From contig NW_024704743.1 in NCBI RefSeq assembly GCF_018977255.1, forward strand, positions 14,076,001 through 14,140,000: a DNA stretch of 64,000 nucleotides. Reading direction: 5' to 3'. Under the pieces are notes generated by a model that saw nothing but the letters and a program-made list of their open reading frames with translations, was not told the DNA's origin and did no database searches. Both the position numbers and the translations under genes were made by a program. Source of the stretch: Callorhinchus milii (taxonomy: Eukaryota). Below are positions 1 through 64,000 of the stretch, piece by piece. Numbering within the stretch: the first letter of the stretch is position 1; every line of letters begins with the position of its first letter.

Positions 1-840
1 CCCTCCCCCCACCTGCTCTCCCTAAATTGGAGGTACCGGGCCAATTGTAGCATCCAACTGCTGCCCTGACTAAGACAAATGATTCTGACAATAACAAATT
101 ACATTTCACTTTGGGAGGATGTCCAAGTCTATTTGGGACGCCCTCCCGACGTGAAAGGCGCTGTGCAGAGTCCATCTCTACACTCAGAATGTTGTTGTTT
201 ATTTGCCTCAACTACTCACTGGGATAACTTTGCTATGTCACCAGGGCAATTTCCATGGCATATTTTTAATGCTCTTATATCATTTCCTCTATTTAAAAAA
301 AACTACGAATACATTTATTTGACTCTCGCCTTGTGCACNTTTTTTTTGCAGCTTTTATTTCTTGCGCATGCTCTCCCTCTCTCTCCTTGGAAGCCAAAGC
401 AGTGCAGATATACGCTGATCAGTAGTCATGGTGCTGAAGTGGCTTCATTGCTTCAGGGATCAAAGGCGGTGTGGAAATTTAAATTTAGTGACAGGTGACC
501 TACTTCAGAAGTGCTGGCATCATTGTCCCTGCCGGAGTACAGTGCATTTCCTCTGAATTGTTTTGGGTTTAATGGGTCGGCAGAGTCTACTGTTCCAGCT
601 GATCTAGGTTCTCCTGCATGAGGTGGAAGGGCTGCTGTGCTGTTCAGAAATCGAATGAGGAATAAATGAGAATTAAAGCATTCAGTTAAAATAATAGGAG
701 GCAGTGGAGAAAGAACTAAAACAAGCGGAGGATAGGAAGTGTTATACTGTAACATCCTAGAGAATGTGAATTGAGGCTGCGAATGTACGAATACAGAAGA
801 GAGCAAGTAAGTGTCGGTCTGTGTATTTATATCATATCAT

Positions 841-1180
841 GGAGTACAGTAGCTTAGTGATTAGAGCTCTCGTCTCACAAGCAAGAGGACCTAAGTTCGA
901 TTCCTGGCAAGGTGAAACGTTGGGCAAGTTTCCTTACTCTACTCGCCTCTGTTTACCTAGCAGTAAGTAGGAACCTGTTTGTTAGTCGATTGGAGGATCA
1001 CTTTTCCAGGGGTAATAATTCCTTCAAAATAAATAAAATAATTTGGCCACTCAATCCTCGACTGCTGCCACATTTCACCTACAAAATATAGTCAATTCAC
1101 TTTACAGTATATTTTACACTTTACTGTGAAGCGGTTCGAGATTTGATAAGGTGCTATATCAAGTGCAAGGATTATTATTT
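841..1180 (+). mobile_element. tRNA-headed SINE, family A
   Basis: A-box TAGCTTAGTGA, B-box GTTCGATTC, core GCCTCTGTTTACCTAGCAGTAA, L2-like tail ending (ATT)n. Confidence 0.85.
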
Positions 1181-1194
1181 CTTTTAAACTATCA

Positions 1195-1460
1195 GTGTGG
1201 CTCAGTTGGTGGTACTTTTGCCTCTGGGGCAGAAGGCTGTGGCTTCAAGCTCCTCGTCGGGACTTGTTCTCATAATACTGGGGGAGGGCTGCGTTATGTT
1301 TGCGATGAAATGTTAAACTGTCTGTTCAGGTGAACGATAAAGATCCCACACCACTATTTGAAAAGAACAGGAGTTTTCTCATCATGCCTTGGTCAACAAT
1401 CTCCCTGATTATTTGGTCATTCACCTCATGGCTGATAAATGCAATTTATTCCTGTTTATA
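1195..1460 (+). mobile_element. Deu-domain-type SINE, family B
   Basis: GGCTCAGTTGGT head; GATGAAATGTTAAAC...AAAGATCCCA...GGAGTTTTCTC core resembling the DeuSINE domain. Confidence 0.7.
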
Positions 1461-1494
1461 GTTGTTGTCAAAAGTAAGCACAGTACATTGTCTG

Positions 1495-2257
1495 TTACAA
1501 CAACTATAACAGCAATAAATTATATTTATAGAGCGCCTTTCACATCGGGAGGACGTCCCAAAGCGCTAAACAGTCAGGTGTTGGGGCCCGAGCATGGGGG
1601 AGGGGTGGTGTAGGGGTGAGGGAAGGCGGAGAGGTAGGAGGGTGACTAAAGGCACGATCGAAGAGAAGGGTCTTGAGACCAGCCTTGAAGGAGGCAAGGG
1701 AGGAAGCGAGGCGATGGGACCGTGGGATGGCGTTCCAGCGTGTGGGAGCAGAGAGGCTGAAAGCCCGGCCACCAATGGTCGGGTGGGAGACATGGAACAA
1801 GCCGGAGCCTGCTGAACGGAGGGAGCGGGCAGGTTGGTAGGGAGTCAGCAGGTCAGAGAGGTAGGAGGGGGCAACGCCTTGAAAGTGAGGACGAGGATCT
1901 TGAACTCGATCCTCTGGGGGATGGGGAGCCAGTGGAGTCGGGCGAGGGTGGGAGTGATGGGGTCACGGAGCCTTGTGCGCAAGAGTACACGAGCTGCAGA
2001 GTTTTGGATGATCTGCAGCTTGTGAAGGGAAGAGTTGGGAAGGCCGATGGGAGGGAGTTTCTGTAATCGAGCCTTGATGTGATGAATGTATGGGTGAGGG
2101 TTTCGGCAGCCAGTGGTGAGGCAGTGGCGGAGTCTGGCAATGTTGCGGAGGTGGTGGTAGGCAGTGCCGGCCATGGCGTGGATGTGGGAAAGAAAGGACA
2201 GTTCGGGGTCAAACAAGACATCCAGGTTCCTGACCGGCTTAGTGAGGTGAGGATGTT
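1495..2257 (-). mobile_element. L2-clade LINE 3' fragment
   Basis: ORF2 C-terminal remnants LQIIQNSAARVL...LHWLPI...FKIL; stem-loop 3' tail. Confidence 0.9.
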
Positions 2258-2773
2258 CTAAGACTCTGGACAGTTGAGCGTTTGCACCTGAGCTGGGGGT
2301 TGGATTTGGGAGGGGTTAAAGCCAACAGCGGGGTGGGGGTAAATGACTGAAAGCGTAGTCAAAGAGGAAGGTTTTGAGACTGACCCTGAAGTATAATTAC
2401 TGTGATGTGCTTTTATGTAAGCTACTATGAAAATGCAAGCAAAGTTAGAGAAACGACTTGGATTAGTCTCGAGTTCCTGTTGCACTGCAGGGCAATGTGC
2501 AATATTGATTCCTGGAGAGGGATAATTATATGAGCTGATCTATTTTAAAAAAAACCTGCAGGTTGTCATAATGATGAGATTTCTACTGTGAAAGCTATTT
2601 CTCTCTCTCTACCGCACACACACTTACAATAGAAACATTTATAGTTGCAGACTAATTCCTGCCGCTGTGAAATAAATGCTATGCTTTAAGCTGTGAACGT
2701 TATCTGAAGTTGGTCTTGTACGAGATTGGGTGGTCTCTGAGCCATTCAGAAATAAATCATCTTCCCATTTTAG

Positions 2774-2828
2774 ACAGAAGCCACCTCTGTGCCTAGTTTA
2801 TTTAGGAGGACAAGTCGAGATTACCTCA
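2774..2828 (+). CDS. Possible LRRFIP2 upstream alternative exon (TEATSVPSLFRRTSRDYL)
   Basis: ttttag acceptor and gtgagt donor; weak resemblance to human LRRFIP2 DTASIVSSDRASRGRRESV; phase not reconciled with the next exon. Confidence 0.3.
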
Positions 2829-4651
2829 GTGAGTATATTTATTTGGTTATCCAAGACTTAAACAGCAGTGAAGCGCCACCACCTCTGGTGGTTGTACTCA
2901 AAACTGGAATTGAGTTAGTGCTGGGGTGAGTCGCTGCTCCTGGTGATAGAGGTCAAAGTCGACTCCTCAGTTTGGAATCCTAGGCATAACCATCTACAGT
3001 AGCTGCATTGTACAGCAGTTACACCCTGGAGGTGTGGCAAAAGGAGGTATGCTTTGAAGATTGAGTGTTTTCAAAAGGGTGAAATGGAAATCCAGCAGCA
3101 AAGTAAGTCTTCTGTTCTGGAGGTTGTTGCATTAATCCATACTCCTAGTGCCTGCTATAGGGGAGAGCATTCATTGCAAGTGGTAAACAGATTATTTTTG
3201 CAAACATTATCAATATTGAGTGCTACTTGGCCAGTTCAGCAAAGGCAAGATGTAAACCTGCCTCAACTGTGTCCTTCCAATCAGTCTCAGTGAAAGAGCA
3301 CCTACTATATTGGTGTGAATTTTACAATTTCACTAACTAATCAACTTTGGCACGTGAGAGGCAGGCGATCAACATAACACAACATTACAGAAGGTTTTGT
3401 GTCTCTCGGCCAACAGACCCTGGATTAAAACTATAAACGTTACATTTCACTCTGGTCTCTGAGAGGACAATTGAGAGGCAAAGTTTCACTTGTTCAGTCT
3501 GAGCTGGGCAGAGTTGAGGGATCCCTGAAAACCAATGCTTTCAATCTGTTGAACGTGCAAACTGTGAATATGTCTGGAGCGGAGAGAAAAGGCAAGAAAC
3601 CTCTGTGTTGGATGTCATAGTCTTGAATTGTTGGCCTATACCTTGGAAGTGCATTTTAACCCCACTGTGCTAGGCTGCTGCTCCTCTCTAATGGATACTG
3701 TATTGTGGTTTAGGATGTAATGCATCTGGAATGATCTCATTTAGGAGTGGTTATGCCCTTCTATGGTTAAACATGATCTGGGATGAAGGTTTTGCTGAGA
3801 TTGTGGTAACTGAGCGAGTCTTACCGAGTGGGATCATGCCCTTCCCCCGAGGCGCTATCCTCCTGGGTAAACAGATGTAAATTTCTTCCCGCTCTGAAAG
3901 AGCTCTGCTCAGCAGCTAATGCTGGTCTGGCGTTTATTTGACAAATGTTTTAATCGGGCCGGATGTTTCACTGAAGTATGATATTATTGGAGGCACCACT
4001 ATATGAAGCGCAATAAAATTACAGTGCTTAAATTGTCCAATGTGACAAACCCACCAGGTTGGCTTGGTGACAACAGACTTTATTAAGGAGTATGAGTACT
4101 GCACAACTACGTTAAGATCCACTCCACCCACAGGTTTCTACTGCTAGGTTAGGGTTCAACAAACAAATGCCTGTTTTAATAAACTAAATGTTGTGTCATG
4201 GCAACTGATTTGATATTAAACGATGAAAGGGGATGCACTCTAACCTCAGTGCCCAGGAGTTGAACACTTGGCGAGTTTGTAATAAACCCTCCGTATTCTC
4301 TGCTTCCTTGCAAGGCAACGTGGAATGTAATCTGAAGAAGGCAGAGGACAAGGTTCACTGGCATTTCAGTGAATTCTTAGGAATGAGGGCAGGATGTAGT
4401 TTAAACTCATAAAACCTGATTCCCACTTAAATGTGCATGTACAATTATCTCCCACATAATAGCACTCTGGGGTCTTGCTCATTGTATGACAAATAACCAA
4501 ATCATGGTTTTCAGATAGTCCTTCAGTGACTGAAGATCAAACTTGAGTTTCATTTAAGTTACTAAAAATTATACCTGAGTTCCCCGGTGATGCAGAATTA
4601 CTCTGTTGTACCGTTATTAAATGGAGGTTTGATTGTTTGTTGCCTGTACAG

Positions 4652-4711
4652 TGGAGACTTGATGAATGATGGAATTGAAGACTCTGAATCCAAGTCTTTG
4701 AGGAGTCCTTT
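4652..4711 (+). CDS. Possible LRRFIP2 upstream alternative exon (GDLMNDGIEDSESKSLRSP)
   Basis: tacag acceptor, gtaata donor, open in one frame only; weak resemblance to human GSVVSEVDDISIPDLSS; phase 2-2 does not join the phase-0 exon at 5320. Confidence 0.2.
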
Positions 4712-5319
4712 GTAATAATTCTGCTGTCGCTTCCTCCAGTGAGGTTGATTAGTGATATTTATAGGCTTCCTCTAGCTCCTTTGTCATGGAAAATGAAGCT
4801 CTTTTCAGATTTAAGCGAGTATATACTTGACCAGTTGGTCAGTGTGATTCTTGCAGAACTGTGGTGTATTGCTATGTGTAGCTTGTGAGGGTATACACGA
4901 CACTGACCGGTGGCTGGGGAATGGATGGAAGTTTAAATCATACTTCCTACCAGTCATTCAACAGCACAGACGTGATGGTGGCATTAGGTTCCTGGGTAAG
5001 CGAGGTGTGCCCTGATCCCGAGTGACACGATACAGGGTTTGGTGGAAGTGGACTTTATGTTGAGGGACATAAAATTGGGAGCTGTTCTGAGTTTTTACGT
5101 TTTAGTATCACACTGTGCTGATCGCTCTCACAAGCCAATCGTCCAGCATTTATCTCATTTATGTCATAAGATTAGTTCAGATGAAGAAGACCCTTCAGTC
5201 TTTTGTGGTCTCATTCTTTCAGAACACCCATCCTACAATCCTCCCATCACAGGATCAAGCTTCTTTTTTTTAAAGAAATGAATATTCTTGAGGAGTAACT
5301 GCTGACTTTTCTTTTGCAG

Positions 5320-5349
5320 TTGGAGGAGAAGACGGAATCATTTTCTCGG
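5320..5349 (+). CDS. LRRFIP2: LRRFIP2 30-nt exon LEEKTESFSR
   Basis: ctgac branch-like motif, ttttcttttgcag acceptor, gtgagt donor; phase 0-0; corresponds to human LDEKSDKQYAENYTR. Confidence 0.8.
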
Positions 5350-5699
5350 GTGAGTAGCACATTGTCATGCCATCATTGTGTTCCGTTGGTTTTGTTAAAC
5401 CCATTACATAAGTGATGTTGGAAAAGATGCGGTGGATGAGATGAATTAGTTCTGGATTAGAGGTTAATCTTGGTAAAGGTAATAGCCGGCCGCTTGTGGA
5501 CCAGGCCAGTAGAAATCCACTAGTTCTTCTTACTCTTCTTTCATTTTGCAGAATGTTGAAAAATGTCAGTGATTTTAATGTTTACAATTAGATCCCTTAA
5601 AATTTGGTTAACTGGGCTCAAAAACATCTGATAGTCTTCTCTTGTTCTATCCACTGATTAGTTGCACCAGTAGCTACATCTGATTTTTGACTCTCCATG

Positions 5700-6900
5700 G
5701 CTGTATGTAGCTGTTGATTTATAGGGTACCTGGTCATAAGGGCCATAGAACCAACTTTCTATCCATGTTGCTACCTTTCCATTAATACCATGTTTTTTTT
5801 TAACAACAAGTTTCCTTTACGGCACCTTCTGACAATCTATATATACCACATCCACAGCATTACCTTCATCTATTTTCTCTATTATCCAGTCAAAAAAAAC
5901 TCTTATTAAATTTATCAGGCAAGAATTGACTTTTAAGACATCCATGCTGCCCATATTTAATCAACCCGTGTTTTTCCAAGTGGTTATTAATAATTATCCT
6001 GAATAATAGCTTCTAAATGTGTGCCCTTTATTGGATGGTAGACTGACTGATCTGTAATTATTTGACTGGTCCTGTTCTCCCTTTTTAGCAGAGGTGTTAC
6101 ATTAACTACCCTCTAGCGTTTGACTCCAAGGATGTTTGAAAAGTTGTAGTCAGGAGCATCTACTATTTCCTATTTCCTCCCTGACTATTTCCTCCCTGAC
6201 TTCCCTTGTCTTATTTTCATTCCTACTTACCCAAAGAACCCTAGTTATAGCAGTATCTACTTTGTTAATGTAGGTATATTCCTATTTTGTACCCTGTTTA
6301 TCTTGGCTTTGAAAGTTTCCCACTGCTCATTGACTCTGTTATCTGCCAGCTTTTCTACCCAATTTATCCGTGCTCGTTCCCTTCTCATCACTTTGAAATT
6401 TGCCCTTTTCTAGATGGTACCTTTCTCTCTGACTTTCCGTTCTCCTTTACAATTTCAATTAAACCTAATAATGTTGTAGTCACTGTTTCCTAGATACTCC
6501 CCCACTCTCACATTACTCACTTGTTCCACTTCCTAGAACAAGATCCTTCCTAGTTGGACTGGAATCGTCTGATTTAAGGAAACAATCCAGTGCACGCTGC
6601 AGGAAACCCTCCCCTTTTTGGCTGCTCGCATTATCCATGTCCCATACTATTTTAGCATAATTAAAGTCCTCACTTAATAATGCCCTAAATCCCTGGTTGT
6701 CCAGTGTCTCGGGACGTCCTCCCAATGTGAAAAGTGCAATACAAATGTAATTTGTTGTTGTTACCTTATTTTGCACATCTCCCAGATTTCTCTACAGATC
6801 TCTTCCTCCATCTAATTTCCACTATTTGCTGTTCTATAATAAATTTCTAACAGATATTGTAATACTTATTTCTTACCTCTACCCAGATATATTGTCTTTT
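5700..6900 (-). mobile_element. Degraded CR1-type LINE fragments
   Basis: Decayed RT-like segments on the minus strand (NYRSVSL-like near 6040-6060); boundaries uncertain. Confidence 0.5.
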
Positions 6901-8684
6901 CATCTACCCTTCCGACACCCTTGTATTTCAGCACTGCAATAGAGTCCTTGATTAGTGGGACTGACACCCCTTCCCTTTTTTCCTCCACTGTCCCTGGAGG
7001 TGGGAAGCAGATTGCGTGGTTCCCTTGAGCCAGTTACCAGCAGGATTCCAGCCTGATCGCCTGTTAGTGAATCCAATTGTGGACTGTTGATTTTCAGATG
7101 CCATTGTTTCATTATTTGTATTGAAGTAGTCAACATATGACAATTTATTTTCTAATCCTGCATCTATTAATGATACAGGGCAGTTCGAAAAGCTTTCAAA
7201 GTCTTGAGCAGATCTGGATTTCCTCGTCCTGAAATTGGGAAGAAGATGGTTATGGAAATATTATGAAAATGTTTGTCACTTAAAATTCTCCTTGTTCCTT
7301 CCTGGGTGGGGGGAGGAGTTGTACAGAGTAACCCCCATTATAACGCAGTTGTCTGGCTCCAATATCTCTGTTTCTGTATTACAAGTAAGAGTGGAAAAAT
7401 ATCCCACTTCTGAGTCGACAGGAAGCCACTGATTTCCCTTCATACGCATTGCAGCTGCAGGCCAAGAGTGATGTCATTAATGACCCAGAAGATGGAAACC
7501 TGTGTACAGTACTTGCAATCCACAGTGCACTTGCACTATAAGCAAGGCAGCCCTGTTCTGCCAATTATAGGCATCATTAGTGAACTTCAAAGTCTATTCA
7601 TAAGAAGTCAATAGACTGGTTGAATAAGTCCATCTTCGGTGTCTCTGCACTTGCTTGGTTCTCGCTGGCCAGAGAAATCATGAAGTTTCTGCTCCGGAAG
7701 GCAAGATTAGGAAATTAATTGTTGTATCTTGACCTCTTCAATACAGCTAACGAGACAATGTCATTTCAATTTTTTTCTGTAAGATCAAAAACTAGCTCTC
7801 CCATTTGGTGGGTTGTCTGTGTACAGAGGTCCTCGCCACTTCTGGTGAAAGTGATTTGAAAGTGGGGAAATACCCACTTCTGCTTCCAGCAGTATAAACT
7901 CAGCACCAACAATTGATGTGGGACAAGCTATACACCTGGATTGAACGGACATGTCAGAATTAGTGCATGAAGCACTATATCCTGTATGATTAAAGTGTGA
8001 CTCACTATAATGTGACAACTGCTGGACTGAGGCAGCACTGAGTTTAAGCTGGAACTTTTCTAAAGTTTCACTAGAAAAACACCTTAGTTCACCCCCCCAA
8101 GCTGGAGTTTATCAATATTAGAGATTGATTTTTAAGCAATAGTTGATCTGATAAAGGTTGCACTAAACTCCACTAATCCAGTAGAGAAAGAGACTGGGAA
8201 AGCAAGTGTGCGCATTATCTTTCAATGAAGCACATACAGTCTTTGTCAAACTATTGTTAATATAAATGTTCAATGAACTATATCAATAGGATCGTATTTG
8301 ATGTACATTGTCCTTAACTCACTGCGGTGTAAATTGCTGTGGTAACTCGTTGCATATTTGAATAAAGTCCAAATCTGATGTGTTGGCTTCATGTAATTAA
8401 GGGTTTAATTTTATGCGCCTTTTGTACAAAGAGTTAAGCACTAGCCTTCTTGAATCACTTTACGTTTAATGCTCAGCACATAAAATAGTAATTCTGTTTG
8501 AGAACAGTTATAGGATAGAGCATCAATTCAGACATGGCATTAATCAATTTTTTTTCAACTATGATAACGCCAGCTGAATTGATATGGCAACATTCAAAAA
8601 AAAAAAAAAAAATTTTTTTTAGAATTCTTTGAGTTTTGACAGTATGTGCAGGGAAATCATTACCTCAATGATTGGTAATTTAGG

Positions 8685-9040
8685 TGTCAACCTGGCTCAG
8701 TTAGTAGTACTCTCGCCTCTGAGTCAGAAGGTTTGGGTTTGAGTACCCAGGTCAGGACTTTGAACTGACAGTCCAAGCTGAGACTCTATCTAGTGCCCAG
8801 GATGCTCTGCTTTGGAGGTGCCATCCTTCAAATGAGACTGATCACTTTTAAAGCTCCCATATTAGAAAAGACTACCCCCGCCCCCCAATAAAAGTTGTCA
8901 TTCACTTCATGCCTATCTGTGACACATGGCTGGGTGGAAATTGGCTGCCAAGTTGGTCCACACTTTACAGCAAATTCCTTGAAGCACTTTGAGGTATCCT
9001 CCCAAAGCTGAAAAGTACTATATCAAATGCAAGGATTATC
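8685..9040 (+). mobile_element. Deu-domain-type SINE, family B
   Basis: GGCTCAGTTAGTAGTACTCTCGCCTCTGAGTCAGAAGG head; tail ATCAAATGCAAGGATT. Confidence 0.75.
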
Positions 9041-9496
9041 ATAACCCCACAGCTATGTTGTGTCAAATTGATATCTGGATTAGTTCATTGAACCTACGCA
9101 TGGTCTATATACAACTTTGAGCTTTTCAGTTTAAGGACGTTTATTCTATGGTGGCTTGGAGCAAGATAGAAGAAGTGCACTGTGTAAATATGTTGGAAGC
9201 GTAATTATTTTAAAAGGTTCTGAAATGAAAAGCCGGGTGTTTTTGTATAAAGTTGTGCTTACTTTGCTTGGAGGGTTTGCATTGTGTGTTTTTTTTTAAT
9301 CTTCTTCCCACCCCCAAATCTAGAAATCATCACAGCTGAATTTTAAAACTGTTCAACCCTTCTGTTGTTGGACAGATTGCCATACAAATGAAACACAAAT
9401 GTTGCGTTCCAAAAGTCACTCGGGCTGGTTTCCATGGTAACCAGCACTCTTTTCTCTCTCTCTCTCTCTCTCTCCCCGCACCCCTGCACTAATCAG

Positions 9497-9628
9497 CCTG
9501 CTTCTCGCAATGCGGTGGCAGGGCTATCGCCAGCCACCCTGGCCTCACTCGGAGGTTCGTCGTCACGGCGAGGAAGTGGGGATTCGAGCAGCGTTCTGGA
9601 TCCAGATGTATCGCTCAGTGAGTTGCGG
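9497..9628 (+). CDS. LRRFIP2: LRRFIP2 exon [44 protein letters not shown]
   Basis: (CT)n tract + cag / gtaaga; 132 nt phase 0-0; SSRRGSGD...SLSELR motif. Confidence 0.95.
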
Positions 9629-9803
9629 GTAAGACAGTAAACTTAAGTACATGTGATTTTTTTTCTTCTCCGCTTAGTTGACCGAGATCTTACAGGATTG
9701 TGTGTACGAGAACTGTAACCCTTTGCAGAATTTCAGTTTGATGTCTTGTTTGTTCCCTGGACCCTCCCATTTATCCAGTGGTTCATTCCATGTGTCCCAA
9801 CAG

Positions 9804-9875
9804 GATATCTATGATCTTAAGGACCAGATACAAGATGTAGAGGGGAGATACATGCAGGGATTAAAGGAACTTAAG
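9804..9875 (+). CDS. LRRFIP2: LRRFIP2 72-nt exon DIYDLKDQIQDVEGRYMQGLKELK
   Basis: cag/gtatca; matches the recalled human LRRFIP2 peptide. Confidence 0.96.
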
Positions 9876-12309
9876 GTATCAGGGCCATGTCCCCAGCATG
9901 TTTTTTGTGTATATCCTGTGGATTTTGACCTGCACTCACTTAACATGCTATAGCACAATTCCTTCTGTAGAATTTGACTAACTCCTGTGTTTTGGCAATG
10001 TGGTAGACATTTAGGATCATTGTCGCATGTGCTTTTACTTGAGCGTCATCCTTAGTATTATTCACGTTATTATGTGGCGTGTGTAGGACTTGGAGGAAAG
10101 TCATATTATTCTTCGGAAAAAAAGAGTACAGATCAAAGTCGTATTCTGGCAGCAAAACCATTGTGTTGTCTGAATTCTGAACTGTGAACCTTTTTTTTTG
10201 CTTTATGTTTCAACAGTCTCACTATTTTATGTAACTTAATTATACATCTAATGTGACCATAGCACCAGCAGTAATGGATGTGTACCAAGAGAGGGAAAAA
10301 TGGATGAGATCATCAGGCCCTGGAGAGCATTAATCAATCTTTCTGCTACTAACTATTTTTGCACTTTTATATATTAAAAAAATGGAATGGCATTTATTTA
10401 TAAACACAAAGGATTACGCAAATGTGTGCAGCATTCTTTATGTTAATAAAAAGTCTTCCGCTTGATTCTTCATTGTGCTTCGAACCTGTACTGGAAAGTT
10501 AACCGCTTCTACTTCTGCATGTCTAGAATATTGTGAATTAGACTGATTACTGATGTTCTGCATGGCTAGCTAGGATACTGAGAATTGTACTGATTCCTGA
10601 CTAAACTTTGCAAGTTCCCTTTTCCCCCTTATTTGTATCCAGGGAATGATTTCTCTCCTGACTAAGAGTTTGCACTGGGCGAAAAATAATAATAATCCTT
10701 GCATTTGATATAGCACTTTTCACATCTTCTAGACGTCCCAAAGCGCTTCACAGAAAACCCCAACTCTAAAAGCTGCCGCCTGTGCCTAAACCAATATTGT
10801 TCTAACTTCTGACATTACACCATTAGTTCCCTTCTGCTGTTTATCCTCTGCTAAATTTTAGGAAAATTTGTCACGAAGAAGTGCAGCTACTTTGTTTGGC
10901 TGGTTAATTTCACTTTCACCCTTTAGTTATTGCATGCTAGTTAATAGTGAATGATTTGTCCGAACAGAAATGCATACAGAGAGAAGCCCACATACTGTGA
11001 ACTCAGCTATATCACATTGATGAGAATGATTACAATTGTGGTAGATCTCAGAATTGTTCAATATGTGATTGAAAAATGTAGTATCAAATTAACATTTTGC
11101 TAGAAATTGAAACAAAATCTAATCTGTGGTGATGGGACTCCACCGTTGCCTGCAACTGTTTTTGGCCTCCAAACCTATCTACCAGTCAAGTCTCTTAACT
11201 TACTCCATAGTACTTTCACCCATAGTAGTTTTGCACACAAAATATACAGTCAAGTCCCTTCGCAATATATTCTGTGAAGTGCTTTGAGACATCTCAAAGA
11301 CGTGATAAGGTGCAATATCAAATGCAAGGATTATTATTATTATTACTTCATTGTATTCCCAGATAAGCTGCCTTGTTGTTCTGTTTGCCTACAGCCACAT
11401 GAATGCTTGCTTACAAAAATGGCAGTGTGACTCAGAGTACAAAAGATGACTAGTGTGGGAAATAGGAAATGAAAAATGTCACACTGGGGCATTAGTGAAT
11501 ACTATATTCGCCTGAGATTGGGCGAGTCACATTGCTGAGATGGAGTGCAGGAAACTTTAGTCTGTATCCAACAGTTCTGTACCTGCCTTGGGAACACTTA
11601 ATGCTTGCACTCGCTGACAGAACTGGGAAAGTGTTCTGTTTCTCAGCACTTGCATTCCTTGTCTTGATGAATGCAGAATTATCAGAAGACGTTTATTATC
11701 AAGAAAGACAATCTTCTAAATGGCAGTTTCATTTTTCATATATTAGTTTACAAATAGTACATTATTATCAAAAACAACAATAACAACAAGATTCCATTTA
11801 TAAAGCGCCTTTCACGTCGGGAGGACGTCCCAAGGCGCTGAGTTATGTTAGTCTGACTTCAAAAGAGACAGCAAGACTGAACAAAACTGAGCTGAATTGA
11901 TGGTTTAAATCAAAGTTTAAATGCTTTTGACAAAAAAAAGGAACATTCAATTTACCCATTTTACTGCATATCCTTTAATAACCTTAATAATCCAGTGTCT
12001 GGAATATCTATCTTCTGTTTTAATCTTTTCCCCATATAACATTTCTCAGTCTGCTGATCGATGACCAAATAATGGGTCCAGAATAACTATGATTTGATTA
12101 TTGCTGTGATCAGTTCCGACCCAATTACCTGTCATTTTTAGAATATGCCTTTTTTTCCTCTCTTGGCCTCCTGCACATCGACCAAATCGTGTCTGTTCAT
12201 TCTTGCATGTTCCCTGTATCTGCACTGATTTCCAGCTTCATCTGCATATAGAGGTCCATTCAGTACAGCATCCAAGTTACCAAAAATAAATGGCGTGTTT
12301 GCATTGCAG

Positions 12310-12480
12310 GATTCCTTGTCAGAAGTAGAAGAGAAATATAAAAAAGCCATGGTCTCCAATGCACAACTGGACAATGAAAAATCTAACCTAATCTATCAAG
12401 TGGATACACTAAAAGATGTGATAGAGGAGCTGGAGGAGCAGATGTCAGAACTGTATAGAGAAAATGTGGAGAAGTCAAAG
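12310..12480 (+). CDS. LRRFIP2: LRRFIP2 exon [24 protein letters not shown]...EKSK (coiled coil)
   Basis: cag/gtaact; 171 nt; signature [16 protein letters not shown]. Confidence 0.97.
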
Positions 12481-12709
12481 GTAACTGAGGAAGAGCAGTG
12501 CTGTTGAGCCGGTTTGTTCAGCTACATTGTTTGGCAAAGACGTTCTTCTACAGGTGGTCACAATGGTTATATTCCATTGTTGTGGGTGTTTTGGCAATTG
12601 CTCACAAAACTGGATTCTGTCTGCTTTGAAAAATTGCTCAGAAGACAACATTTGTGTGGGAAACATTTCCAAAACTCTTGATGAGTTCAATTTGTGCCTT
12701 GTTTTACAG

Positions 12710-12802
12710 GAACTGGAACGACAGAAACACATGTGTATTGTATCTCAACACAAAGCAGAGGAACTGAAAGAGGGGATTCGCCAAAGAGATGAGCTTATAG
12801 AG
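12710..12802 (+). CDS. LRRFIP2: LRRFIP2 93-nt exon [31 protein letters not shown]
   Basis: cag/gtaggt; phase 0-0. Confidence 0.96.
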
Positions 12803-12829
12803 GTAGGTGTGGGCTCGATATAAGTATTT

Positions 12830-13600
12830 CTCCTGATTTGGCTCGTGCCAGCACCTCAGGTACTGGCAGCATCAGCATCAACGGATGCACACTCCACCTC
12901 ACCGAGCCAGTCAGGAACCTAGGAGTCTTATTCGACCGTCGCCTGTCCTTTCTCCCCCACATCCGTGTCCGTGCCATGACCTGCTCTGCCTTCCCCCACC
13001 TCTGCAATATTGTCCGACTCTGCCACTGCCTCGCCTCTCAGGCCACTGAAACCCTCATACATGCCTTTATTACATCTAGGCTTGACTATGCCAACTCCCT
13101 GCTTGTCGGTCTTCCCAACTCTTCCCTTCATAAGCTGCAGATCATCCAGAACTCTGCAGCTCGTGACCTCTCCCACACCAGGCTCCATGACCCTATCACA
13201 CCCAGCCTCCACTGGCCATTTAAAATTCTTGTCCTCACCTCACCTCTGCGGCCTTGTCCCCTCCTACTTCTCTGACGTGCTAACCCCTTATAAACCTGCC
13301 CGTTCCCTTCGCTTAGCAGGCTCCGGCCTGCTCCATGTCCAGCCCGTCCCACCATCGGCGGTCGGGCTTTCAGACTGCCCCACCCTCTGGAACTCCATCC
13401 CACATTCCCTTTGCCTCGCTCCTCTGTTGCCTCCTTCAAGGCATGCCTCAAGGCCCTCCTCTTTGACCGTGCCTTTGGCCACCCTCCTACCCTCTCTGCC
13501 CCTCCACTCCCCCGCTCGTTGATAATCCCTGACTGTTCAGCGCATTGGGACGTCCTCTCAACATGAAAGATGTTTTACAAATGTAATTTTGTATTGTACT
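12830..13600 (+). mobile_element. L2-clade LINE 3' fragment
   Basis: VRNLGVLFD...SRLDYANSLL...LQIIQNSAAR; starts about 30 nt after an LRRFIP2 donor. Confidence 0.92.
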
Positions 13601-15149
13601 TGGTGTAAAGTTTCTATGGCAGTTTTGTGCATCTTAAAGAACACTGCCAAACTCTGAGCTTTGGGACATTTTCCCAAAGGAAAAAGCACTCTACTAATGT
13701 AAATCTACTAACGTAATGTAAATCGCTGTACTGGTGCATTGTAGTTTCTGATTGGACATTATAGGATACAGTGGGTTGCAAATCTGGTATTTGTTATTTT
13801 GTGTAGAGGTATGGCAATGTTTTGGTTTGCCATCTATTGAGTAATCAAGAATTTAGATTGAAACATTGGGCTTTCTATGTCAGTATGCACAGGGATTGTG
13901 TTTTTTTTAAAATTGCGGTAAAAGCAGGTTAACATAGACTGTACCAAAAGAAAACAAATTGCTGTTTGTTTAGTTCAGTAGCTAGAAAGTGCTTTTATTT
14001 TGTACACATTTCATTTGAATTCAGTCAAATGTTATGTTTTTCCAATGTACAGATCCACAGTGGGTGGCAGCCCTTTGACCTTTCTTCACTTATGACTGTG
14101 GACTGAATTTTGTCAGGCTACTGAACTATCAAACATTATTGATTCAACTTTATTGTGGAAAATGCTGAACTTTAGTGTTTTTGTATGGTACTATATTTAG
14201 ATGACAATATATTAAGCGTCAGAAATTGGCTTGGGTACATTGTTCTGACGCATGGATGACAGCAGAGTAGATCACAGTTTAATTTTGAATTGAGCCATAC
14301 CAAAAGAGTCTGAGCTATACGTTAGGCTTGCCGGTGTCTCATTTTGATCGGTAAAAGTCAATGTTTGAAGTTTTTTTTCCAATTGTCTCCAAATCGAGGA
14401 AAATTTACTTCCATGGCTTATTATTTTTCATGTTTTGAGCTATGTCATACGCTCACCAGAATTGCGGCTTCCTGTGCATGTGTGCAGTGCAGAGGCAGTG
14501 CCTTCAGTGTAGAACCATAGGAATTGACATCATAGAAGAAGGCCATTTAGCCCTTCTGTGTTTAAAGGGCAATCCTGTGTAAGTGAGTTGGCGGTGGCTG
14601 ATGTTTTAAGGACGTTGCCTGCCCACGTGTATTGTGTAGGAAGTGAAGTTGGTTATGGCCTTACCACCTGTAAATCAGCCATTTTGAGGTGGAAGAACTC
14701 TATTTTTTAAATATTCAGTATGAACAATCAAGGGAAAATATACGTTGATCTTATCCATCTTATCTAAATTCGAATAATCTAAATCTGACAAATCTGTGTA
14801 TAATCTGTGTTTGAATTCTGTTTTGACACAATCCAGAGTTTTCAATGGGGGAAAGATTGAAAATAAGGTAAATGAAGCAGGTTATTTGAGCAAAGTTAGA
14901 CAGTACACTAAGCAGAGTATCTACATCAGTAGCTACTAAATATTTCTATTGAATTGACATTCTGTTGTCTTATTTCTAAATCTTGCAACGCAACTTCTTG
15001 TTATGCTCATTTTATTCCACTTCTTTTTAAATTCTCAATGCATCTTTTTTTCCTTTTCCTTCTGTCTCTTGTGTTGATTTCTCTTTCGCCAATTTCCTCC
15101 CCTCATCCTGCCACGGCCTCCTGCTGCCACCTCTGACCCTGTCCTGTAG

Positions 15150-15242
15150 GAGAACAAGTGCATGCAGCAAAGGGTGGACACCCTCACCAGGGAAGTATTT
15201 GATCTGCAGGAAACTGTCATCTGGAAAGACAAAAAAATTGGG
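15150..15242 (+). CDS. LRRFIP2: LRRFIP2 93-nt exon ENKCMQQRVDTLTREVFDLQETVIWKDKKIG
   Basis: tag/gtagga; homologous to human EVFDLQETLLWKDKKIG; not in the ORF track. Confidence 0.93.
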
Positions 15243-16299
15243 GTAGGATAGTCGAATGGAGCATCAGGAATGTGACTGCATGAGATCTCTTTGGTTTCTT
15301 GGTTAATTACTGCATTAGCGATTTCTGCTTCTGCCAATGAATTGTTGTCTGCATGTCTGCCAATTATAAGGTCTGATATGCAGGGAATCAGAGCTGGTAA
15401 TAGCAACTCCTGCTGCCGATTACCAATGTGTGTCATAGTCAGCCTTCTCCCCCTCCAAAAAAGTAGATTGTGTTAGTAATTTCCACCGGTTGGAGTGACC
15501 TGTTTCCAGTTACTTAGAATCGCTGTTGTTGACTGATCACAAATCACTATGTATTAGTTCCCACAATCCTATATAGGCAAAGTTATCAAATGAAACTGAA
15601 AATGGTTTGATTTCCTCAGCAGATAAGACCAGAGTATGAAAGCAGGAGATAGTAAATGACGAGTGGGTGGCTCCAATGGATAAGCTAACACCAGCATGGG
15701 CCAAATGGTTGCCTCTATTTTGGCAATTCCTATGGTCCTACCTGATACATGAACCTGTCTTTCTCCTTCAGATGGTCATTAACCTGCTGTAGATTTCTTT
15801 TCATATTTCAGAATCTTATCACTCAGTTTTTCTTTATATTTCACCTCCCTGCTGAGAGATCGAAGTCTAAAAATTAGGTTTATTTACCGACCAGTTTGCA
15901 TTTCTGTCTACATTCAGTTGAAGCATGAGATTAAACTTCAATAAAGTGTGTCGAAAGTCTAACTGCATGACTGAAAATGAGGCAAAGGCTAGAGTTTAAT
16001 TGTATGGGTGCATTTTATTCCATTATTAAGTTGCTTGTTTATAATGCATGAGACTGATTTTAATATTTAACAGTTGTGTTTGATAAAGCAGCTGAAAGCA
16101 TGTGAAGGCTTATAAAAGAGTGACAAAACCCGAGACATACTAGTGGAAGCTGAGTATTTAGTTTGCGCTCTTTGCATAGCTTTCCTTTCCCATTTCCTGT
16201 ACTGTCTCCCCTGCTGTTCAAATCTTTGCTGCATTTTACATGCACTTTTTTTTCTTTTCTCTGCCGTGTTCTTTATCCTGCTTCCTATCCTGTGCCTAG

Positions 16300-16392
16300 G
16301 CCCTAGAGAGACAAAAAGACTACTTTGACTGCATTAAGAATGAGCGCGATGAACTGAGAGATGAGTTGGCTGAACTAAGGGAAAAATCGAAG
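16300..16392 (+). CDS. LRRFIP2: LRRFIP2 93-nt exon ALERQKDYFDCIKNERDELRDELAELREKSK
   Basis: long pyrimidine tract + tag / gtagga; homologous to human ALEKQKEYIACLRNERD. Confidence 0.93.
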
Positions 16393-16530
16393 GTAGGAAA
16401 TGCAAGCCATTTTGGCATAGGCTAGGCAGTGTTCTTTGTCCAAGTTTGGGATCTGAAAACGTTCTAATTAAACTCGGTCAGCATTGGGGTAAATGCAACC
16501 TGTAACCATTTTTTTCAACAAAAACTCGTG

Positions 16531-16915
16531 TGGAGTCCTGTAGCATAGTGGTTAGAGCACTCGCTTCGCAGGCGAGAGGACTCAGGTTCGATCTTCGGGG
16601 AGGGCGAAAATTTAGCTACGTTTCCTTACGCCACACACATCTGTTTATCTAGCAGTAAATAGGAACCTGGTTGTTCGTCGATTGGCGGATCGCTTTTCTG
16701 AGGTCATAATCCCTATAAAAAATAAATAGAAAAATTAAAATAATTTGATCATTCAATCCACGACTGTTTGTGGGACACATCTGTGTTCAATTTGCTGCTG
16801 TGTTTCACCCACCAAATGAACAGTCAATTCACTTTACAGTATATATACTATGAAGCACTTTGAGACGCCTCAAGGATGTGATAAGATGCTGCATCAAATG
16901 CAAGTATTATTACTA
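16531..16915 (+). mobile_element. tRNA(Ala)-headed SINE, family A, near full length
   Basis: A-box TAGCATAGTGG, anticodon arm ctcgc-TTCGCAG-gcgag, B-box GGTTCGATC, shared tail. Confidence 0.88.
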
Positions 16916-17274
16916 TTAACAATTGAAGGAGGTTAGTGTTTTCTTCCTCAGTCTATTTCTGATGGATGGATATGTGTTTGCATTTGTAACGTATTTTTGG
17001 TATATAAAATGGTTAAGGATGCAGATGGAGCATCGTAATTTCATCCTGTCCATCAATGTCACCTGGAGTAAAATGTTCATATTGTTAATGTGTCCTTCAT
17101 GAAATGGTACCACAGGGGGTTTGTGAGCAAAAATTACTGTGTTTTAAATAGCATCAAGTTCCTGTTCAAATAAGTTTTTTGTTTTGTTTTTGTATTTTTA
17201 AGCCTGTATAGTTTCTGGCTTCCCCTCAAATAAAGTGCTGCTTATTGAAGCATCAGAAAGGATCAAAAGCAAGA

Positions 17275-17620
17275 GTTGGGGCTTTTAACTTGTTTTGGCT
17301 GAGACTCCATTTGTCATGCCGGGACGTACTGAATCATTGGAGGTGTCGTCCTTTCGATGAGGTGTTAAACTGAGGACACATCAGCCTGTTCAGGGGGACG
17401 TTGAAGATCCCATTCGAAAAAAGAAGTTTCTCTAGGTTTCCTGGCCAACAGCCCCCAAATAATAAAAAAAGGTCATTCACTTCATGCCGTTTATGGGACC
17501 TTGCTGTGTGCTAATGGGCTGTCACATTCGTCATAGTAAATCTATACAGTAAATCCTGTGAAGTGCTTTGAGACATCCTCCCGACATAATATGCACTATA
17601 TCAAATGTAAGGATTACTTT
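17275..17620 (+). mobile_element. Deu-domain-type SINE, family B
   Basis: GTGTCGTCCTTTCGATGAGGTGTTAAACTGAGG...GAAGATCCCA...CCTGGCCAACA; shared tail. Confidence 0.75.
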
Positions 17621-18307
17621 TGTTACTATCAGGAAGTTGAAGGTTGTAGAGATGCATTTTTAAAAAAAAAAACTTGTTTGTCTCTTTACTTGTTCCCCTG
17701 TGGTTAATCCTTTGTTGCTTTCAGTAATATTTCAGACATGACTGAAAATAATCAGATCGCTAGTTCAGATTCAAATCTGTCTTTCTCCATTCTACACATA
17801 CTTCTGAATGTAATAGGCAATCGGGGAAAGTTTGAACTTGTTCATCATTGTCTCTTCGTCCCTCCTCCCCCAAGCTCTTCTCCCACATCAACTAGTGAAA
17901 ATGAGTCTCCTTGTCAAACTTTTTATTTTCTGAGATTAACAACAGTCTGTGTCTTTGTGAATAACTACTTCAGTTTTCAAAGATAGTAAGACGATCCGCA
18001 GAACTCATTGCTATTGACCATACAACTCGTGTTAAATGACCATATTCAGTCACTGCATGTTAGAATATATCCTGTGAAGCACTTTTGAGACACCCTGTTG
18101 ATGTGAAAGGCATGTAAAAAAAATACCAGTCTACAGTTGAGTGCAAAATATCCTGGACACCAAAATATGCAACATGCAAATACCATCACATGATGCAGTT
18201 TTGTGTCACTAACAAGAATGTGTACATACATTGGATGAAATAGATTAAATAACTGCTTTAAATTAAATAAACTTTAAGAGAAACTTCTACTATATTGCTT
18301 TAATATT

Positions 18308-18745
18308 TAGTGTGTATATATTGTATGTGTGTGTGTATATAGTGTGTGTGTGCGTATAGTGTGTGTGTGCGTATAGTGTGTGTGCGTGCGTATAGTGTGT
18401 GTGCGTGCGTATAGTGTGTGTGCGTGCGTATAGTGTGTGTGCGTGCGTATAGTGTGTGTGCGTGCGTATAGTGTGTGTGCGTGCGTGTACAGTGTGTGTG
18501 CGTGCGTGTACAGTGTGTGTGCGTGCGTGTACAGTGTGTGTGCGTGCGTGTACAGTGTGTGTGCGTGCGTGTACAGTGTGTGTGCGTGTGTGCGTGTACA
18601 GTGTGTGTGCGTGTGTGCGTGTGGTGCGTGGGTGTGTGTGTGTGTTGCGTGGTGTGTGCGTGGTGCGTGCGTGTGTGTGTGTGATTGTGTGTTGTGTGTG
18701 ATTGTGTGTTGTGTGTGTGTGTGATTGTGTGTTGTGTGTGTGTAT
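18308..18745. repeat. Compound (TG)n/(TGCG) micro/minisatellite with 19- and 21-nt units
   Basis: Tandem GTATAGTGTGTGTGCGTGC then GTGTACAGTGTGTGTGCGTGC; gives spurious ORFs 18290-18841 and others. Confidence 0.97.
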
Positions 18746-18849
18746 TGTGCTGGGTATCCAGAATTCGTACCCTTCCAGGCTGGGTCTGAAACTAAAAATT
18801 AAAGTAAAATTTCTGTAGACCCCTGAACTCGTGGACACCATGTGGCCCG

Positions 18850-18972
18850 ACTCTCCTCACCATCCCCAACTCTCCTCACTGATCCCAACTCCTCCTCCAT
18901 CCCACCTCACCGTCCCCAACTCCCCTCCCCCCCGCCTCACTGTCCCCAACTCCCTCACCCGCCTCACCGTCC
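18850..18972. repeat. C-rich degenerate tandem repeat
   Basis: Repeated CCTCACCGTCCCCAACTCC-like units. Confidence 0.75.
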
Positions 18973-19579
18973 ATTTGAATCCGTTTCTGGGTTCGGTGAT
19001 ACCATTCACTTTGTACTATGGCAATTCAGGTGAAAAGGTGGATAAACAGGTAGATTGACGACAGCCTAACTGCATTTGTCACAGGAAATAGCTTCCCTAC
19101 CAGTTTTCAGCGATGTTGCATCTACAGTATTAGTGACTCAATTTGCTGCAGAGAAAACCCATCTCTTACACCTGGACTCTGTATAATCCAAGTCAATGAA
19201 AATCAGTGGAAGATGGGACCATCTTACTCTATGCTAAAACCAGAACCCCAAGTACAATTCCTCTGAATCTTTCCTGAACTTCAAGACTGAAGATAGAAAA
19301 TGCAAGAGTCCTTGTTATTACCTGGGTTTGATTCCCGGGCAAGGTGAAATGTTAGGAAAGTTTCCTTGCTCCACATGCCTCTGCTCGCCTAGCAGTAAAT
19401 AGGAACCCGGTTGTTAGTCGATTGGTGTAATGCTTTTCCTGGGGTCAAAATATAATTTGAAAAAGCAAGGACCAGAGTACTTGTGAAATACAGTATACAT
19501 CGGATTCTGCCTGTTCTGCCTATGTTTTCAAGTTAAGGCAACTGTACCTTCAATGTGCTATGTATTTACGTGACATCCT

Positions 19580-19940
19580 GTGAAGTATTAGTGAGAGTAC
19601 CAGCCTTGCGAAGTGAGAGGGCTGGGGGTTGATTCCTGGGCTAGGTGAAATGTTGGGCAAGTTTCTTACTCCTCACGCCTCTGTTCACCTAGCAGTATGT
19701 AGGAATCTGGCTGTTAGTTGATTGGCGGGTTGCTTTTCCGGGGGTAATAATTCCTTCAAAAAAAAATATTTGTTCAATCAATCCACCCCTGCTTGTGGGA
19801 CACTGCTGTGTGCAATTAGCTGTCGAGATTCACCCACAAACTATACAGTCAATTCATTTTACAGTGTATTCTGTGAAGTGCTTTGAGACATCTCGAAGAT
19901 GTGATAAGACATTATATCAAATGCAAGGATTATTATTATT
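19580..19940 (+). mobile_element. SINE family A (partial copy also at about 19320-19460)
   Basis: Same body and tail as the 841 and 16531 copies. Confidence 0.85.
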
Positions 19941-20269
19941 TCACGTGGTTCAGTTTATCGTTTCTTTGCTAATCGCAGGCTGATTGCTGATCTTTTGCCT
20001 GTTCTGACAGCAGCAATTATGCTGTTGACTAGTTCAAATATTTTATTCACATTAGCCTTTGTTTTTTTTAATCTGTTTGAGATAGGCTAATGTTTGCCCA
20101 TTTCATAACAGGCAGAACTGGTGAAATGTGTTTATTTGTGCAGGGAGACCATATTTGTTTATGAAACAAGGATGATAAGTGAAAGCTTATTTTCACTGAG
20201 TCTCCTCTGCCTCTATATGGATCTGGTCTTCAAATCTGCTGGGAACAAAATCACAACTGGAGGCTCACT

Positions 20270-20580
20270 GCATTGTTATGGGTCCCATCCTTTGGATGAG
20301 ACATTAATCTGAGCTCCCTTCTTCCTGTTCAGGTGGATGTTAAAGTTCGAAGGCATGATTCGAAAAGAGAAGGAGTTTCTCCTGGTATCCTAGCCAATAA
20401 ATCTTCCAGTTTGGATGATGGCTGGTCATTGGCCTCTTTGTCATTTATAAGATGTTGCTGTGCATAAATTAGCTGTTGCGTTTGCCTACAAATACACAGT
20501 CACTAACTACACTGTATGTAAATTATGTTGAGGTGTTTCAGCGTAAGGGACTATATCCAATACAAGGATGATTATTGTTA
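20270..20580 (+). mobile_element. Deu-domain-type SINE, family B
   Basis: GGATGAGACATTAA...CAGGTGGATGTTAAAG...GGAGTTTCTCCTGG core. Confidence 0.65.
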
Positions 20581-20676
20581 TAAAATGCTTTGTTCCTTAC
20601 GGTTGTAACTTGATTTGCCAGTAAAATATTCAAACACTTATCATACCGATCTGCCCTTTTCGTTTGCTTTTTCCAG

Positions 20677-20809
20677 AAGCACGGCTTGGTGATCATACCC
20701 GAAGGCACACCTAACGGTGACATAAACCACGAGCCAATTGTTGGTGCAATTACTGTTGTGTCCCAGGAGGCTGCTCAAGTGCTGGAAGGTGCAGGAGATG
20801 GACCACTAG
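20677..20809 (+). CDS. LRRFIP2: LRRFIP2 exon [15 protein letters not shown]...[11 protein letters not shown]
   Basis: cag/gtttgt; 133 nt phase 0-1. Confidence 0.96.
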
Positions 20810-21852
20810 GTTTGTCTCCATTATAGTGTGTATACACTGGAGATTTCCACAATCTAACCTGTTCTTGTCTTTCATATTCAATTGGTCGACAGATTTCTAT
20901 ATAATCCAATCCACGTATCGTAGCTTGTAGCATTATCTCTGAAGCAATTCCCTCTTCTCTTTATATTCCTCCATATTCCATATGTAATGGAGACCCAGGG
21001 TAGATCCAAAAAAAAACATTGGAATAGTTTAGATTGTGTAAAATGAAAAAAGTTGTCTGAGGAGCATTGCAATGTTCAAAATGGGGTCTAATGTGTGAGA
21101 TTTGCGAAAGGATTTGTAAATAGCAAATGCTGGATATTCAATGTGAACCTCTGCACTAATCACGGAAGCTGATCTCGGTACTGATTTCCTTGAATTTGGC
21201 ATCCGAGTGGTGTACTAGAGGGTTGACTTCTCCGCACCCAGAGTTTGCTAGTTACAATAACGTATGCAAATATTGCAAGTTAGATCCCCATTTGTCGACA
21301 TTTGGGTTTATTGATGTTGAAAGTGTACAGCTGGTGCTAGTAATGAATGGAGTGCACCGTGTGGTGGGAGCAGTATAGAAGAATTATTGAACCAGCACAT
21401 CTTGTTTTAATGCAGCCTGAGTGAGGTTGGCTGTGCACTTTACAGCTTATCCATCTAGCTCGGTTCAATGTGGATTATTACGTCAGACAGAGAAGCCAGA
21501 CCGATGACTGCAGGAGAGATGACCTGTCAGGAATGGGTGCCTGCTGTTGGTCTGTTTTTTCATAGCCATATTTCTATGCAAGAGCCTTTGTGGAGTCAGT
21601 ACATTAAGCAGCTGCACATCCTCTTCCCAAACACAAGCTGCTGTGGAGCTTCATAGGAAATAAATCTGGTCAAAATTGACTTCTTTTTAAAATTCTCAAG
21701 TCATTTCTCAAAATTACATTTCAAGCTGAAAATCAGAAACGCAGGCACTTCTTTTCATTTTAAGCCTGCAAGGCTGGAACCAGTAGTCTGGAACTAGTCT
21801 GTATATATTTTGTACTGATGTGTGCACTGACGTGCATTTCTTTCCACCGTAG

Positions 21853-21902
21853 ATGTGCGGCTAAAGAAACTGGCTGAAGAGAAGGAGGAGTTGCTCGGAC
21901 AG
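21853..21902 (+). CDS. LRRFIP2: LRRFIP2 exon (D)VRLKKLAEEKEELLGQ
   Basis: tag/gtaatg; 50 nt phase 1-0. Confidence 0.95.
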
Positions 21903-23411
21903 GTAATGAAACCAGTTTGCACACCCCTGGAGTGAAAGAAACTTGGGATAGAAAAAGAATCATAGTCATTAAAAATGGCATTATATTAGTATTTCAGGGA
22001 ATGCTGAATCACGAAACGTACACAAGTCTGGCAATACAGCTGCATGTTAATCATCTTTTTTTGTACCGTTCCTAAAGGAAGGGTTGTTTGAAATTTTTGT
22101 AAATATTTTATTCTGCTTAAAAATAACAAAGTAGTCTGGTGCTAGTCTGTATATATTTGGTACTGATGTGATCGCATGTTTTTTCTCCCGCTAAGTGTAT
22201 GATGGATTCCATACTAATTGCTGCAAGTCTGCAGATCCTCTTATGATAGCATAAAAAGGAATTTTGCCAGTGTGCTGATAGTGTTAATGTATCTAACTTG
22301 GATTCTTATTTATAACTGCTGACACACAAAGATTTATTCCTAAACTATAACGCATCAGAGACCAAAAATTCTTCATGATTTTAGCCTTGAGATTATCATC
22401 TTAAAATTTTAATTTCTAAAAATTCTATGAGTTCCTATGTTTTAAGTCAATGGGGTCAAAATTGTGGTCTTCCTAAACTCATTCCTTAATTATCATCATC
22501 AGGAATAAATAAGGTATTCTTTATTAATTAGGAACTGTCTTTTATACCAGGGTTGGAGCTGAACACCCTCCTGACTTGTGAGAGAATGGTTTCTCCCTCC
22601 CACAGTGAATTTGGCTACCATATTTTTGTAGAAATATGTTTTGATTCACAGCTACTGAAACTGCTTTATAACTTTAAATTTTTACTTTTAAAATTATTTT
22701 TCCAAAGAAACACTCAAAATGCATGGAAAAAGGATATTCAGCCAAACTGGTCTATCCTGGTGTTTATACTCCACACTAGCCTCCACCTCTCCTATATCCC
22801 TCTGTTCCCTTCTCCCTCGTGTATGCATCAATTTTGTTTTAAATACATTGACTATTTGCTTCAACCACAGCTCTGACAATGAGTTCCAGATTCTCACCCT
22901 TGTAGCCCCCCTACCTCAAGTTGAGTAAATACATTTAGAAATGCTGCAATTTTGTCCGTTCATGCTCCTATGGCTAAGACCAATACAACTTCCAGCACTG
23001 GTGTCATTGTCATGTATTATAAGATGGGAATTGTTCATTTAGGGAACTGACAGCTACTAGGGAATTGCTCAAAAATGCAATTTTTGAATATTTATGAAAA
23101 AAGGTGGCTTTGTATGAAGTCAGCAAGGAGCAAATTCCCACCAACTGAGGGCTTGGCATTAACAGACTGCAGTATGAAGTGAGGAGATACTGCAGTATCT
23201 AGTGTGATCAGCTCACACAAGATGATCAATTTGTCCGCATTGTTCTTTATAAACTTGGGAAGCTACAGGAGTTAGCTGTCACTCCACAGTAAAGTTTACA
23301 TATTGCCAACTGTTGAACTTTAATACGAGTAATTACTTAAAATATTGTGCCAGGCAGCAATTGCCTTTTTAGTAGTGTGGTCAGGGCTCACCCTTTTGTT
23401 TGCTTTGACAG

Positions 23412-23532
23412 ATCAGAAAGTTGAAATTCCAGGTGGAAGAGGAACGACAGAAGAACTCTAAGATCGAGAACGTACTGACTGATTCAGACCGACTAGAGAA
23501 TGGCACAGATCTACAGATACTGGAGATGCAGA
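23412..23532 (+). CDS. LRRFIP2: LRRFIP2 exon IRKLKFQVEEERQK...DLQILEMQ
   Basis: cag/gtacgt; 121 nt phase 0-1. Confidence 0.95.
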
Positions 23533-24469
23533 GTACGTTTGCACTCTCATGGCTTGTGCTATGACTGGTTATTGCGCTGTTTACTGAAATGTACGTTGAG
23601 GAATTTGTTTTAGCAGCACCAAGTTCTGAGGGTTTGCTCACGCCCAGCCTTGCAGGATGGAAGGCCACAGCACCCATGTCTTCCCCTAGACCTAGTCCAG
23701 ATCATTATGCAGCTCACAGCGTTGAGCAGAAAGAGTGTCGGAGTTTCAGGCACTGAATTTGCTGAGTTTGAGTAGGTCCTGGAGTGAGGGTAGGGGACTG
23801 GTTGAGAGGATGGGGGTAGGAGATCTGGGCTGGGGTGGACAAGAGAATACTGTTTCCACATGATTTTTGAGAAAGTAATCTGGTTGCTACAAGAATTAAG
23901 CGAGCCTGTCAGCTGTGGGGTTCCCTTGTCCTGCTGCTGCAGTGTGTAGGTCTGGGGATCACACTCACATCATGACTGGGCGAGAGCACAACCCTGGAGT
24001 TGGAGTATAATTTGAAAGATCCTCGCCCTCACACACACATTCTTTCATGTCCTATCACCTCCCTACATTCATGACCTACTCTTAGCCCACTCCACTACTG
24101 CCCGCCCCCCACCTCAATCCCTCTGCCTTCACACCCTCCATCTTTAAATTCAACATTAAGATCAGCCTCTTTGACTGTGTCTATAGTTACTTCTTGCTCC
24201 TCTTTGCTCGGCATCCAATCCCACCAGCGTGCAGCTCTCCGAAATACTATCCTTTGTCAAGGGTGTAAACACAAAATATTGTTGCAATTCTACTGTATTC
24301 TACCAAAATGGTGTCTATTTTGCAGGTTGTGGTAACCAAGAGCACAGAGAAATTTATAGATGCCTTTAATTGTCAATTAAAAAACAGAATCACTTGGAAT
24401 TCCCTCTGTTTAGACAATTTGCATAATACTTCTACTCCAGGATCATCCTGGAGGCCAAGGACAACAAAG

Positions 24470-25422
24470 AAACAAAATTACATTGTATAGCGCCTTTCAC
24501 TTTGGGAGGACATCCCAAGGTGCTGGACAATCAGTATTTCGGACCCGAGCTGCGGGAGGATGGAGGGAAGGAGAGTGATCAAAGGCACGGTTGAAAAGGA
24601 GGGTCTTGATACGGGTTCGTGAAAGAGGCAAGGGAGGGGGCGAGGCGGAGGGACTGCGTGATGAAGTTCCAGAGAGTAGGGGCAGAGTGGCTGAAGGCCC
24701 GCCCACTAATGGTGGGGTGGGTGAGGCGGGACGTGAAGCAGGCCAGAACCTGCTGAGTGGAGGGAGCGAGTAGGTTGGTAGGAGGTTAGGAGATCGCAGG
24801 TAGGGGGGCTACAAGGCCATGGCGAGCTTTGAAAGTGAGGACTAAGATCTTGAACTGTATCCTGTGTGTGATGGGAAGCCAGTGGAGTCAGGCGAGGATG
24901 GGTGTGATAGAGTGGCGGAGCCTGGTGCGGGAGAGGACACTGGCTGCAGAGTTCTGGATGATCTACAGCCTATGGAGGGAGGAGTTGCATAGTTGAGTCT
25001 GGCTGTTATCGGTGGCTTACAGTCTGCAACAGTGGCGGAGCAAGGTTATGTTATGGATATGGGGAAAGGCAGAGTGGGTTATGGCATGGATGTGGGGTAT
25101 GAAGGACAGTTGAGGGTTGAACAGGATGCTGAGGTTCCATATTGGTTCTGTGAGATAGAGTGTAGGGAGATGCTGTCAGCGCCCAAGGTATGGCAGAATT
25201 GACGGGAGCCAAGCAGGAGGGCCTTGGTCTTGTTGACATTCAACTGCAGGAAGTTGGCTCTCATCCAGGACTCGATGTCCATCAGTCGTCTGTGAGGACA
25301 GCAGTGCTTCTGGAATCAAAGGTGGAGGCAGGGAGATAGAGTTGGGTGTCATCCGCATACATGTGGAAGTTGACCTCATGTCTGCGGATGATGTCCCCAA
25401 GGGGGAGCATACAGATATTGAA
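24470..25422 (-). mobile_element. L2-clade LINE fragment
   Basis: HMYADD remnant at about 25350, DIESWMRANFLQLN, 3' tail. Confidence 0.9.
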
Positions 25423-26504
25423 AAGGAAACAGTGGTACAAACCCTGGACTATTCAGCATCCAGGAGCCTTTCCTCTGACCTTTCCTGCCGCCTCAATGCA
25501 GACCAGTATTTTCTGGGTGAGCATGGGAAGGCAAGAAGGCAACTGACCTATCCAAAATGTGGAATGAGCACAAAGGGAAAAAGCAGCATTCCTGGCAAAC
25601 CAAATGAGTCTGTGTATTTTTTTTGTCTGTCTATAATTTGTCAAGATTATAAAAATATTTAGTTCAGCATTGAAGAAATAGTTTTGAGTGACCTGTTTAT
25701 AAAATGCCAAGTGCTTTGTGAATTTTGATTTCAGAGTGACGTGCTAACACTCTGGAAAAGGGGATGAAATATTCAGTGCTGTCACTGTCTCAGTGTTGCA
25801 GATGAAAATCCTTGTATATTCTGTTGAGAGTTGTACTTAGGAATTGCAAGTCCAGATCGGGTGTCATAAGTGATCAATCATTCTCTTCCACTTATACTTT
25901 TTCAAAACATTTTTTTTTGTCAAATGAATTTGGTGGGAGATAGAAAAGCAGCAGTGTCCATTGGGATTGGTAACAGCAGCTCAGAGTTGCTCAGGGGGAT
26001 TGTCTCCTTCTCAGATGGATAAGACACTTGGACACTATTCGGAATGAGAAGGAAGTTTTTTCCCTGGTGTCCTGGCTCACAATCCCTCCCCACTCCCCAA
26101 TAGAATTGGATCCTGGTTCACCTTATTGAATCCTTTAACTTTATATTTTTACTGGTTGTAGGACATCATTATGTGCAAATTGGCTGCAGTGTTCATCTAC
26201 AGATATAATCACTGTATTTAACAGGAAAAAAATTCTGAAGCGCTTACTTGAAAGTGTATCAATGTTATAGGCCCTGTAATCTAAGATCATTATTAAACCT
26301 GCCAGTAATATAATTTCTGATTAGGAGATGCCACCAGTCTCACCGGTTACCACTGTTATTTAATCCTGTGGGCAACTGTCATTGTTTCGACCCCACCCGT
26401 TATGTGTCAGTATTTATATCTGATCTGCTGTGTTGGATAAATGAAGCTGCTCTGAGCTCCGGTTTCAGCTATGTTGTACCTGCTCATAATGTGTTTACTT
26501 TCAG

Positions 26505-26584
26505 GAGATATAAATAGGCAACTGAGCGAGTACAAGTTCAAGCTGTCGAAGGCAGAACAGGACAATGCTACCCTCGAACAGAAT
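26505..26584 (+). CDS. LRRFIP2: LRRFIP2 exon (R)[26 protein letters not shown]
   Basis: cag/gtaagt; 80 nt phase 1-0. Confidence 0.96.
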
Positions 26585-26854
26585 GTAAGTGCTGTCAGAC
26601 TTTGCATTCAATACATCTCTTAAAGTTCCAACCGCTGGATGTGTTTCAGGAAGTTAAATGAGTGGCAGATGTTGAGGTGGATAATGTGGTGTTTGCAATA
26701 CCAACCCATACTTTAGGAAAGGAGGATGTGTGCCCCAGCATTCATGCCTCTCCCCTCTGAAACTCCCTCCCGCTCTCTCTCTTCAAAAGCTTCCTGAACA
26801 CTGACTGTTGCACAGTGAACCCCATTCACTGCACAGTGGCCACTTAATTCCTGC

Positions 26855-27195
26855 ACAACAACAACAACAAATTACATTTGTATAGCACTTTTCATGTTGG
26901 GAGGACGTCCTGAGACGCTGGACAGTTAAGGATTTGACCCCAAGCTGGGGGTTGGGATCAGGATGGGTGGAGGACAGGGAGAGTAGGGCGAGGAGGGTGA
27001 CTGAAGCTGTGGTCGAAAAGGAGGGTCTTTAGATGGGCCTCGAAGGAGACAAGGGAGGGAGTGAGGTGAAAAGACTGTGGGATGAAGTTCCAAAGGGTGG
27101 GGGCAGATATGCTGAAGACCCGACCGCTGATGGTGCAGCGGGCGGGAGACATGGAGCAGGCCGGATCCTGCTGAGCGGAGGGAGCAGACAGGACA
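26855..27195 (-). mobile_element. L2-clade LINE 3' end
   Basis: (CAA)n tail, stem-loop, APTLWN...FEAHLKTLLF. Confidence 0.88.
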
Positions 27196-28499
27196 TTCAA
27201 CAGCCGGCTTTTGTGCTTAAATGGCTGACTTCCAGCTCATTAGGTCACCCCTGACATCACTTCCTGCATTGTGCATACAAAGTATGTCCGCTGTGTATGT
27301 GTGGGGGTTCGATGGATCGACCAGTGGATATTTTTGATTTATTTCTGAGGAAAGACACACCAGAGGAAACCTGTTTAGTGTTGGAATTTGTATATATCTG
27401 GTGCGAGTATGACTGAGTCTCGTCTAGACTTGCACCTTCCTGCCTTGTGCTGTTGATATTAGAATTTTAGGGCGAGTCCAATGGGAACATCGCTGATCTG
27501 TTCCTGCTTCACCCATATTTAGATGTCAGTGGTAATTTTCTCTCTGTGAAAGTGGTGGGTTGAATCCCTACATTGTGCTAGCCCTAGTTAAACTAATTTC
27601 TGGCATTCAATGGATTGAGGTATTGGACTGAAAAGAAATGCAGCCTAATTCTAAGGGCTCCCTATCTCCCTTCTTTCAAAGTTTGTCTCAAAACGTACCT
27701 CTTTGATCCGCGCTTTCGGTGATCCCCATCCCACGCTCCTTGGCTCCCATCCCCAGCTAGGGTTTCCATTCATCACTCTAAATGCGCTTTGGGACTCCTC
27801 CTGACATGAAAGACACTATATAAATTGTCTTGTATAATTTAATGAGGATTGCAATTAAATAAAGCCTTGAGCCTCCATTGGTATTCATTGTGCAATCCTG
27901 CTGTTCGCTTAATTATTTCGTTTTAAACCAACCACTGATGTACTTTTTCCAATTAAGGGATTCATAAACTTTTCTCTACAATGACTTCACTGAAAATGGG
28001 TGTTAGGTCATTGTTGGCTCGAAGGCAAGGGACTCGTGTATTAAATTCTCTTGATTTAAGAGCAGCACCACCCAGTGGCTAAGATCAGCATTGGATGATT
28101 ATTCCAGCTGCTGACCAAAGCTTTAGGTCCTAAACACTCTGCGAAATGCAGTTTTGAAGGACATTGTGGATCTGTGTTAATGTCACACTGCAGGGTAAAT
28201 ACCAGTGGAAACGATTGAATTGTCGGTATTGTGGCTTAGAGTTCATCAACTAGTTAAGAAAGAATTAGATAGGTGAAAAGGAAGAATATTATGAAATCAG
28301 GTATGTGGAACAAGCAAGCAAGAACATGGGCTTAAACTAGGCAGCTCATGTGGAGAAATCCACCAGTGCAGATCTGACTGGTTTAAGCGTTCTGAGATGC
28401 TTCTCCATGTTTAGGGCTCTATATAAATGTAAGTTTTTGCTGTTGAATGCCTCTTTTTGTGCTGTAATATTCAATGGTGCACCTTTCGTGGGTTTACAG

Positions 28500-28604
28500 G
28501 TCTCCAGACTGGAAGGACAGGTGCTTCGGTACAAATCTTCAGCTGAAAATTCAGAAAAAATAGAAGATGAACTGAAAGCAGAAAAGAGGAGGCTGCAGCG
28601 GGAG
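28500..28604 (+). CDS. LRRFIP2: LRRFIP2 exon [35 protein letters not shown]
   Basis: cag/gtgagg; 105 nt phase 0-0. Confidence 0.96.
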
Positions 28605-28769
28605 GTGAGGGCAGCTGAAAGCTGCTTGGCTTTTCATAATCAAGTGTAATTTTTCTGTCTCCACCTCATACCAGAATAGAGTTGCTGACATAATTAATCA
28701 CTTGTCTCCGAAACAGTTCCTAGAATTACAGTCCATTACTTTAACTTTTGTACTCCTATCCTCGCCCCA

Positions 28770-29705
28770 TCCATTTTCTCATGTACGTGCTCCCTCTGGG
28801 TGACATCATCCTCAGACATGGGGCCATCTTACACATGAATGAGGATGACACCCATATCTACTTTTCCACATCCAGTTGTTATCCAAGATCCACTGATCCC
28901 AGGTTATTTCTGCTTGCTTGTTAGACACCAAGGCCTGGTGCCTGACAAGCAACTTTTTACAGTTTAATATGGACAAGATATCCTCCTTAGTTTCATTCAA
29001 TATCTCCTCATCACTGGCTTCAATCTCCCTGCCTGTCTCCTAAACTCACCTAACCTACGCAAAACCTAGGCATTGGTTGAATCCTCAGCTGTCTTTCCTG
29101 TCCCACATTTGGTCACTGACCAGAACTGTTTTCCTCCACATCTACCACATTGCCTGCTTCCGATCTTCTCAAATTGAATGGTGCCAAAACCCTCACGCTC
29201 ATCTTTGTCACCTCCTGCTTTGAATTACCAAACACATTCCTTGCTGGTCTCTTCAGTTACACCATCCACAAGGTTCAACTCATCCAAAACTCTGCTGGCC
29301 ATATCCTCACATGTACCAAACTGTGCATGCCCTTCAGCTCAATCCTCGCCAAGATCTGCTGACTCTGTCTCTGATCAGATCAACTTCAAGATCCTCACTC
29401 TCATAGTACAATTCCTTCACGCCCTTTTAGCTTCAACCATTGACAGTTTGTGCCCCACTCCTCTGCCCACCCCCTTCGCTCATCTAAAATAAGCCTGTTG
29501 CGTGTACCCACAGTTTGTCTCCATCACCACTGATGGCCATGTCTTCAGCTACCATGCTCCTAATCTCTGAAACTCCCTGTCTTGATCCCTCTGCCTTACC
29601 CCTCTATTTTTAAATCACACCAAAAGACCGACTGCTTCTACTGGTCATCCAACCGCACACCTATACATTATCCTATGTGAAGGGTACTTATATAAATGAA
29701 AGTTT
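28770..29705 (+). mobile_element. Older L2-clade LINE fragment
   Basis: Decayed HKVQLIQNSA, FKILTL remnants. Confidence 0.8.
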
Positions 29706-30261
29706 TGTTAACAAAATAATGAATGAAGGGAAAAAGAGTCAACAACATTTGTGTTTATATTGCGCCTTTCACGTGGGGTAGCATCTCAGAGCACTTAATT
29801 GAATTCCCACAATTTGAAGTTTAACCATGTCTCCATTTCCTCAATTGCTAAAATAGAACAATGTTTTTGTTAAAAATGCAGAGTAAATTAGCAGTTACTA
29901 ACACAATGGCTTTTTGAGCAAAGTTTAAAAAGTGCATTCAAAGCAGAACCCTGGCTAAACTCTGTTTGCGTCTATATCACGGGTTTAACTTTGTATATGT
30001 GCCACGTTTATCTATTTAACAGTATCAAATGTGCAGAAGAATGTATTAGAAATCGATGCCAGCTCATTTCATGTTTTTAGAAAGTTAACAATTCTACATT
30101 TCTTATTGAAAATCCATTAAGTTACTGCAAATTAGACACCCACCCCCCTCCCCTCCCAAGAGTGTTAAATTATGGAGTTTTTGACTGGCTTTATTTGTGG
30201 ATTTTTTTTCTCTGTGTCTTGAGAATAATAAACTTGCCGTCTTGTTCCCTACTCACATCAG

Positions 30262-30372
30262 TTACGATCAGCGATGGATAAGACTGAGGAGATGGAGATG
30301 ACCAATAGCCACTTGGTGAAGCGGTTAGAGAAAATGAAGGCTAACCGGAATGCACTACTATCTCAGCAGTAG
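30262..30372 (+). CDS. LRRFIP2: LRRFIP2 terminal coding exon [36 protein letters not shown]
   Basis: cag acceptor; TAG at 30370-30372; matches the human C-terminus [17 protein letters not shown]. Confidence 0.96.
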
Positions 30373-31288
30373 AGAGCACTTCATCCTAACCTAACAAAAC
30401 CTTACTTTGCATCACAAATTAGACCTTTATCCATTGGCACAAACACTTTCAAACATTGGAAGGTGTCCTCCAATATCGTTCTAGTTTTATAAATGTTGGC
30501 GTACAAATTTTGTAATTTATGAGCGAATGGTGACCCGATCCAGTGTCTACTTGTTGATAATTGTGAACTGTATTAACTGTTTAGTTCAGTGGGTTAATTA
30601 TAGCCTATATGAAATGGGTTGTGTATTTGGGTTGTGTATGAGTGATTGATTTAGTAGCAAAATGCAAATAGGATGGCTGTTCATGGCTTTATACATCAGA
30701 TTGATTTACATAATCTTCCGCTGCTTAGAAATGATGCTGAGGGAATCAGTGCTGTGCGTAACACTGTCACAAATAGTAACCCACTCTGGTAGCAGACATT
30801 CACTGCAAATAGTGACTCCTGCCAATAATCGTCTGTTCACCTTAAATAGCAACCTCTGCCGGCCGGTAACTGAGCTGCAGTGCAAGTAATGACTCCTGAC
30901 AGTTGCTCTTTGTGATTTCTTGATATAAATGTCACGTGTTAGACCCCGTTGGGCATTTTGAAATGGAAGATTGTAGGAACAGAACAGACAAGATAACCTT
31001 GAAGGGCTTGTCGAAAAATCTGTTTTTGTTATATGCCAATAATTATACGCACCCACAATGCAAGAATCCCCACAACACATTTGAAGTGCCTTTTTGCATG
31101 GTGCAATGGAGATTATATTGATCTGGTGGTTGAATGAACAAAATTTATGATCTGTTCATTTGCTATAAAATATTTTAATCGATGTATTTAAAATGGGTAC
31201 ATTTTTGGGAAGCATTGTATACAATGAAACTGCTGCGGTTCATTTTTCATGGTTAAGAACAAATTCAATATTAGTCTCCATTTTTTGT

Positions 31289-31431
31289 ATTAAAAAACAC
31301 ATATTCTGGTGAATAAATTCAGGTTGCAGGTGAGATTGGTAGATTTTTGCATTGGTCATAAATGCCCCTGAAGTTGAGGTTTGTAATACAGGAAACCCTT
31401 TACTACCAGGGTTAAAACCAGTGCAAATAAA
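31289..31431 (+). terminator. Candidate LRRFIP2 polyadenylation signals
   Basis: ATTAAA 31289, AATAAA 31312 and 31426 after about 0.9-1 kb of AT-rich, apparently repeat-free 3'UTR. Confidence 0.5.
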
Positions 31432-31824
31432 TTGTTCCCTTTTGTATTAAGTATTGGAATGCATCTCCAGAATATTACTTGTTGCTTGTGTATAAAGGTT
31501 TGGTCTTTCTGAGTGAATGTGAAGCTCTGATATTAAATGAAACTATGGACACTTTATACAACAAAGCCACGGAATGTGATTTGTTTTCCTAAACTGAGTA
31601 TTAGTGAACATATATGGTGCCCAGATACTATGCACTAATCCTTCAAAAGTGGTTAACTTAAAATGACTATCCCTCATTAACTTCATCAGCCATTTTGATA
31701 ATGTTTAAACAGGATGTAATGAAGAAACCTCGTGTGATTGTCATTTGCCAAAGTGGAAGTCACAAACCAACCACAACTGGTCTGATTGCAACTTTTTCAT
31801 CAATCGGAATTGACATCCAAATGC

Positions 31825-32107
31825 AAGGATAATAGGATTTATAGCATCTCCTCATAGCATTGAAACATCTCAAAATGTTTTGTAGGATTTTATTGTAAAG
31901 TGTAAAGACTGCATTTTTTTATCAGGGGATTGTTAGCCAGGACACCAGGAGAAACTCTTTGAATAGTGCCATAGGATGTGAACAGCAGACAGGACCTTGG
32001 GTTAACATTTCATCAATGTTCTCCAGCATTCCAGTGACGTGTCAGTCTAGACTGAGTTCAGAGTTTCAGTGTGGCACTTGAAGACACAACTGAACCAGGC
32101 TGACACC
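31825..32107 (-). mobile_element. Deu-domain-type SINE, family B
   Basis: Reverse-complement core (GCCAGGACACCAGGAGAAACTC) and tail; lies between the two gene ends. Confidence 0.65.
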
Positions 32108-34437
32108 ATGTTGAGCTGCAAATAGGACTGACTGCAGTATGTCTTGCAACCAGTGCCAGCGAAATTTATTTCTAGGTTGGTTCTCAGAAAGTGCCAACAG
32201 TCAGTGGAAGACTAACAAGAAGAATTTTATGTTCAAATTGTCTGTCTAAAGTGAAGCAATATTTCCCAATGGAAACTGGACTTAGCATTTGCTGAACTTG
32301 AAATCCATCTGAAACAACTTTGTGTTTGAGTGAAATGTCAATCCGTGCCTGTTAAATTGCTATAAATGTATTGCCACAAGATGGTCTCGGGTCTTCTCAC
32401 TGATTCCTAAATTGTACTTATTTTGGGGGGATGCTGTAGATTAAGGTTTCATCACCTTTGGGATTTGTTTACAAAGATCTGATCTGTTTTTTCAGATTTT
32501 CTTCGCTGTTCACAGATACACTAGCATTTAATTTTGCACAAGATATATATGCTCAAGATATTAAACAGAAGTGTGACTTAACCTGATCTGAGCAGTGTGC
32601 CCAGGAACTGACCAAGTGCCTCATCCAAGTGGGGTGTGATATCCTTTTTGCAACAACTGCTGGAGGATAGTCTTGACTTCCCAGTAACACACTAACCATT
32701 ATTACTGTGTTAATCATCAGCAACTTGTACTTATATAGCGCCCTCCACGCAGGGCATCGTCTCAGAGTGCTTAATCAATCATCGCAAATACAGTGTTGGG
32801 TTTTGAACTTAGAACCTGATTGTTATTCTTGTGGGGCTTTCTTTATGAAATATCTTCAGCAAAGTTTTTGTGTACCAAGAATGTAAAGCATTCTTCAGCC
32901 AATGCTCACAAAAACGTGACTACAAATGGGATTAGAACATCAAAATGAAAGCATATTCATTACACAAAGTTATCGCAAGCGAGTTCAAGGGTTTCTTTAG
33001 TTGTGACTTCAGCTTTTACATTGCACCTCAGAGCGACAACACTACAATCAATAGTTCAACTGCTGCTTATTCATTTGAAAACCACAAGGTTTCTGTTTGC
33101 AGAATCTATCCTGTCATTTCACAAAGGCTGCCACAGGATCATGCTCAAAACTGTTGCAAGCTTCCGAATTACCCCCTCCCTCACGGATGCGGAAATAATG
33201 GTAACTTTTGCCCACAAATGCAGTGATTCCACTTCACAATAAATCCAGTGAAGCGCTTTGGGATGTGCTCGTAATGTGAAGGGCACTATTACCAAATGCA
33301 AGAATTATTAATGGTAGTGCAAACTACTGAGATATGCCTGCAGAGCAGGTAACTCTGGCCCTGGTTGCGCTGCTGTGTTTTATGTAGCGAGTCACGGAAA
33401 GCAAACATTAAAATATCCTCATTATGTGTGAAACATATGTTGGAATTTTGCTTTGTTCTGATTTTCCTCTTTTTCATTCAATGTGTCAAAAGCCACTAGA
33501 GATTCTGAACCTGGAAGCGTTGGGGGAATCTACCAGTTGCCCTTGATAAGCATTCAATGGAAGTTCAGCAAAAGGCTAAAGTGAGATTATTTTGGTGATG
33601 TTATAATAGAGGCTTGTAATTCATTGCCCAGGTAGCCATTACTCTATTTTCAGTCTCATTAAACAGCTGGTTTGAACTGGTCATTAATTTGTGTTAGTTA
33701 CTTCTGCATGTTCCTGACCTATACTTAAGGAGTCTATGTGGTACTGTATAAAATAAGAACTTGTAGCCTTCTAAGCTGCTACCATGTGTGAAAGGGATCT
33801 CTATAAATCCAGATTGCAGTTTTATGGCATGTTATTCACATTGTTGTTCTGTGTGGAAAAGGATCCTATCTGGAATTGTAAGATTTGACCCATTATCTGG
33901 CAGCAGTTGTAGACAATCCCATTCTGCAAGTGCTTCTCTGAGCCAACTGCAGAGCATGCTAAAACACAGCAAAAATACATCACTAGAGAACTGTGATAAA
34001 CACTGAACGTTCATTTAGACCTGTGGTGGACAGAGTGGTTAATTCCACTACTGGCCTTACCTTCGAACCCAACAACATCTCACTCTGGATGTGTGGAAGG
34101 TCCTCTTGCTAGTCACACTGCTGCATTGTTCAAATGGTTTAAGTCTCAGCTTTCGTGCAAGGACTGTTCACCTGAGAAATTGTGAAAAAATATATTGAAG
34201 CAGAAATTAAAAAAAAGGTGCATAATTGGTACCATCCAAATGAGCAGGTGCTAGGATGGTGCTGAAGACAGTGCTATGGTATGGAGTTGCAGCACTGCAA
34301 GAACTGACATCTTACCCCAAGCATCTGGTTGGAAAGAACTGAAAAAAATTATACCAAAGTGGAGTTGATTGTAGCAAATCACAGTCCTTTACTTTGGTGT
34401 ATTGTGCTAAACACAGAGTCAGACTCAGTATTAACCA

Positions 34438-34443
34438 TTTATT
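34438..34443 (-). terminator. Candidate MLH1 polyadenylation signal
   Basis: TTTATT on + (AATAAA on -) about 230 nt downstream of the MLH1 stop. Confidence 0.55.
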
Positions 34444-34669
34444 TAGAAAGTAGTTGCTTAGGTAATCATCTACAAAAAGAATGCAGATTCAGTACAGGTC
34501 ACATTATTGTATTAGTTTATGCAATAACCAAACTTTCCCATTTTGAATTGAAAGAAAATATTGCATAATGTGAAAAATAAATAAAGAACATGGTATATAA
34601 AAATTATACAAAATATATTCTTCACTCAACCCACCCACACAAATGTTTCATAGGCCCATTGAGAATCAG

Positions 34670-34834
34670 TTAACACCTCTCAAATACTTTGTATAGGTCT
34701 GGGAGATTGGCAAGCTGCAGAATTGTTCCATCCTCTGTAAAGCGCTTGGGAGGAAGGAGGCGAGTCCGGAAAGCTTTGGAGACCACATGCTCCACAGTCC
34801 ATTTCCAACTTGTGTCGCTGCCCAGAACCTCTGG
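34670..34834 (-). CDS. MLH1: MLH1 exon 19 [16 protein letters not shown]...[14 protein letters not shown]
   Basis: tag acceptor; C-terminal FERC motif then TAA. Confidence 0.97.
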
Positions 34835-35848
34835 CTAAAAACAAATCACATGTTTAACAGAAATAGCTTTCAGTTAGCAGTAGAAGCACTAACATGCTGG
34901 TTTTCCAACCTTTAAAATGGCCAATTTAATTTGTTTGTGGAAACCTGCCACAATTCACAGAATCGTAACAAATCACACATTGGTGCCAATAATTAAAAAA
35001 TACCTCCAAATGTTTCAGAGAGTTTGCAATCTAAGTCAATACCACCAATTGTATTGTCCATCCTAACATCCAGTCAGTGTTGACAGCTGATTTATAGTGG
35101 TGCCCTCTCAGTAATATGCAGAAATTATCCTTCACTGTTCCAGAAAAGACTAACTATAAAAGGTCTAGAAAAGACTACATTCAATTAATAATGTCTTTAC
35201 AATTTTAAGCAATGTGTAAAACGTGTGGAATAACTGAAACTCAGAATGTTAACAGCACAGAATTAGGCCCAGATGATTTTCTCCACATGAGCCACCTTGA
35301 CTAATCCCACTCCTGCTTGCTCCCCTTTAGGACACGGAAACCCTATCATTGAGCTTTAACTCACTTACAGGCCAAGTCTACTCTGGACTTGTGCTGACTA
35401 GAAGCATTGTACACCCGGTTTCTGGTGTTGAATGCGCAGCTTCCCGCACTACATAGTGGCTTATTTCCGGGTTGACAAGCCACATAGCCTCTGACGTCAT
35501 TTCTTGCCCATATGAAGAACCGCTAACATCACTCCCTGTCTGCTGTGCACGCGCACTCTGTGCTGTTGACATCACTTCACACAGGAAGACAAGTCAGCCA
35601 TTGTTTTGAGCCTCACTTATAAGGCAGTCACAGATATTAGATCCAATCGACAACACTATAACAAAGTATTCCTTATTTCAAGCACATAAGAAGTGCTGTA
35701 GGTGGTGAACTTGCTGGTTGGAGCACAATTCCTGCCAGTCGGGAGTCAGGTTGGTGCTTGGCCATTACAGTCAGTAATATTCTTCCTGGAGAAGCTTTAT
35801 AAAACATTGAAACTACAGACACAAATCACAACAGCTTGTAAAATGTAC

Positions 35849-35971
35849 CTGCTGGCCCAGACTGGGTGATGCCTGACGCTCATCCAGTATGTATTGGCTT
35901 CTGATGGAATAAAACATGCTGCATTCTCTGCTGAAAGTTTCAAAACATTCCTTCTCTTCATCCCAGTTCAC
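35849..35971 (-). CDS. MLH1: MLH1 exon 18 [24 protein letters not shown]...GQQ
   Basis: cag/gtacat; 123 nt phase 0-0. Confidence 0.96.
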
Positions 35972-36189
35972 CTGCGTATAATAGAAAGGTATTACCCTTT
36001 GGGAGTGTTCTATTGTACTTTATGAGGGCATTACTTTGCATTGTCAACAAAACCACGCGAAATCCAGGACACAAAAGCAATGTGTAACTGTCAGTCTCGA
36101 GTAAACATTCAATTACTTTGTTCGCTGCAGATTTTTCTGTGTGCAATTTATCTGATTACCTGAATTGCTGTGGAACAGCAATCATATGA

Positions 36190-36618
36190 GTTTGGCTCAG
36201 TTGGTAGCACGGGAGGTTGTGCGTTCAAGTTCCACATAGGAATTTTGAACTCATAGTCTAGGCTGACACTCCAATGTAGGGAACGCTGCACTGTCGCTCT
36301 TATAGAGATGTTAAACCAAGATTCAGTCTGCCTGTTCAGGACATTTACCATTAACCATGCCAGTTTCTCCCGGTGTCCCAGACATCAACCCCGCAGAAAA
36401 TGTGGAGGAATATACTTGTGGAATAAGAATAATCCTTGCATTTCATATAGAACCATTCATGTGGTTGAGATATCTTAAAGCACTTCACAGGATATACTGC
36501 AAAGTGAGTTTTACGGGCAAACATTAGTAAGTGCAAACTCGCTTCCACAATTAGAAGTTCTTTGGGACATTTTGATGTAATAAGGTATAATATCAAATGC
36601 AAAGATTATTATTATTAT
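36190..36618 (+). mobile_element. Deu-domain-type SINE, family B
   Basis: GGCTCAGTTGGTAGCAC head, GAGATGTTAAACC core, (ATT)n tail. Confidence 0.7.
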
Positions 36619-36744
36619 GCATTATTCACTACTGAACTTCAGCAGTAATCCTGGGGCCATTCAAATGTCCTGAGCTGCAGTGGAATCAATCAAAGCAATG
36701 AACCGTTAGCCAATCTGCCCCTTGATGAGCCGCCGGTTCCACGT

Positions 36745-37566
36745 GTGGGTTCCAAACTTCCACACATTTGCGGATGACACATAAATCTACTTCTCCAGCT
36801 GCAACCCCAGGTCCGCCCATGTTTTCTCTGCTTGTCTGGTGGACATCAGGGCCTGAATGAGCAAAAACTTCCTACAGCTCATTGTTGACAAGATGGAAGC
36901 CATACTCATTGGTTCCCGTCAACGTCTTCTATCCCATGGCTCTGACCTCCTCAATCTCCCCGGCCTATCCGTCAGACTTACCGAACAAGTGCAAAACCTA
37001 GGCATCAGGTTCGACCCACAGCTGTCTTTTCTTCCCCACATCCGGTCCCTGACCAAGACCACGTTCCTCCACCTCCACCACATTGCGCTGCCTTTGACTG
37101 TACCTAACCCCAGATGCAGCCAAAACACTCGTCCATGCGTTTGTCACCTTCCAACTTGACTTCTCAAATGCCCTCTTTGCCGGTCTCCCCAGCTCCACCA
37201 TGCACAGGATCCAGCTGATCCTCTGCCACCCGCCTACTCATCCACATTAAACTTCATACCCCCATCACACCAGTTCTAGCCAGGCTCCCCGGGCTCCCTA
37301 TCACCGAACGGATCGATTTCAAGATCCTCACACTCGTTTTCAATGCCCTGGCACCTCTTTACCTCTCCAACCTTCTTAACCCACAACCCACTGCCTCCAG
37401 TTGACTGGCACCGGCCTTCTGCATGAGGGTTCCACCATTGGTGGCCATGCTTTCAGCCACTTCGCCCCGAAACTCACTCCCTGGCTCAGCGTCGTGCTCC
37501 GCCATTGTTGAGCGTTCTGGGACACTACCTGCGTAAGGGACGTTATATAAATGCAAGTTGTTGTTG
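36745..37566 (+). mobile_element. L2-clade LINE fragment (MLH1 intron 17, antisense)
   Basis: FADD remnant, NFLQL, NLGIRFDPQLSF; (TTG)n tail. Confidence 0.88.
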
Positions 37567-37639
37567 GGTCAATAACCTCCAATGCTCCTGCTGTAACTGA
37601 GCTTTCAATGTGATTGAAGATGAAACACTGAGTACCTAC

Positions 37640-37732
37640 CTCTGTAGCCAGCCGCAGGACAAACATTGGAAGCCCCTCCAAAGCTGGAATGTAGTTCTCC
37701 AGGAGTAGAGGTAACCCAGTGAGATTTCCCTC
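37640..37732 (-). CDS. MLH1: MLH1 exon 17 [31 protein letters not shown]
   Basis: cag/gtaggt; 93 nt. Confidence 0.97.
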
Positions 37733-38029
37733 CTGTGAATAATCAGAAATAGAAATATCCCAGAATGGCTGGTTCTTGATCCTCTTCAAAATCATTCACA
37801 ACCTGCAGTGAGTCACACTCCATGGAAAATAGAAGGGATGTGCTGCTACCAGGTGGTCAGTAACCAGAATGCAGAAAATTAATATTTTATTCAGCTTTTC
37901 ATTCTTCCCCTCGAGTTTAAGACTTTAAGGTGAAGGGTCAGGACAAGGTGCTTCCCCTTTTAGTCCCGGGAACTTGTGCTACTTGAGTTGTTGCTTCCTG
38001 GCTTCGCTCTTTCCCTGCATTCCTGCAAT

Positions 38030-39316
38030 GAAGCCCTCTATCTGGACTGTGCTCTGCTCACAGTACAGAGTCTGCCCTAATCAAAGTCACATACGACATT
38101 CTCTCCATCTGTGACCAGGGCTCTCTCTGCCTCCTTGGCCAACTTGTTCTCTCTGCCACCTTTGACACTTCTATTCTTCTCCACCGCTTTTCCTTAGCTC
38201 CATCTTCACGATTCTGTCCTTCACTGATTTCACTCTCATCTTTCCCAACCCATCTCCACTTTGTATCTGCCAACAAGACCAACAGTGTTCCTCAGGGCTC
38301 TATCCTCGGTCCTCTCTTTATTATGTACATGGTCATCTGTATAGGATGACACACAACTCTACCTCTCTGGCTCCAACCTCAATTCCACTGCTATTCAGAC
38401 CAATTGTCTGTCAGACATCAAGCCCTATGCGAGAGATAACTTTTTCCAGTTGAATGTCAACATGAATGTCTCCTACTTGGCTCCCTTAAGGCGGGGCAAC
38501 ATTACTATACATGGATGCACACTCTACCTCACTAAATCAACGTCTTGTTCGATGCTCAAATATCGTCAAAACCCCAGATCTAGTTCTTGAGCTATTCAGT
38601 CCTCCCCCACCTCTACCTCCACAATATTGTCTGTCTCTGCCACTACATCTCCCCTCAGGCCACCAGACCCTTATCCATTATCTTTATCACATCCAGACTT
38701 GACTATTCTCACTCTCTGCTCGCTCGTCTTTCCAAATCTTCCCTTTACATGTTGCGGGGTATTCAGAACTCTGCGGCTTCTCTCCTCTCCAGCAACAAGC
38801 TCTGGGAGCCTATTCCCACTCCCCAACCCCAGTCCACCCATCCTTGCCCGGCTCCACTGGCTCCCCATCCCCCAGAGGCAGGATGGCTAACTTGAGGGCC
38901 ACATATGTAATACAGCACGCAGGATGGCCATCCCTGCCCAGAGGATCGAGTTCAAGATCCCGTTCTCACTTTTAAAGCCCTCCATGGTCTTGCCCCACCC
39001 TACCTCTGTGACCTTCTAAAACCCAATCAACCCACCTTTTCCTTCCCTTGGTCGGCCTTGTCCACTCCAGCATCGATGGTCAGGCATTTAGCCTTTCTGT
39101 CCCCACTCCATTTCAAGAGTCCCTTCCCCTTTCCTTCACCTCCTTCAAGGTTCATCTCAAAATCTTCCCCTTTGACCGACATTTGCCCGTCCCTACGGCT
39201 CCAACCCCCCTTGAATCCATCCCCCAGTTTGGGTGATAACCCTCGACTGTCCATCGCTTTGGGATGTCCTTCCGATGTGAAAGGGCGAAATATAAATGCA
39301 ATTTTTTGCTGTTGTA
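38030..39316 (+). mobile_element. L2-clade LINE fragment (MLH1 intron 16, antisense)
   Basis: HSTESAL, VPQGSILGP, SRLDY, LHWLPI remnants; tail ends within about 10 nt of the exon 16 donor. Confidence 0.9.
38879..38936. mobile_element. 58-bp hAT-like mini DNA element
   Basis: 8-bp TSD CCCAGAGG (38871-38878, 38937-38944); termini CAGGATGGC...GCCATCCCTG. Confidence 0.7.
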
Positions 39317-39324
39317 TTACTAAC

Positions 39325-39489
39325 CCCATCAATCTCAAGTGAAAAATAATCTCGGAGCAATTCACTCTTTTTCTTCAAAAAATCCACAATATACTCTGCC
39401 AGTCCCTCCTTGGGGCCATCTTCTTCTGTCCAGCCACTGTCCGGGCTCTCCAGAGCCAGCATGGCCAGTTCATACAAAGGCGCTGGATT
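39325..39489 (-). CDS. MLH1: MLH1 exon 16 [30 protein letters not shown]...SLEIDG
   Basis: cag/gttagt; 165 nt. Confidence 0.97.
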
Positions 39490-39571
39490 CTGAGCCAAGA
39501 TAAAGAGGTACATCAGTATCTTGTTCTACACTTTTAAAAAAAAGGCAGATATAAATAAGTAACTTACTCAC

Positions 39572-39635
39572 CGACAATCTTAACACTCCAAAATTGCCAA
39601 AGTCGAATACTAATATCTGGTAGAACAATTCTTGG
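39572..39635 (-). CDS. MLH1: MLH1 exon 15 QELFYQILVFDFGNFGVLRLS
   Basis: cag/gtgagt; 64 nt; followed by an 82-nt intron. Confidence 0.97.
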
Positions 39636-39929
39636 CTGAAAGGAAAGCACAAACTGTAAACCATACTTACACAAGAGAGATTACACAAACATGACAGTGT
39701 TTCACTCAGTGCTCAGTGCTCTGCAATCACAACATTGAAGCCTTCGGTCACTCAGCTCCAGCTCCACAAGAATTCTCTCCCAAAATTCTGTTGGCTTCAG
39801 TTTTCTCTCCCCAACTTCAAAACCCTCTTTAAATAAAACTCTCACTGACCAAATCTTCAGTCAACCCCCCCCCAATTCCCCTCCTCTCCCCTCTGCTTTA
39901 TCCCATCACATATCACAAAAAAATTTCCT

Positions 39930-42124
39930 CCCTCTCCCTCTCCAATGCCCTGAAGTCATCTGAACTCCTACACCTCTGGTTTTCCCAGACTGATCTCCCC
40001 TCCTCACTCTCTTTTCTCCACAACTCCCTCTCCACCATTCTGGACTCCCTCACTTCCCGAACTGCCTCATACTCCCATAAATCCCCGGTACACCAGCCAT
40101 CTCCGTTCTCTCAAGGTACAAATGCGAGCTGCTGAACGGGCCTGGACCAAATCCAAACTTAACTGTCCATTGGCAGATTTGGCTTCACCACACCAAGACC
40201 TACCGATGCACTCTTACCTCCGCCAAATCCTCCTTGGAGGCAAAGGACAACCCCAGGCTTCTCTTTTCTACCACAAACCATCTCCTTCATCCACCTTCCC
40301 ATACCTCGCCCATCCTCTCCTCAAACTCCAACTGAGGAGATGCTGGACTTCCTCGAATCTAAAATCGAGGGGATACGTTCAGCCACCTCAGCCCCGTCCA
40401 CAGCCACCCCCACATCACCTCTCCCTCATGATCCACCCCCACCCATCCCCCCCTATACTCCTTCGACCCTATCTCTCCCTCCTCCCTCACAACTGTCTGC
40501 AAACTCAAACCCACCACCTGCTGCCTCGATCCCATCCCCTCCTCATCTCCCAGCTCCACCTTCTGGACCCCTCCTATCCGACGTCATCAACCTCTCCTTG
40601 TCCACCGGTTCAGATCCCACCCCCCTAAAAACAGCCGTCATCACCCCCATCCCGAAAAAACCTTCCCTGGACCTATCCCTTCTCTCCAGCTACCGCCCCA
40701 TCTCTAACCTCCCATTCCTCTCCAAGGTCCTGGAACAAGTCGTCGCGTCCCAGCTCTGCTCCTTTCTCTCTCGCCATTCCCTCTTTGAACCCCTCCAATC
40801 CGGCTTCCACGCTGCCCACAGCACGGAAACAGCCCTGGTCAAAGTCACTAATGACATTCTGAACATCTGTGATCAGGATTCCCTCTGCCTCCTTGTCCTC
40901 CTCGACCTCTCTGCCGTCTTCGACACTGTTGACCACTCCATCTCATACACCCCCTCGCCTCACTCAATCTTCACGGACCTGCCCTTGCCTGGTTCGATTC
41001 CTATCTCTCTCACCTTCTCCACTGTGTTGCCTCTAATGTTTCTCCTCCAGCCCCCACACTGTCACATCTGGCATCCCCCGGGGCTATGCCCTCTCCTCTT
41101 TAATATCTACATGCTCCCCCATGGTGACATCATCCGCAGACATGGGGTCAACTTACATATGTATGCGGATGACACCCAACTCTATCGTTCTGCCTCCACC
41201 CTCAACTCCAGGGCCACTGCTGTCCTGACAGACTGCCTCTCAGACATCAAGTCCTGGATGAGGGCAAACTTCCTACAGCTGAATGTGAACAAGACTGAGG
41301 CCCTCCTGATTGGCTCACACCAGCGCCTCAGCACCTCAGGCTCTGGCAGCATCAACCTCCATGGTTGCACACTTCAACTCACTAAGCCATCAGGAACCTG
41401 GGTGTCTTGTTCGACCCGCAACTGTCTTTTCTTCCCCACATCCAAGCCATGACCCGCTCTGCCTTCCCTCACCTCCATAACATCGCCCGATTCCGCCACT
41501 ACCTCACCCCTCAGGCCACTGAAACTCTTGTTCATGCCTTCATCACCTCCAGGCTCGACTATGCAAACGTCCTGCTTGTCGGTCTTCCCAACTCCTCCCT
41601 CCACAGGCTGCAGATAATCCAGAACTCTGCAGCCCGTGTCCTCTCCCGCACCAAACTCCGTGACCCCATTTCCCCCATTCTCGCCCGACTCCATTGGCTC
41701 CCTATCCTTCAGAGGATCCAGTTCAAAATCCTGGTCCTCACCTACAAAGCCCTCCATGGCCTCACCCCACCCTATCTCTGTGACCTCCTAACCCCTTATC
41801 AACCCGCCGGTTCCCTCAGCTCAGCCGGCTCTGGCCTGCTCCACGTCCCCCGCCCCACCCGCCCCACCATTGGCGGGAGACCCTTCAGCCACTCTGCCCT
41901 CAACCTCTGGAACTCCATCCCCCAATCACTCTGCCTCACACTCTCCTTAGCCTCCTTCAAGTCCTGCCTCAAAACCCTCCTCTTCGACCATGGTCACCCC
42001 CCTTTCCCTCCTCTCCCTTCTCCCCCGATCCCAGCTTGGGTCTGAAATGCTGTACACTGTCCAGCGCCTTGGGACGTCCTCCCGACGTGAAAGGCGCTAT
42101 ACAAATGTAATCTTGTTGTTGTTG
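39930..42124 (+). mobile_element. Long L2-clade LINE copy with frameshifted reverse transcriptase
   Basis: ORFs 40340-41452 and 41407-42045: YRPISNLPFLSKVLE, LQSGF, HSTETAL, LDLSAVFD, HMYADD, SRLDY, LHWLP; intact 3' stem-loop + (TTG)n. Confidence 0.95.
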
Positions 42125-42269
42125 CTCACTGATCCCCATCATCATTGTGAAATGCTTTAAGATGTCTATCCACATGAAAGGTGCTATATAAAGTGCAAGC
42201 TGCTGTTAAATACCATAGCCACATAACCCTGCAGATTTTGTTGTTAACTTTTTGAGTACATCCTGGTGG

Positions 42270-42570
42270 ATACATTTAGGGAATGGGAGAAGGTAATCGA
42301 GGACTGGAGACAGGCAAATGCAACTGCAGTTTGTAAAAAGGAGCATTAAGCAACTCTGTGAACTGCAGGTCAGTGCAACCAACACATACCACAGTTAAAA
42401 CAGTGGGATATCATCCAGAAGGAAGAACAAACCACTGACAGACAAATGGAATGATGAGAGGGAGTCAGCGTGGCTTTATGAAAGGGAGGCCGGACTTGAC
42501 AGATTTTAGACCTTTGAAGGACTGACTAAACCTGTGGATAAGGGTTATTCGATAGACGTTATATATAATC
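42270..42570 (+). mobile_element. Degraded CR1 RT fragment
   Basis: DWRQAN...KK, SQRGFMKGR-like remnants. Confidence 0.6.
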
Positions 42571-42644
42571 CTTTAATTTGTATTTGATATAGTGCCTTAT
42601 CATGTTGTTGAGACATCTCAAAGTGTTTCATAGGATTTACCATA

Positions 42645-43120
42645 CAAAACTTGCATTTATATAGTGCCCTTCACACTGTACGGCATCTTAGAGCAGTTAA
42701 CAGTGGCAGAGCCGATGCCGAGCCAGGGGGAGGGGGAAGGTGACCATAGGCACGGTCGAAGAGGAAGGTGAACTGAAAAGGGAGAGAGAGGGGACAAGGC
42801 AAAGGGTTTGAGGGAGAGAGTTCCACAGCTTCGGGGTATTCAGATCTCTCCAGCACCAAGCTCTGGGAGTGGCTGAAAGTAAGGCTGCCGATGTTGGGGC
42901 AGAGGGTCCAGGGGACTGGCTGGAGCCAGTTGAACGGAGGCAGCGGGTAGTGGTGTAGGGCGAGAGTGTAGTTTGGGGAGACACGGGGATGCCAGGACGT
43001 GAAGGGATTTAAAAACAAGAGTGAGGGTCTTGAAATTGATCCGTTCTTTGACAAGGAGCCAATGGAGTTTGACAAAGACTGGGGTAATGGAGGTGCGGAG
43101 TTTAGTGCGGGTGAAAATGC
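42645..43120 (-). mobile_element. L2-clade LINE 3' fragment
   Basis: ITPVFVKLHWLLVKERINFKTL. Confidence 0.8.
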
Positions 43121-43904
43121 CATCCATTTCACATTGACCGTAAAATGGATTGATTGCGTATTTTGTGGGCGAAACGCGGCAGCCAGTTGCACACAGCAGT
43201 GTCCCACAAACAGCCATGAATCGAATGACCAACTTTATTTGGGGGGGATTTTGGATGGCACCTCAGACAATGCAGCACATTCCCAGTACTACATTGGAAT
43301 GTCAGTATGCACAGTCTATTCTATAAATCTTTTATCTTTTATTTTCTTGCTCTGGCCCTACTGATTTTGATTTGGGTTTTAACACAACTTTTTGACTCAT
43401 TGCCACCCAGGAGGCTGGTCCACAAGGTTGGAAAGCACAAGAGGAAGGGAAGCTTCTGAAATGGATTATTAATTGGCTGAATGAGTGGATGTCGTGGTGG
43501 AAATGCATCTGCACCTAATGAAGGGTTTAGTGGGGTGCCTAACCCATCTCAGCTAGAGAAATGATTGTTTACATTGTACACACTGGTTTGGCAGAAACAA
43601 AGTTATTTAACTTTGAAGACAATCTACTGAGTTCCCCTTGACCACGAGTTCATTAACTCAGAGAACTGATCAATTTATCAGGTATATGTGTGTGGGGGAG
43701 GGGTTGTATATCACAGGGAACAAGCACAGTCATGGTGGGTCGAACAGTCTCCTTCTGTGCTATAAAATCTCTATGGTGGTAAAACCCAATACAGAGGTTG
43801 GGATTCAGAGGTTGAACTGAAAAGAATCTCATAACATAGCAGAGTTATTTGGGAGGACTAGTGAACAGATCACTGAAACCATTAGTCTGTGGCAGAGGTA
43901 AGAA

Positions 43905-44262
43905 GTATATTTGATACAGTGCCTTATCACGCCGTTGAGACGTCTCAAAGAGCTTTACAGAATATATTGGCAAGCGGATTGCCTGTGTATTGTGTGGACG
44001 AAACGCAGCAGCCAATTGCACACAGCAGTGTTCCATGAAAGTCATGGATTGAGTTACCAATATTTTTTTTCTTTTCGAGAAATTATTATCCCCAAAAAGC
44101 GATCCGCCAATCAACTAAAATGACCGGGCTCTTACTTATTGCTAGGTAAGCAGAGGTGTGTGGAGTAAGGAAACGTGCATAAGGTTTTGCCCTGCCCAGG
44201 ACTTGATCCCGGGTCGTCTTGCTTGCAAGGCAAGAGCGCTAACCACTACGCTACAGGACTCC
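43905..44262 (-). mobile_element. tRNA(Ala)-headed SINE, family A
   Basis: Reverse complement GGAGTCCTGTAGCGTAGTGGTTAGCGCTC..., TGC anticodon-like loop, shared tail. Confidence 0.88.
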
Positions 44263-44369
44263 ATTTTTATGATAAAAATCTTCTCTGCGCCCACGTCCTC
44301 TTTACACCCCCATTAGTCACATCTCCCAGTCGTTGCCCGAATGGTGTTTAAAGGTTTAAGTTTGTTTAC

Positions 44370-44478
44370 CTGAGCTTGGTGAGGTTAATCAGGTAAAGTT
44401 TGGTCTGGTACTGCACCAATGTCCATTGAGGGTTTACACAGCCCACAAATGAATGGTTCCTCAGCATATCTTGCAGAC
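44370..44478 (-). CDS. MLH1: MLH1 exon 14 [35 protein letters not shown]
   Basis: aag/gtaaac; 109 nt. Confidence 0.96.
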
Positions 44479-45347
44479 CTTAAGATAAAGTTACAAACGG
44501 GTCACTCATTACAAATCAAATCTTTAACTCTGCGCCTCTCCCCCTCCCCCACCATGTATTATCTGGCATTAGAGCCACGAGTGCCAGGAGCACCTTGTTC
44601 AGTCTTTATGTGTTAAGGGCAGATAGAAAGGATCAGTAGGCTATTTGATCACAGGAGGCTTCGCAGTTAAGAGCATTCATCTTCTATTTCAGTGTTTACA
44701 CACACACTTTAAAACAGGAAAGCACTAGATAGCAATCACAACCAGAATCCTGGATGAGGTTTCTCTCTTCCTGAAGCAGGATTATATAACAGGTTTTCTG
44801 AGGTGCCACATCATCACCTTGGCCGACAGAAGCTAAACCACAGTGTGTAGTTTGGGAGCAGATAATCCCAACAATAGGGCTCATATGGAGAGTGATCTTT
44901 GGACTTGTATTCTACAATATGGGAAAAGTTTTAAAAAGGAACCAGACAAGTTTCTGTCAACTAAAAGGATTCAGGGTTATTAGTGACAACTTTAGAGACA
45001 GAAACATTGAGAACATCTATTAGAATTGGATGGGATTATATTGGATTATTGTACATAGGAATAGACTATTTGACCTAATGCTGTATCACGTACTATAGGC
45101 TGCCCTAATTCCAGTTCTCTGAATTCTCACATGTACTTTAAAATTGCTACTTCCCATATCTTTTTTGAATTCCTGGCTTGAACTCTTACCTATGGCTTTG
45201 ATATGGTAGTGTGCACCACAATCATACAGCCTGGACACAGTGCTCTCCAGTCCGAAATGATTACTATGTAACTCAGCAAAGGTGGTGCATTCATTTATTG
45301 AGTCACAGTCAGCGTTAGACCCTGCGCCACTATAGGGAAGCCTGTAC

Positions 45348-45496
45348 CTGTGTGAGACTGGGTGTTGATTTCGTCTTGTAATGCCAGCACACTGGTGAGG
45401 TTAATAATCCGGCGTTTGGGGAGCTGAGCAGCTGCCGTTTCACTGCTGGAGTTGTCTACCTTCATCTCCACTTCTGAATCTGCTCTTGCCCTCTTC
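45348..45496 (-). CDS. MLH1: MLH1 exon 13 [11 protein letters not shown]...[19 protein letters not shown]
   Basis: tag/gtacag; 149 nt; basic NLS-like RKRAR across the exon 12/13 junction. Confidence 0.96.
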
Positions 45497-45971
45497 CTAC
45501 CAAAAAAAATGTTTTGAATGAATGCCAATTTATTCCAATAATTATAATGAAAATAATCCTTGCATTTGATTTAATGCCTTCTCACATCTTTGAGACGTCT
45601 TAGAGTGCTTCACTGTAAGGTGGATTGACTGTGCATTCTGTTTTAAGATCCATTGTACTCATCCTCCAACTCTCCTCTCCCCGAATATCCTGGTTACTTT
45701 TAGGAGAACCATCCAGTTGGAAAGCAGAGATTCTTAACCTGGAACCAGCTCCCATCATATCACCAGCAGCTCCCGTCTCTAACTCATTCAAAGATGATAT
45801 TGTGGACAGATCTAGTGGAGAGCTGCGGTGTGAGTGGGGCAGGGCAGAAAATAGCTCCTTGGCCTGAACCGGCAAATGACAATTGACAGCTGGTTTCAGG
45901 GACATGGACTGTTCATTGAAAGTGGGAGAACCTCTTAACCTGACACATAGCTCAAGGTGACGATCTCTAAA

Positions 45972-46710
45972 TAACAACTTACACTTATACATCATCCCTC
46001 ACATAGTCTTGGGAGAGCATTACAATAACAGGGCGGACACCAGGTTGGGGCAGGGGAGGAGGGGTGGACCGTAGGCACCGTCAAAGAGGTAGGTTTTAAC
46101 CTCGTTGAGCTCTCAGTCTCTAGTGAGTTTGCTGGAGTTGGTAAGCTAATGTCATTTACCTCCTCCATCTCAAGTCCTGATACCAAACTGCACCAGTGCT
46201 GGTCATGGCCTGCCCAGCCTCTGCTCTGCTCACTGGCTTGAAAACAGATACAGATAGAGATGGGGCGAGGCAGAGGTTTGAGGGAGTTCCAGAGGTTGGG
46301 GTGTAGAATTGGAAAACTTGGCCACAGGTAGTAGAGTGGGGGATGTGTAGCAAGCCGAGTTACCTGATCAGAGGAGCGCGGGAGGAGAAGATCAGAGGAG
46401 CTAGGGCATGAAATAATTTGTAGGTGAGGGTGAGGGCCCTGAAGTTGATCCACTGAAAGACAGGGAGCCAGTGGAGCCTGGCGAGGACTGGGGTGATGGA
46501 CATATGGAGTTTAGTGTTGGTCAGGAGGTGGGTGGAATTTGGGATGAGCTGAAGTTGAAGGATGGTGGATCTAGGGAGACCAGACCAGGAAGTTTGAAAA
46601 TTCCTGCCAGGAGGTGGTTAAAGTGTGGCTAGGGATTTGGATCGGATTTAGCGTGAGGTAGGGACAGAGACGGACAATGTGGCAGAGGTGGAAAAAAGCA
46701 GTCTTGATCA
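45972..46710 (-). mobile_element. L2-clade LINE fragment carrying an MLH1 exon-12 copy
   Basis: L2 3' features (CTCTGGAACTCCCTC, AAAACCTACCTCTTTGAC, tail) interrupted by 46104-46238. Confidence 0.8.
46104..46238 (-). pseudogene. Partial duplicate of MLH1 exon 12 in intron 12
   Basis: 120/136 identical to 46951-47086 by hand alignment, with one 1-nt deletion. Confidence 0.92.
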
Positions 46711-46890
46711 GAGACTGACCAGAGAAATAACAGACGTATCCACAGCACACCACTTAGTACTGCACAGTCGAATTACTGTAAATTCCAACGCCACTCTTAA
46801 AACACCTCTGCAGCCATAAGTCCCTGCAAAAAATGTCCAAGGGTTTTATTGCAAGTGCAAATCACATTCACTTTGATAGTTAGCATTTAC

Positions 46891-47231
46891 CTGGACAATG
46901 AATTAGTTGAGGCTTTGCTGCATGACTGTATAGGGTCCTCCTCAAACTTTGTTGAGCTCTCAGTCTCTAGAGAATTTGCTGGAGCTGGTAAGGCAGTGTC
47001 ATTTACCTCCTCCATCTCACAGTCCTGACCCCAAGCCACACCAGTGCTGTTCGTGGCCTGCCCAGCCTGTGCTCTGCACACTGGCTGAAGGAAGGCATCC
47101 AGCTTCTGCTCCCTGGAATCTGTCCGCACCATCTGGTGAGCGTATAGCTTGTCACCAGAGTCTTGAGCTGCTGATGCCGTTGAAGGTTTGACAATTTCAT
47201 CCGAGGCTATGGAAGAGCCTGGCAGCAGTGT
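46891..47231 (-). CDS. MLH1: MLH1 exon 12 (linker) TLLPG...[21 protein letters not shown]...NSLS
   Basis: tag/gtaaat; 341 nt phase 0-2; conserved linker motif [14 protein letters not shown]. Confidence 0.95.
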
Positions 47232-47511
47232 CTAAGAAGATTTGTGAAAAACAATTATTAAACAGATGCAAAGACAACTTCCACACTAATAATAAATAAT
47301 CCTTACATTTGATAAAGTGTCTTATCAAGCCGTTGAGACGCGCACATTTAACCCAATTTAATGCAAGGACATTGGTGGATGGTGTGGTAGGGTTAGAAAT
47401 GGAAGCCTCAGAATATCTTCAGGAAGAGAAGAAAATTGGGTGGGGGTGCTGGGGAAAAAAAAGACAACAATATGTATAAAAAGATCTGCTGAACGAAGAA
47501 GTGTCACTGAC

Positions 47512-47665
47512 CTGGGTGAAATAGGTCCTGGAGGAATTGGAGCCGAGGAGTTTGCTCTCGATGTGCTGCTGCACACGCTCAATGATATTCTCCTCGTACA
47601 GGAAGTGAACCTCGTGCTTGGTGGGATGGACGTTCACGTCCACATTCTGTGGCTGTATTTCAAGA
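47512..47665 (-). CDS. MLH1: MLH1 exon 11 [22 protein letters not shown]...SRTYFTQ
   Basis: aag/gtcagt; 154 nt; MutL DVNVHPTK motif. Confidence 0.98.
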
Positions 47666-47755
47666 CTTAAACCAAAGAACACAGAGAGCTGAACGTTAAT
47701 AAACCAAAGAGAAGCTCGCAACAACTGCACACCCTTCCCTGTCCTTTATATTTAC

Positions 47756-47849
47756 CTCAGGTACAGGAATGGGTGTGTATTTTTTGGAAGGTACGCTGCA
47801 TAGACGGCTTCTATTGCTTTTCGCAAAGTGCTAGATTCCACCAAGCGAT
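47756..47849 (-). CDS. MLH1: MLH1 exon 10 [30 protein letters not shown]
   Basis: aag/gtaaat; 94 nt; followed by a 90-nt intron. Confidence 0.97.
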
Positions 47850-48797
47850 CTTTAAAAAAAACACACAAAAAAATATCCTGAGTAAGTTGTGGTGATATCG
47901 AAAATTGAGGAAATTGAGGGTTATCCAAATGACAGGTTCAAAATAATTGACAAAGTAAATAAGCATTCAGCTGCACAAACATTTCTGTAAAGAAGGAGCA
48001 GTAAGAAACTGCAGGAAGCCATATACAGAATCAATTGAGGTGTTTACGAGGGAGAGATAACTATTTGATAAAGATAGAATAGAGGAAACGTAGCGAAATG
48101 CAAATCAAGGCAGAACATGCTCAATGGGCTGAATGGATTCCTTCTATTCCTGAGGAAAATCATACTATTTAAAAAGAACAATCCCAAAGAATAGGGCTCG
48201 TATGGAGAGTTCCACATTAATTATTCCACGGTTAGTTAACATTGAAACATTGTCAAGTGCAAAAATAACAAAATAAATGTATAACATCAGCAATCTTTTA
48301 TTTCTGAATCTTTTAAAACAAACCTGTGAATTAACTGGATATAATAAATAATAAACACTCCTCACAATCTGGCCAAAGGCACTTCAGAGGCTGTCTAAGT
48401 TTCAATCCCCATCTTCCCTGAATCTGAAGCAACCAGAGTAAAATCTCACCCTCCCAAACATAATAATAATCTTGCATTTCATATAGCGCCTTATCACGTC
48501 ATTGAGACATCTCAAAGCGCTTCACAGAATATACAATAAAGTGTAGTGATTGTGTATTTTGGGGTGAAACGGGGCAACCATTTGCTATCAGCAATGTCCA
48601 CAAACAGCCATTTGCTGTCCTGTATCCTCACAAAGCCAATTTATCCAGTGAACTTGACTTTTGTGCAGGGACTCTCAGCATTTAGTAAGATGTACTGTAC
48701 AATCAGGCAGCTAGGCATGCAATAGAATAGAGAGGAACAATGAGGATCAGAGACAAATTTGTTTGCAGTAACTTGTTTTTAAAAAATAAACACTTAC

Positions 48798-48910
48798 GAT
48801 TGATGAAGAGCAAAAAGATGCACTTTTTCACAGAATAATTTGCATTGGATATATAACCTTTCATCTTGAAAGCTAATTTTGGATCTTCAAGACCCACTTC
48901 AATCAATTCT
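48798..48910 (-). CDS. MLH1: MLH1 exon 9 [37 protein letters not shown]
   Basis: cag/gtaagt; 113 nt. Confidence 0.97.
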
Positions 48911-49782
48911 CTGTAGAGGAAACAAATGATAATGAAAGGTGAAATGTAGGTTCCCTCTAATGCTCTCCCTCCTCTGTTGAAGCCATGCCATTGACTTGTA
49001 TTGAGTTACAGTTCCATACCTAATGAATTTGCTTTACCACCTCATCCAAGCAATCACTCATTACATTTAAGGAATGAGGTCAGCAATGACTCAAGCATAA
49101 GGGCATCACAGCCAAGTGTGATCCTGCACTCACATCATCCCAGCTGCCAGTAGAGATGACTGGGAAACAAGTGGGAACGGAATCACAGGCTGATTTCTCT
49201 CCCAACTCCAGGAATACGGAGGACTTAGAACAATGGTGTCCAACGTTTATCGGCCAAGAAAGTAAATGTTCTTGATTGAATATTTCTTGATTTATGCCAT
49301 GAATCAAGAAATAACCAATCAAGAAATAAAACTGAAAACACATTACTGATTTGACACAGACGTACCTAGACTCTTGCGAATGTTCGGGGGGGGGGGGTGG
49401 GGACTTTTTGACGGCCTGCTGACCATTTCCAGCCCGTGGCTACAACACTGCCATAGACTCTTGCAATCATCTGCTCGCACCAAATAATTCATACAGAGAC
49501 CTAACACTTGACTACCATTTAACAGTAGAAATTTAGTGTTGGGGAAATCACAATCTCAACTGAGTTAGGAGGGGAGAAACTAGGTGGTGGTGGCAAGAGA
49601 GAAGGGGAAATGTTCCAAGGTTACTCCATTATTTCACCTTGACGTGTGTGCCATGGGGGGTAGGGGGGAGTGAGGGGGACAGGAAAGGGGGATGTGCTAA
49701 AAAAAGATTTTTTTAAAAAAAGGCTAAGCAATTTTATTTTAAAAGATTTCCACCTCAATTTATAATTTAGAACTCATCATAC

Positions 49783-49871
49783 CTGCTGACAGCGTTTCCA
49801 TAGATTGTTCGGATATTGTCCAAGGTTGAAGCATTTAATAAAGTCCTTACATCAGCCATAGTTCCACCATG
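49783..49871 (-). CDS. MLH1: MLH1 exon 8 [29 protein letters not shown]
   Basis: tag/gtatga; 89 nt. Confidence 0.96.
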
Positions 49872-50766
49872 CTAGACAGAACACAACAAACACTCATTAT
49901 TAACATTTCAAACACTGCTATCAACATTCAACTTTTCAAACCCCACCAAAAAAAAATTAGAGATAAAGTTGTTCTGGAGAAAGTAAGTTCATGCCACCCT
50001 AAAGTAATTGAGACCGTATGGATGATTATTAGGACAAACTGTAAAATCCAGTGATTTTTTTGGGGTGAATGTGCAATATTCACCGCTGGGAAATCACATT
50101 TCTTTTGCATCCAATACCCACATCAAACACAATAGGTCAAAGTAACTCTTCCCCAACTTTTCTCTTTCCCTGCCCCCCACCCACCCCAATAAAGCCCCTT
50201 CTCCTCAATCTCAGAAGAGCACCTTGCAGCAACAAACCAGAGCCAATGGGGGGAAAATGCAATGTTTCATAGCACATTCAATGTGATAATTACCACCGTA
50301 CTTTCAGTTCAGAGCCACTTCGCTCTCACACAATGGTTGGAACCGAAAACAGTCCCAAACCATTTGCAATTGTAATCTTGATTTCCACTAGTTGTCACTC
50401 TGTTTGTTTCTGAACTGAAAGGTGTTTCAGTGTCACTTCATGAAGAACATTGGACCACTGTACTTTACAATGGCATTTTGGATTATTATGGTGCCTGTCG
50501 CACTCTGTAATTTTGCCTGTGCATTTGCCGTTAAAGCCTCAGGAAACATCTGCGGGAAAGGGAAATTTTCTCCCCGTTGGGAAATGTACCAATTTGTCAG
50601 TGAACGCTTAAGTTTTTGGAAATTCCATGTTAGGCACACCTCAAGTCCAGTCATTTGTCCAGAAAGGAAACAAAAATTGGGGATTCCTCTTTAGCAGGGA
50701 CCAGCCTGAACTCTCAACTCAGACATTTCAGTACGAACAAGATCCGGTTCATCGTTCAATACCCAC

Positions 50767-50809
50767 CTTCTTCACAGCAAAGCTCACCCCTGAATTGTGA
50801 ATAGCATAC
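50767..50809 (-). CDS. MLH1: MLH1 exon 7 YAIHNSGVSFAVKK
   Basis: tag/gtgggt; 43 nt. Confidence 0.95.
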
Positions 50810-51266
50810 CTACAAAGAAAAGTTTATGGAACATGATGAATGAACAAATGCAACAGATATACTTTATTATTTCATAAAATATATTTCCAAGCTCCAATTG
50901 TCTCCTTTCTCTACACAGAAACAGGAGTAGGCCACTCACCCTCCAGTGCTTATTGTGCTAGCTAATTTTATATTAGCAGTTCTTTATATTTTTAATCCCA
51001 GTTCCCTGTTTTTTCTCCGTATCCCTTAATCCCTTTTGAAATGTTATGTATTGAAGCTGGTGTAATATTTCCCAGTGCTGAAATACAGTCAACCTTCAGT
51101 ATCTTGCCAAGTGGCCGACATTCTTCAATTGTGAGCGTAAATATGTTGTCTTTATACGTAAAAACAAAGGCATTCATCATTGCTGTGTAAATTGGCTGCC
51201 GCATTGGCCTACACAACACACAGACACTCCACGTTACTGCATATTCTTTGAAGTGCTTTGGGACAT

Positions 51267-52178
51267 TGTTAGAATATACACTTTTTGTATATTGCTAGAA
51301 TCATAATAGATGTTGTGAATGGGTTAACTTTTAAGTTAAGTGTGGGAGACAACTGGACTGACAGTCATGGGATAGGACACATCTGGTTTTCTCTGTTTTT
51401 GAAAGAATAACAGACAGGGGCAGGGGATCTCGACTGAGTAATAAGTCGCTAGATTCTGACAGGGCCAACCGACAGAAGGCAACCCTCAAGAATAGAAACT
51501 AATGAGCAAGTTGCTTAAACTAGAGGACCTTGGTACCATCCCGGGATCCTGATAAGAAATAACCAGTCACTTAAAAGGAATATACTAATGATCCCACACT
51601 ACAAAATAATGAGCACCAGATACAGCTCTAAACTGATCAATCCTCTATCTTAGACAATTAGATCAGATAACAGGGGTCTTAAGGACAATGTGTATGTGCG
51701 CTGAGGCACGTACACCCCATGAGGTGCTCACGTGAACCCAGCATGATTTTGACAGGTGATCTAAGGTCCGCACCATGATTGGACGAACATCGGTATAAGA
51801 GTTCCCATAACTTTGTGTACGGGGCCGTCCCGGGTCGCGGAGACAAGGGTACGGGAGATGGGGCCATCCCGGGTCGCGGAGACAAGGGTACGGGAGATGG
51901 AAGACTGAGAGCTAGAAACACTAAGACTGAGGATATCAGATGGAAGATTGAAAGCTGTAAGCAAGAAGACTGAAAGCATGAAGAATCAAACTTGTGTGTT
52001 GTAAAGACACAGTGTTGCACTCGAGATATCTACTGTGGTATTATTCTGTTATAAGATCTGTTGATTGTACCGGCCTTTGGTCTGACCCATCGGGATATTG
52101 GGGAATAACGAACGAATAATAATTAAACAGTCAGATATCTGGTTGCAAACGGATTATGGCTGATTTTATTTTCCAACA
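51267..52178 (+). mobile_element. Solo LTR (ERV1- or Gypsy-like), 912 bp
   Basis: TGTTAGAA...TTCCAACA termini, ACAT TSD, GATTGG 51777, TATAA 51794, ATTAAA 52122, 39-bp tandem duplication 51821-51898. Confidence 0.85.
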
Positions 52179-52361
52179 ACATCCCCAGACATGAAAGTCC
52201 CTATACCAAATGTATGGATTATTGTAAATCTCAAAACTCTCAACAAAAAAAGTGAGGTTTGCAAGGATATTGATGGGGGAGGGAGGGAGGCATATTACAC
52301 CAACTCTAAATCTGTCTTTAGCTGCTATCCATCCACATGTATCTTCCAGCAGGATCACTGC

Positions 52362-53715
52362 ATAGCTTCACAACCCCCACCTCCCCAGCCCAGGTCACTG
52401 GGCTATTTGTAATACTTCAAGCTACTGACCTGGCTGAGATCAAGTAAAGGACCAAGCTGGTTATAATTTGAGGCTGTATGATTTAGTTTTACATTAAAGA
52501 TGCGTTTTAAAAAATACAGCACAGGATGTATTAATGTGGAATTTTCACGTCTACCTATCTCGCCGCATAATGGTCCGTCCGGTAACAACAACTTGTATTT
52601 ACTGTATATAGCTCAGTTCACCTGGGGTAGCATCTTGGAGCTTAGTGCAAGCACTACTTGCTAAATACAAACTCCCAGGTTGAAGTTCTTTGTCCTGCAA
52701 AAATGTACAGGGCATTTAACATTAAATTCGGATCTGATCTGGACGTGTAGATCAAGTTATAAATAAACACTTGAACTCTTGAATTAGCCGTCTTGAAAAA
52801 TAACGGGTTCCCCTCAATTTCCTCTTTCGGAAAGATATCAAAAGATATAAGAAAGATATAGATAAACAAATAAAGAGCAGGAGACAAATTATAATAACAA
52901 TCCTTGCAAGTTATATAGTGCCTGTTTACTTGGGACATTCCTGTTATCCTACCTACCTGCTCATAACCTCTACAATTTTAGCATATTCCTCACTGGGATT
53001 CTTCAGAGCTTTCCTTCGTGTGTTAATGTTGTAGAAGAGATCCTCCACCTGCAAACACAAAGCAGCATTTTGTGCCTCTGAGCGTTGTGAAGATGAGGAA
53101 CTTTCTACCCCGGAAAGAACAGACACGGAATCAATAGGGATGTTTAAAAGATAATTAAACAAGTTGAGCGGTAGAACTATTAAGGGGTAGAGTGAGATGG
53201 TGGGGCACTAGGATTAAAAGATCTGCCAAGATCTAATAGAACAGTAGAAAAGGCTCGATATGCAGGATGGGCTAAAGATCCCATGTCACTATTCTAAAAG
53301 AGAAGGGAGTTTCTCTCTCCCAGTTCCTGGCCAACAAGCCCCAAAATAAAATTAGGCACTCACTCCATGGCTATTTTTGGGACACCATTGTGTGCAATTG
53401 GCTGCCGTGTTTCGCCTACAAAATACAGTCAATCCACTTTACAATATATCCTATGAAACGCTTTGAGACGACTCAATTACGTGACAAGGAACTATATCAA
53501 CTGCAAGGATTATTATTATTAAGGATCTGTTATTTCAGGCTGTGACACCACAGTCTGCTGTGTTTTTTGAAACGCATCTTTAATGTAAAACTAGATCATT
53601 CAGCCTCAAATTATAACCAGGTTGGTCCTTTACTTGATCTCAGCCAGGTCAGTAGTTTGAAGTATTACAAATAGCCCAGTGACCTAGGCTGGGGAGGCAG
53701 GGGTTGTGAAGCTAT
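52362..53715. repeat. 160-bp inverted repeat pair (52362-52521 / 53556-53715) flanking MLH1 exon 6
   Basis: 151/160 identical, ungapped, by hand reverse-complement alignment. Confidence 0.95.
52957..53048 (-). CDS. MLH1: MLH1 exon 6 [30 protein letters not shown]
   Basis: cag/gtaggt; 92 nt. Confidence 0.97.
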
Positions 53716-54111
53716 TAGCTATGCGCTATTCTTGGGCATCTCAGAAACCGAATCTGGCTCTCCACCAACAGGCCACAATGACATTTATTTTTTTGTTTAC
53801 TGACCAGACCCTAGGCCATGGGCCAAATTCGACACACAGCGTTTGGTGGTCATCTCTGGAAATGATTAAAAACAAAGGAAAAATAACTTAAATTTTGATG
53901 TGAATTCCTTGGTTTAAAACAGGGGATTTGTGTGTGAGTTGGGAACAATAATACATAAAAGTTTCACTCCATTTTTAGTGGTATTTCTTAAGTGACTGGA
54001 AGCACCCACATCACCCCGACTCATGAAAACTCTGCTCTGAAAATGGATTGAACTAAAGCTGTTTGAAAATAGATTGAGCTGGAGTCTGTAATTTATACAG
54101 TGGAACCCATA

Positions 54112-54515
54112 ATCATCATTATCTTTTCATTGGTATAGTGCCTTTCACGTTGCGAGGATGTCTCAAAGCTCTTCACAGGATTTACTGTGAAGTGACTGTA
54201 TATTTGTGGGCAAACGCAGCAGCTACTTTGTGGACAGTAATGTTCCAGCTATGAAGTGAATGCCCAATTTTATTTGGGAGACTGCTGGCCGGGACACTGG
54301 GAGAAACTTCTTTTTTTTGTACAGTGCTGTGGGATCTTTAACAACCACCTGAACCTGAGCCTCAGGTTAACGTCTCATTTTAAGAACAGCATCTCCAACA
54401 ATGCAACATATTCTAGCACTGCACTGGAGTGTCAGATTAAACTATGTGAGTTCAAGTCCTGACGTGGGCTTAAACCCACAAACTTTTGACTCAGAGGTGA
54501 GCGCCAGGCTGACAG
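54112..54515 (-). mobile_element. Deu-domain-type SINE, family B
   Basis: Reverse-complement head (TGACTCAGAGGTGAG), core GGGATCTTTAA...GGTTAACGTCTCAT, tail. Confidence 0.78.
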
Positions 54516-55056
54516 AAGCTAAAAAAGCATCTCTATGAGGTTAGCTTATTGTGTAGCCTTGGGACTGGACGCTCATATAAAATTATCCCAAATATTCATC
54601 GTTACTTCCTTGTACACTTGCAAAATGACAAAATATCTCCCTTGCATCTCGAGCTCTTGCTCAATCTTTGTAATGAGCTTTGAGACATTCTCTCTATGTG
54701 AAAGGCACTCCAATTATTGTTATTTCTGGAATGCAAATAAAATAATAGTCCTGACATTTGAGATAGTGCCTTATCTCATTGTTGAGATGTCTCAAAGCCT
54801 TTCAAAGAATTTACTATACAGTGTGTGATTGGTAGATGAACACGCTTTGTCTTTGAACTGGTCTTTAGGTGTTACTGAAATCATTTCCTATACATTGTTT
54901 TTGCACAGCAGAGCTGATGACTGGGAAGGGCACATTTCTTTAGACTTTGTATATAACACGGTTGAATGCTTTGGATCCCATCCAAAGTGGATAGTTTCCC
55001 AAAGACTGCGCATCCTTTACAGTAAAGATATAACTGGGAAGATAAAGTTTCCTTAC

Positions 55057-55129
55057 TGCGATCTGTGTGCCTTGGTTTCCAGCACATGGTTTTGGAGGAG
55101 CCTTTAATTGTCCATCACAGTAACTAGCC
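55057..55129 (-). CDS. MLH1: MLH1 exon 5 [24 protein letters not shown]
   Basis: cag/gtaagg; 73 nt; GHKL GT motif. Confidence 0.97.
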
Positions 55130-55962
55130 CTGAGCAACAAAGAAAAAAATATATTAACACAAAATTTGGCTTGGCAAGCGAGCAAACTGGTATCCGAGTC
55201 CCTCTTCACTCCCCAAGAATGCAGTCTCTATACTGTCCAATGCGGAGGACTGAAACATAAATTTTAACAGAAACTGCAGGTGCCATTTCCGACAATGAAA
55301 AGCTATGAAATAAAAGAATGCTAAATTTTGATAATTTGACAGAGAAACTTTAGCAGTGAGTAGGAAAAATGATAAGTATGGTGTGCCAACATATATAAAA
55401 ATAAATAATCAGCCTGATTATAAAGCTGTTGGTGGGTCCAATATTCCCATGGCCACGTAACAAACAAAGTGGGGAAAAAGTGGTTTCCTTCGAGCCATCA
55501 GATATGAGCTGACGTCACTTCCTGTGTATATACAGCCATCAGCAGTGACCCGAAGACCCAGAAGTCAGCCACATTTTGGAGTGGGAAGCGGGTTAATCTG
55601 TGTCAGATAGCAGGTGTACCTCACTTCTGGTTAGGACGAGTTCCCAGGCCACTATGCTAGAAACAAACCCACGCTATAATAGGGGGTGCGGAGGGGAGAA
55701 AAGGGGGTTATAATGGATTTGCCCTACATTCTTATTTGCAGTGCTCTGCATGATGTTCTGTCAATGTTACAGGTGAAAAGTATATTGAGAGGGCCTTAGC
55801 AGGTTCTTAGCAACTCGTTTCAACTTTGAAACCCGCTATCTTCTTGTACAGGGAGCACAAAGGAATTTTATACCCTTACCACCAAAAACAAAAGGCAGAA
55901 ATGAGAGGTAAACAGATGAAATTGAAAGAAATTGTGTGCATGTCATTCATAAAGCCTCTTAC

Positions 55963-56036
55963 CTGTATGCACATTTTCCATCAGCAGTTTTGGTTGTTAA
56001 GGTTAAGTGTGCCACGTGGCTTATGCTTGCAAGAGC
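55963..56036 (-). CDS. MLH1: MLH1 exon 4 [24 protein letters not shown]
   Basis: cag/gtaaga; 74 nt. Confidence 0.97.
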
Positions 56037-56224
56037 CTGTGAATAAGGAAGTAGAGTACATTAATAAAGCCGCTCAGGATTTCACTACACCCCTGAGCCA
56101 ACCAGTTAATGTCACATTATTATCACAGCTCAAAGGAAATTTTCAGAAAAATCAACAACATAAATTATTAAGTCATTAACAGTGGTAGTCTGCATCAGTT
56201 CAAGAATTTCTGTCTGTCAGAATA

Positions 56225-56912
56225 ATCTACAACTGTTCCGAGGCAGAGGAATGTGACCATAAGAATGGTCGAAGAAGAAGGTCTTTAGACGCGACCTGAA
56301 GATGGGGAGGTAGGGGGTAAGGCGGAGGGATTGAGGGAGTGTTCCAGAGTTTCGGGGCGTAGTGGCTGAAAGCATGAACTCCGATGGTGGAATGGAGGGC
56401 ACGAGGGACAAACAGGAGGCCAGAGCCAGTCGAGGGGAGGCAACAGGTATTGATACATTCCTTGGTTCCATTATTGCACCAGCCCTGCTGTTTGAAATTT
56501 GCCTTTAGATTTGAGTTCAGCCAAGAGCAAAGCAGAGCAATGTCAAGTCTAACAGTAGGAGAGGAACAAAACCTGTTGCCTCCAGCCTAAAGTTGGAATG
56601 GACCCAGAAAGAAAAGAAGAAAACTCCTGCAACTGAAAATTCTGTTCTCCGGATTGGTAATTATAAATTCAGCCTCTCTGCCCCCACCATTTGAAACTCC
56701 ATCCCAGGTCCTTCGCCTCGCTCACTCCCTTGCCTCCTTCAAGGACCGTCTTAAGACCCTCCTCTTCGACCTTCGGTCAACCTCTTACCCTTACCCTCCC
56801 CGGCCTCCACCGTTCTGATCCCAACCACCAGCTCAGGTCCAAATCTCTGACTGTCCAGCGCCTTGAGACTTCCTCCCGACGTGAAATGCGCTATACAAAT
56901 GTAATTTGTTGT
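56225..56912. mobile_element. Two oppositely oriented L2 3' fragments (56225-56440 -, 56670-56912 +)
   Basis: FRSRLKTFFFD remnant on -, and CCTTCAAGGACCGTCTTAAGACCCTCCTCTTCGAC with tail on +. Confidence 0.75.
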
Positions 56913-57374
56913 TCTATACCTTTCTGTATCGTGCAAACTGCCATATAAAAGTTTTGAAAGTTAATTTTAACTGTCTCGATGTGAGCTCGATTTTCTTGGG
57001 AGACCTGAACCACACAAAGGCTCAAAAATTTCCGAGTCAACGATTCGATTTAAATTAAATACACAATTGTCCTATTGCAGTCAGCACCGCCAAGCCTGAC
57101 AAATAACATGATTCAGCGATGGCCTTCAATGGCTATGTCTGTTTTGTAAGCATTACCTCAGTGATACATTCAAAAAACATCGAACCAGAAAAAGATTTGT
57201 TTAACAAAACAAAGTTAAATAATGTAGCTAAAAACATACAACACAGGAACAATAGCAAAAAGCATTGAAATACCCTTAGGAGAGAAAGTCCCATTTTAGA
57301 AGAATTCACAGGTTTTGAAGTTCTTGCTGGGGTTTGCAAACCCAAAGTGATTCTCTTTTGACACATCAACCCCA

Positions 57375-57765
57375 CCTTCGGCAGGCTCCACTGCTTCTCT
57401 ATATCCCAGTGCACTGACTTACAGATCCTCATTCCGACTTTGAAATGCCTTTACCCCCTGTGCCTAACCCTACTTCTGCGATCTCCGGTGGTTTTACTCC
57501 TCTGCCCAACCTCTCCGCTAAATCTGCTACGTGTCCCCCGTTCCCCCCTCCACCCTGCCATTGGTGGGCAGCTCTCAGCCTCCTTCCTCCTGTTTTCTGG
57601 AACTCTCTTTCTCTTTCAATATCCTTTGAAAATCCTACTTTAACTGGCCCTTTGGTCGTCTGCCTCCTACTCCCACTATCTCCAACCTGCTTGGGCTCAA
57701 ACACCATTCCTATAAAGCGCTTTATAGAGGCATTACCTATATATAAGGTCCTACGTATGTGCAAA
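57375..57765 (+). mobile_element. Older L2 3' fragment
   Basis: GGCTCCACTG...CTGGAACTC remnants and decayed tail. Confidence 0.7.
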
Positions 57766-57784
57766 TACAGTGGAACCCAGTCAC

Positions 57785-58762
57785 AATATAATACAAAATT
57801 ACATTTGTATAGCACCTTTCCCATCGAGAGGACATCCCGAGGCACTGGACAATCAGGGATTTGGACCTGAGCTGGGGGTCGGGAAGAGTAGACGGCAGGA
57901 GGGTAGGAGGGTGGCCAAAGGCTCAGTCGAAAAGGAGGGATTTGCGACGCGTCTTGAAGGAAGCATGGGAGGGAGTGGGGCAAAGGGAATGTGGGATGGA
58001 GATCTAGAGGGCAGGGGCAGAGAGGCTGAAGGCCCAACCGCCAATGGTGGTTGGACCTGATTGGTCCCAAGGCGCCAATCAGCGCCTTGGCACGTCCTCC
58101 CGATGTGAAAGGCGCTATACAAATGTAATCTTATTGTTGTTGTTGGTGGTGGTGTTGGGGCAGGCTGGGTGGGGGACGTGGAGGAGCCCAGAGCCTGCTG
58201 AACGGAGAGAGTGGACAGATTGATATGGAGTCAGCAGGTCGCAGAGGTAGGGAGGGGGCAAGGCCGTGGAGGGCCTTGAAGGTGAGGACAAGGATTCTGA
58301 ACTCTATCCTCTGGGGGACAGGGAGCCAGTGGATTCGGGCGAGGATGATGGGGTCACTGGGCCTGGTGCAGGAGAGGACACCAGCTGCAGAGTTTTGGAT
58401 GATCTTCAGCTTGTGGAGGGAAGAGTTAGGAAGGCCAACAAGCAAGGAATTGGCGTAGTTGAGCCTAAATGTGATGAATGTATGAATGAGGGTTTTGGCG
58501 GCCTGAGGGGTGAAGCAGTGGTGGAGTCGGGCAATGTTGTGGAGGTGGGGGAAGGTAGAGTGGGTCATGGCATGGATGTGGGGTAGAAAGGGTAGTTGAG
58601 GGTCAAAGAAGACACCAAGGTTCCGGACCGGCTCAGTGAGGTGGAGTGTACAACTATGGATGGTGATACTGTCAGTGCCTGAGGTGTGGAGGTGCTGACC
58701 GGAGCCAATCAGGAGAGCCTCGGTCTTGTTGATGTTCAACTGTAGAAAGTTAGCTCTCATCA
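57785..58762 (-). mobile_element. L2-clade LINE fragment interrupted by an inverted mini-tail at about 58057-58150
   Basis: ORF 58131-58790 MRANFLQLN...IHWLPVPQRIEFRIL; 3' part continues at 57785-58050. Confidence 0.92.
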
Positions 58763-59288
58763 AGTGAGACAATGGATCTCTATAACACACTGTTGTCTAC
58801 AGCCTACAGATAGTGGTGGAGGACAAGAGCTATGCCGGTCTATCATGCAACTTCACTGTCAACCCTTTCAATTTTATTTCTGTGAGACCCAGTCAGGTTA
58901 AGGCTGCTCCGGGTTTCTATGTATTTGCTGTATTCCAGGTGTCATTGCAATGGATATGAGACGATGTCTATATAGACTGGAATGGAGTTAAAACATTAGA
59001 ACCCATTAGAACATTTTTAAATAATAAACTCTTTCCACATACTTAAGCTCCTGCCTGCCTCATCTCTACATTTCAGTTCACACCCCCAGCTCGGTTGCCA
59101 TCCCAATGCGCTGTTAAGTGCATTGGGGTGTCCTCCTGACATGAAAGGTGCTATATAAATGTAACTTTGCATTGTATTGTATTTCTGAAGGTGCTGGACA
59201 TTTTGAATTTCTTATTCTGCTACATTCATTCAGTAATACGATCACAAGAATGTACGTATATGTATAGGTAGCTGACGTCCACACATAC

Positions 59289-59387
59289 CTCTCCTCTAAA
59301 TCCATAAGTCGCAATTGTAGTAAGATCTTCAAACTTCTGTAGCTTGCTGGTGGTAAACCTCTCACAAACTATTTCCAAATCTTCCTT
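59289..59387 (-). CDS. MLH1: MLH1 exon 3 [33 protein letters not shown]
   Basis: cag/gtatgt; 99 nt; MutL signature GFRGE(AL). Confidence 0.98.
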
Positions 59388-60663
59388 CTGTTTGTTAATA
59401 ACAAGATAAGTTAACAGAATTAATAGAGAATTTGATGTTTGAAAAATTATTCAATAACTTCTAATTTCAAACAATTATAGATGGGTTAGTGAGAAGCTCT
59501 CCTGTGAATTTAGTAAAAACTCAAGCTTCCTAATCACCTCAGAAGGAACCTGATAGAAGTATGTAAGGATTAAATGGGATAGAGGCAGAAAGCCCAGAAC
59601 AGGACTTTCAAATAGAACAACGCAGGATAAGAGGTTCATTGGTTGTGAAGGGAAATTGTAACACAGACATCAGGGAGTATTTTCATACTTGGCTGACTGA
59701 TATTGCATATAAAGTGAAAACAATTATACGAAACACTGCTGTGGAATGAAATGTAGCACAGAAAACAGGAAAAGTAAAGCTGGAGGGTGAGGGAAGAAGG
59801 TACAGAAGATGATAATCGTACAAAATTACATAGAATAGCAAGGCTAGATTATTAGTATCTTCTCTTTTGGTGATTTTTTTCCTTCTCATTAGGATGAGGG
59901 ATCTTAGCAATTCAAAATGCCATTTCAGACACCCATGTAAACATCAGACACTCCCAGGTCAGGTACAATACAGTAGAGTACAGAGCCAAGCTTCCTTTGT
60001 TTTGTTACCTCAACGTGCCTGAACCCTTAATGTCCTTGAACTTTGATTTCATAAAAGCACTCCCCAATGTCTTCCATTTTGCACACCAGCCATCCTGTGA
60101 CCTTTCAATGAGGTGGACAGTTGCTGCTGAATTGGAGACAATGTTCTACTGTGAGCCTATGCTCATCAGGAGTTGGAGTGAGAGTTTACAAATTTATTTC
60201 ACAAAGGACCTTACTGACATTCATCCCTTCACTCCTGACTGGATTCAATCTCCAGTCCTGGAGATGGAAGGCTTGTCTGGTAATCCAGTACTGTATAGTA
60301 CCCAGCAACCCAATAATTCCTTTAAAAAATTGGTCACTCAATCCAAGTCTGTTTGTTGGACACTGCTATGCTCAATTGGCTGCTGTGGTTCACCCACAAA
60401 ATACACAGTCAATTCACTTTACAGTATATTCTGTGAATATGGGATGTCTCGAAGACGTGATAAGGAACTATATCAAATGCAAAGATTATTATTATTACGA
60501 TAACATTTACAAATATTTAAGGGAATGAAAGCACTTGAGAAAATAAATTGTGAAAAAACTCCTTCCGTTGGTAGGAAATTGAAGAACAATGGTGAATGAA
60601 TTCACGATTATGACTGTAATAATATGGGTCTTCAATGTGTGCATTCTCATCAGTGTACAGTCA

Positions 60664-60837
<174 letters not shown>

Positions 60838-61534
60838 TCAGCATTTCAAGGTAATTATACAGTAAAAACAAGATGAAATTAATTTCACAGAACTGGATTG
60901 AGTTATATCAAATATATAGTATAGTGGAAGATATAGGGTACAACCCTAGCTTTGCTTCAATCCATGAAACACTCATCTTCTGGTTGAAGTTGAAGATACA
61001 ATGGTGATCTTGGCTTCTTGAAAAGGGAGTTTCCTGGCCAACGATCCTCCAGATAAAACTGGTCATTCATTTCATGATTGTTTGTGGGACATTGCTGTGC
61101 GCAACTGGGCTTCTATGTTTGCTTACAAATATGCAGTTACTTCACTTTACAGTAAATCATGTGAAGCTCTTTGGGACATTTTCCTAACTTGAAAAGGCTC
61201 AACATCAAATGCAAGGATTATGATTATTCAAGCTCTATTCTCCCATCCTTGCCTCTAACTATTGCTGCCAAATAAAAGTTAATTGTATTGTAATGATCCT
61301 TATTTGCCTTCCTCGCTACAGCTTATCACCTCTGTGAAGTGCTTCAAGACATTCATCCTACCTGTTAGCCTGTTAGCTGCTCTATAAGTGCAAAGTTATT
61401 AGAGAACTCAATATCAGTGAGTTACTGATATTGTTTCACCACTTCTAAAATAACAGGCACAAGACACAAGTAAGGTACCAGAAGCTCTATTCCTCAGTCA
61501 ATAATGAGCTTTTTTATGCACATAAGAAGCTTTA

Positions 61535-61910
61535 CACGCCTTATCACGTCATTGAAACATCTCAAAGCACTTCATGCGATTTTACTGTAAAGCGCAGGAT
61601 GAACTCTAAGGGATTGTTGGCCCGGTCACCATGAGAAGCTTCCCCCTCTTTCCGTGGTATCATTAATACCCACATAAACAGGCAGATGGGACCTTGAAGG
61701 CTGGCACCTCCAGCAATGTGACGCTTCCTCAGCACCACACGAGTGTCAGTCTAGGTGGTGAGTTCAAAGTTGACATATGGTGCTTGGAAGTCATTATCTT
61801 CTGACTCTGGGTTGCTACCTTGTGTGAGGGGCACTATATAAAGACAAGTTGTTGTTGTTGTTGTTGACTCAGAGGCCAGAGTGCTTCCAACTGAGCAAAG
61901 CTGACACCTA
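61535..61910 (-). mobile_element. Deu-domain-type SINE with a 57-bp LINE-tail insertion (61808-61864)
   Basis: Reverse-complement family-B head and tail; TGACTC duplicated at 61802 and 61865. Confidence 0.72.
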
Positions 61911-62659
61911 AACATGCATTTGTGAGATTAAACAGTAATTTAAACATGCAGCCACTCAAAATGAAATGACTTTTAAGACAGAATTAGCTATGCACAATAA
62001 GTCTAATTCAGTAAACACTGTTTCACTGCCACAGACTATGAAAGACAAGGACAAGAAGAAAATGCAGAATACAGAAAAAGTCACACGTTAGTCCCACCTG
62101 TGTGCTGTCAAGGACTTTCTCATAATTTGAGCAAATTCTACATTTTACATTTTCCTTACTGGGTATTCCATCATTATAAATACATTGTATAAACAAAATA
62201 AAATGAGCAATAATCTATCTATAAAGATTATACACACAGAGACCATTTAAATATAATCAGGATATGTTCACCTGCTTCCTGGCTTTCTAGAAAAGTAGCC
62301 ATTACCTTCACAATCCCCTTAATGAGGATGAAGATTTAAAGTCACAGTTTGCTCCAGTGCAGCATGGAACACAGTATAGGATGAAGCACTTTGGGATCGC
62401 TGGGTTCTCAAACAAATATGAGACTGAACCAGTCCAATTTATTTAGACCTGATAAGACTTCATACAGGAGAAACTTAATACAATCATTTAAACTGCATTA
62501 GCTAATAGTACAGAACAAAAAGACAAATAACACATGCATGTTCTGGTGGCTGCCGGAGATTGGTCTGTCAATTCTGGTTTTCAGCTCAAGTGCAGACTCT
62601 TTAGCCCTTTTATACGTGACTTATTTATCATAGTGTGGATGGCTCTTATGTATGTACTA

Positions 62660-63570
62660 TTCATACATTAGAATATACAGCACAGAAACAGGCCATTCGG
62701 CCCAACTGGTCTATACCGGTGTTTATGCTCGCCTTGCCTCCTCCCTTTCCTCCTTCAAGGCCGGTCTCAAGGCCTTTCTCTTTGACCGAGCCTTCAGCTC
62801 CCTCTCGACTCTCTACCCCCTCCTCGCTCCCTCCCTTCCCTCCCTCACCCTGACCATTTCCCCCCTCCTCGCTCCCTCCCTTCCCTCCCCTCACCCTGAC
62901 CATTTCCCCCCTCCTCGCTCCCTCCTTTCCCTCCCCTCACCCTGACCATTTCCCCCTTGCTCGGGTCCTGACCCAACTGTGCAGCGCCTTGGGACGTCCT
63001 CCCGACGTGAAAGGCGCTCAATAAAAGGAATCTTGTTGTTGTTGTTGTATGCTCCACATGAGCTCCTTCTGCTCTTCCTCAACTAAGCCTTCAAGCATAA
63101 CCTTCTCTTCCTTTCTCCCTCATGTACTCTAGCTCCAGCTTTCCCTTAAATACATCCATACTATTTGCCTCAACAACTCCTTGTGGTACCACATTCCAGG
63201 ATTATTATTACTCTCTGTGTAAAGAAATTTCTTCTAACTTCCCTATTCGATCTATTTGTGTCTGTTTTATATTGATGGCCCCTGGTTTTGGTCTCCCCAC
63301 AAGTGGAAACATCTTCCCTATGTCTACCCTATCAAAACCTTTCATCATTTTAAAGACCTCTATCAGGTCACCCCTTAACCTCCTCTTTTCAAGAAGAGTC
63401 CAAGTATGTTCAGCCTTTCCTGATAGGTATAACCTCTCAGTTCTGGGATCGTCCTTGTGAATCTCCTTTGCACCCTCTCCAGTGCCTCTATATCCCTTCT
63501 ATAATGTGGGGACCAGAACTGCACTCAGTGTTCTAAGTGCGGTCTAACCAATGTCACGTACTCATTGACC
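62660..63570 (-). mobile_element. CR1-type LINE 3' fragment interrupted by an L2 copy
   Basis: LVRPHLEH remnant; 3' UTR ACAGCACAGAAACAGGCCATTCGGCCC; similar decayed copy near 22740. Confidence 0.75.
62731..63047 (+). mobile_element. Young 5'-truncated L2 with TSD and an internal ~45-bp x3 C-rich repeat
   Basis: TATGCTC at 62724-62730 and 63048-63054; perfect stem-loop tail; repeat at about 62816-62955. Confidence 0.9.
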
Positions 63571-63639
63571 TTCTCCTGAGATGTCTGTGTCCGTCTTCTG
63601 TTTTTCCCAAATCTTAAACATTTAGGCATCCATAACTTC

Positions 63640-63960
63640 ATTATAATAATAATAATAATAATCCTTGCATTTGATATAGCGCTTTTCACGTCGGGAGGAG
63701 GTCCCAAAGCGCTTCACAGAACACACTGTAAAGTGAATTGACTGTATATTTGTGGGCGAACGCGGCAGCCAATTGCGCACAGCAATGTCCCACAAACAGT
63801 CGTAGAATGAAAATGACCAATCTATTATTGTTTTTTGTTTTTGAAGGGATTATTATTAGGCGTGTGGAGTAAGGAAACTTGCCCAAGGTTTCGCCCTGTG
63901 CTTGGAATTGAACTCAGGTCTCTCGCTTGCAAAGCGAGTGCACTAACCACTGAGCTTATT
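63640..63960 (-). mobile_element. tRNA(Ala)-headed SINE, family A
   Basis: Reverse complement AGCTCAGTGGTTAGTGCACTCGCTTTGCAAGCGAG...GAGTTCAATTCC; (ATT)n tail. Confidence 0.88.
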
Positions 63961-64000
63961 CCTTAAATCTAAATCTAGTCCAGTGATTAGTTCTGCAAAT

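What the first reader, a model, noticed from the sequence alone, without database searches (positions are those of the whole stretch)
46101..46238. Copy of MLH1 exon 12 embedded in an intronic LINE: candidate poison exon
About 135 nt of exon 12 (46951-47086) is duplicated about 650 nt downstream of its donor, in the same orientation (120/136 identical, one 1-nt deletion). It sits inside an L2 3' end at a TTCA(A)GCC microhomology. The junction creates a pyrimidine-rich acceptor (CCCCATCTCTATCTGTATCTGTTTTCAAG/CCAGTG), and a weak donor GAG/gttaaa follows. This defines a 136-nt pseudo-exon (46236-46101). Spliced after exon 12 (phase 2) it reads AGC CAG TGA, an immediate stop, so inclusion would route MLH1 mRNA to NMD. 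It also records a templated-insertion or template-switch event.
Basis: partly seen in the sequence, partly recalled or inferred. Interest (0 to 1): 0.72.

Follow-up and report, generated by a model that had tools for sequence, protein, structure and literature searches.

The report
Decaying exon copy in MLH1 intron
A 141-base piece of a coding exon of the elephant shark's DNA-repair gene MLH1 was long ago copied into an old jumping-gene remnant in the next intron; it looks like an ordinary, decaying DNA-repair scar, and the transcripts examined skip it.

Summary
The copy is real: 46238-46098 matches exon 12 (47086-46945) of Callorhinchus milii MLH1 at 124/142 columns (E 2e-45) and is bridged by contigs of 2 of 2 DNA runs laid. 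It replaces about 7 nt of a LINE 3' end, with no target duplication or poly(A). Four sister LINE copies show long microhomeology to the exon at the entry point, which fits a local microhomology-primed templated insertion made after the LINE landed. It decays neutrally (4 of 17 changes synonymous, 1 frameshift). The poison-exon reading is unsupported: the acceptor is ordinary LINE sequence, not made by the junction; 29 equal or better splice-site pairs lie in MLH1's introns; both RNA-like runs laid (one study) join exon 12 straight to exon 13 and no contig covers the copy's interior. Contigs drop rare isoforms and NMD was not blocked, so trace inclusion stays open. The scan has noted several similar exon-piece copies in this genome and others. 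Ordinary; low interest.

The parts
46891..47231 (-). MLH1 exon 12 (341 nt, phase 0 to phase 2), end of the N-terminal part and start of the linker
   Evidence: spliced at both ends in contigs of 2 of 2 RNA-like runs
46945..47086 (-). Template: internal part of exon 12 that was copied (linker codons)
   Evidence: homologous linker residues exist in sharks, coelacanth, ray-finned fish and amniotes, so the exon is the source
46098..46238 (-). The copy, 141 nt, 124/142 identical, 1-nt deletion, 4 of 17 substitutions synonymous
   Evidence: bridged by contigs of DNA runs X11 and X14
46239..46715 (-). Host LINE fragment (ORF2 C-terminus), 5' of the insert; supplies the pyrimidine tract and the AG
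46053..46097 (-). Host LINE tail, resuming in register behind the insert
46101..46236 (-).
46160..46236 (-). Alternative 77-nt pseudo-exon ending at the exon-derived donor GAG|GTAAAT (rank 1/1425; same 9-mer as the real exon 10 donor); same stop; not seen in RNA
46101..46232 (-). Alternative 132-nt in-frame, stop-free pseudo-exon from a CAG acceptor 4 nt downstream (rank 223/1660); not seen in RNA
45348..45496 (-). MLH1 exon 13, joined directly to exon 12 in the RNA contigs

Best explanation
A neutral scar of microhomology-primed templated insertion. A break or stalled fork inside an already resident LINE 3' end in intron 12 left a 3' end finishing in a CTTCCTTCAAG-like motif; it annealed to the near-identical motif 850 nt away inside exon 12, was extended for about 140 nt, then returned to the LINE by a 1-2 nt match, losing about 7 nt of LINE. 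The germ-line product spread and has drifted since. It is removed with intron 12 and does nothing measurable to MLH1 mRNA. Shown: the copy, its direction, the small loss, no target duplication, neutral decay, direct exon 12-13 splicing as the main product. Inferred: the enzyme route (polymerase-theta end joining, MMBIR or replication template switching cannot be told apart), the order LINE-then-copy, and absence of trace inclusion.
For: Single local copy, E 2e-45; 1 of 18 mapped MLH1 exons has one. About 7 nt of LINE replaced, no duplication, no poly(A). Anchored homeology of sister-LINE flanks to the exon entry point: scores 10, 8, 6.5 and 6 for 4 of 4 copies tried, reached by 1, 1, 1 and 7 of 2000 sampled local positions, the true site being among those sampled. 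Host LINE differs at 113/343 sites (33%) from a leave-one-out consensus while copy and exon differ by 12%. 4/17 synonymous against 0.23-0.27 expected under neutrality, p=1.0, plus a frameshift. Exon 12-13 joint at depth 63.2 and 42.2 in runs X1 and X2, with zero depth in bin 46110-46190 although intronic contigs of depth 2.9-4 are kept elsewhere in the intron. A second two-copy local duplication (160 nt, inverted, 94%) lies in the same gene. Such events accumulate as germ-line variants in humans (PMC8421209, passages; PMC5110952, parts 1-2 of 4).
Against: The present-day host flank itself shows only weak homeology (score 3.5, reached by 5.8% of positions), so the long match is inferred from sister copies, with the anchor AG chosen by me. 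The LINE consensus mixes subfamilies (copies 24-41% from consensus), which inflates the LINE's age. The copy does carry the best-scoring intronic donor of the gene behind a top-6% acceptor and exon-derived sequence, so it is a better-than-average exonisation substrate. RNA evidence is 2 of 10 RNA-like runs, one study, contigs only, tissue unknown, NMD intact; 25 joints were not shown. The linker is weakly constrained anyway, so the synonymous test has little power.
Confidence: 0.76

Rival explanations
1. Leaky pseudo-exon without a selected role: in a few per cent of transcripts the LINE acceptor (46236) pairs with the exon-derived donor at 46160 (77 nt) or, less likely, 46101 (136 nt); the early stop sends these to NMD. 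Splicing noise, not regulation.
For: Acceptor score 4.07 lies within the range of the gene's real acceptors (leave-one-out 1.1-12.0); donor 46160 is rank 1/1425 and is the same 9-mer as the real exon 10 donor; stop at the second full codon with either donor. Young exons are mostly included below 10% (PMC2592719, passages), a level that contigs can drop.
Against: No contig in bin 46110-46190 in 2 of 2 RNA-like runs, which are joined across it. The same donor 9-mer lies inside exon 12 at 47007 and the RNA contigs read through it. A sister LINE in intron 14 has a better acceptor (6.58 at 42772).
Confidence: 0.17
2. Regulated poison exon: inclusion is tuned to set MLH1 dose, for example in germ cells or in lymphocytes that hypermutate.
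For: Premature stop far upstream of later junctions; the copy has persisted long enough to reach 12% divergence.
Against: No inclusion seen; neutral decay; acceptor is generic LINE sequence; a variant lies in the pyrimidine tract in 1 of 2 DNA runs (46243); 29 equal or better site pairs in the gene's introns for the 136-nt form. Persistence is the norm for neutral intron DNA.
Confidence: 0.03
3. In-frame cassette exon: the CAG acceptor at 46232 with donor 46101 gives 132 nt without a stop; the 1-nt deletion brings the last 24 codons back into the native frame, adding 44 residues to the MLH1 linker.
For: Frame stays open through exons 13 and 14. CAG can out-compete a nearby upstream AAG (recalled, not from a call).
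Against: Such a product would escape NMD and be easier to see, yet no contig holds it; 0 of 8 C. milii database models include it; acceptor score only 1.74; 3 of 8 changes in the native-frame part are synonymous, p=0.34; the stronger donor at 46160 would break the frame.
Confidence: 0.02
4. Different origin, same neutral outcome: RNA-templated. Reverse transcriptase jumped from LINE RNA to MLH1 RNA and back while the LINE was inserting, or an MLH1 cDNA patched a later break.
For: Copy and LINE are both in sense; MLH1 is transcribed; class 2 TSIPs are argued to be RNA-derived and show small deletions and microhomology (PMC5110952).
Against: The template lies 850 nt from the target, which a diffusible RNA would not favour (inference); the LINE looks much older than the copy (33% vs 12%); the copy spans no splice junction, so nothing marks it as mRNA-derived.
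Confidence: 0.15
5. Different origin, same neutral outcome: an 850-nt tandem duplication at the microhomology, later trimmed by a deletion that removed most of the second unit.
For: Direct orientation and the entry-point microhomeology fit a tandem duplication equally.
Against: The deletion would have to end within about 7 nt of the duplication breakpoint; no other remnant of duplicated intron or exon 3' end is found.
Confidence: 0.07
6. Assembly artefact.
For: None.
Against: 17 substitutions and a gap separate the copies; contigs of X11 (45553-46487, with its own variants) and X14 (46000-46476) bridge both junctions.
Confidence: 0.01

Closest known systems
Class 2 templated sequence insertions / polymorphisms (Onozawa and Aplan, PMC5110952; parts 1-2 of 4 read)
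   Same: Intact donor, extra copy of 70-400 nt size class, no target duplication or poly(A), small deletion and microhomology at the junction.
   Different: Donor is 850 nt away in the same gene, not a distant locus; old (12% diverged) and present in all DNA examined rather than shown polymorphic.
Microhomology-mediated templated insertions linked to MMBIR (PMC8421209; passages read) and polymerase-theta end-joining insertions (search listing only)
   Same: Local template, microhomeology at the priming end, return to the original strand, germ-line accumulation when harmless.
   Different: Template lies beyond the 100-bp search distance of that study, the insert is longer, and it is direct rather than inverted as in the yeast signature.
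Poison (NMD-coupled) cassette exons and transposon-derived pseudo-exons (general knowledge; PMC2592719 passages on young exons)
   Same: AG and GT flank a stretch that would bring an early stop; the acceptor comes from a repeat.
   Different: No inclusion, NMD response or conservation shown; the body is a copy of the gene's own exon, not repeat sequence.
Tandem exon duplication giving mutually exclusive exons (search listing only)
   Same: Same-orientation copy of exon sequence in the adjacent intron.
   Different: Only the inside of the exon was copied, without either native splice site; frameshifted; no purifying selection.

Membership tests
Class 1 TSIP (LINE-mediated insertion of cellular RNA) | Target-site duplication of 5 nt or more | tested here: not met
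   About 7 nt of LINE lost, none repeated
Class 1 TSIP (LINE-mediated insertion of cellular RNA) | Poly(A) tract and polyadenylation signal | tested here: not met
   None at either end
Class 2 TSIP / break-repair patch | Donor site intact, extra copy inserted | tested here: met
   Exon 12 intact and spliced
Class 2 TSIP / break-repair patch | Microdeletion and microhomology at the junctions, no duplication or poly(A) | tested here: met
   long match inferred from sister LINE copies, 2 nt exact (5 with one gap) today; 1-2 nt at the exit
Class 2 TSIP / break-repair patch | Template from a distant genomic region | tested here: not met
   Offset 847-848 nt
Class 2 TSIP / break-repair patch | Polymorphic presence/absence | tested here: inconclusive
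   Present in the window and in 2 of 2 DNA runs laid, one study; contigs cannot show a rarer empty allele
MMBIR-type templated insertion (MMB-TI) | Microhomology or microhomeology at the priming junction | tested here: met
MMBIR-type templated insertion (MMB-TI) | Template within about 100 bp, inverted (yeast signature) | tested here: not met
   Direct, 848 nt offset; definition
MMBIR-type templated insertion (MMB-TI) | Dependence on a given polymerase or pathway | not testable with these tools
   Ancient event; only the scar remains
Poison exon | Canonical AG and GT ends | tested here: met
   but 29 pairs as good or better in 24,011 intron bases for the 136-nt form
Poison exon | Premature stop well upstream of later junctions | tested here: met
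   Stop at second full codon for acceptor 46236; exons 13-19 follow. Not met for acceptor 46232 with donor 46101 (open frame)
Poison exon | Actually included in transcripts | tested here: inconclusive
   Not seen in 2 of 2 RNA-like runs laid, which join across it; contigs drop rare forms
Poison exon | Included form rises when NMD is blocked | not testable with these tools
   No such run offered
Poison exon | Conserved or regulated inclusion | not testable with these tools
   No other chimaera genome or protein available
Tandem duplicated (mutually exclusive) exon | Whole exon with its own splice sites, same phase | tested here: not met
   Internal 142 of 341 nt only
Tandem duplicated (mutually exclusive) exon | Purifying selection on the reading frame | tested here: not met
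   4/17 synonymous, 1-nt deletion; low power
LINE chimera by template switch during retrotransposition | Insert and LINE in the same sense | tested here: met
LINE chimera by template switch during retrotransposition | Insert as old as its host LINE | tested here: inconclusive
   33% vs 12% points to a younger insert, but the consensus mixes subfamilies
L2 clade (host element) | Match to an L2 consensus or RT phylogeny | not tested
   Only LINE ORF2 homology shown; clade name recalled

The most novel reading that the evidence does not exclude
A break-repair patch built a working switch in one step: a LINE's ready-made acceptor was placed in front of a piece of the gene's own exon that carries a strong, normally silent internal donor. 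Depending on which of two AGs 4 nt apart and which donor is used, MLH1 would gain a 77-nt poison exon or a 132-nt in-frame exon that lengthens its linker, tuning mismatch-repair dose in the slowest-evolving vertebrate genome.
Probability: 0.04. Interest if true: 0.65.

Novelty: new member of a known kind. Interest (0 to 1): 0.16.

Why it matters
As it stands, little: one more templated-insertion scar, useful as a clean example in which sister repeats reveal the priming microhomeology, and a warning that such direct copies can mislead gene models (one database model jumps from exon 12 to the base right behind the copy). If regulated inclusion were shown, it would be a case of exon birth from a gene's own exon interior plus a LINE acceptor, acting on a mismatch-repair gene in a species reported to have the lowest neutral rate among vertebrates (PMC3964593, passages). 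More useful may be the class: several such local exon-piece copies have been noted in this genome, so a genome-wide count could measure how often local template switching acts in a slow-clock vertebrate.

Tried and rejected
1) No whole genome is held for this window, so the copy's uniqueness is shown only within 64 kb and the LINE subfamily consensus could not be built. 2) Run search: no RNA holder listed as on record; 10 of 14 rows are guessed RNA. 3) Protein search with the 45-residue in-frame reading of the copy found nothing at E<=10, but it also missed the parent MLH1, so the blank is uninformative. 4) Dating: the epaulette-shark rate of 7e-10 per generation (PMC10587355, passages) against a distance of 0.13 gives about 1e8 generations, implausibly old in years; I keep only 'ancient'. 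5) Polarising the 17 changes failed: no other chimaera among the 120 listed of 701 hits, nearest non-Callorhinchus hit about 50% identical over exon 12. 6) MaxEntScan and SpliceAI are not available; I used a matrix from the gene's own 17 donors and 18 acceptors, which is rough and ranks sites resembling the training set high. 7) Reverse direction (repeat piece exonised into exon 12) rejected: the linker residues have counterparts across jawed vertebrates and no sister LINE carries the piece. 8) 'Junction creates the acceptor' rejected. 9) Literature: 'Callorhinchus milii' + 'MLH1' gave 3 papers, none about this by title or abstract start; searches gave no report of this locus in their listings; the library lacks most subscription papers and I read no supplements.

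Full report
Setting. The exon 12 translation is 100% identical to MLH1 of the elephant shark Callorhinchus milii (XP_007902238.1). Eighteen exons (2-19) on the minus strand reproduce that protein from about residue 39 on. Exon 12 is 47231-46891 (341 nt, ends in phase 2), exon 13 is 45496-45348, intron 12 is 1394 nt.

Observation. One extra match to exon 12 exists in the window: 46238-46098 against 47086-46945, 124/142 identical, one 1-nt deletion, E 2.3e-45; the next hit has E 0.22. Of 18 exons, only exon 12 has such a copy; exon 9 has two 35-nt repeat-like hits. Contigs of 2 of 2 DNA-like runs laid bridge both junctions: X11 over 45553-46487 with its own variants, X14 over 46000-46476 without differences (both from one study, and X14 may not be independent of the assembly). 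The copy is real. The exon is the source, since its linker residues have counterparts in other jawed vertebrates and no sister LINE has the piece.

Host and junctions. The flanks are the 3' end of a LINE: the 5' flank encodes a stretch 21/34 identical to the C-terminus of an element in intron 14 whose ORF hits RVT_1 at E 9e-22. 'L2' is my recall, not a tested label. Aligned with seven window copies, the host runs up to TTCAAG, is interrupted by the copy, and resumes at the TTAAAACC-like word; the best-aligned sister has 7 nt between these words, so about 7 nt were replaced, with no duplication and no poly(A). In one search, short-sided joints skipping 46099-46280 in all four runs come most likely from other family members that lack the insert. 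Today the entry junction shares 2 nt exactly with the exon (5 with one gap; score 3.5, reached by 5.8% of local positions). With four sister copies as stand-ins for the ancestral flank, the scores are 10, 8, 6.5 and 6, reached by 1, 1, 1 and 7 of 2000 sampled positions, the true site included in the sample. I chose the anchor AG in each sister, so this is supportive, not a blind test. The exit match is 1-2 nt. The host differs from a leave-one-out consensus at 113/343 sites (33%; all eight copies 24-41%), the copy from the exon by 12% (JC 0.13): the insert looks younger than its host, with the caveat that mixed subfamilies inflate the first figure.

Decay. Of 17 substitutions, 11 are transitions and 4 synonymous in the native frame, against 23-27% expected by chance (p=1.0); in the 24 codons behind the deletion 3 of 8 are synonymous (p=0.34). 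No sign of selection, with low power because the linker itself is variable.

Splice signals. The acceptor is LINE sequence: sister copies lying in sense in MLH1 introns score 6.58, 3.89 and 1.55 at the like AG, against 4.07 here. First, GAG|GTAAAT at 46160 is the top-ranked intronic donor and the same 9-mer as the real exon 10 donor; it defines a 77-nt exon with the same early stop. The same 9-mer lies inside exon 12 at 47007, where RNA contigs read through. Second, a CAG acceptor at 46232 with donor 46101 gives 132 nt, in frame and stop-free through exon 14; with donor 46160 it frameshifts.

RNA. Fourteen runs were listed, ten guessed RNA, none on record as RNA. I laid the two guessed-RNA runs with most intronic words (X1, X2; one study). 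Their main contigs are spliced at GT-AG: exon 11-12 and exon 12-13, depth 63.2 and 42.2, joining across the copy. Low-depth intronic contigs (2.9-4) cover other parts of intron 12, but bin 46110-46190, which both the 77- and the 136-nt exon overlap, has depth 0 in both. None of the 15 joints shown enters the copy; 25 more were not shown. Contigs drop rare forms, tissue is unknown and NMD was intact, so this rules out a major isoform in those samples and not a trace one. None of 8 C. milii database proteins includes the copy; six have odd linkers, apparently prediction artefacts (my inference), and one (P0122) jumps from codon 47018-46947 of exon 12 to 46099-46040, right behind the copy.

Mechanism. 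Most likely (0.76) a local microhomology-primed templated insertion: a 3' end in the LINE annealed to the look-alike motif in exon 12, copied about 140 nt, and returned, losing about 7 nt; neutral since. Which pathway did it cannot be told. On function the rivals are leaky NMD-degraded inclusion (0.17), a regulated poison exon (0.03), an in-frame cassette (0.02) and artefact (0.01). On origin, a separate axis, RNA-templated insertion (0.15) and tandem duplication followed by deletion (0.07) remain open.

Comparison. It works like a class 2 templated sequence insertion (PMC5110952, parts 1-2 of 4 read) but fails the 'distant donor' feature, and like an MMBIR-type templated insertion (PMC8421209, passages) but is direct and beyond 100 bp. 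It fails class 1 (no duplication, no poly(A)) and tandem exon duplication. Poison-exon membership rests on inclusion, which was not seen. Young exons are mostly included below 10% (PMC2592719, passages), so only raw reads can close the question. Searches showed no report of this locus in their listings.

Background rate. The same gene holds a second two-copy local duplication, 160 nt, inverted, 94% identical, on both sides of exon 6. Earlier notes of this scan list similar exon-piece copies in introns of this genome (SEL1L3, PRAG1, SLBP, TEX261, CLNK) and in other genomes; these are unchecked AI notes and I did not test them.

Verdict. Observation confirmed; templated insertion supported; poison exon unsupported. 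New member of a known kind; interest 0.16. Boldest reading not excluded: a switchable poison or in-frame exon born from the gene's own exon interior and a LINE acceptor (probability 0.04, interest 0.65 if true).

Noticed in passing
window 52362-52521 and 53556-53715: 160-nt inverted duplication, 94% identical, only two copies in the window, in introns 6 and 5 on either side of MLH1 exon 6 (92 nt). The predicted pre-mRNA fold pairs the arms over their length and loops exon 6 out; could favour skipping, back-splicing or A-to-I editing. No RNA laid there.
   Followed up: partly
window 47007 (inside exon 12): Internal donor-like site GAG|GTAAAT, the same 9-mer as the real exon 10 donor and scoring close to the real exon 12 donor (10.6 vs 11.4); RNA contigs read through it. 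Use would shift the frame.
   Followed up: partly
window 46947, 46099-46040, 45662-45609, 45558-45493, 46472-46461: Six database models of C. milii MLH1 (P0002, P0003, P0122, P0123, P0124, P0126) end exon 12 early and most borrow intron 12 pieces as linker exons; likely prediction artefacts; P0122 uses the end of the copy as an acceptor.
   Followed up: partly
window 47073, 46243, 45358, 45669: Variants in laid runs: 47073 in exon 12 (X2; by my reading an Arg to Ser change in the linker), 46243 in the pyrimidine tract before the copy (X11; stays a pyrimidine), 45358 in exon 13 (X2, X11), 7-nt insertion behind 45669 (X11).
   Followed up: no
window 40163-42045 (+ strand): LINE with a long reverse-transcriptase ORF remnant (RVT_1, E 9e-22), antisense in MLH1 intron 14.
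   Followed up: partly
window 51821-51898; 49269-49325: Two-copy 39-nt tandem repeat (97%) in intron 6; 28-nt near-perfect palindrome with 1-nt loop in intron 8.
   Followed up: no
window 46364 and 46823, 46714: Intron 12 holds other high-scoring unused sites: donor CAG|GTAACT at 46364 (8.3) and acceptors at 46823 (8.9) and 46714 (8.2), both acceptors above the copy's.
   Followed up: no

What the first reader, a model, noticed from the sequence alone, without database searches (positions are those of the whole stretch)
52362..53715. 160-bp, 94%-identical inverted repeat enclosing MLH1 exon 6
Arms 52362-52521 and 53556-53715 align ungapped with 9 mismatches, and exon 6 lies near the middle of the 1034-nt loop. 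The arms are not the common L2/SINE families, although part weakly resembles a decayed motif near positions 40-78. In pre-mRNA they could form a long duplex that loops out a 92-nt frameshifting exon (skipping leading to NMD), promotes a single-exon circRNA, or recruits ADAR. In DNA they could mediate inversion of exon 6. The mismatches show no strand bias for G-U pairing, so selection is not demonstrated.
Basis: partly seen in the sequence, partly recalled or inferred. Interest (0 to 1): 0.75.

Follow-up and report, generated by a model that had tools for sequence, protein, structure and literature searches.

The report
Backwards intron copy around MLH1 exon
A 160-base piece of intron lies twice, in opposite directions, on either side of exon 6 of a fish MLH1 DNA-repair gene; it is not a common mobile element and is most likely a neutral scar of local DNA copying, and the RNA assemblies seen suggest that the exon is normally kept.

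Summary
The inverted repeat is real: 160 nt, 9 mismatches, arms 435 and 507 nt from the 92-nt MLH1 exon 6 (minus strand, 52957-53048). It is not a dispersed young repeat. In two runs that look like whole-genome DNA, contig depth over the arm is like unique DNA (13-38) against about 10^6 on the neighbouring SINE, and one contig per run covers the diagnostic sites. So it is a two-copy local inverted duplication. The intron-5 arm has a 9-bp hairpin at one junction and an 8-nt repeat at the other, so it is likely the inserted copy (template switching or break repair). Nothing shows function: no transcript-strand bias in pairing, splice sites not masked, and an equal-sized repeat dropped at random in this gene would enclose an exon 61% of the time. 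Depth arithmetic in two RNA-like runs fits exons 5 and 6 on one contig. Rare skipping, circles and editing stay untested. One contig has the shape of an exon-6 inversion, but its switch lies in a 34-nt identical run, where 31-mer assemblies cannot tell inverted from normal. Verdict: real, probably neutral; low interest.

The parts
52362..52521 (.). Left arm, in MLH1 intron 6; likely the original (donor) sequence
   Evidence: joined to the loop in contigs X1 record 1 and X2 record 8; X5 record 20 covers 153 of its 160 letters and runs 102 letters beyond
53556..53715 (.). Right arm, in MLH1 intron 5; reverse complement of the left arm with 9 mismatches; likely the inserted copy
   Evidence: outer part joined to the right flank in X1 record 1 and X2 record 13; its inner part (53556-53625) is in no listed piece
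52957..53048 (-). MLH1 exon 6, 92 nt, frameshifting if skipped
52422..52455 (.). Longest identical run between the arms (34 nt; partner 53622-53655); a switch here leaves all 31-mers unchanged
53536..53558 (+). 9-bp hairpin with 4-nt loop at the inner junction of the right arm; possible snap-back scar
   Evidence: 0.75% of 2000 random 31-mers of the window fold as well as DNA; the other three junctions fold weakly
53710..53724 (+). Near-tandem repeat at the outer junction of the right arm: the 8 letters that end and follow the donor recur just past the junction
   Evidence: null 0.15% of 200000 random pairs
53273..53521 (+). High-copy SINE-like repeat inside the loop, ending 34 nt before the right arm; has an older inverted partner at about 54107-54340 in the same intron
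   Evidence: depth 1e5-1e6
55057..55129 (-). MLH1 exon 5 (73 nt), upstream neighbour
50767..50809 (-). MLH1 exon 7 (43 nt), downstream neighbour

Best explanation
The two arms are a two-copy inverted duplication of otherwise unique intron DNA, likely made in one step when a stalled or broken DNA end copied 160 bases from about 1 kb away on the opposite strand and pasted them into intron 5, and likely neutral since. Shown: the repeat, its low copy number, its sharp ends, the exon inside it, the two junction features at the intron-5 arm. Inferred: that the intron-5 arm is the new copy and that template switching or synthesis-dependent end joining made it. Inferred from depths: exon 6 is included in the dominant mRNA. 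The arms are predicted to pair in pre-mRNA and may cause a little editing or skipping as a by-product; that is untested.
For: Copy number: arm bins 18.7 and 12.8 (X1), 26 and 37.9 (X2), against 7.4-16 and 8.6-33 in the 12 other low bins and 7.7e5-1.0e6 at the SINE peak, counted from 80% likeness; one contig per run carries the other letter at 53594, 53600 and 53621. No third copy in the window, no Rfam family. No homology runs on past the ends (inner flanks 105 of 300 shuffles score as well; outer flanks 4 of 300, for a short off-register AT-rich match). Junction scars on the right arm only. Neutral-looking decay: 7 of 9 changes are transitions, spread evenly (KS p 0.92), 3 vs 4 G-U. Divergence of 5.6% (95% range 2.6-10%) exceeds the differences between window and contigs outside the arms (0 in 739, 0 substitutions and 2 gaps in 1062, 3 in 527, 2 in 803), so it is not two haplotypes assembled side by side. 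Enclosing an exon is expected by chance: 61% of 8578 placements. A second local duplication (part of exon 12 copied directly into intron 12, 87%) sits in the same gene. Implied contig depth for exon 6 and the two parts of exon 5: 46.3, 46.3, 46.4 in X5; 42.1, 42.0, 43.4 in X6.
Against: No related species could be examined, so neither the ancestral state nor conservation is known. The junction tests were chosen after seeing the features, among four junctions. The template is 1 kb away, beyond the 100 bp used to define MMBIR templated insertions (PMC8421209). The tool warns that contig depth is not a copy number, a filter drops some records, and copies under 80% likeness would be missed. The equal-depth result depends on giving 2 ambiguous letters to exon 5 (otherwise 44.2 vs 51.2 and 46.4 in X5). 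A 160-bp duplex this stable across an exon resembles arrangements that do raise skipping in human reporters (PMC13019944). In X5 the left arm carries the right arm's letter at one site (53621), which could be conversion between the arms and would make the age look younger than it is.
Confidence: 0.72

Rival explanations
1. A working splicing element: the arms pair in pre-mRNA, loop out exon 6 and send part of MLH1 mRNA to nonsense-mediated decay (or make a circle, or recruit ADAR), and this is kept by selection.
For: Predicted duplex -274 kcal/mol with all arm-to-arm pairing in the lowest-energy fold; exon near the middle of the loop; skip gives a stop at nt 18 of exon 8; 4 A-C mismatches on the transcript strand, a type ADAR favours (recalled). 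Deleting one inverted Alu reduced skipping in 7 of 8 human reporters (PMC13019944, passages).
Against: No transcript-strand bias; chance of enclosing an exon 61%; depths fit exon 5 and 6 on one contig in both RNA-like runs; the 7 differences of X5 record 20 are the number expected from left-arm letters alone, leaving no room for majority edits if the five unlisted ones are left-type (inference); 92 nt is short for a single-exon circle. Human MLH1 already skips its 92-nt exon at a few percent (2054 reads vs 86202 and 35946; PMC6635756 supplement 2), so a low skip level alone would not point to the arms.
Confidence: 0.1
2. Two copies of an old or very rare mobile element, or an older and longer duplication, whose 160-nt cores have been kept alike by gene conversion between the close inverted copies.
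For: One site in the left arm has the right arm's letter in X5; in X1 the count of 4 differences implies one more such site among the inner five. A 6-nt direct repeat flanks the left arm. The left arm has a weak inner hairpin (z -2.2 in one of four folds).
Against: No other copy at 80% or better in two genome-size runs; a 6-nt flanking match arises in 27% of random 160-nt windows; no decayed homology past the ends; mismatches evenly spread. The shared letters can equally be ordinary polymorphism.
Confidence: 0.1
3. The arms recombine and invert the 1-kb loop, so that an allele with exon 6 backwards (an MLH1 null) exists in some animals or cells.
For: X1 record 1 (1414 nt, depth 7.4) reads the loop backwards (53315 to 52577), then left-type inner arm, right-type outer arm and the right flank to 54179: the shape of an inversion junction.
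Against: The switch falls between 53621 and 53656, in the 34-nt identical run; an inversion there changes none of the 31-mers, and these contigs come from a simplified 31-mer graph (PMC12424806, passage). The partner junction is not among the laid contigs (only one contig at 53594 and 53621). X2 breaks at the same run as a plain branch (records 8 and 13). Losing mlh1 makes male zebrafish sterile (PMC8531508, passage), so a common null is unlikely.
Confidence: 0.05
4. The arms are the ends left by an old inversion with staggered breaks, or the terminal repeats of a transposon that captured the loop.
For: Inverted repeats at both ends of a segment are the mark of both (recalled).
Against: The loop holds exon 6 in the right order, strand and frame with exons 2-9, which a single inversion or a captured fragment would not leave; low copy number.
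Confidence: 0.03

Closest known systems
Templated inverted insertions from template switching: four-point model (PMC5453318, abstract and first part of Results read); MMBIR templated insertions (PMC8421209, passages); snap-back SD-MMEJ (PMC5728401, passages)
   Same: A stretch of unique DNA copied in reverse-complement near its source, making a new inverted repeat without selection; short repeats and a hairpin at the junction; found as germline variants.
   Different: Here the copy is 160 nt and 1 kb from its source; those papers treat short-range events (within 100 bp for MMBSearch). The ancestral sequence is unknown here, so the switch points cannot be mapped.
Inverted Alu pairs that loop out exons, including TBXT (PMC13019944, passages)
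   Same: Long complementary arms in the two introns around one exon, within about 0.5 kb; predicted stable duplex.
   Different: The arms are unique two-copy DNA, not a mobile-element family; no skipping or duplex shown; the fish exon appears included in the main mRNA.
Reverse-complementary matches around circular RNA exons (PMC6376117, passages)
   Same: Complementary sequence on both sides of an exon.
   Different: Single-exon circles come from long exons (medians 169-253 nt) between very long introns; here 92 nt between 2.0- and 2.1-kb introns; no back-splice seen or testable.
Other two-copy inverted duplications noted by this scan in the same genome (e1-7812334, e1-7812319; AI notes, unchecked)
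   Same: 100-205-nt unique intron DNA present twice in opposite orientation, one case around an exon.
   Different: Different genes; their claims were not tested here.

Membership tests
Young dispersed repeat (SINE, MITE) | Many similar copies in the genome | tested here: not met
   Arm depth like unique DNA, one contig per diagnostic site, at 80% likeness in X1 and X2; none elsewhere in the window
Young dispersed repeat (SINE, MITE) | Target-site duplication | tested here: inconclusive
   6-nt match around the left arm, chance rate 27%; none of 5 nt or more around the right arm
Young dispersed repeat (SINE, MITE) | Match in a repeat library | not testable with these tools
   No repeat library and no whole genome on hand
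Template-switch / MMBIR templated insertion | Inverted copy of nearby unique sequence | tested here: met
Template-switch / MMBIR templated insertion | Template within 100 bp (MMBSearch definition) | tested here: not met
   Arms are 1034 nt apart (definition). Works like it, not filed under that strict definition.
Template-switch / MMBIR templated insertion | Microhomology or snap-back scars at the junctions | tested here: inconclusive
   Hairpin and 8-nt repeat at the right arm (0.75% and 0.15% nulls, chosen after the fact)
Template-switch / MMBIR templated insertion | Ancestral allele without the copy | not testable with these tools
   All 24 listed runs are of one organism; no look-alike in other scanned genomes
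Duplex-driven exon skipping or circularisation element | Complementary arms in both flanking introns | tested here: met
   (fold is a prediction)
Duplex-driven exon skipping or circularisation element | Skipped or back-spliced product exists | tested here: inconclusive
   Only contigs were available, exon 7 lay outside the laid stretch, and the joint table was filled by SINE matches (15 shown, 1324 not); depths fit inclusion
Duplex-driven exon skipping or circularisation element | Effect lost when an arm is deleted | not testable with these tools
   needs a minigene
Duplex-driven exon skipping or circularisation element | Conservation or covariation of the arms | not testable with these tools
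   no orthologous sequence reached; strand-bias proxy negative
ADAR-edited intronic duplex | A-to-G differences between RNA and DNA in the arms | tested here: inconclusive
   One RNA-like contig over the left arm has the expected number of differences and an unedited A at 53594; contigs drop minor variants and the run type is a guess
Known structured RNA (Rfam) | Match at a family's gathering score | tested here: not met
   2 matches, 18.9 of 96 bits and 21.3 of 42 bits, E 3.2 and 0.82

The most novel reading that the evidence does not exclude
A one-off DNA copying accident built a non-transposon RNA duplex around a frameshifting exon of the main mismatch-repair and crossover gene, and this fish now uses it to divert part of MLH1 mRNA to decay in some tissues; the same arms occasionally flip exon 6 and make a null allele, a rearrangement that mismatch repair itself would normally suppress between 94%-identical copies.
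Probability: 0.1. Interest if true: 0.6.

Novelty: new member of a known kind. Interest (0 to 1): 0.17.

Why it matters
As it stands it matters little: one more local inverted duplication in a genome where the scan has noted several. It is a clean natural test case for whether a unique, non-Alu duplex of 160 bp is tolerated around a constitutive frameshifting exon of an essential gene; the data seen suggest it is. If regulated skipping or a real inversion allele were shown, it would be a new way of setting MLH1 dose in a vertebrate and an example of a splicing switch born without a mobile element.

Tried and rejected
No whole genome is held, so copy number rests on laid contigs. Rfam: nothing; an H/ACA-like reading of the arm end was dropped for that reason and because single-arm folds are weak (z -0.6 to -2.2). 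Similarity to positions 6-78: chance level. Target-site duplication at the left arm: chance level. Homology past the arm ends: none in register. No RNA holder on record was listed; X5 and X6 are guessed to be RNA. Laying at 80% likeness answered the copy-number question but filled the joint and loose-end tables with SINE matches, so no exon joint was displayed; only one arm and exons 5-6 were in the laid stretch, so a 5-7 joint could not appear. The inner part of the right arm is in no listed piece; the tool says a hole proves nothing, and removal of a short low-depth link next to the SINE during graph simplification is my guess. Only 4 of the 16 holding runs were laid. Earlier findings by sequence, near place and relatives: nothing. 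Paper searches for this element or for MLH1 exon 6 loop-out (listings only) showed no title on it; that is not proof of absence. The species was not tested: 'elephant shark' comes from earlier AI notes; contig totals of 885-963 million letters fit a genome near 1 Gb.

Full report
Observation. The repeat is as described: 52362-52521 and 53556-53715, 160 nt, ungapped, 9 mismatches, 1034 nt apart. It is the only pair at 88% or better among 116 self-matches of 100 nt or more in the window; the median is 74%. MLH1 lies on the minus strand. Exons of the recalled human sizes were found in order (2: 60721-60811, 3: 59289-59387, 4: 55963-56036, 5: 55057-55129, 6: 52957-53048, 7: 50767-50809, 8: 49783-49871, 9: 48798-48910), and they join into 224 codons without a stop. 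Exon 6 matches human MLH1 residues 153-181. The right arm is in intron 5, 507 nt from the exon; the left arm is in intron 6, 435 nt from it. Skipping exon 6 alone gives a stop at nt 18 of exon 8; skipping 5+6 or 6+7 would keep the frame. The claimed likeness to positions 40-78 is at chance level.

Is the arm a mobile element? It has no other copy in the window and no Rfam match. A search of public runs listed 24, all one organism, 16 holding part of the stretch. I laid 4 of them on 52556-55255, which holds the right arm and exons 5 and 6, counting from 80% likeness. In X1 and X2 (885 and 963 million letters of contigs; run type not on record, taken as genomic) the two arm bins have depth 18.7 and 12.8, and 26 and 37.9. 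The 12 other low bins range 7.4-16 and 8.6-33; the SINE next door reaches 7.7e5 and 1.0e6; even the bin holding a short decayed repeat fragment (52556-52645) reaches 414 and 615. At three diagnostic sites a single contig per run carries the other arm's letter. The tool warns that depth is no copy number, but a contrast of four to five orders of magnitude leaves little doubt that the arm is not a dispersed family at this likeness. Older relatives under 80% would be missed.

Is it an assembly artefact? Unlikely. The left arm is joined to the loop in X1 and X2, 153 of its 160 letters lie in X5 record 20, and the outer part of the right arm is joined to the right flank in X1 and X2. The arms differ by 5.6%, while contigs differ from the window by 0-3 letters per 500-1000 outside the arms. 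The inner 70 nt of the right arm were in no listed piece, so that junction rests on the window alone.

How it arose. Homology stops sharply. The right arm has a 9-bp hairpin at its inner junction, matched by 0.75% of random 31-mers of the window, and at its outer junction the 8 letters that end and follow the donor recur one letter further on (null 0.15%); the other three junctions fold weakly. These tests were picked after seeing the sequence, so they are suggestive only. They fit snap-back and loop-out scars of synthesis-dependent end joining (PMC5728401, passages) and the inverted, nearby-templated insertions of MMBIR, found as germline variants in humans (PMC8421209, passages). The four-point template-switch model makes new inverted repeats without selection (PMC5453318, abstract and first part of Results). 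The 1-kb distance is longer than those papers cover, so I say it works like them rather than filing it under their strict definition. An old inversion or a captured segment is excluded because exon 6 has the right strand, order and frame. Part of exon 12 is also copied locally into intron 12 (87%, direct), and earlier AI notes list many similar local copies in this genome (not checked here).

Does it do anything? The arms are predicted to pair along their whole length (-273.7 kcal/mol as a duplex), but the opposite strand would pair a little better (-283.3), and an old SINE pair inside intron 5 is predicted at -221.5. The mismatches give 3 G-U, 4 A-C, one C-C and one A-A on the transcript strand, 7 of 9 are transitions, and they are evenly spread: neutral decay explains this. 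Predicted openness of the exon 6 acceptor and donor is 0.36 and 0.35 with or without the arms; this excludes masking, not looping out. Position is no argument: of 8578 placements of the same geometry between exons 2 and 12 with both arms in introns, 61% enclose an exon and 49% a frameshifting set; 10 of these 11 exons are frameshifting. In X5 and X6, guessed to be RNA, exons stand above introns, and the bin depths resolve to 46.3, 46.3, 46.4 (X5) and 42.1, 42.0, 43.4 (X6) for exon 6 and the two parts of exon 5 if 2 ambiguous letters go to exon 5. Each contig has one depth, so this fits one contig through the 5-6 joint with no surviving branch. It is an inference: the joint itself was not displayed, since SINE matches filled the table (1324 joints not shown), and exon 7 was outside the stretch. 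Contigs drop rare forms, and a decay-sensitive form would be rare. X5 record 20 has 7 differences over 53563-53715, the number expected from left-arm letters once 53621 is set aside, so no majority editing is implied. For comparison, inverted Alu duplexes do raise skipping in human reporters (7 of 8; PMC13019944, passages); single-exon circles have medians of 169-253 nt (PMC6376117, passages); and human MLH1 skips its 92-nt exon at a few percent anyway (2054 reads against 86202 and 35946; PMC6635756, passages and rows of supplement 2; I identified the exon by its 92-nt size and recalled coordinates, and did not check whether decay was blocked or Alus flank it).

The inversion-shaped contig. 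X1 record 1 reads the loop backwards, enters the arm with left-type letters (53594, 53600, 53621), leaves with right-type letters and goes on into the right flank. That is what an inversion of exon 6 would look like. But the switch lies in the 34-nt identical run, and an inversion there changes none of the region's 31-mers, whereas a switch in any other run changes 2-50. These contigs are built from 31-mers and simplified by Minia3 (PMC12424806, passage), so the path carries no information on orientation. The partner junction was not seen, X2 simply branches at the same run, and mlh1 loss sterilises male zebrafish (PMC8531508, passage). I give a real inversion about 5%; long reads would settle it.

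Verdict. A real two-copy inverted duplication around MLH1 exon 6, not a transposon family, probably a neutral repair or replication scar (0.72). A selected splicing role is not excluded (0.10), because conservation, rare skipping and editing could not be tested. Searches of the paper library (listings only) showed no title describing this element; bioRxiv supplements were closed and subscription papers are not held. The species name elephant shark comes from earlier notes and was not tested. Interest 0.17.

Noticed in passing
window 46098-46238 and 46945-47086: About 142 nt of MLH1 exon 12 (46891-47231, minus strand) are copied as a direct repeat, 87% alike, into intron 12, with a donor-like end at 46160. 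A second local duplication in the same gene.
   Followed up: partly
window 52572-52579: Three contigs (X1 record 1, X2 record 8, X5 record 16) stop aligning at 52577 and X1 has 4 letters fewer than the window here; the window has a 4-nt unit twice, so this is a small indel polymorphism or an assembly difference.
   Followed up: partly
window 52456 (partner 53621): In X5 the left arm carries the right arm's letter at this site, while X1 and X2 carry the window's: polymorphism or gene conversion between the arms.
   Followed up: no
window 52577-53315 and 53556-54179, X1 record 1: Contig with the shape of an exon-6 inversion; indistinguishable from a 31-mer graph artefact.
   Followed up: yes
window 51821-51900: 39-nt unit repeated 2.1 times at 97%, GC-rich, in intron 6; the stretch around it looks unlike the rest of the intron.
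   Followed up: no
window 52584-52641 and 52891-52923: Decayed repeat tails inside the loop, inverted relative to the SINE tail at 53487-53521; one ends about 60 nt from the left arm, as the SINE ends 34 nt from the right arm. The spacers are not homologous.
   Followed up: partly
window 52603-52694, minus strand: An AG...GT-bounded open stretch of exactly 92 nt inside the loop, one of 5 such hits of that size on this strand of the window; probably chance.
   Followed up: no
window 40163-42045: Long decayed LINE reverse-transcriptase frames (429 and 219 aa) inside an MLH1 intron, with inverted partners elsewhere in the window; family name L2/CR1 recalled, not tested.
   Followed up: no
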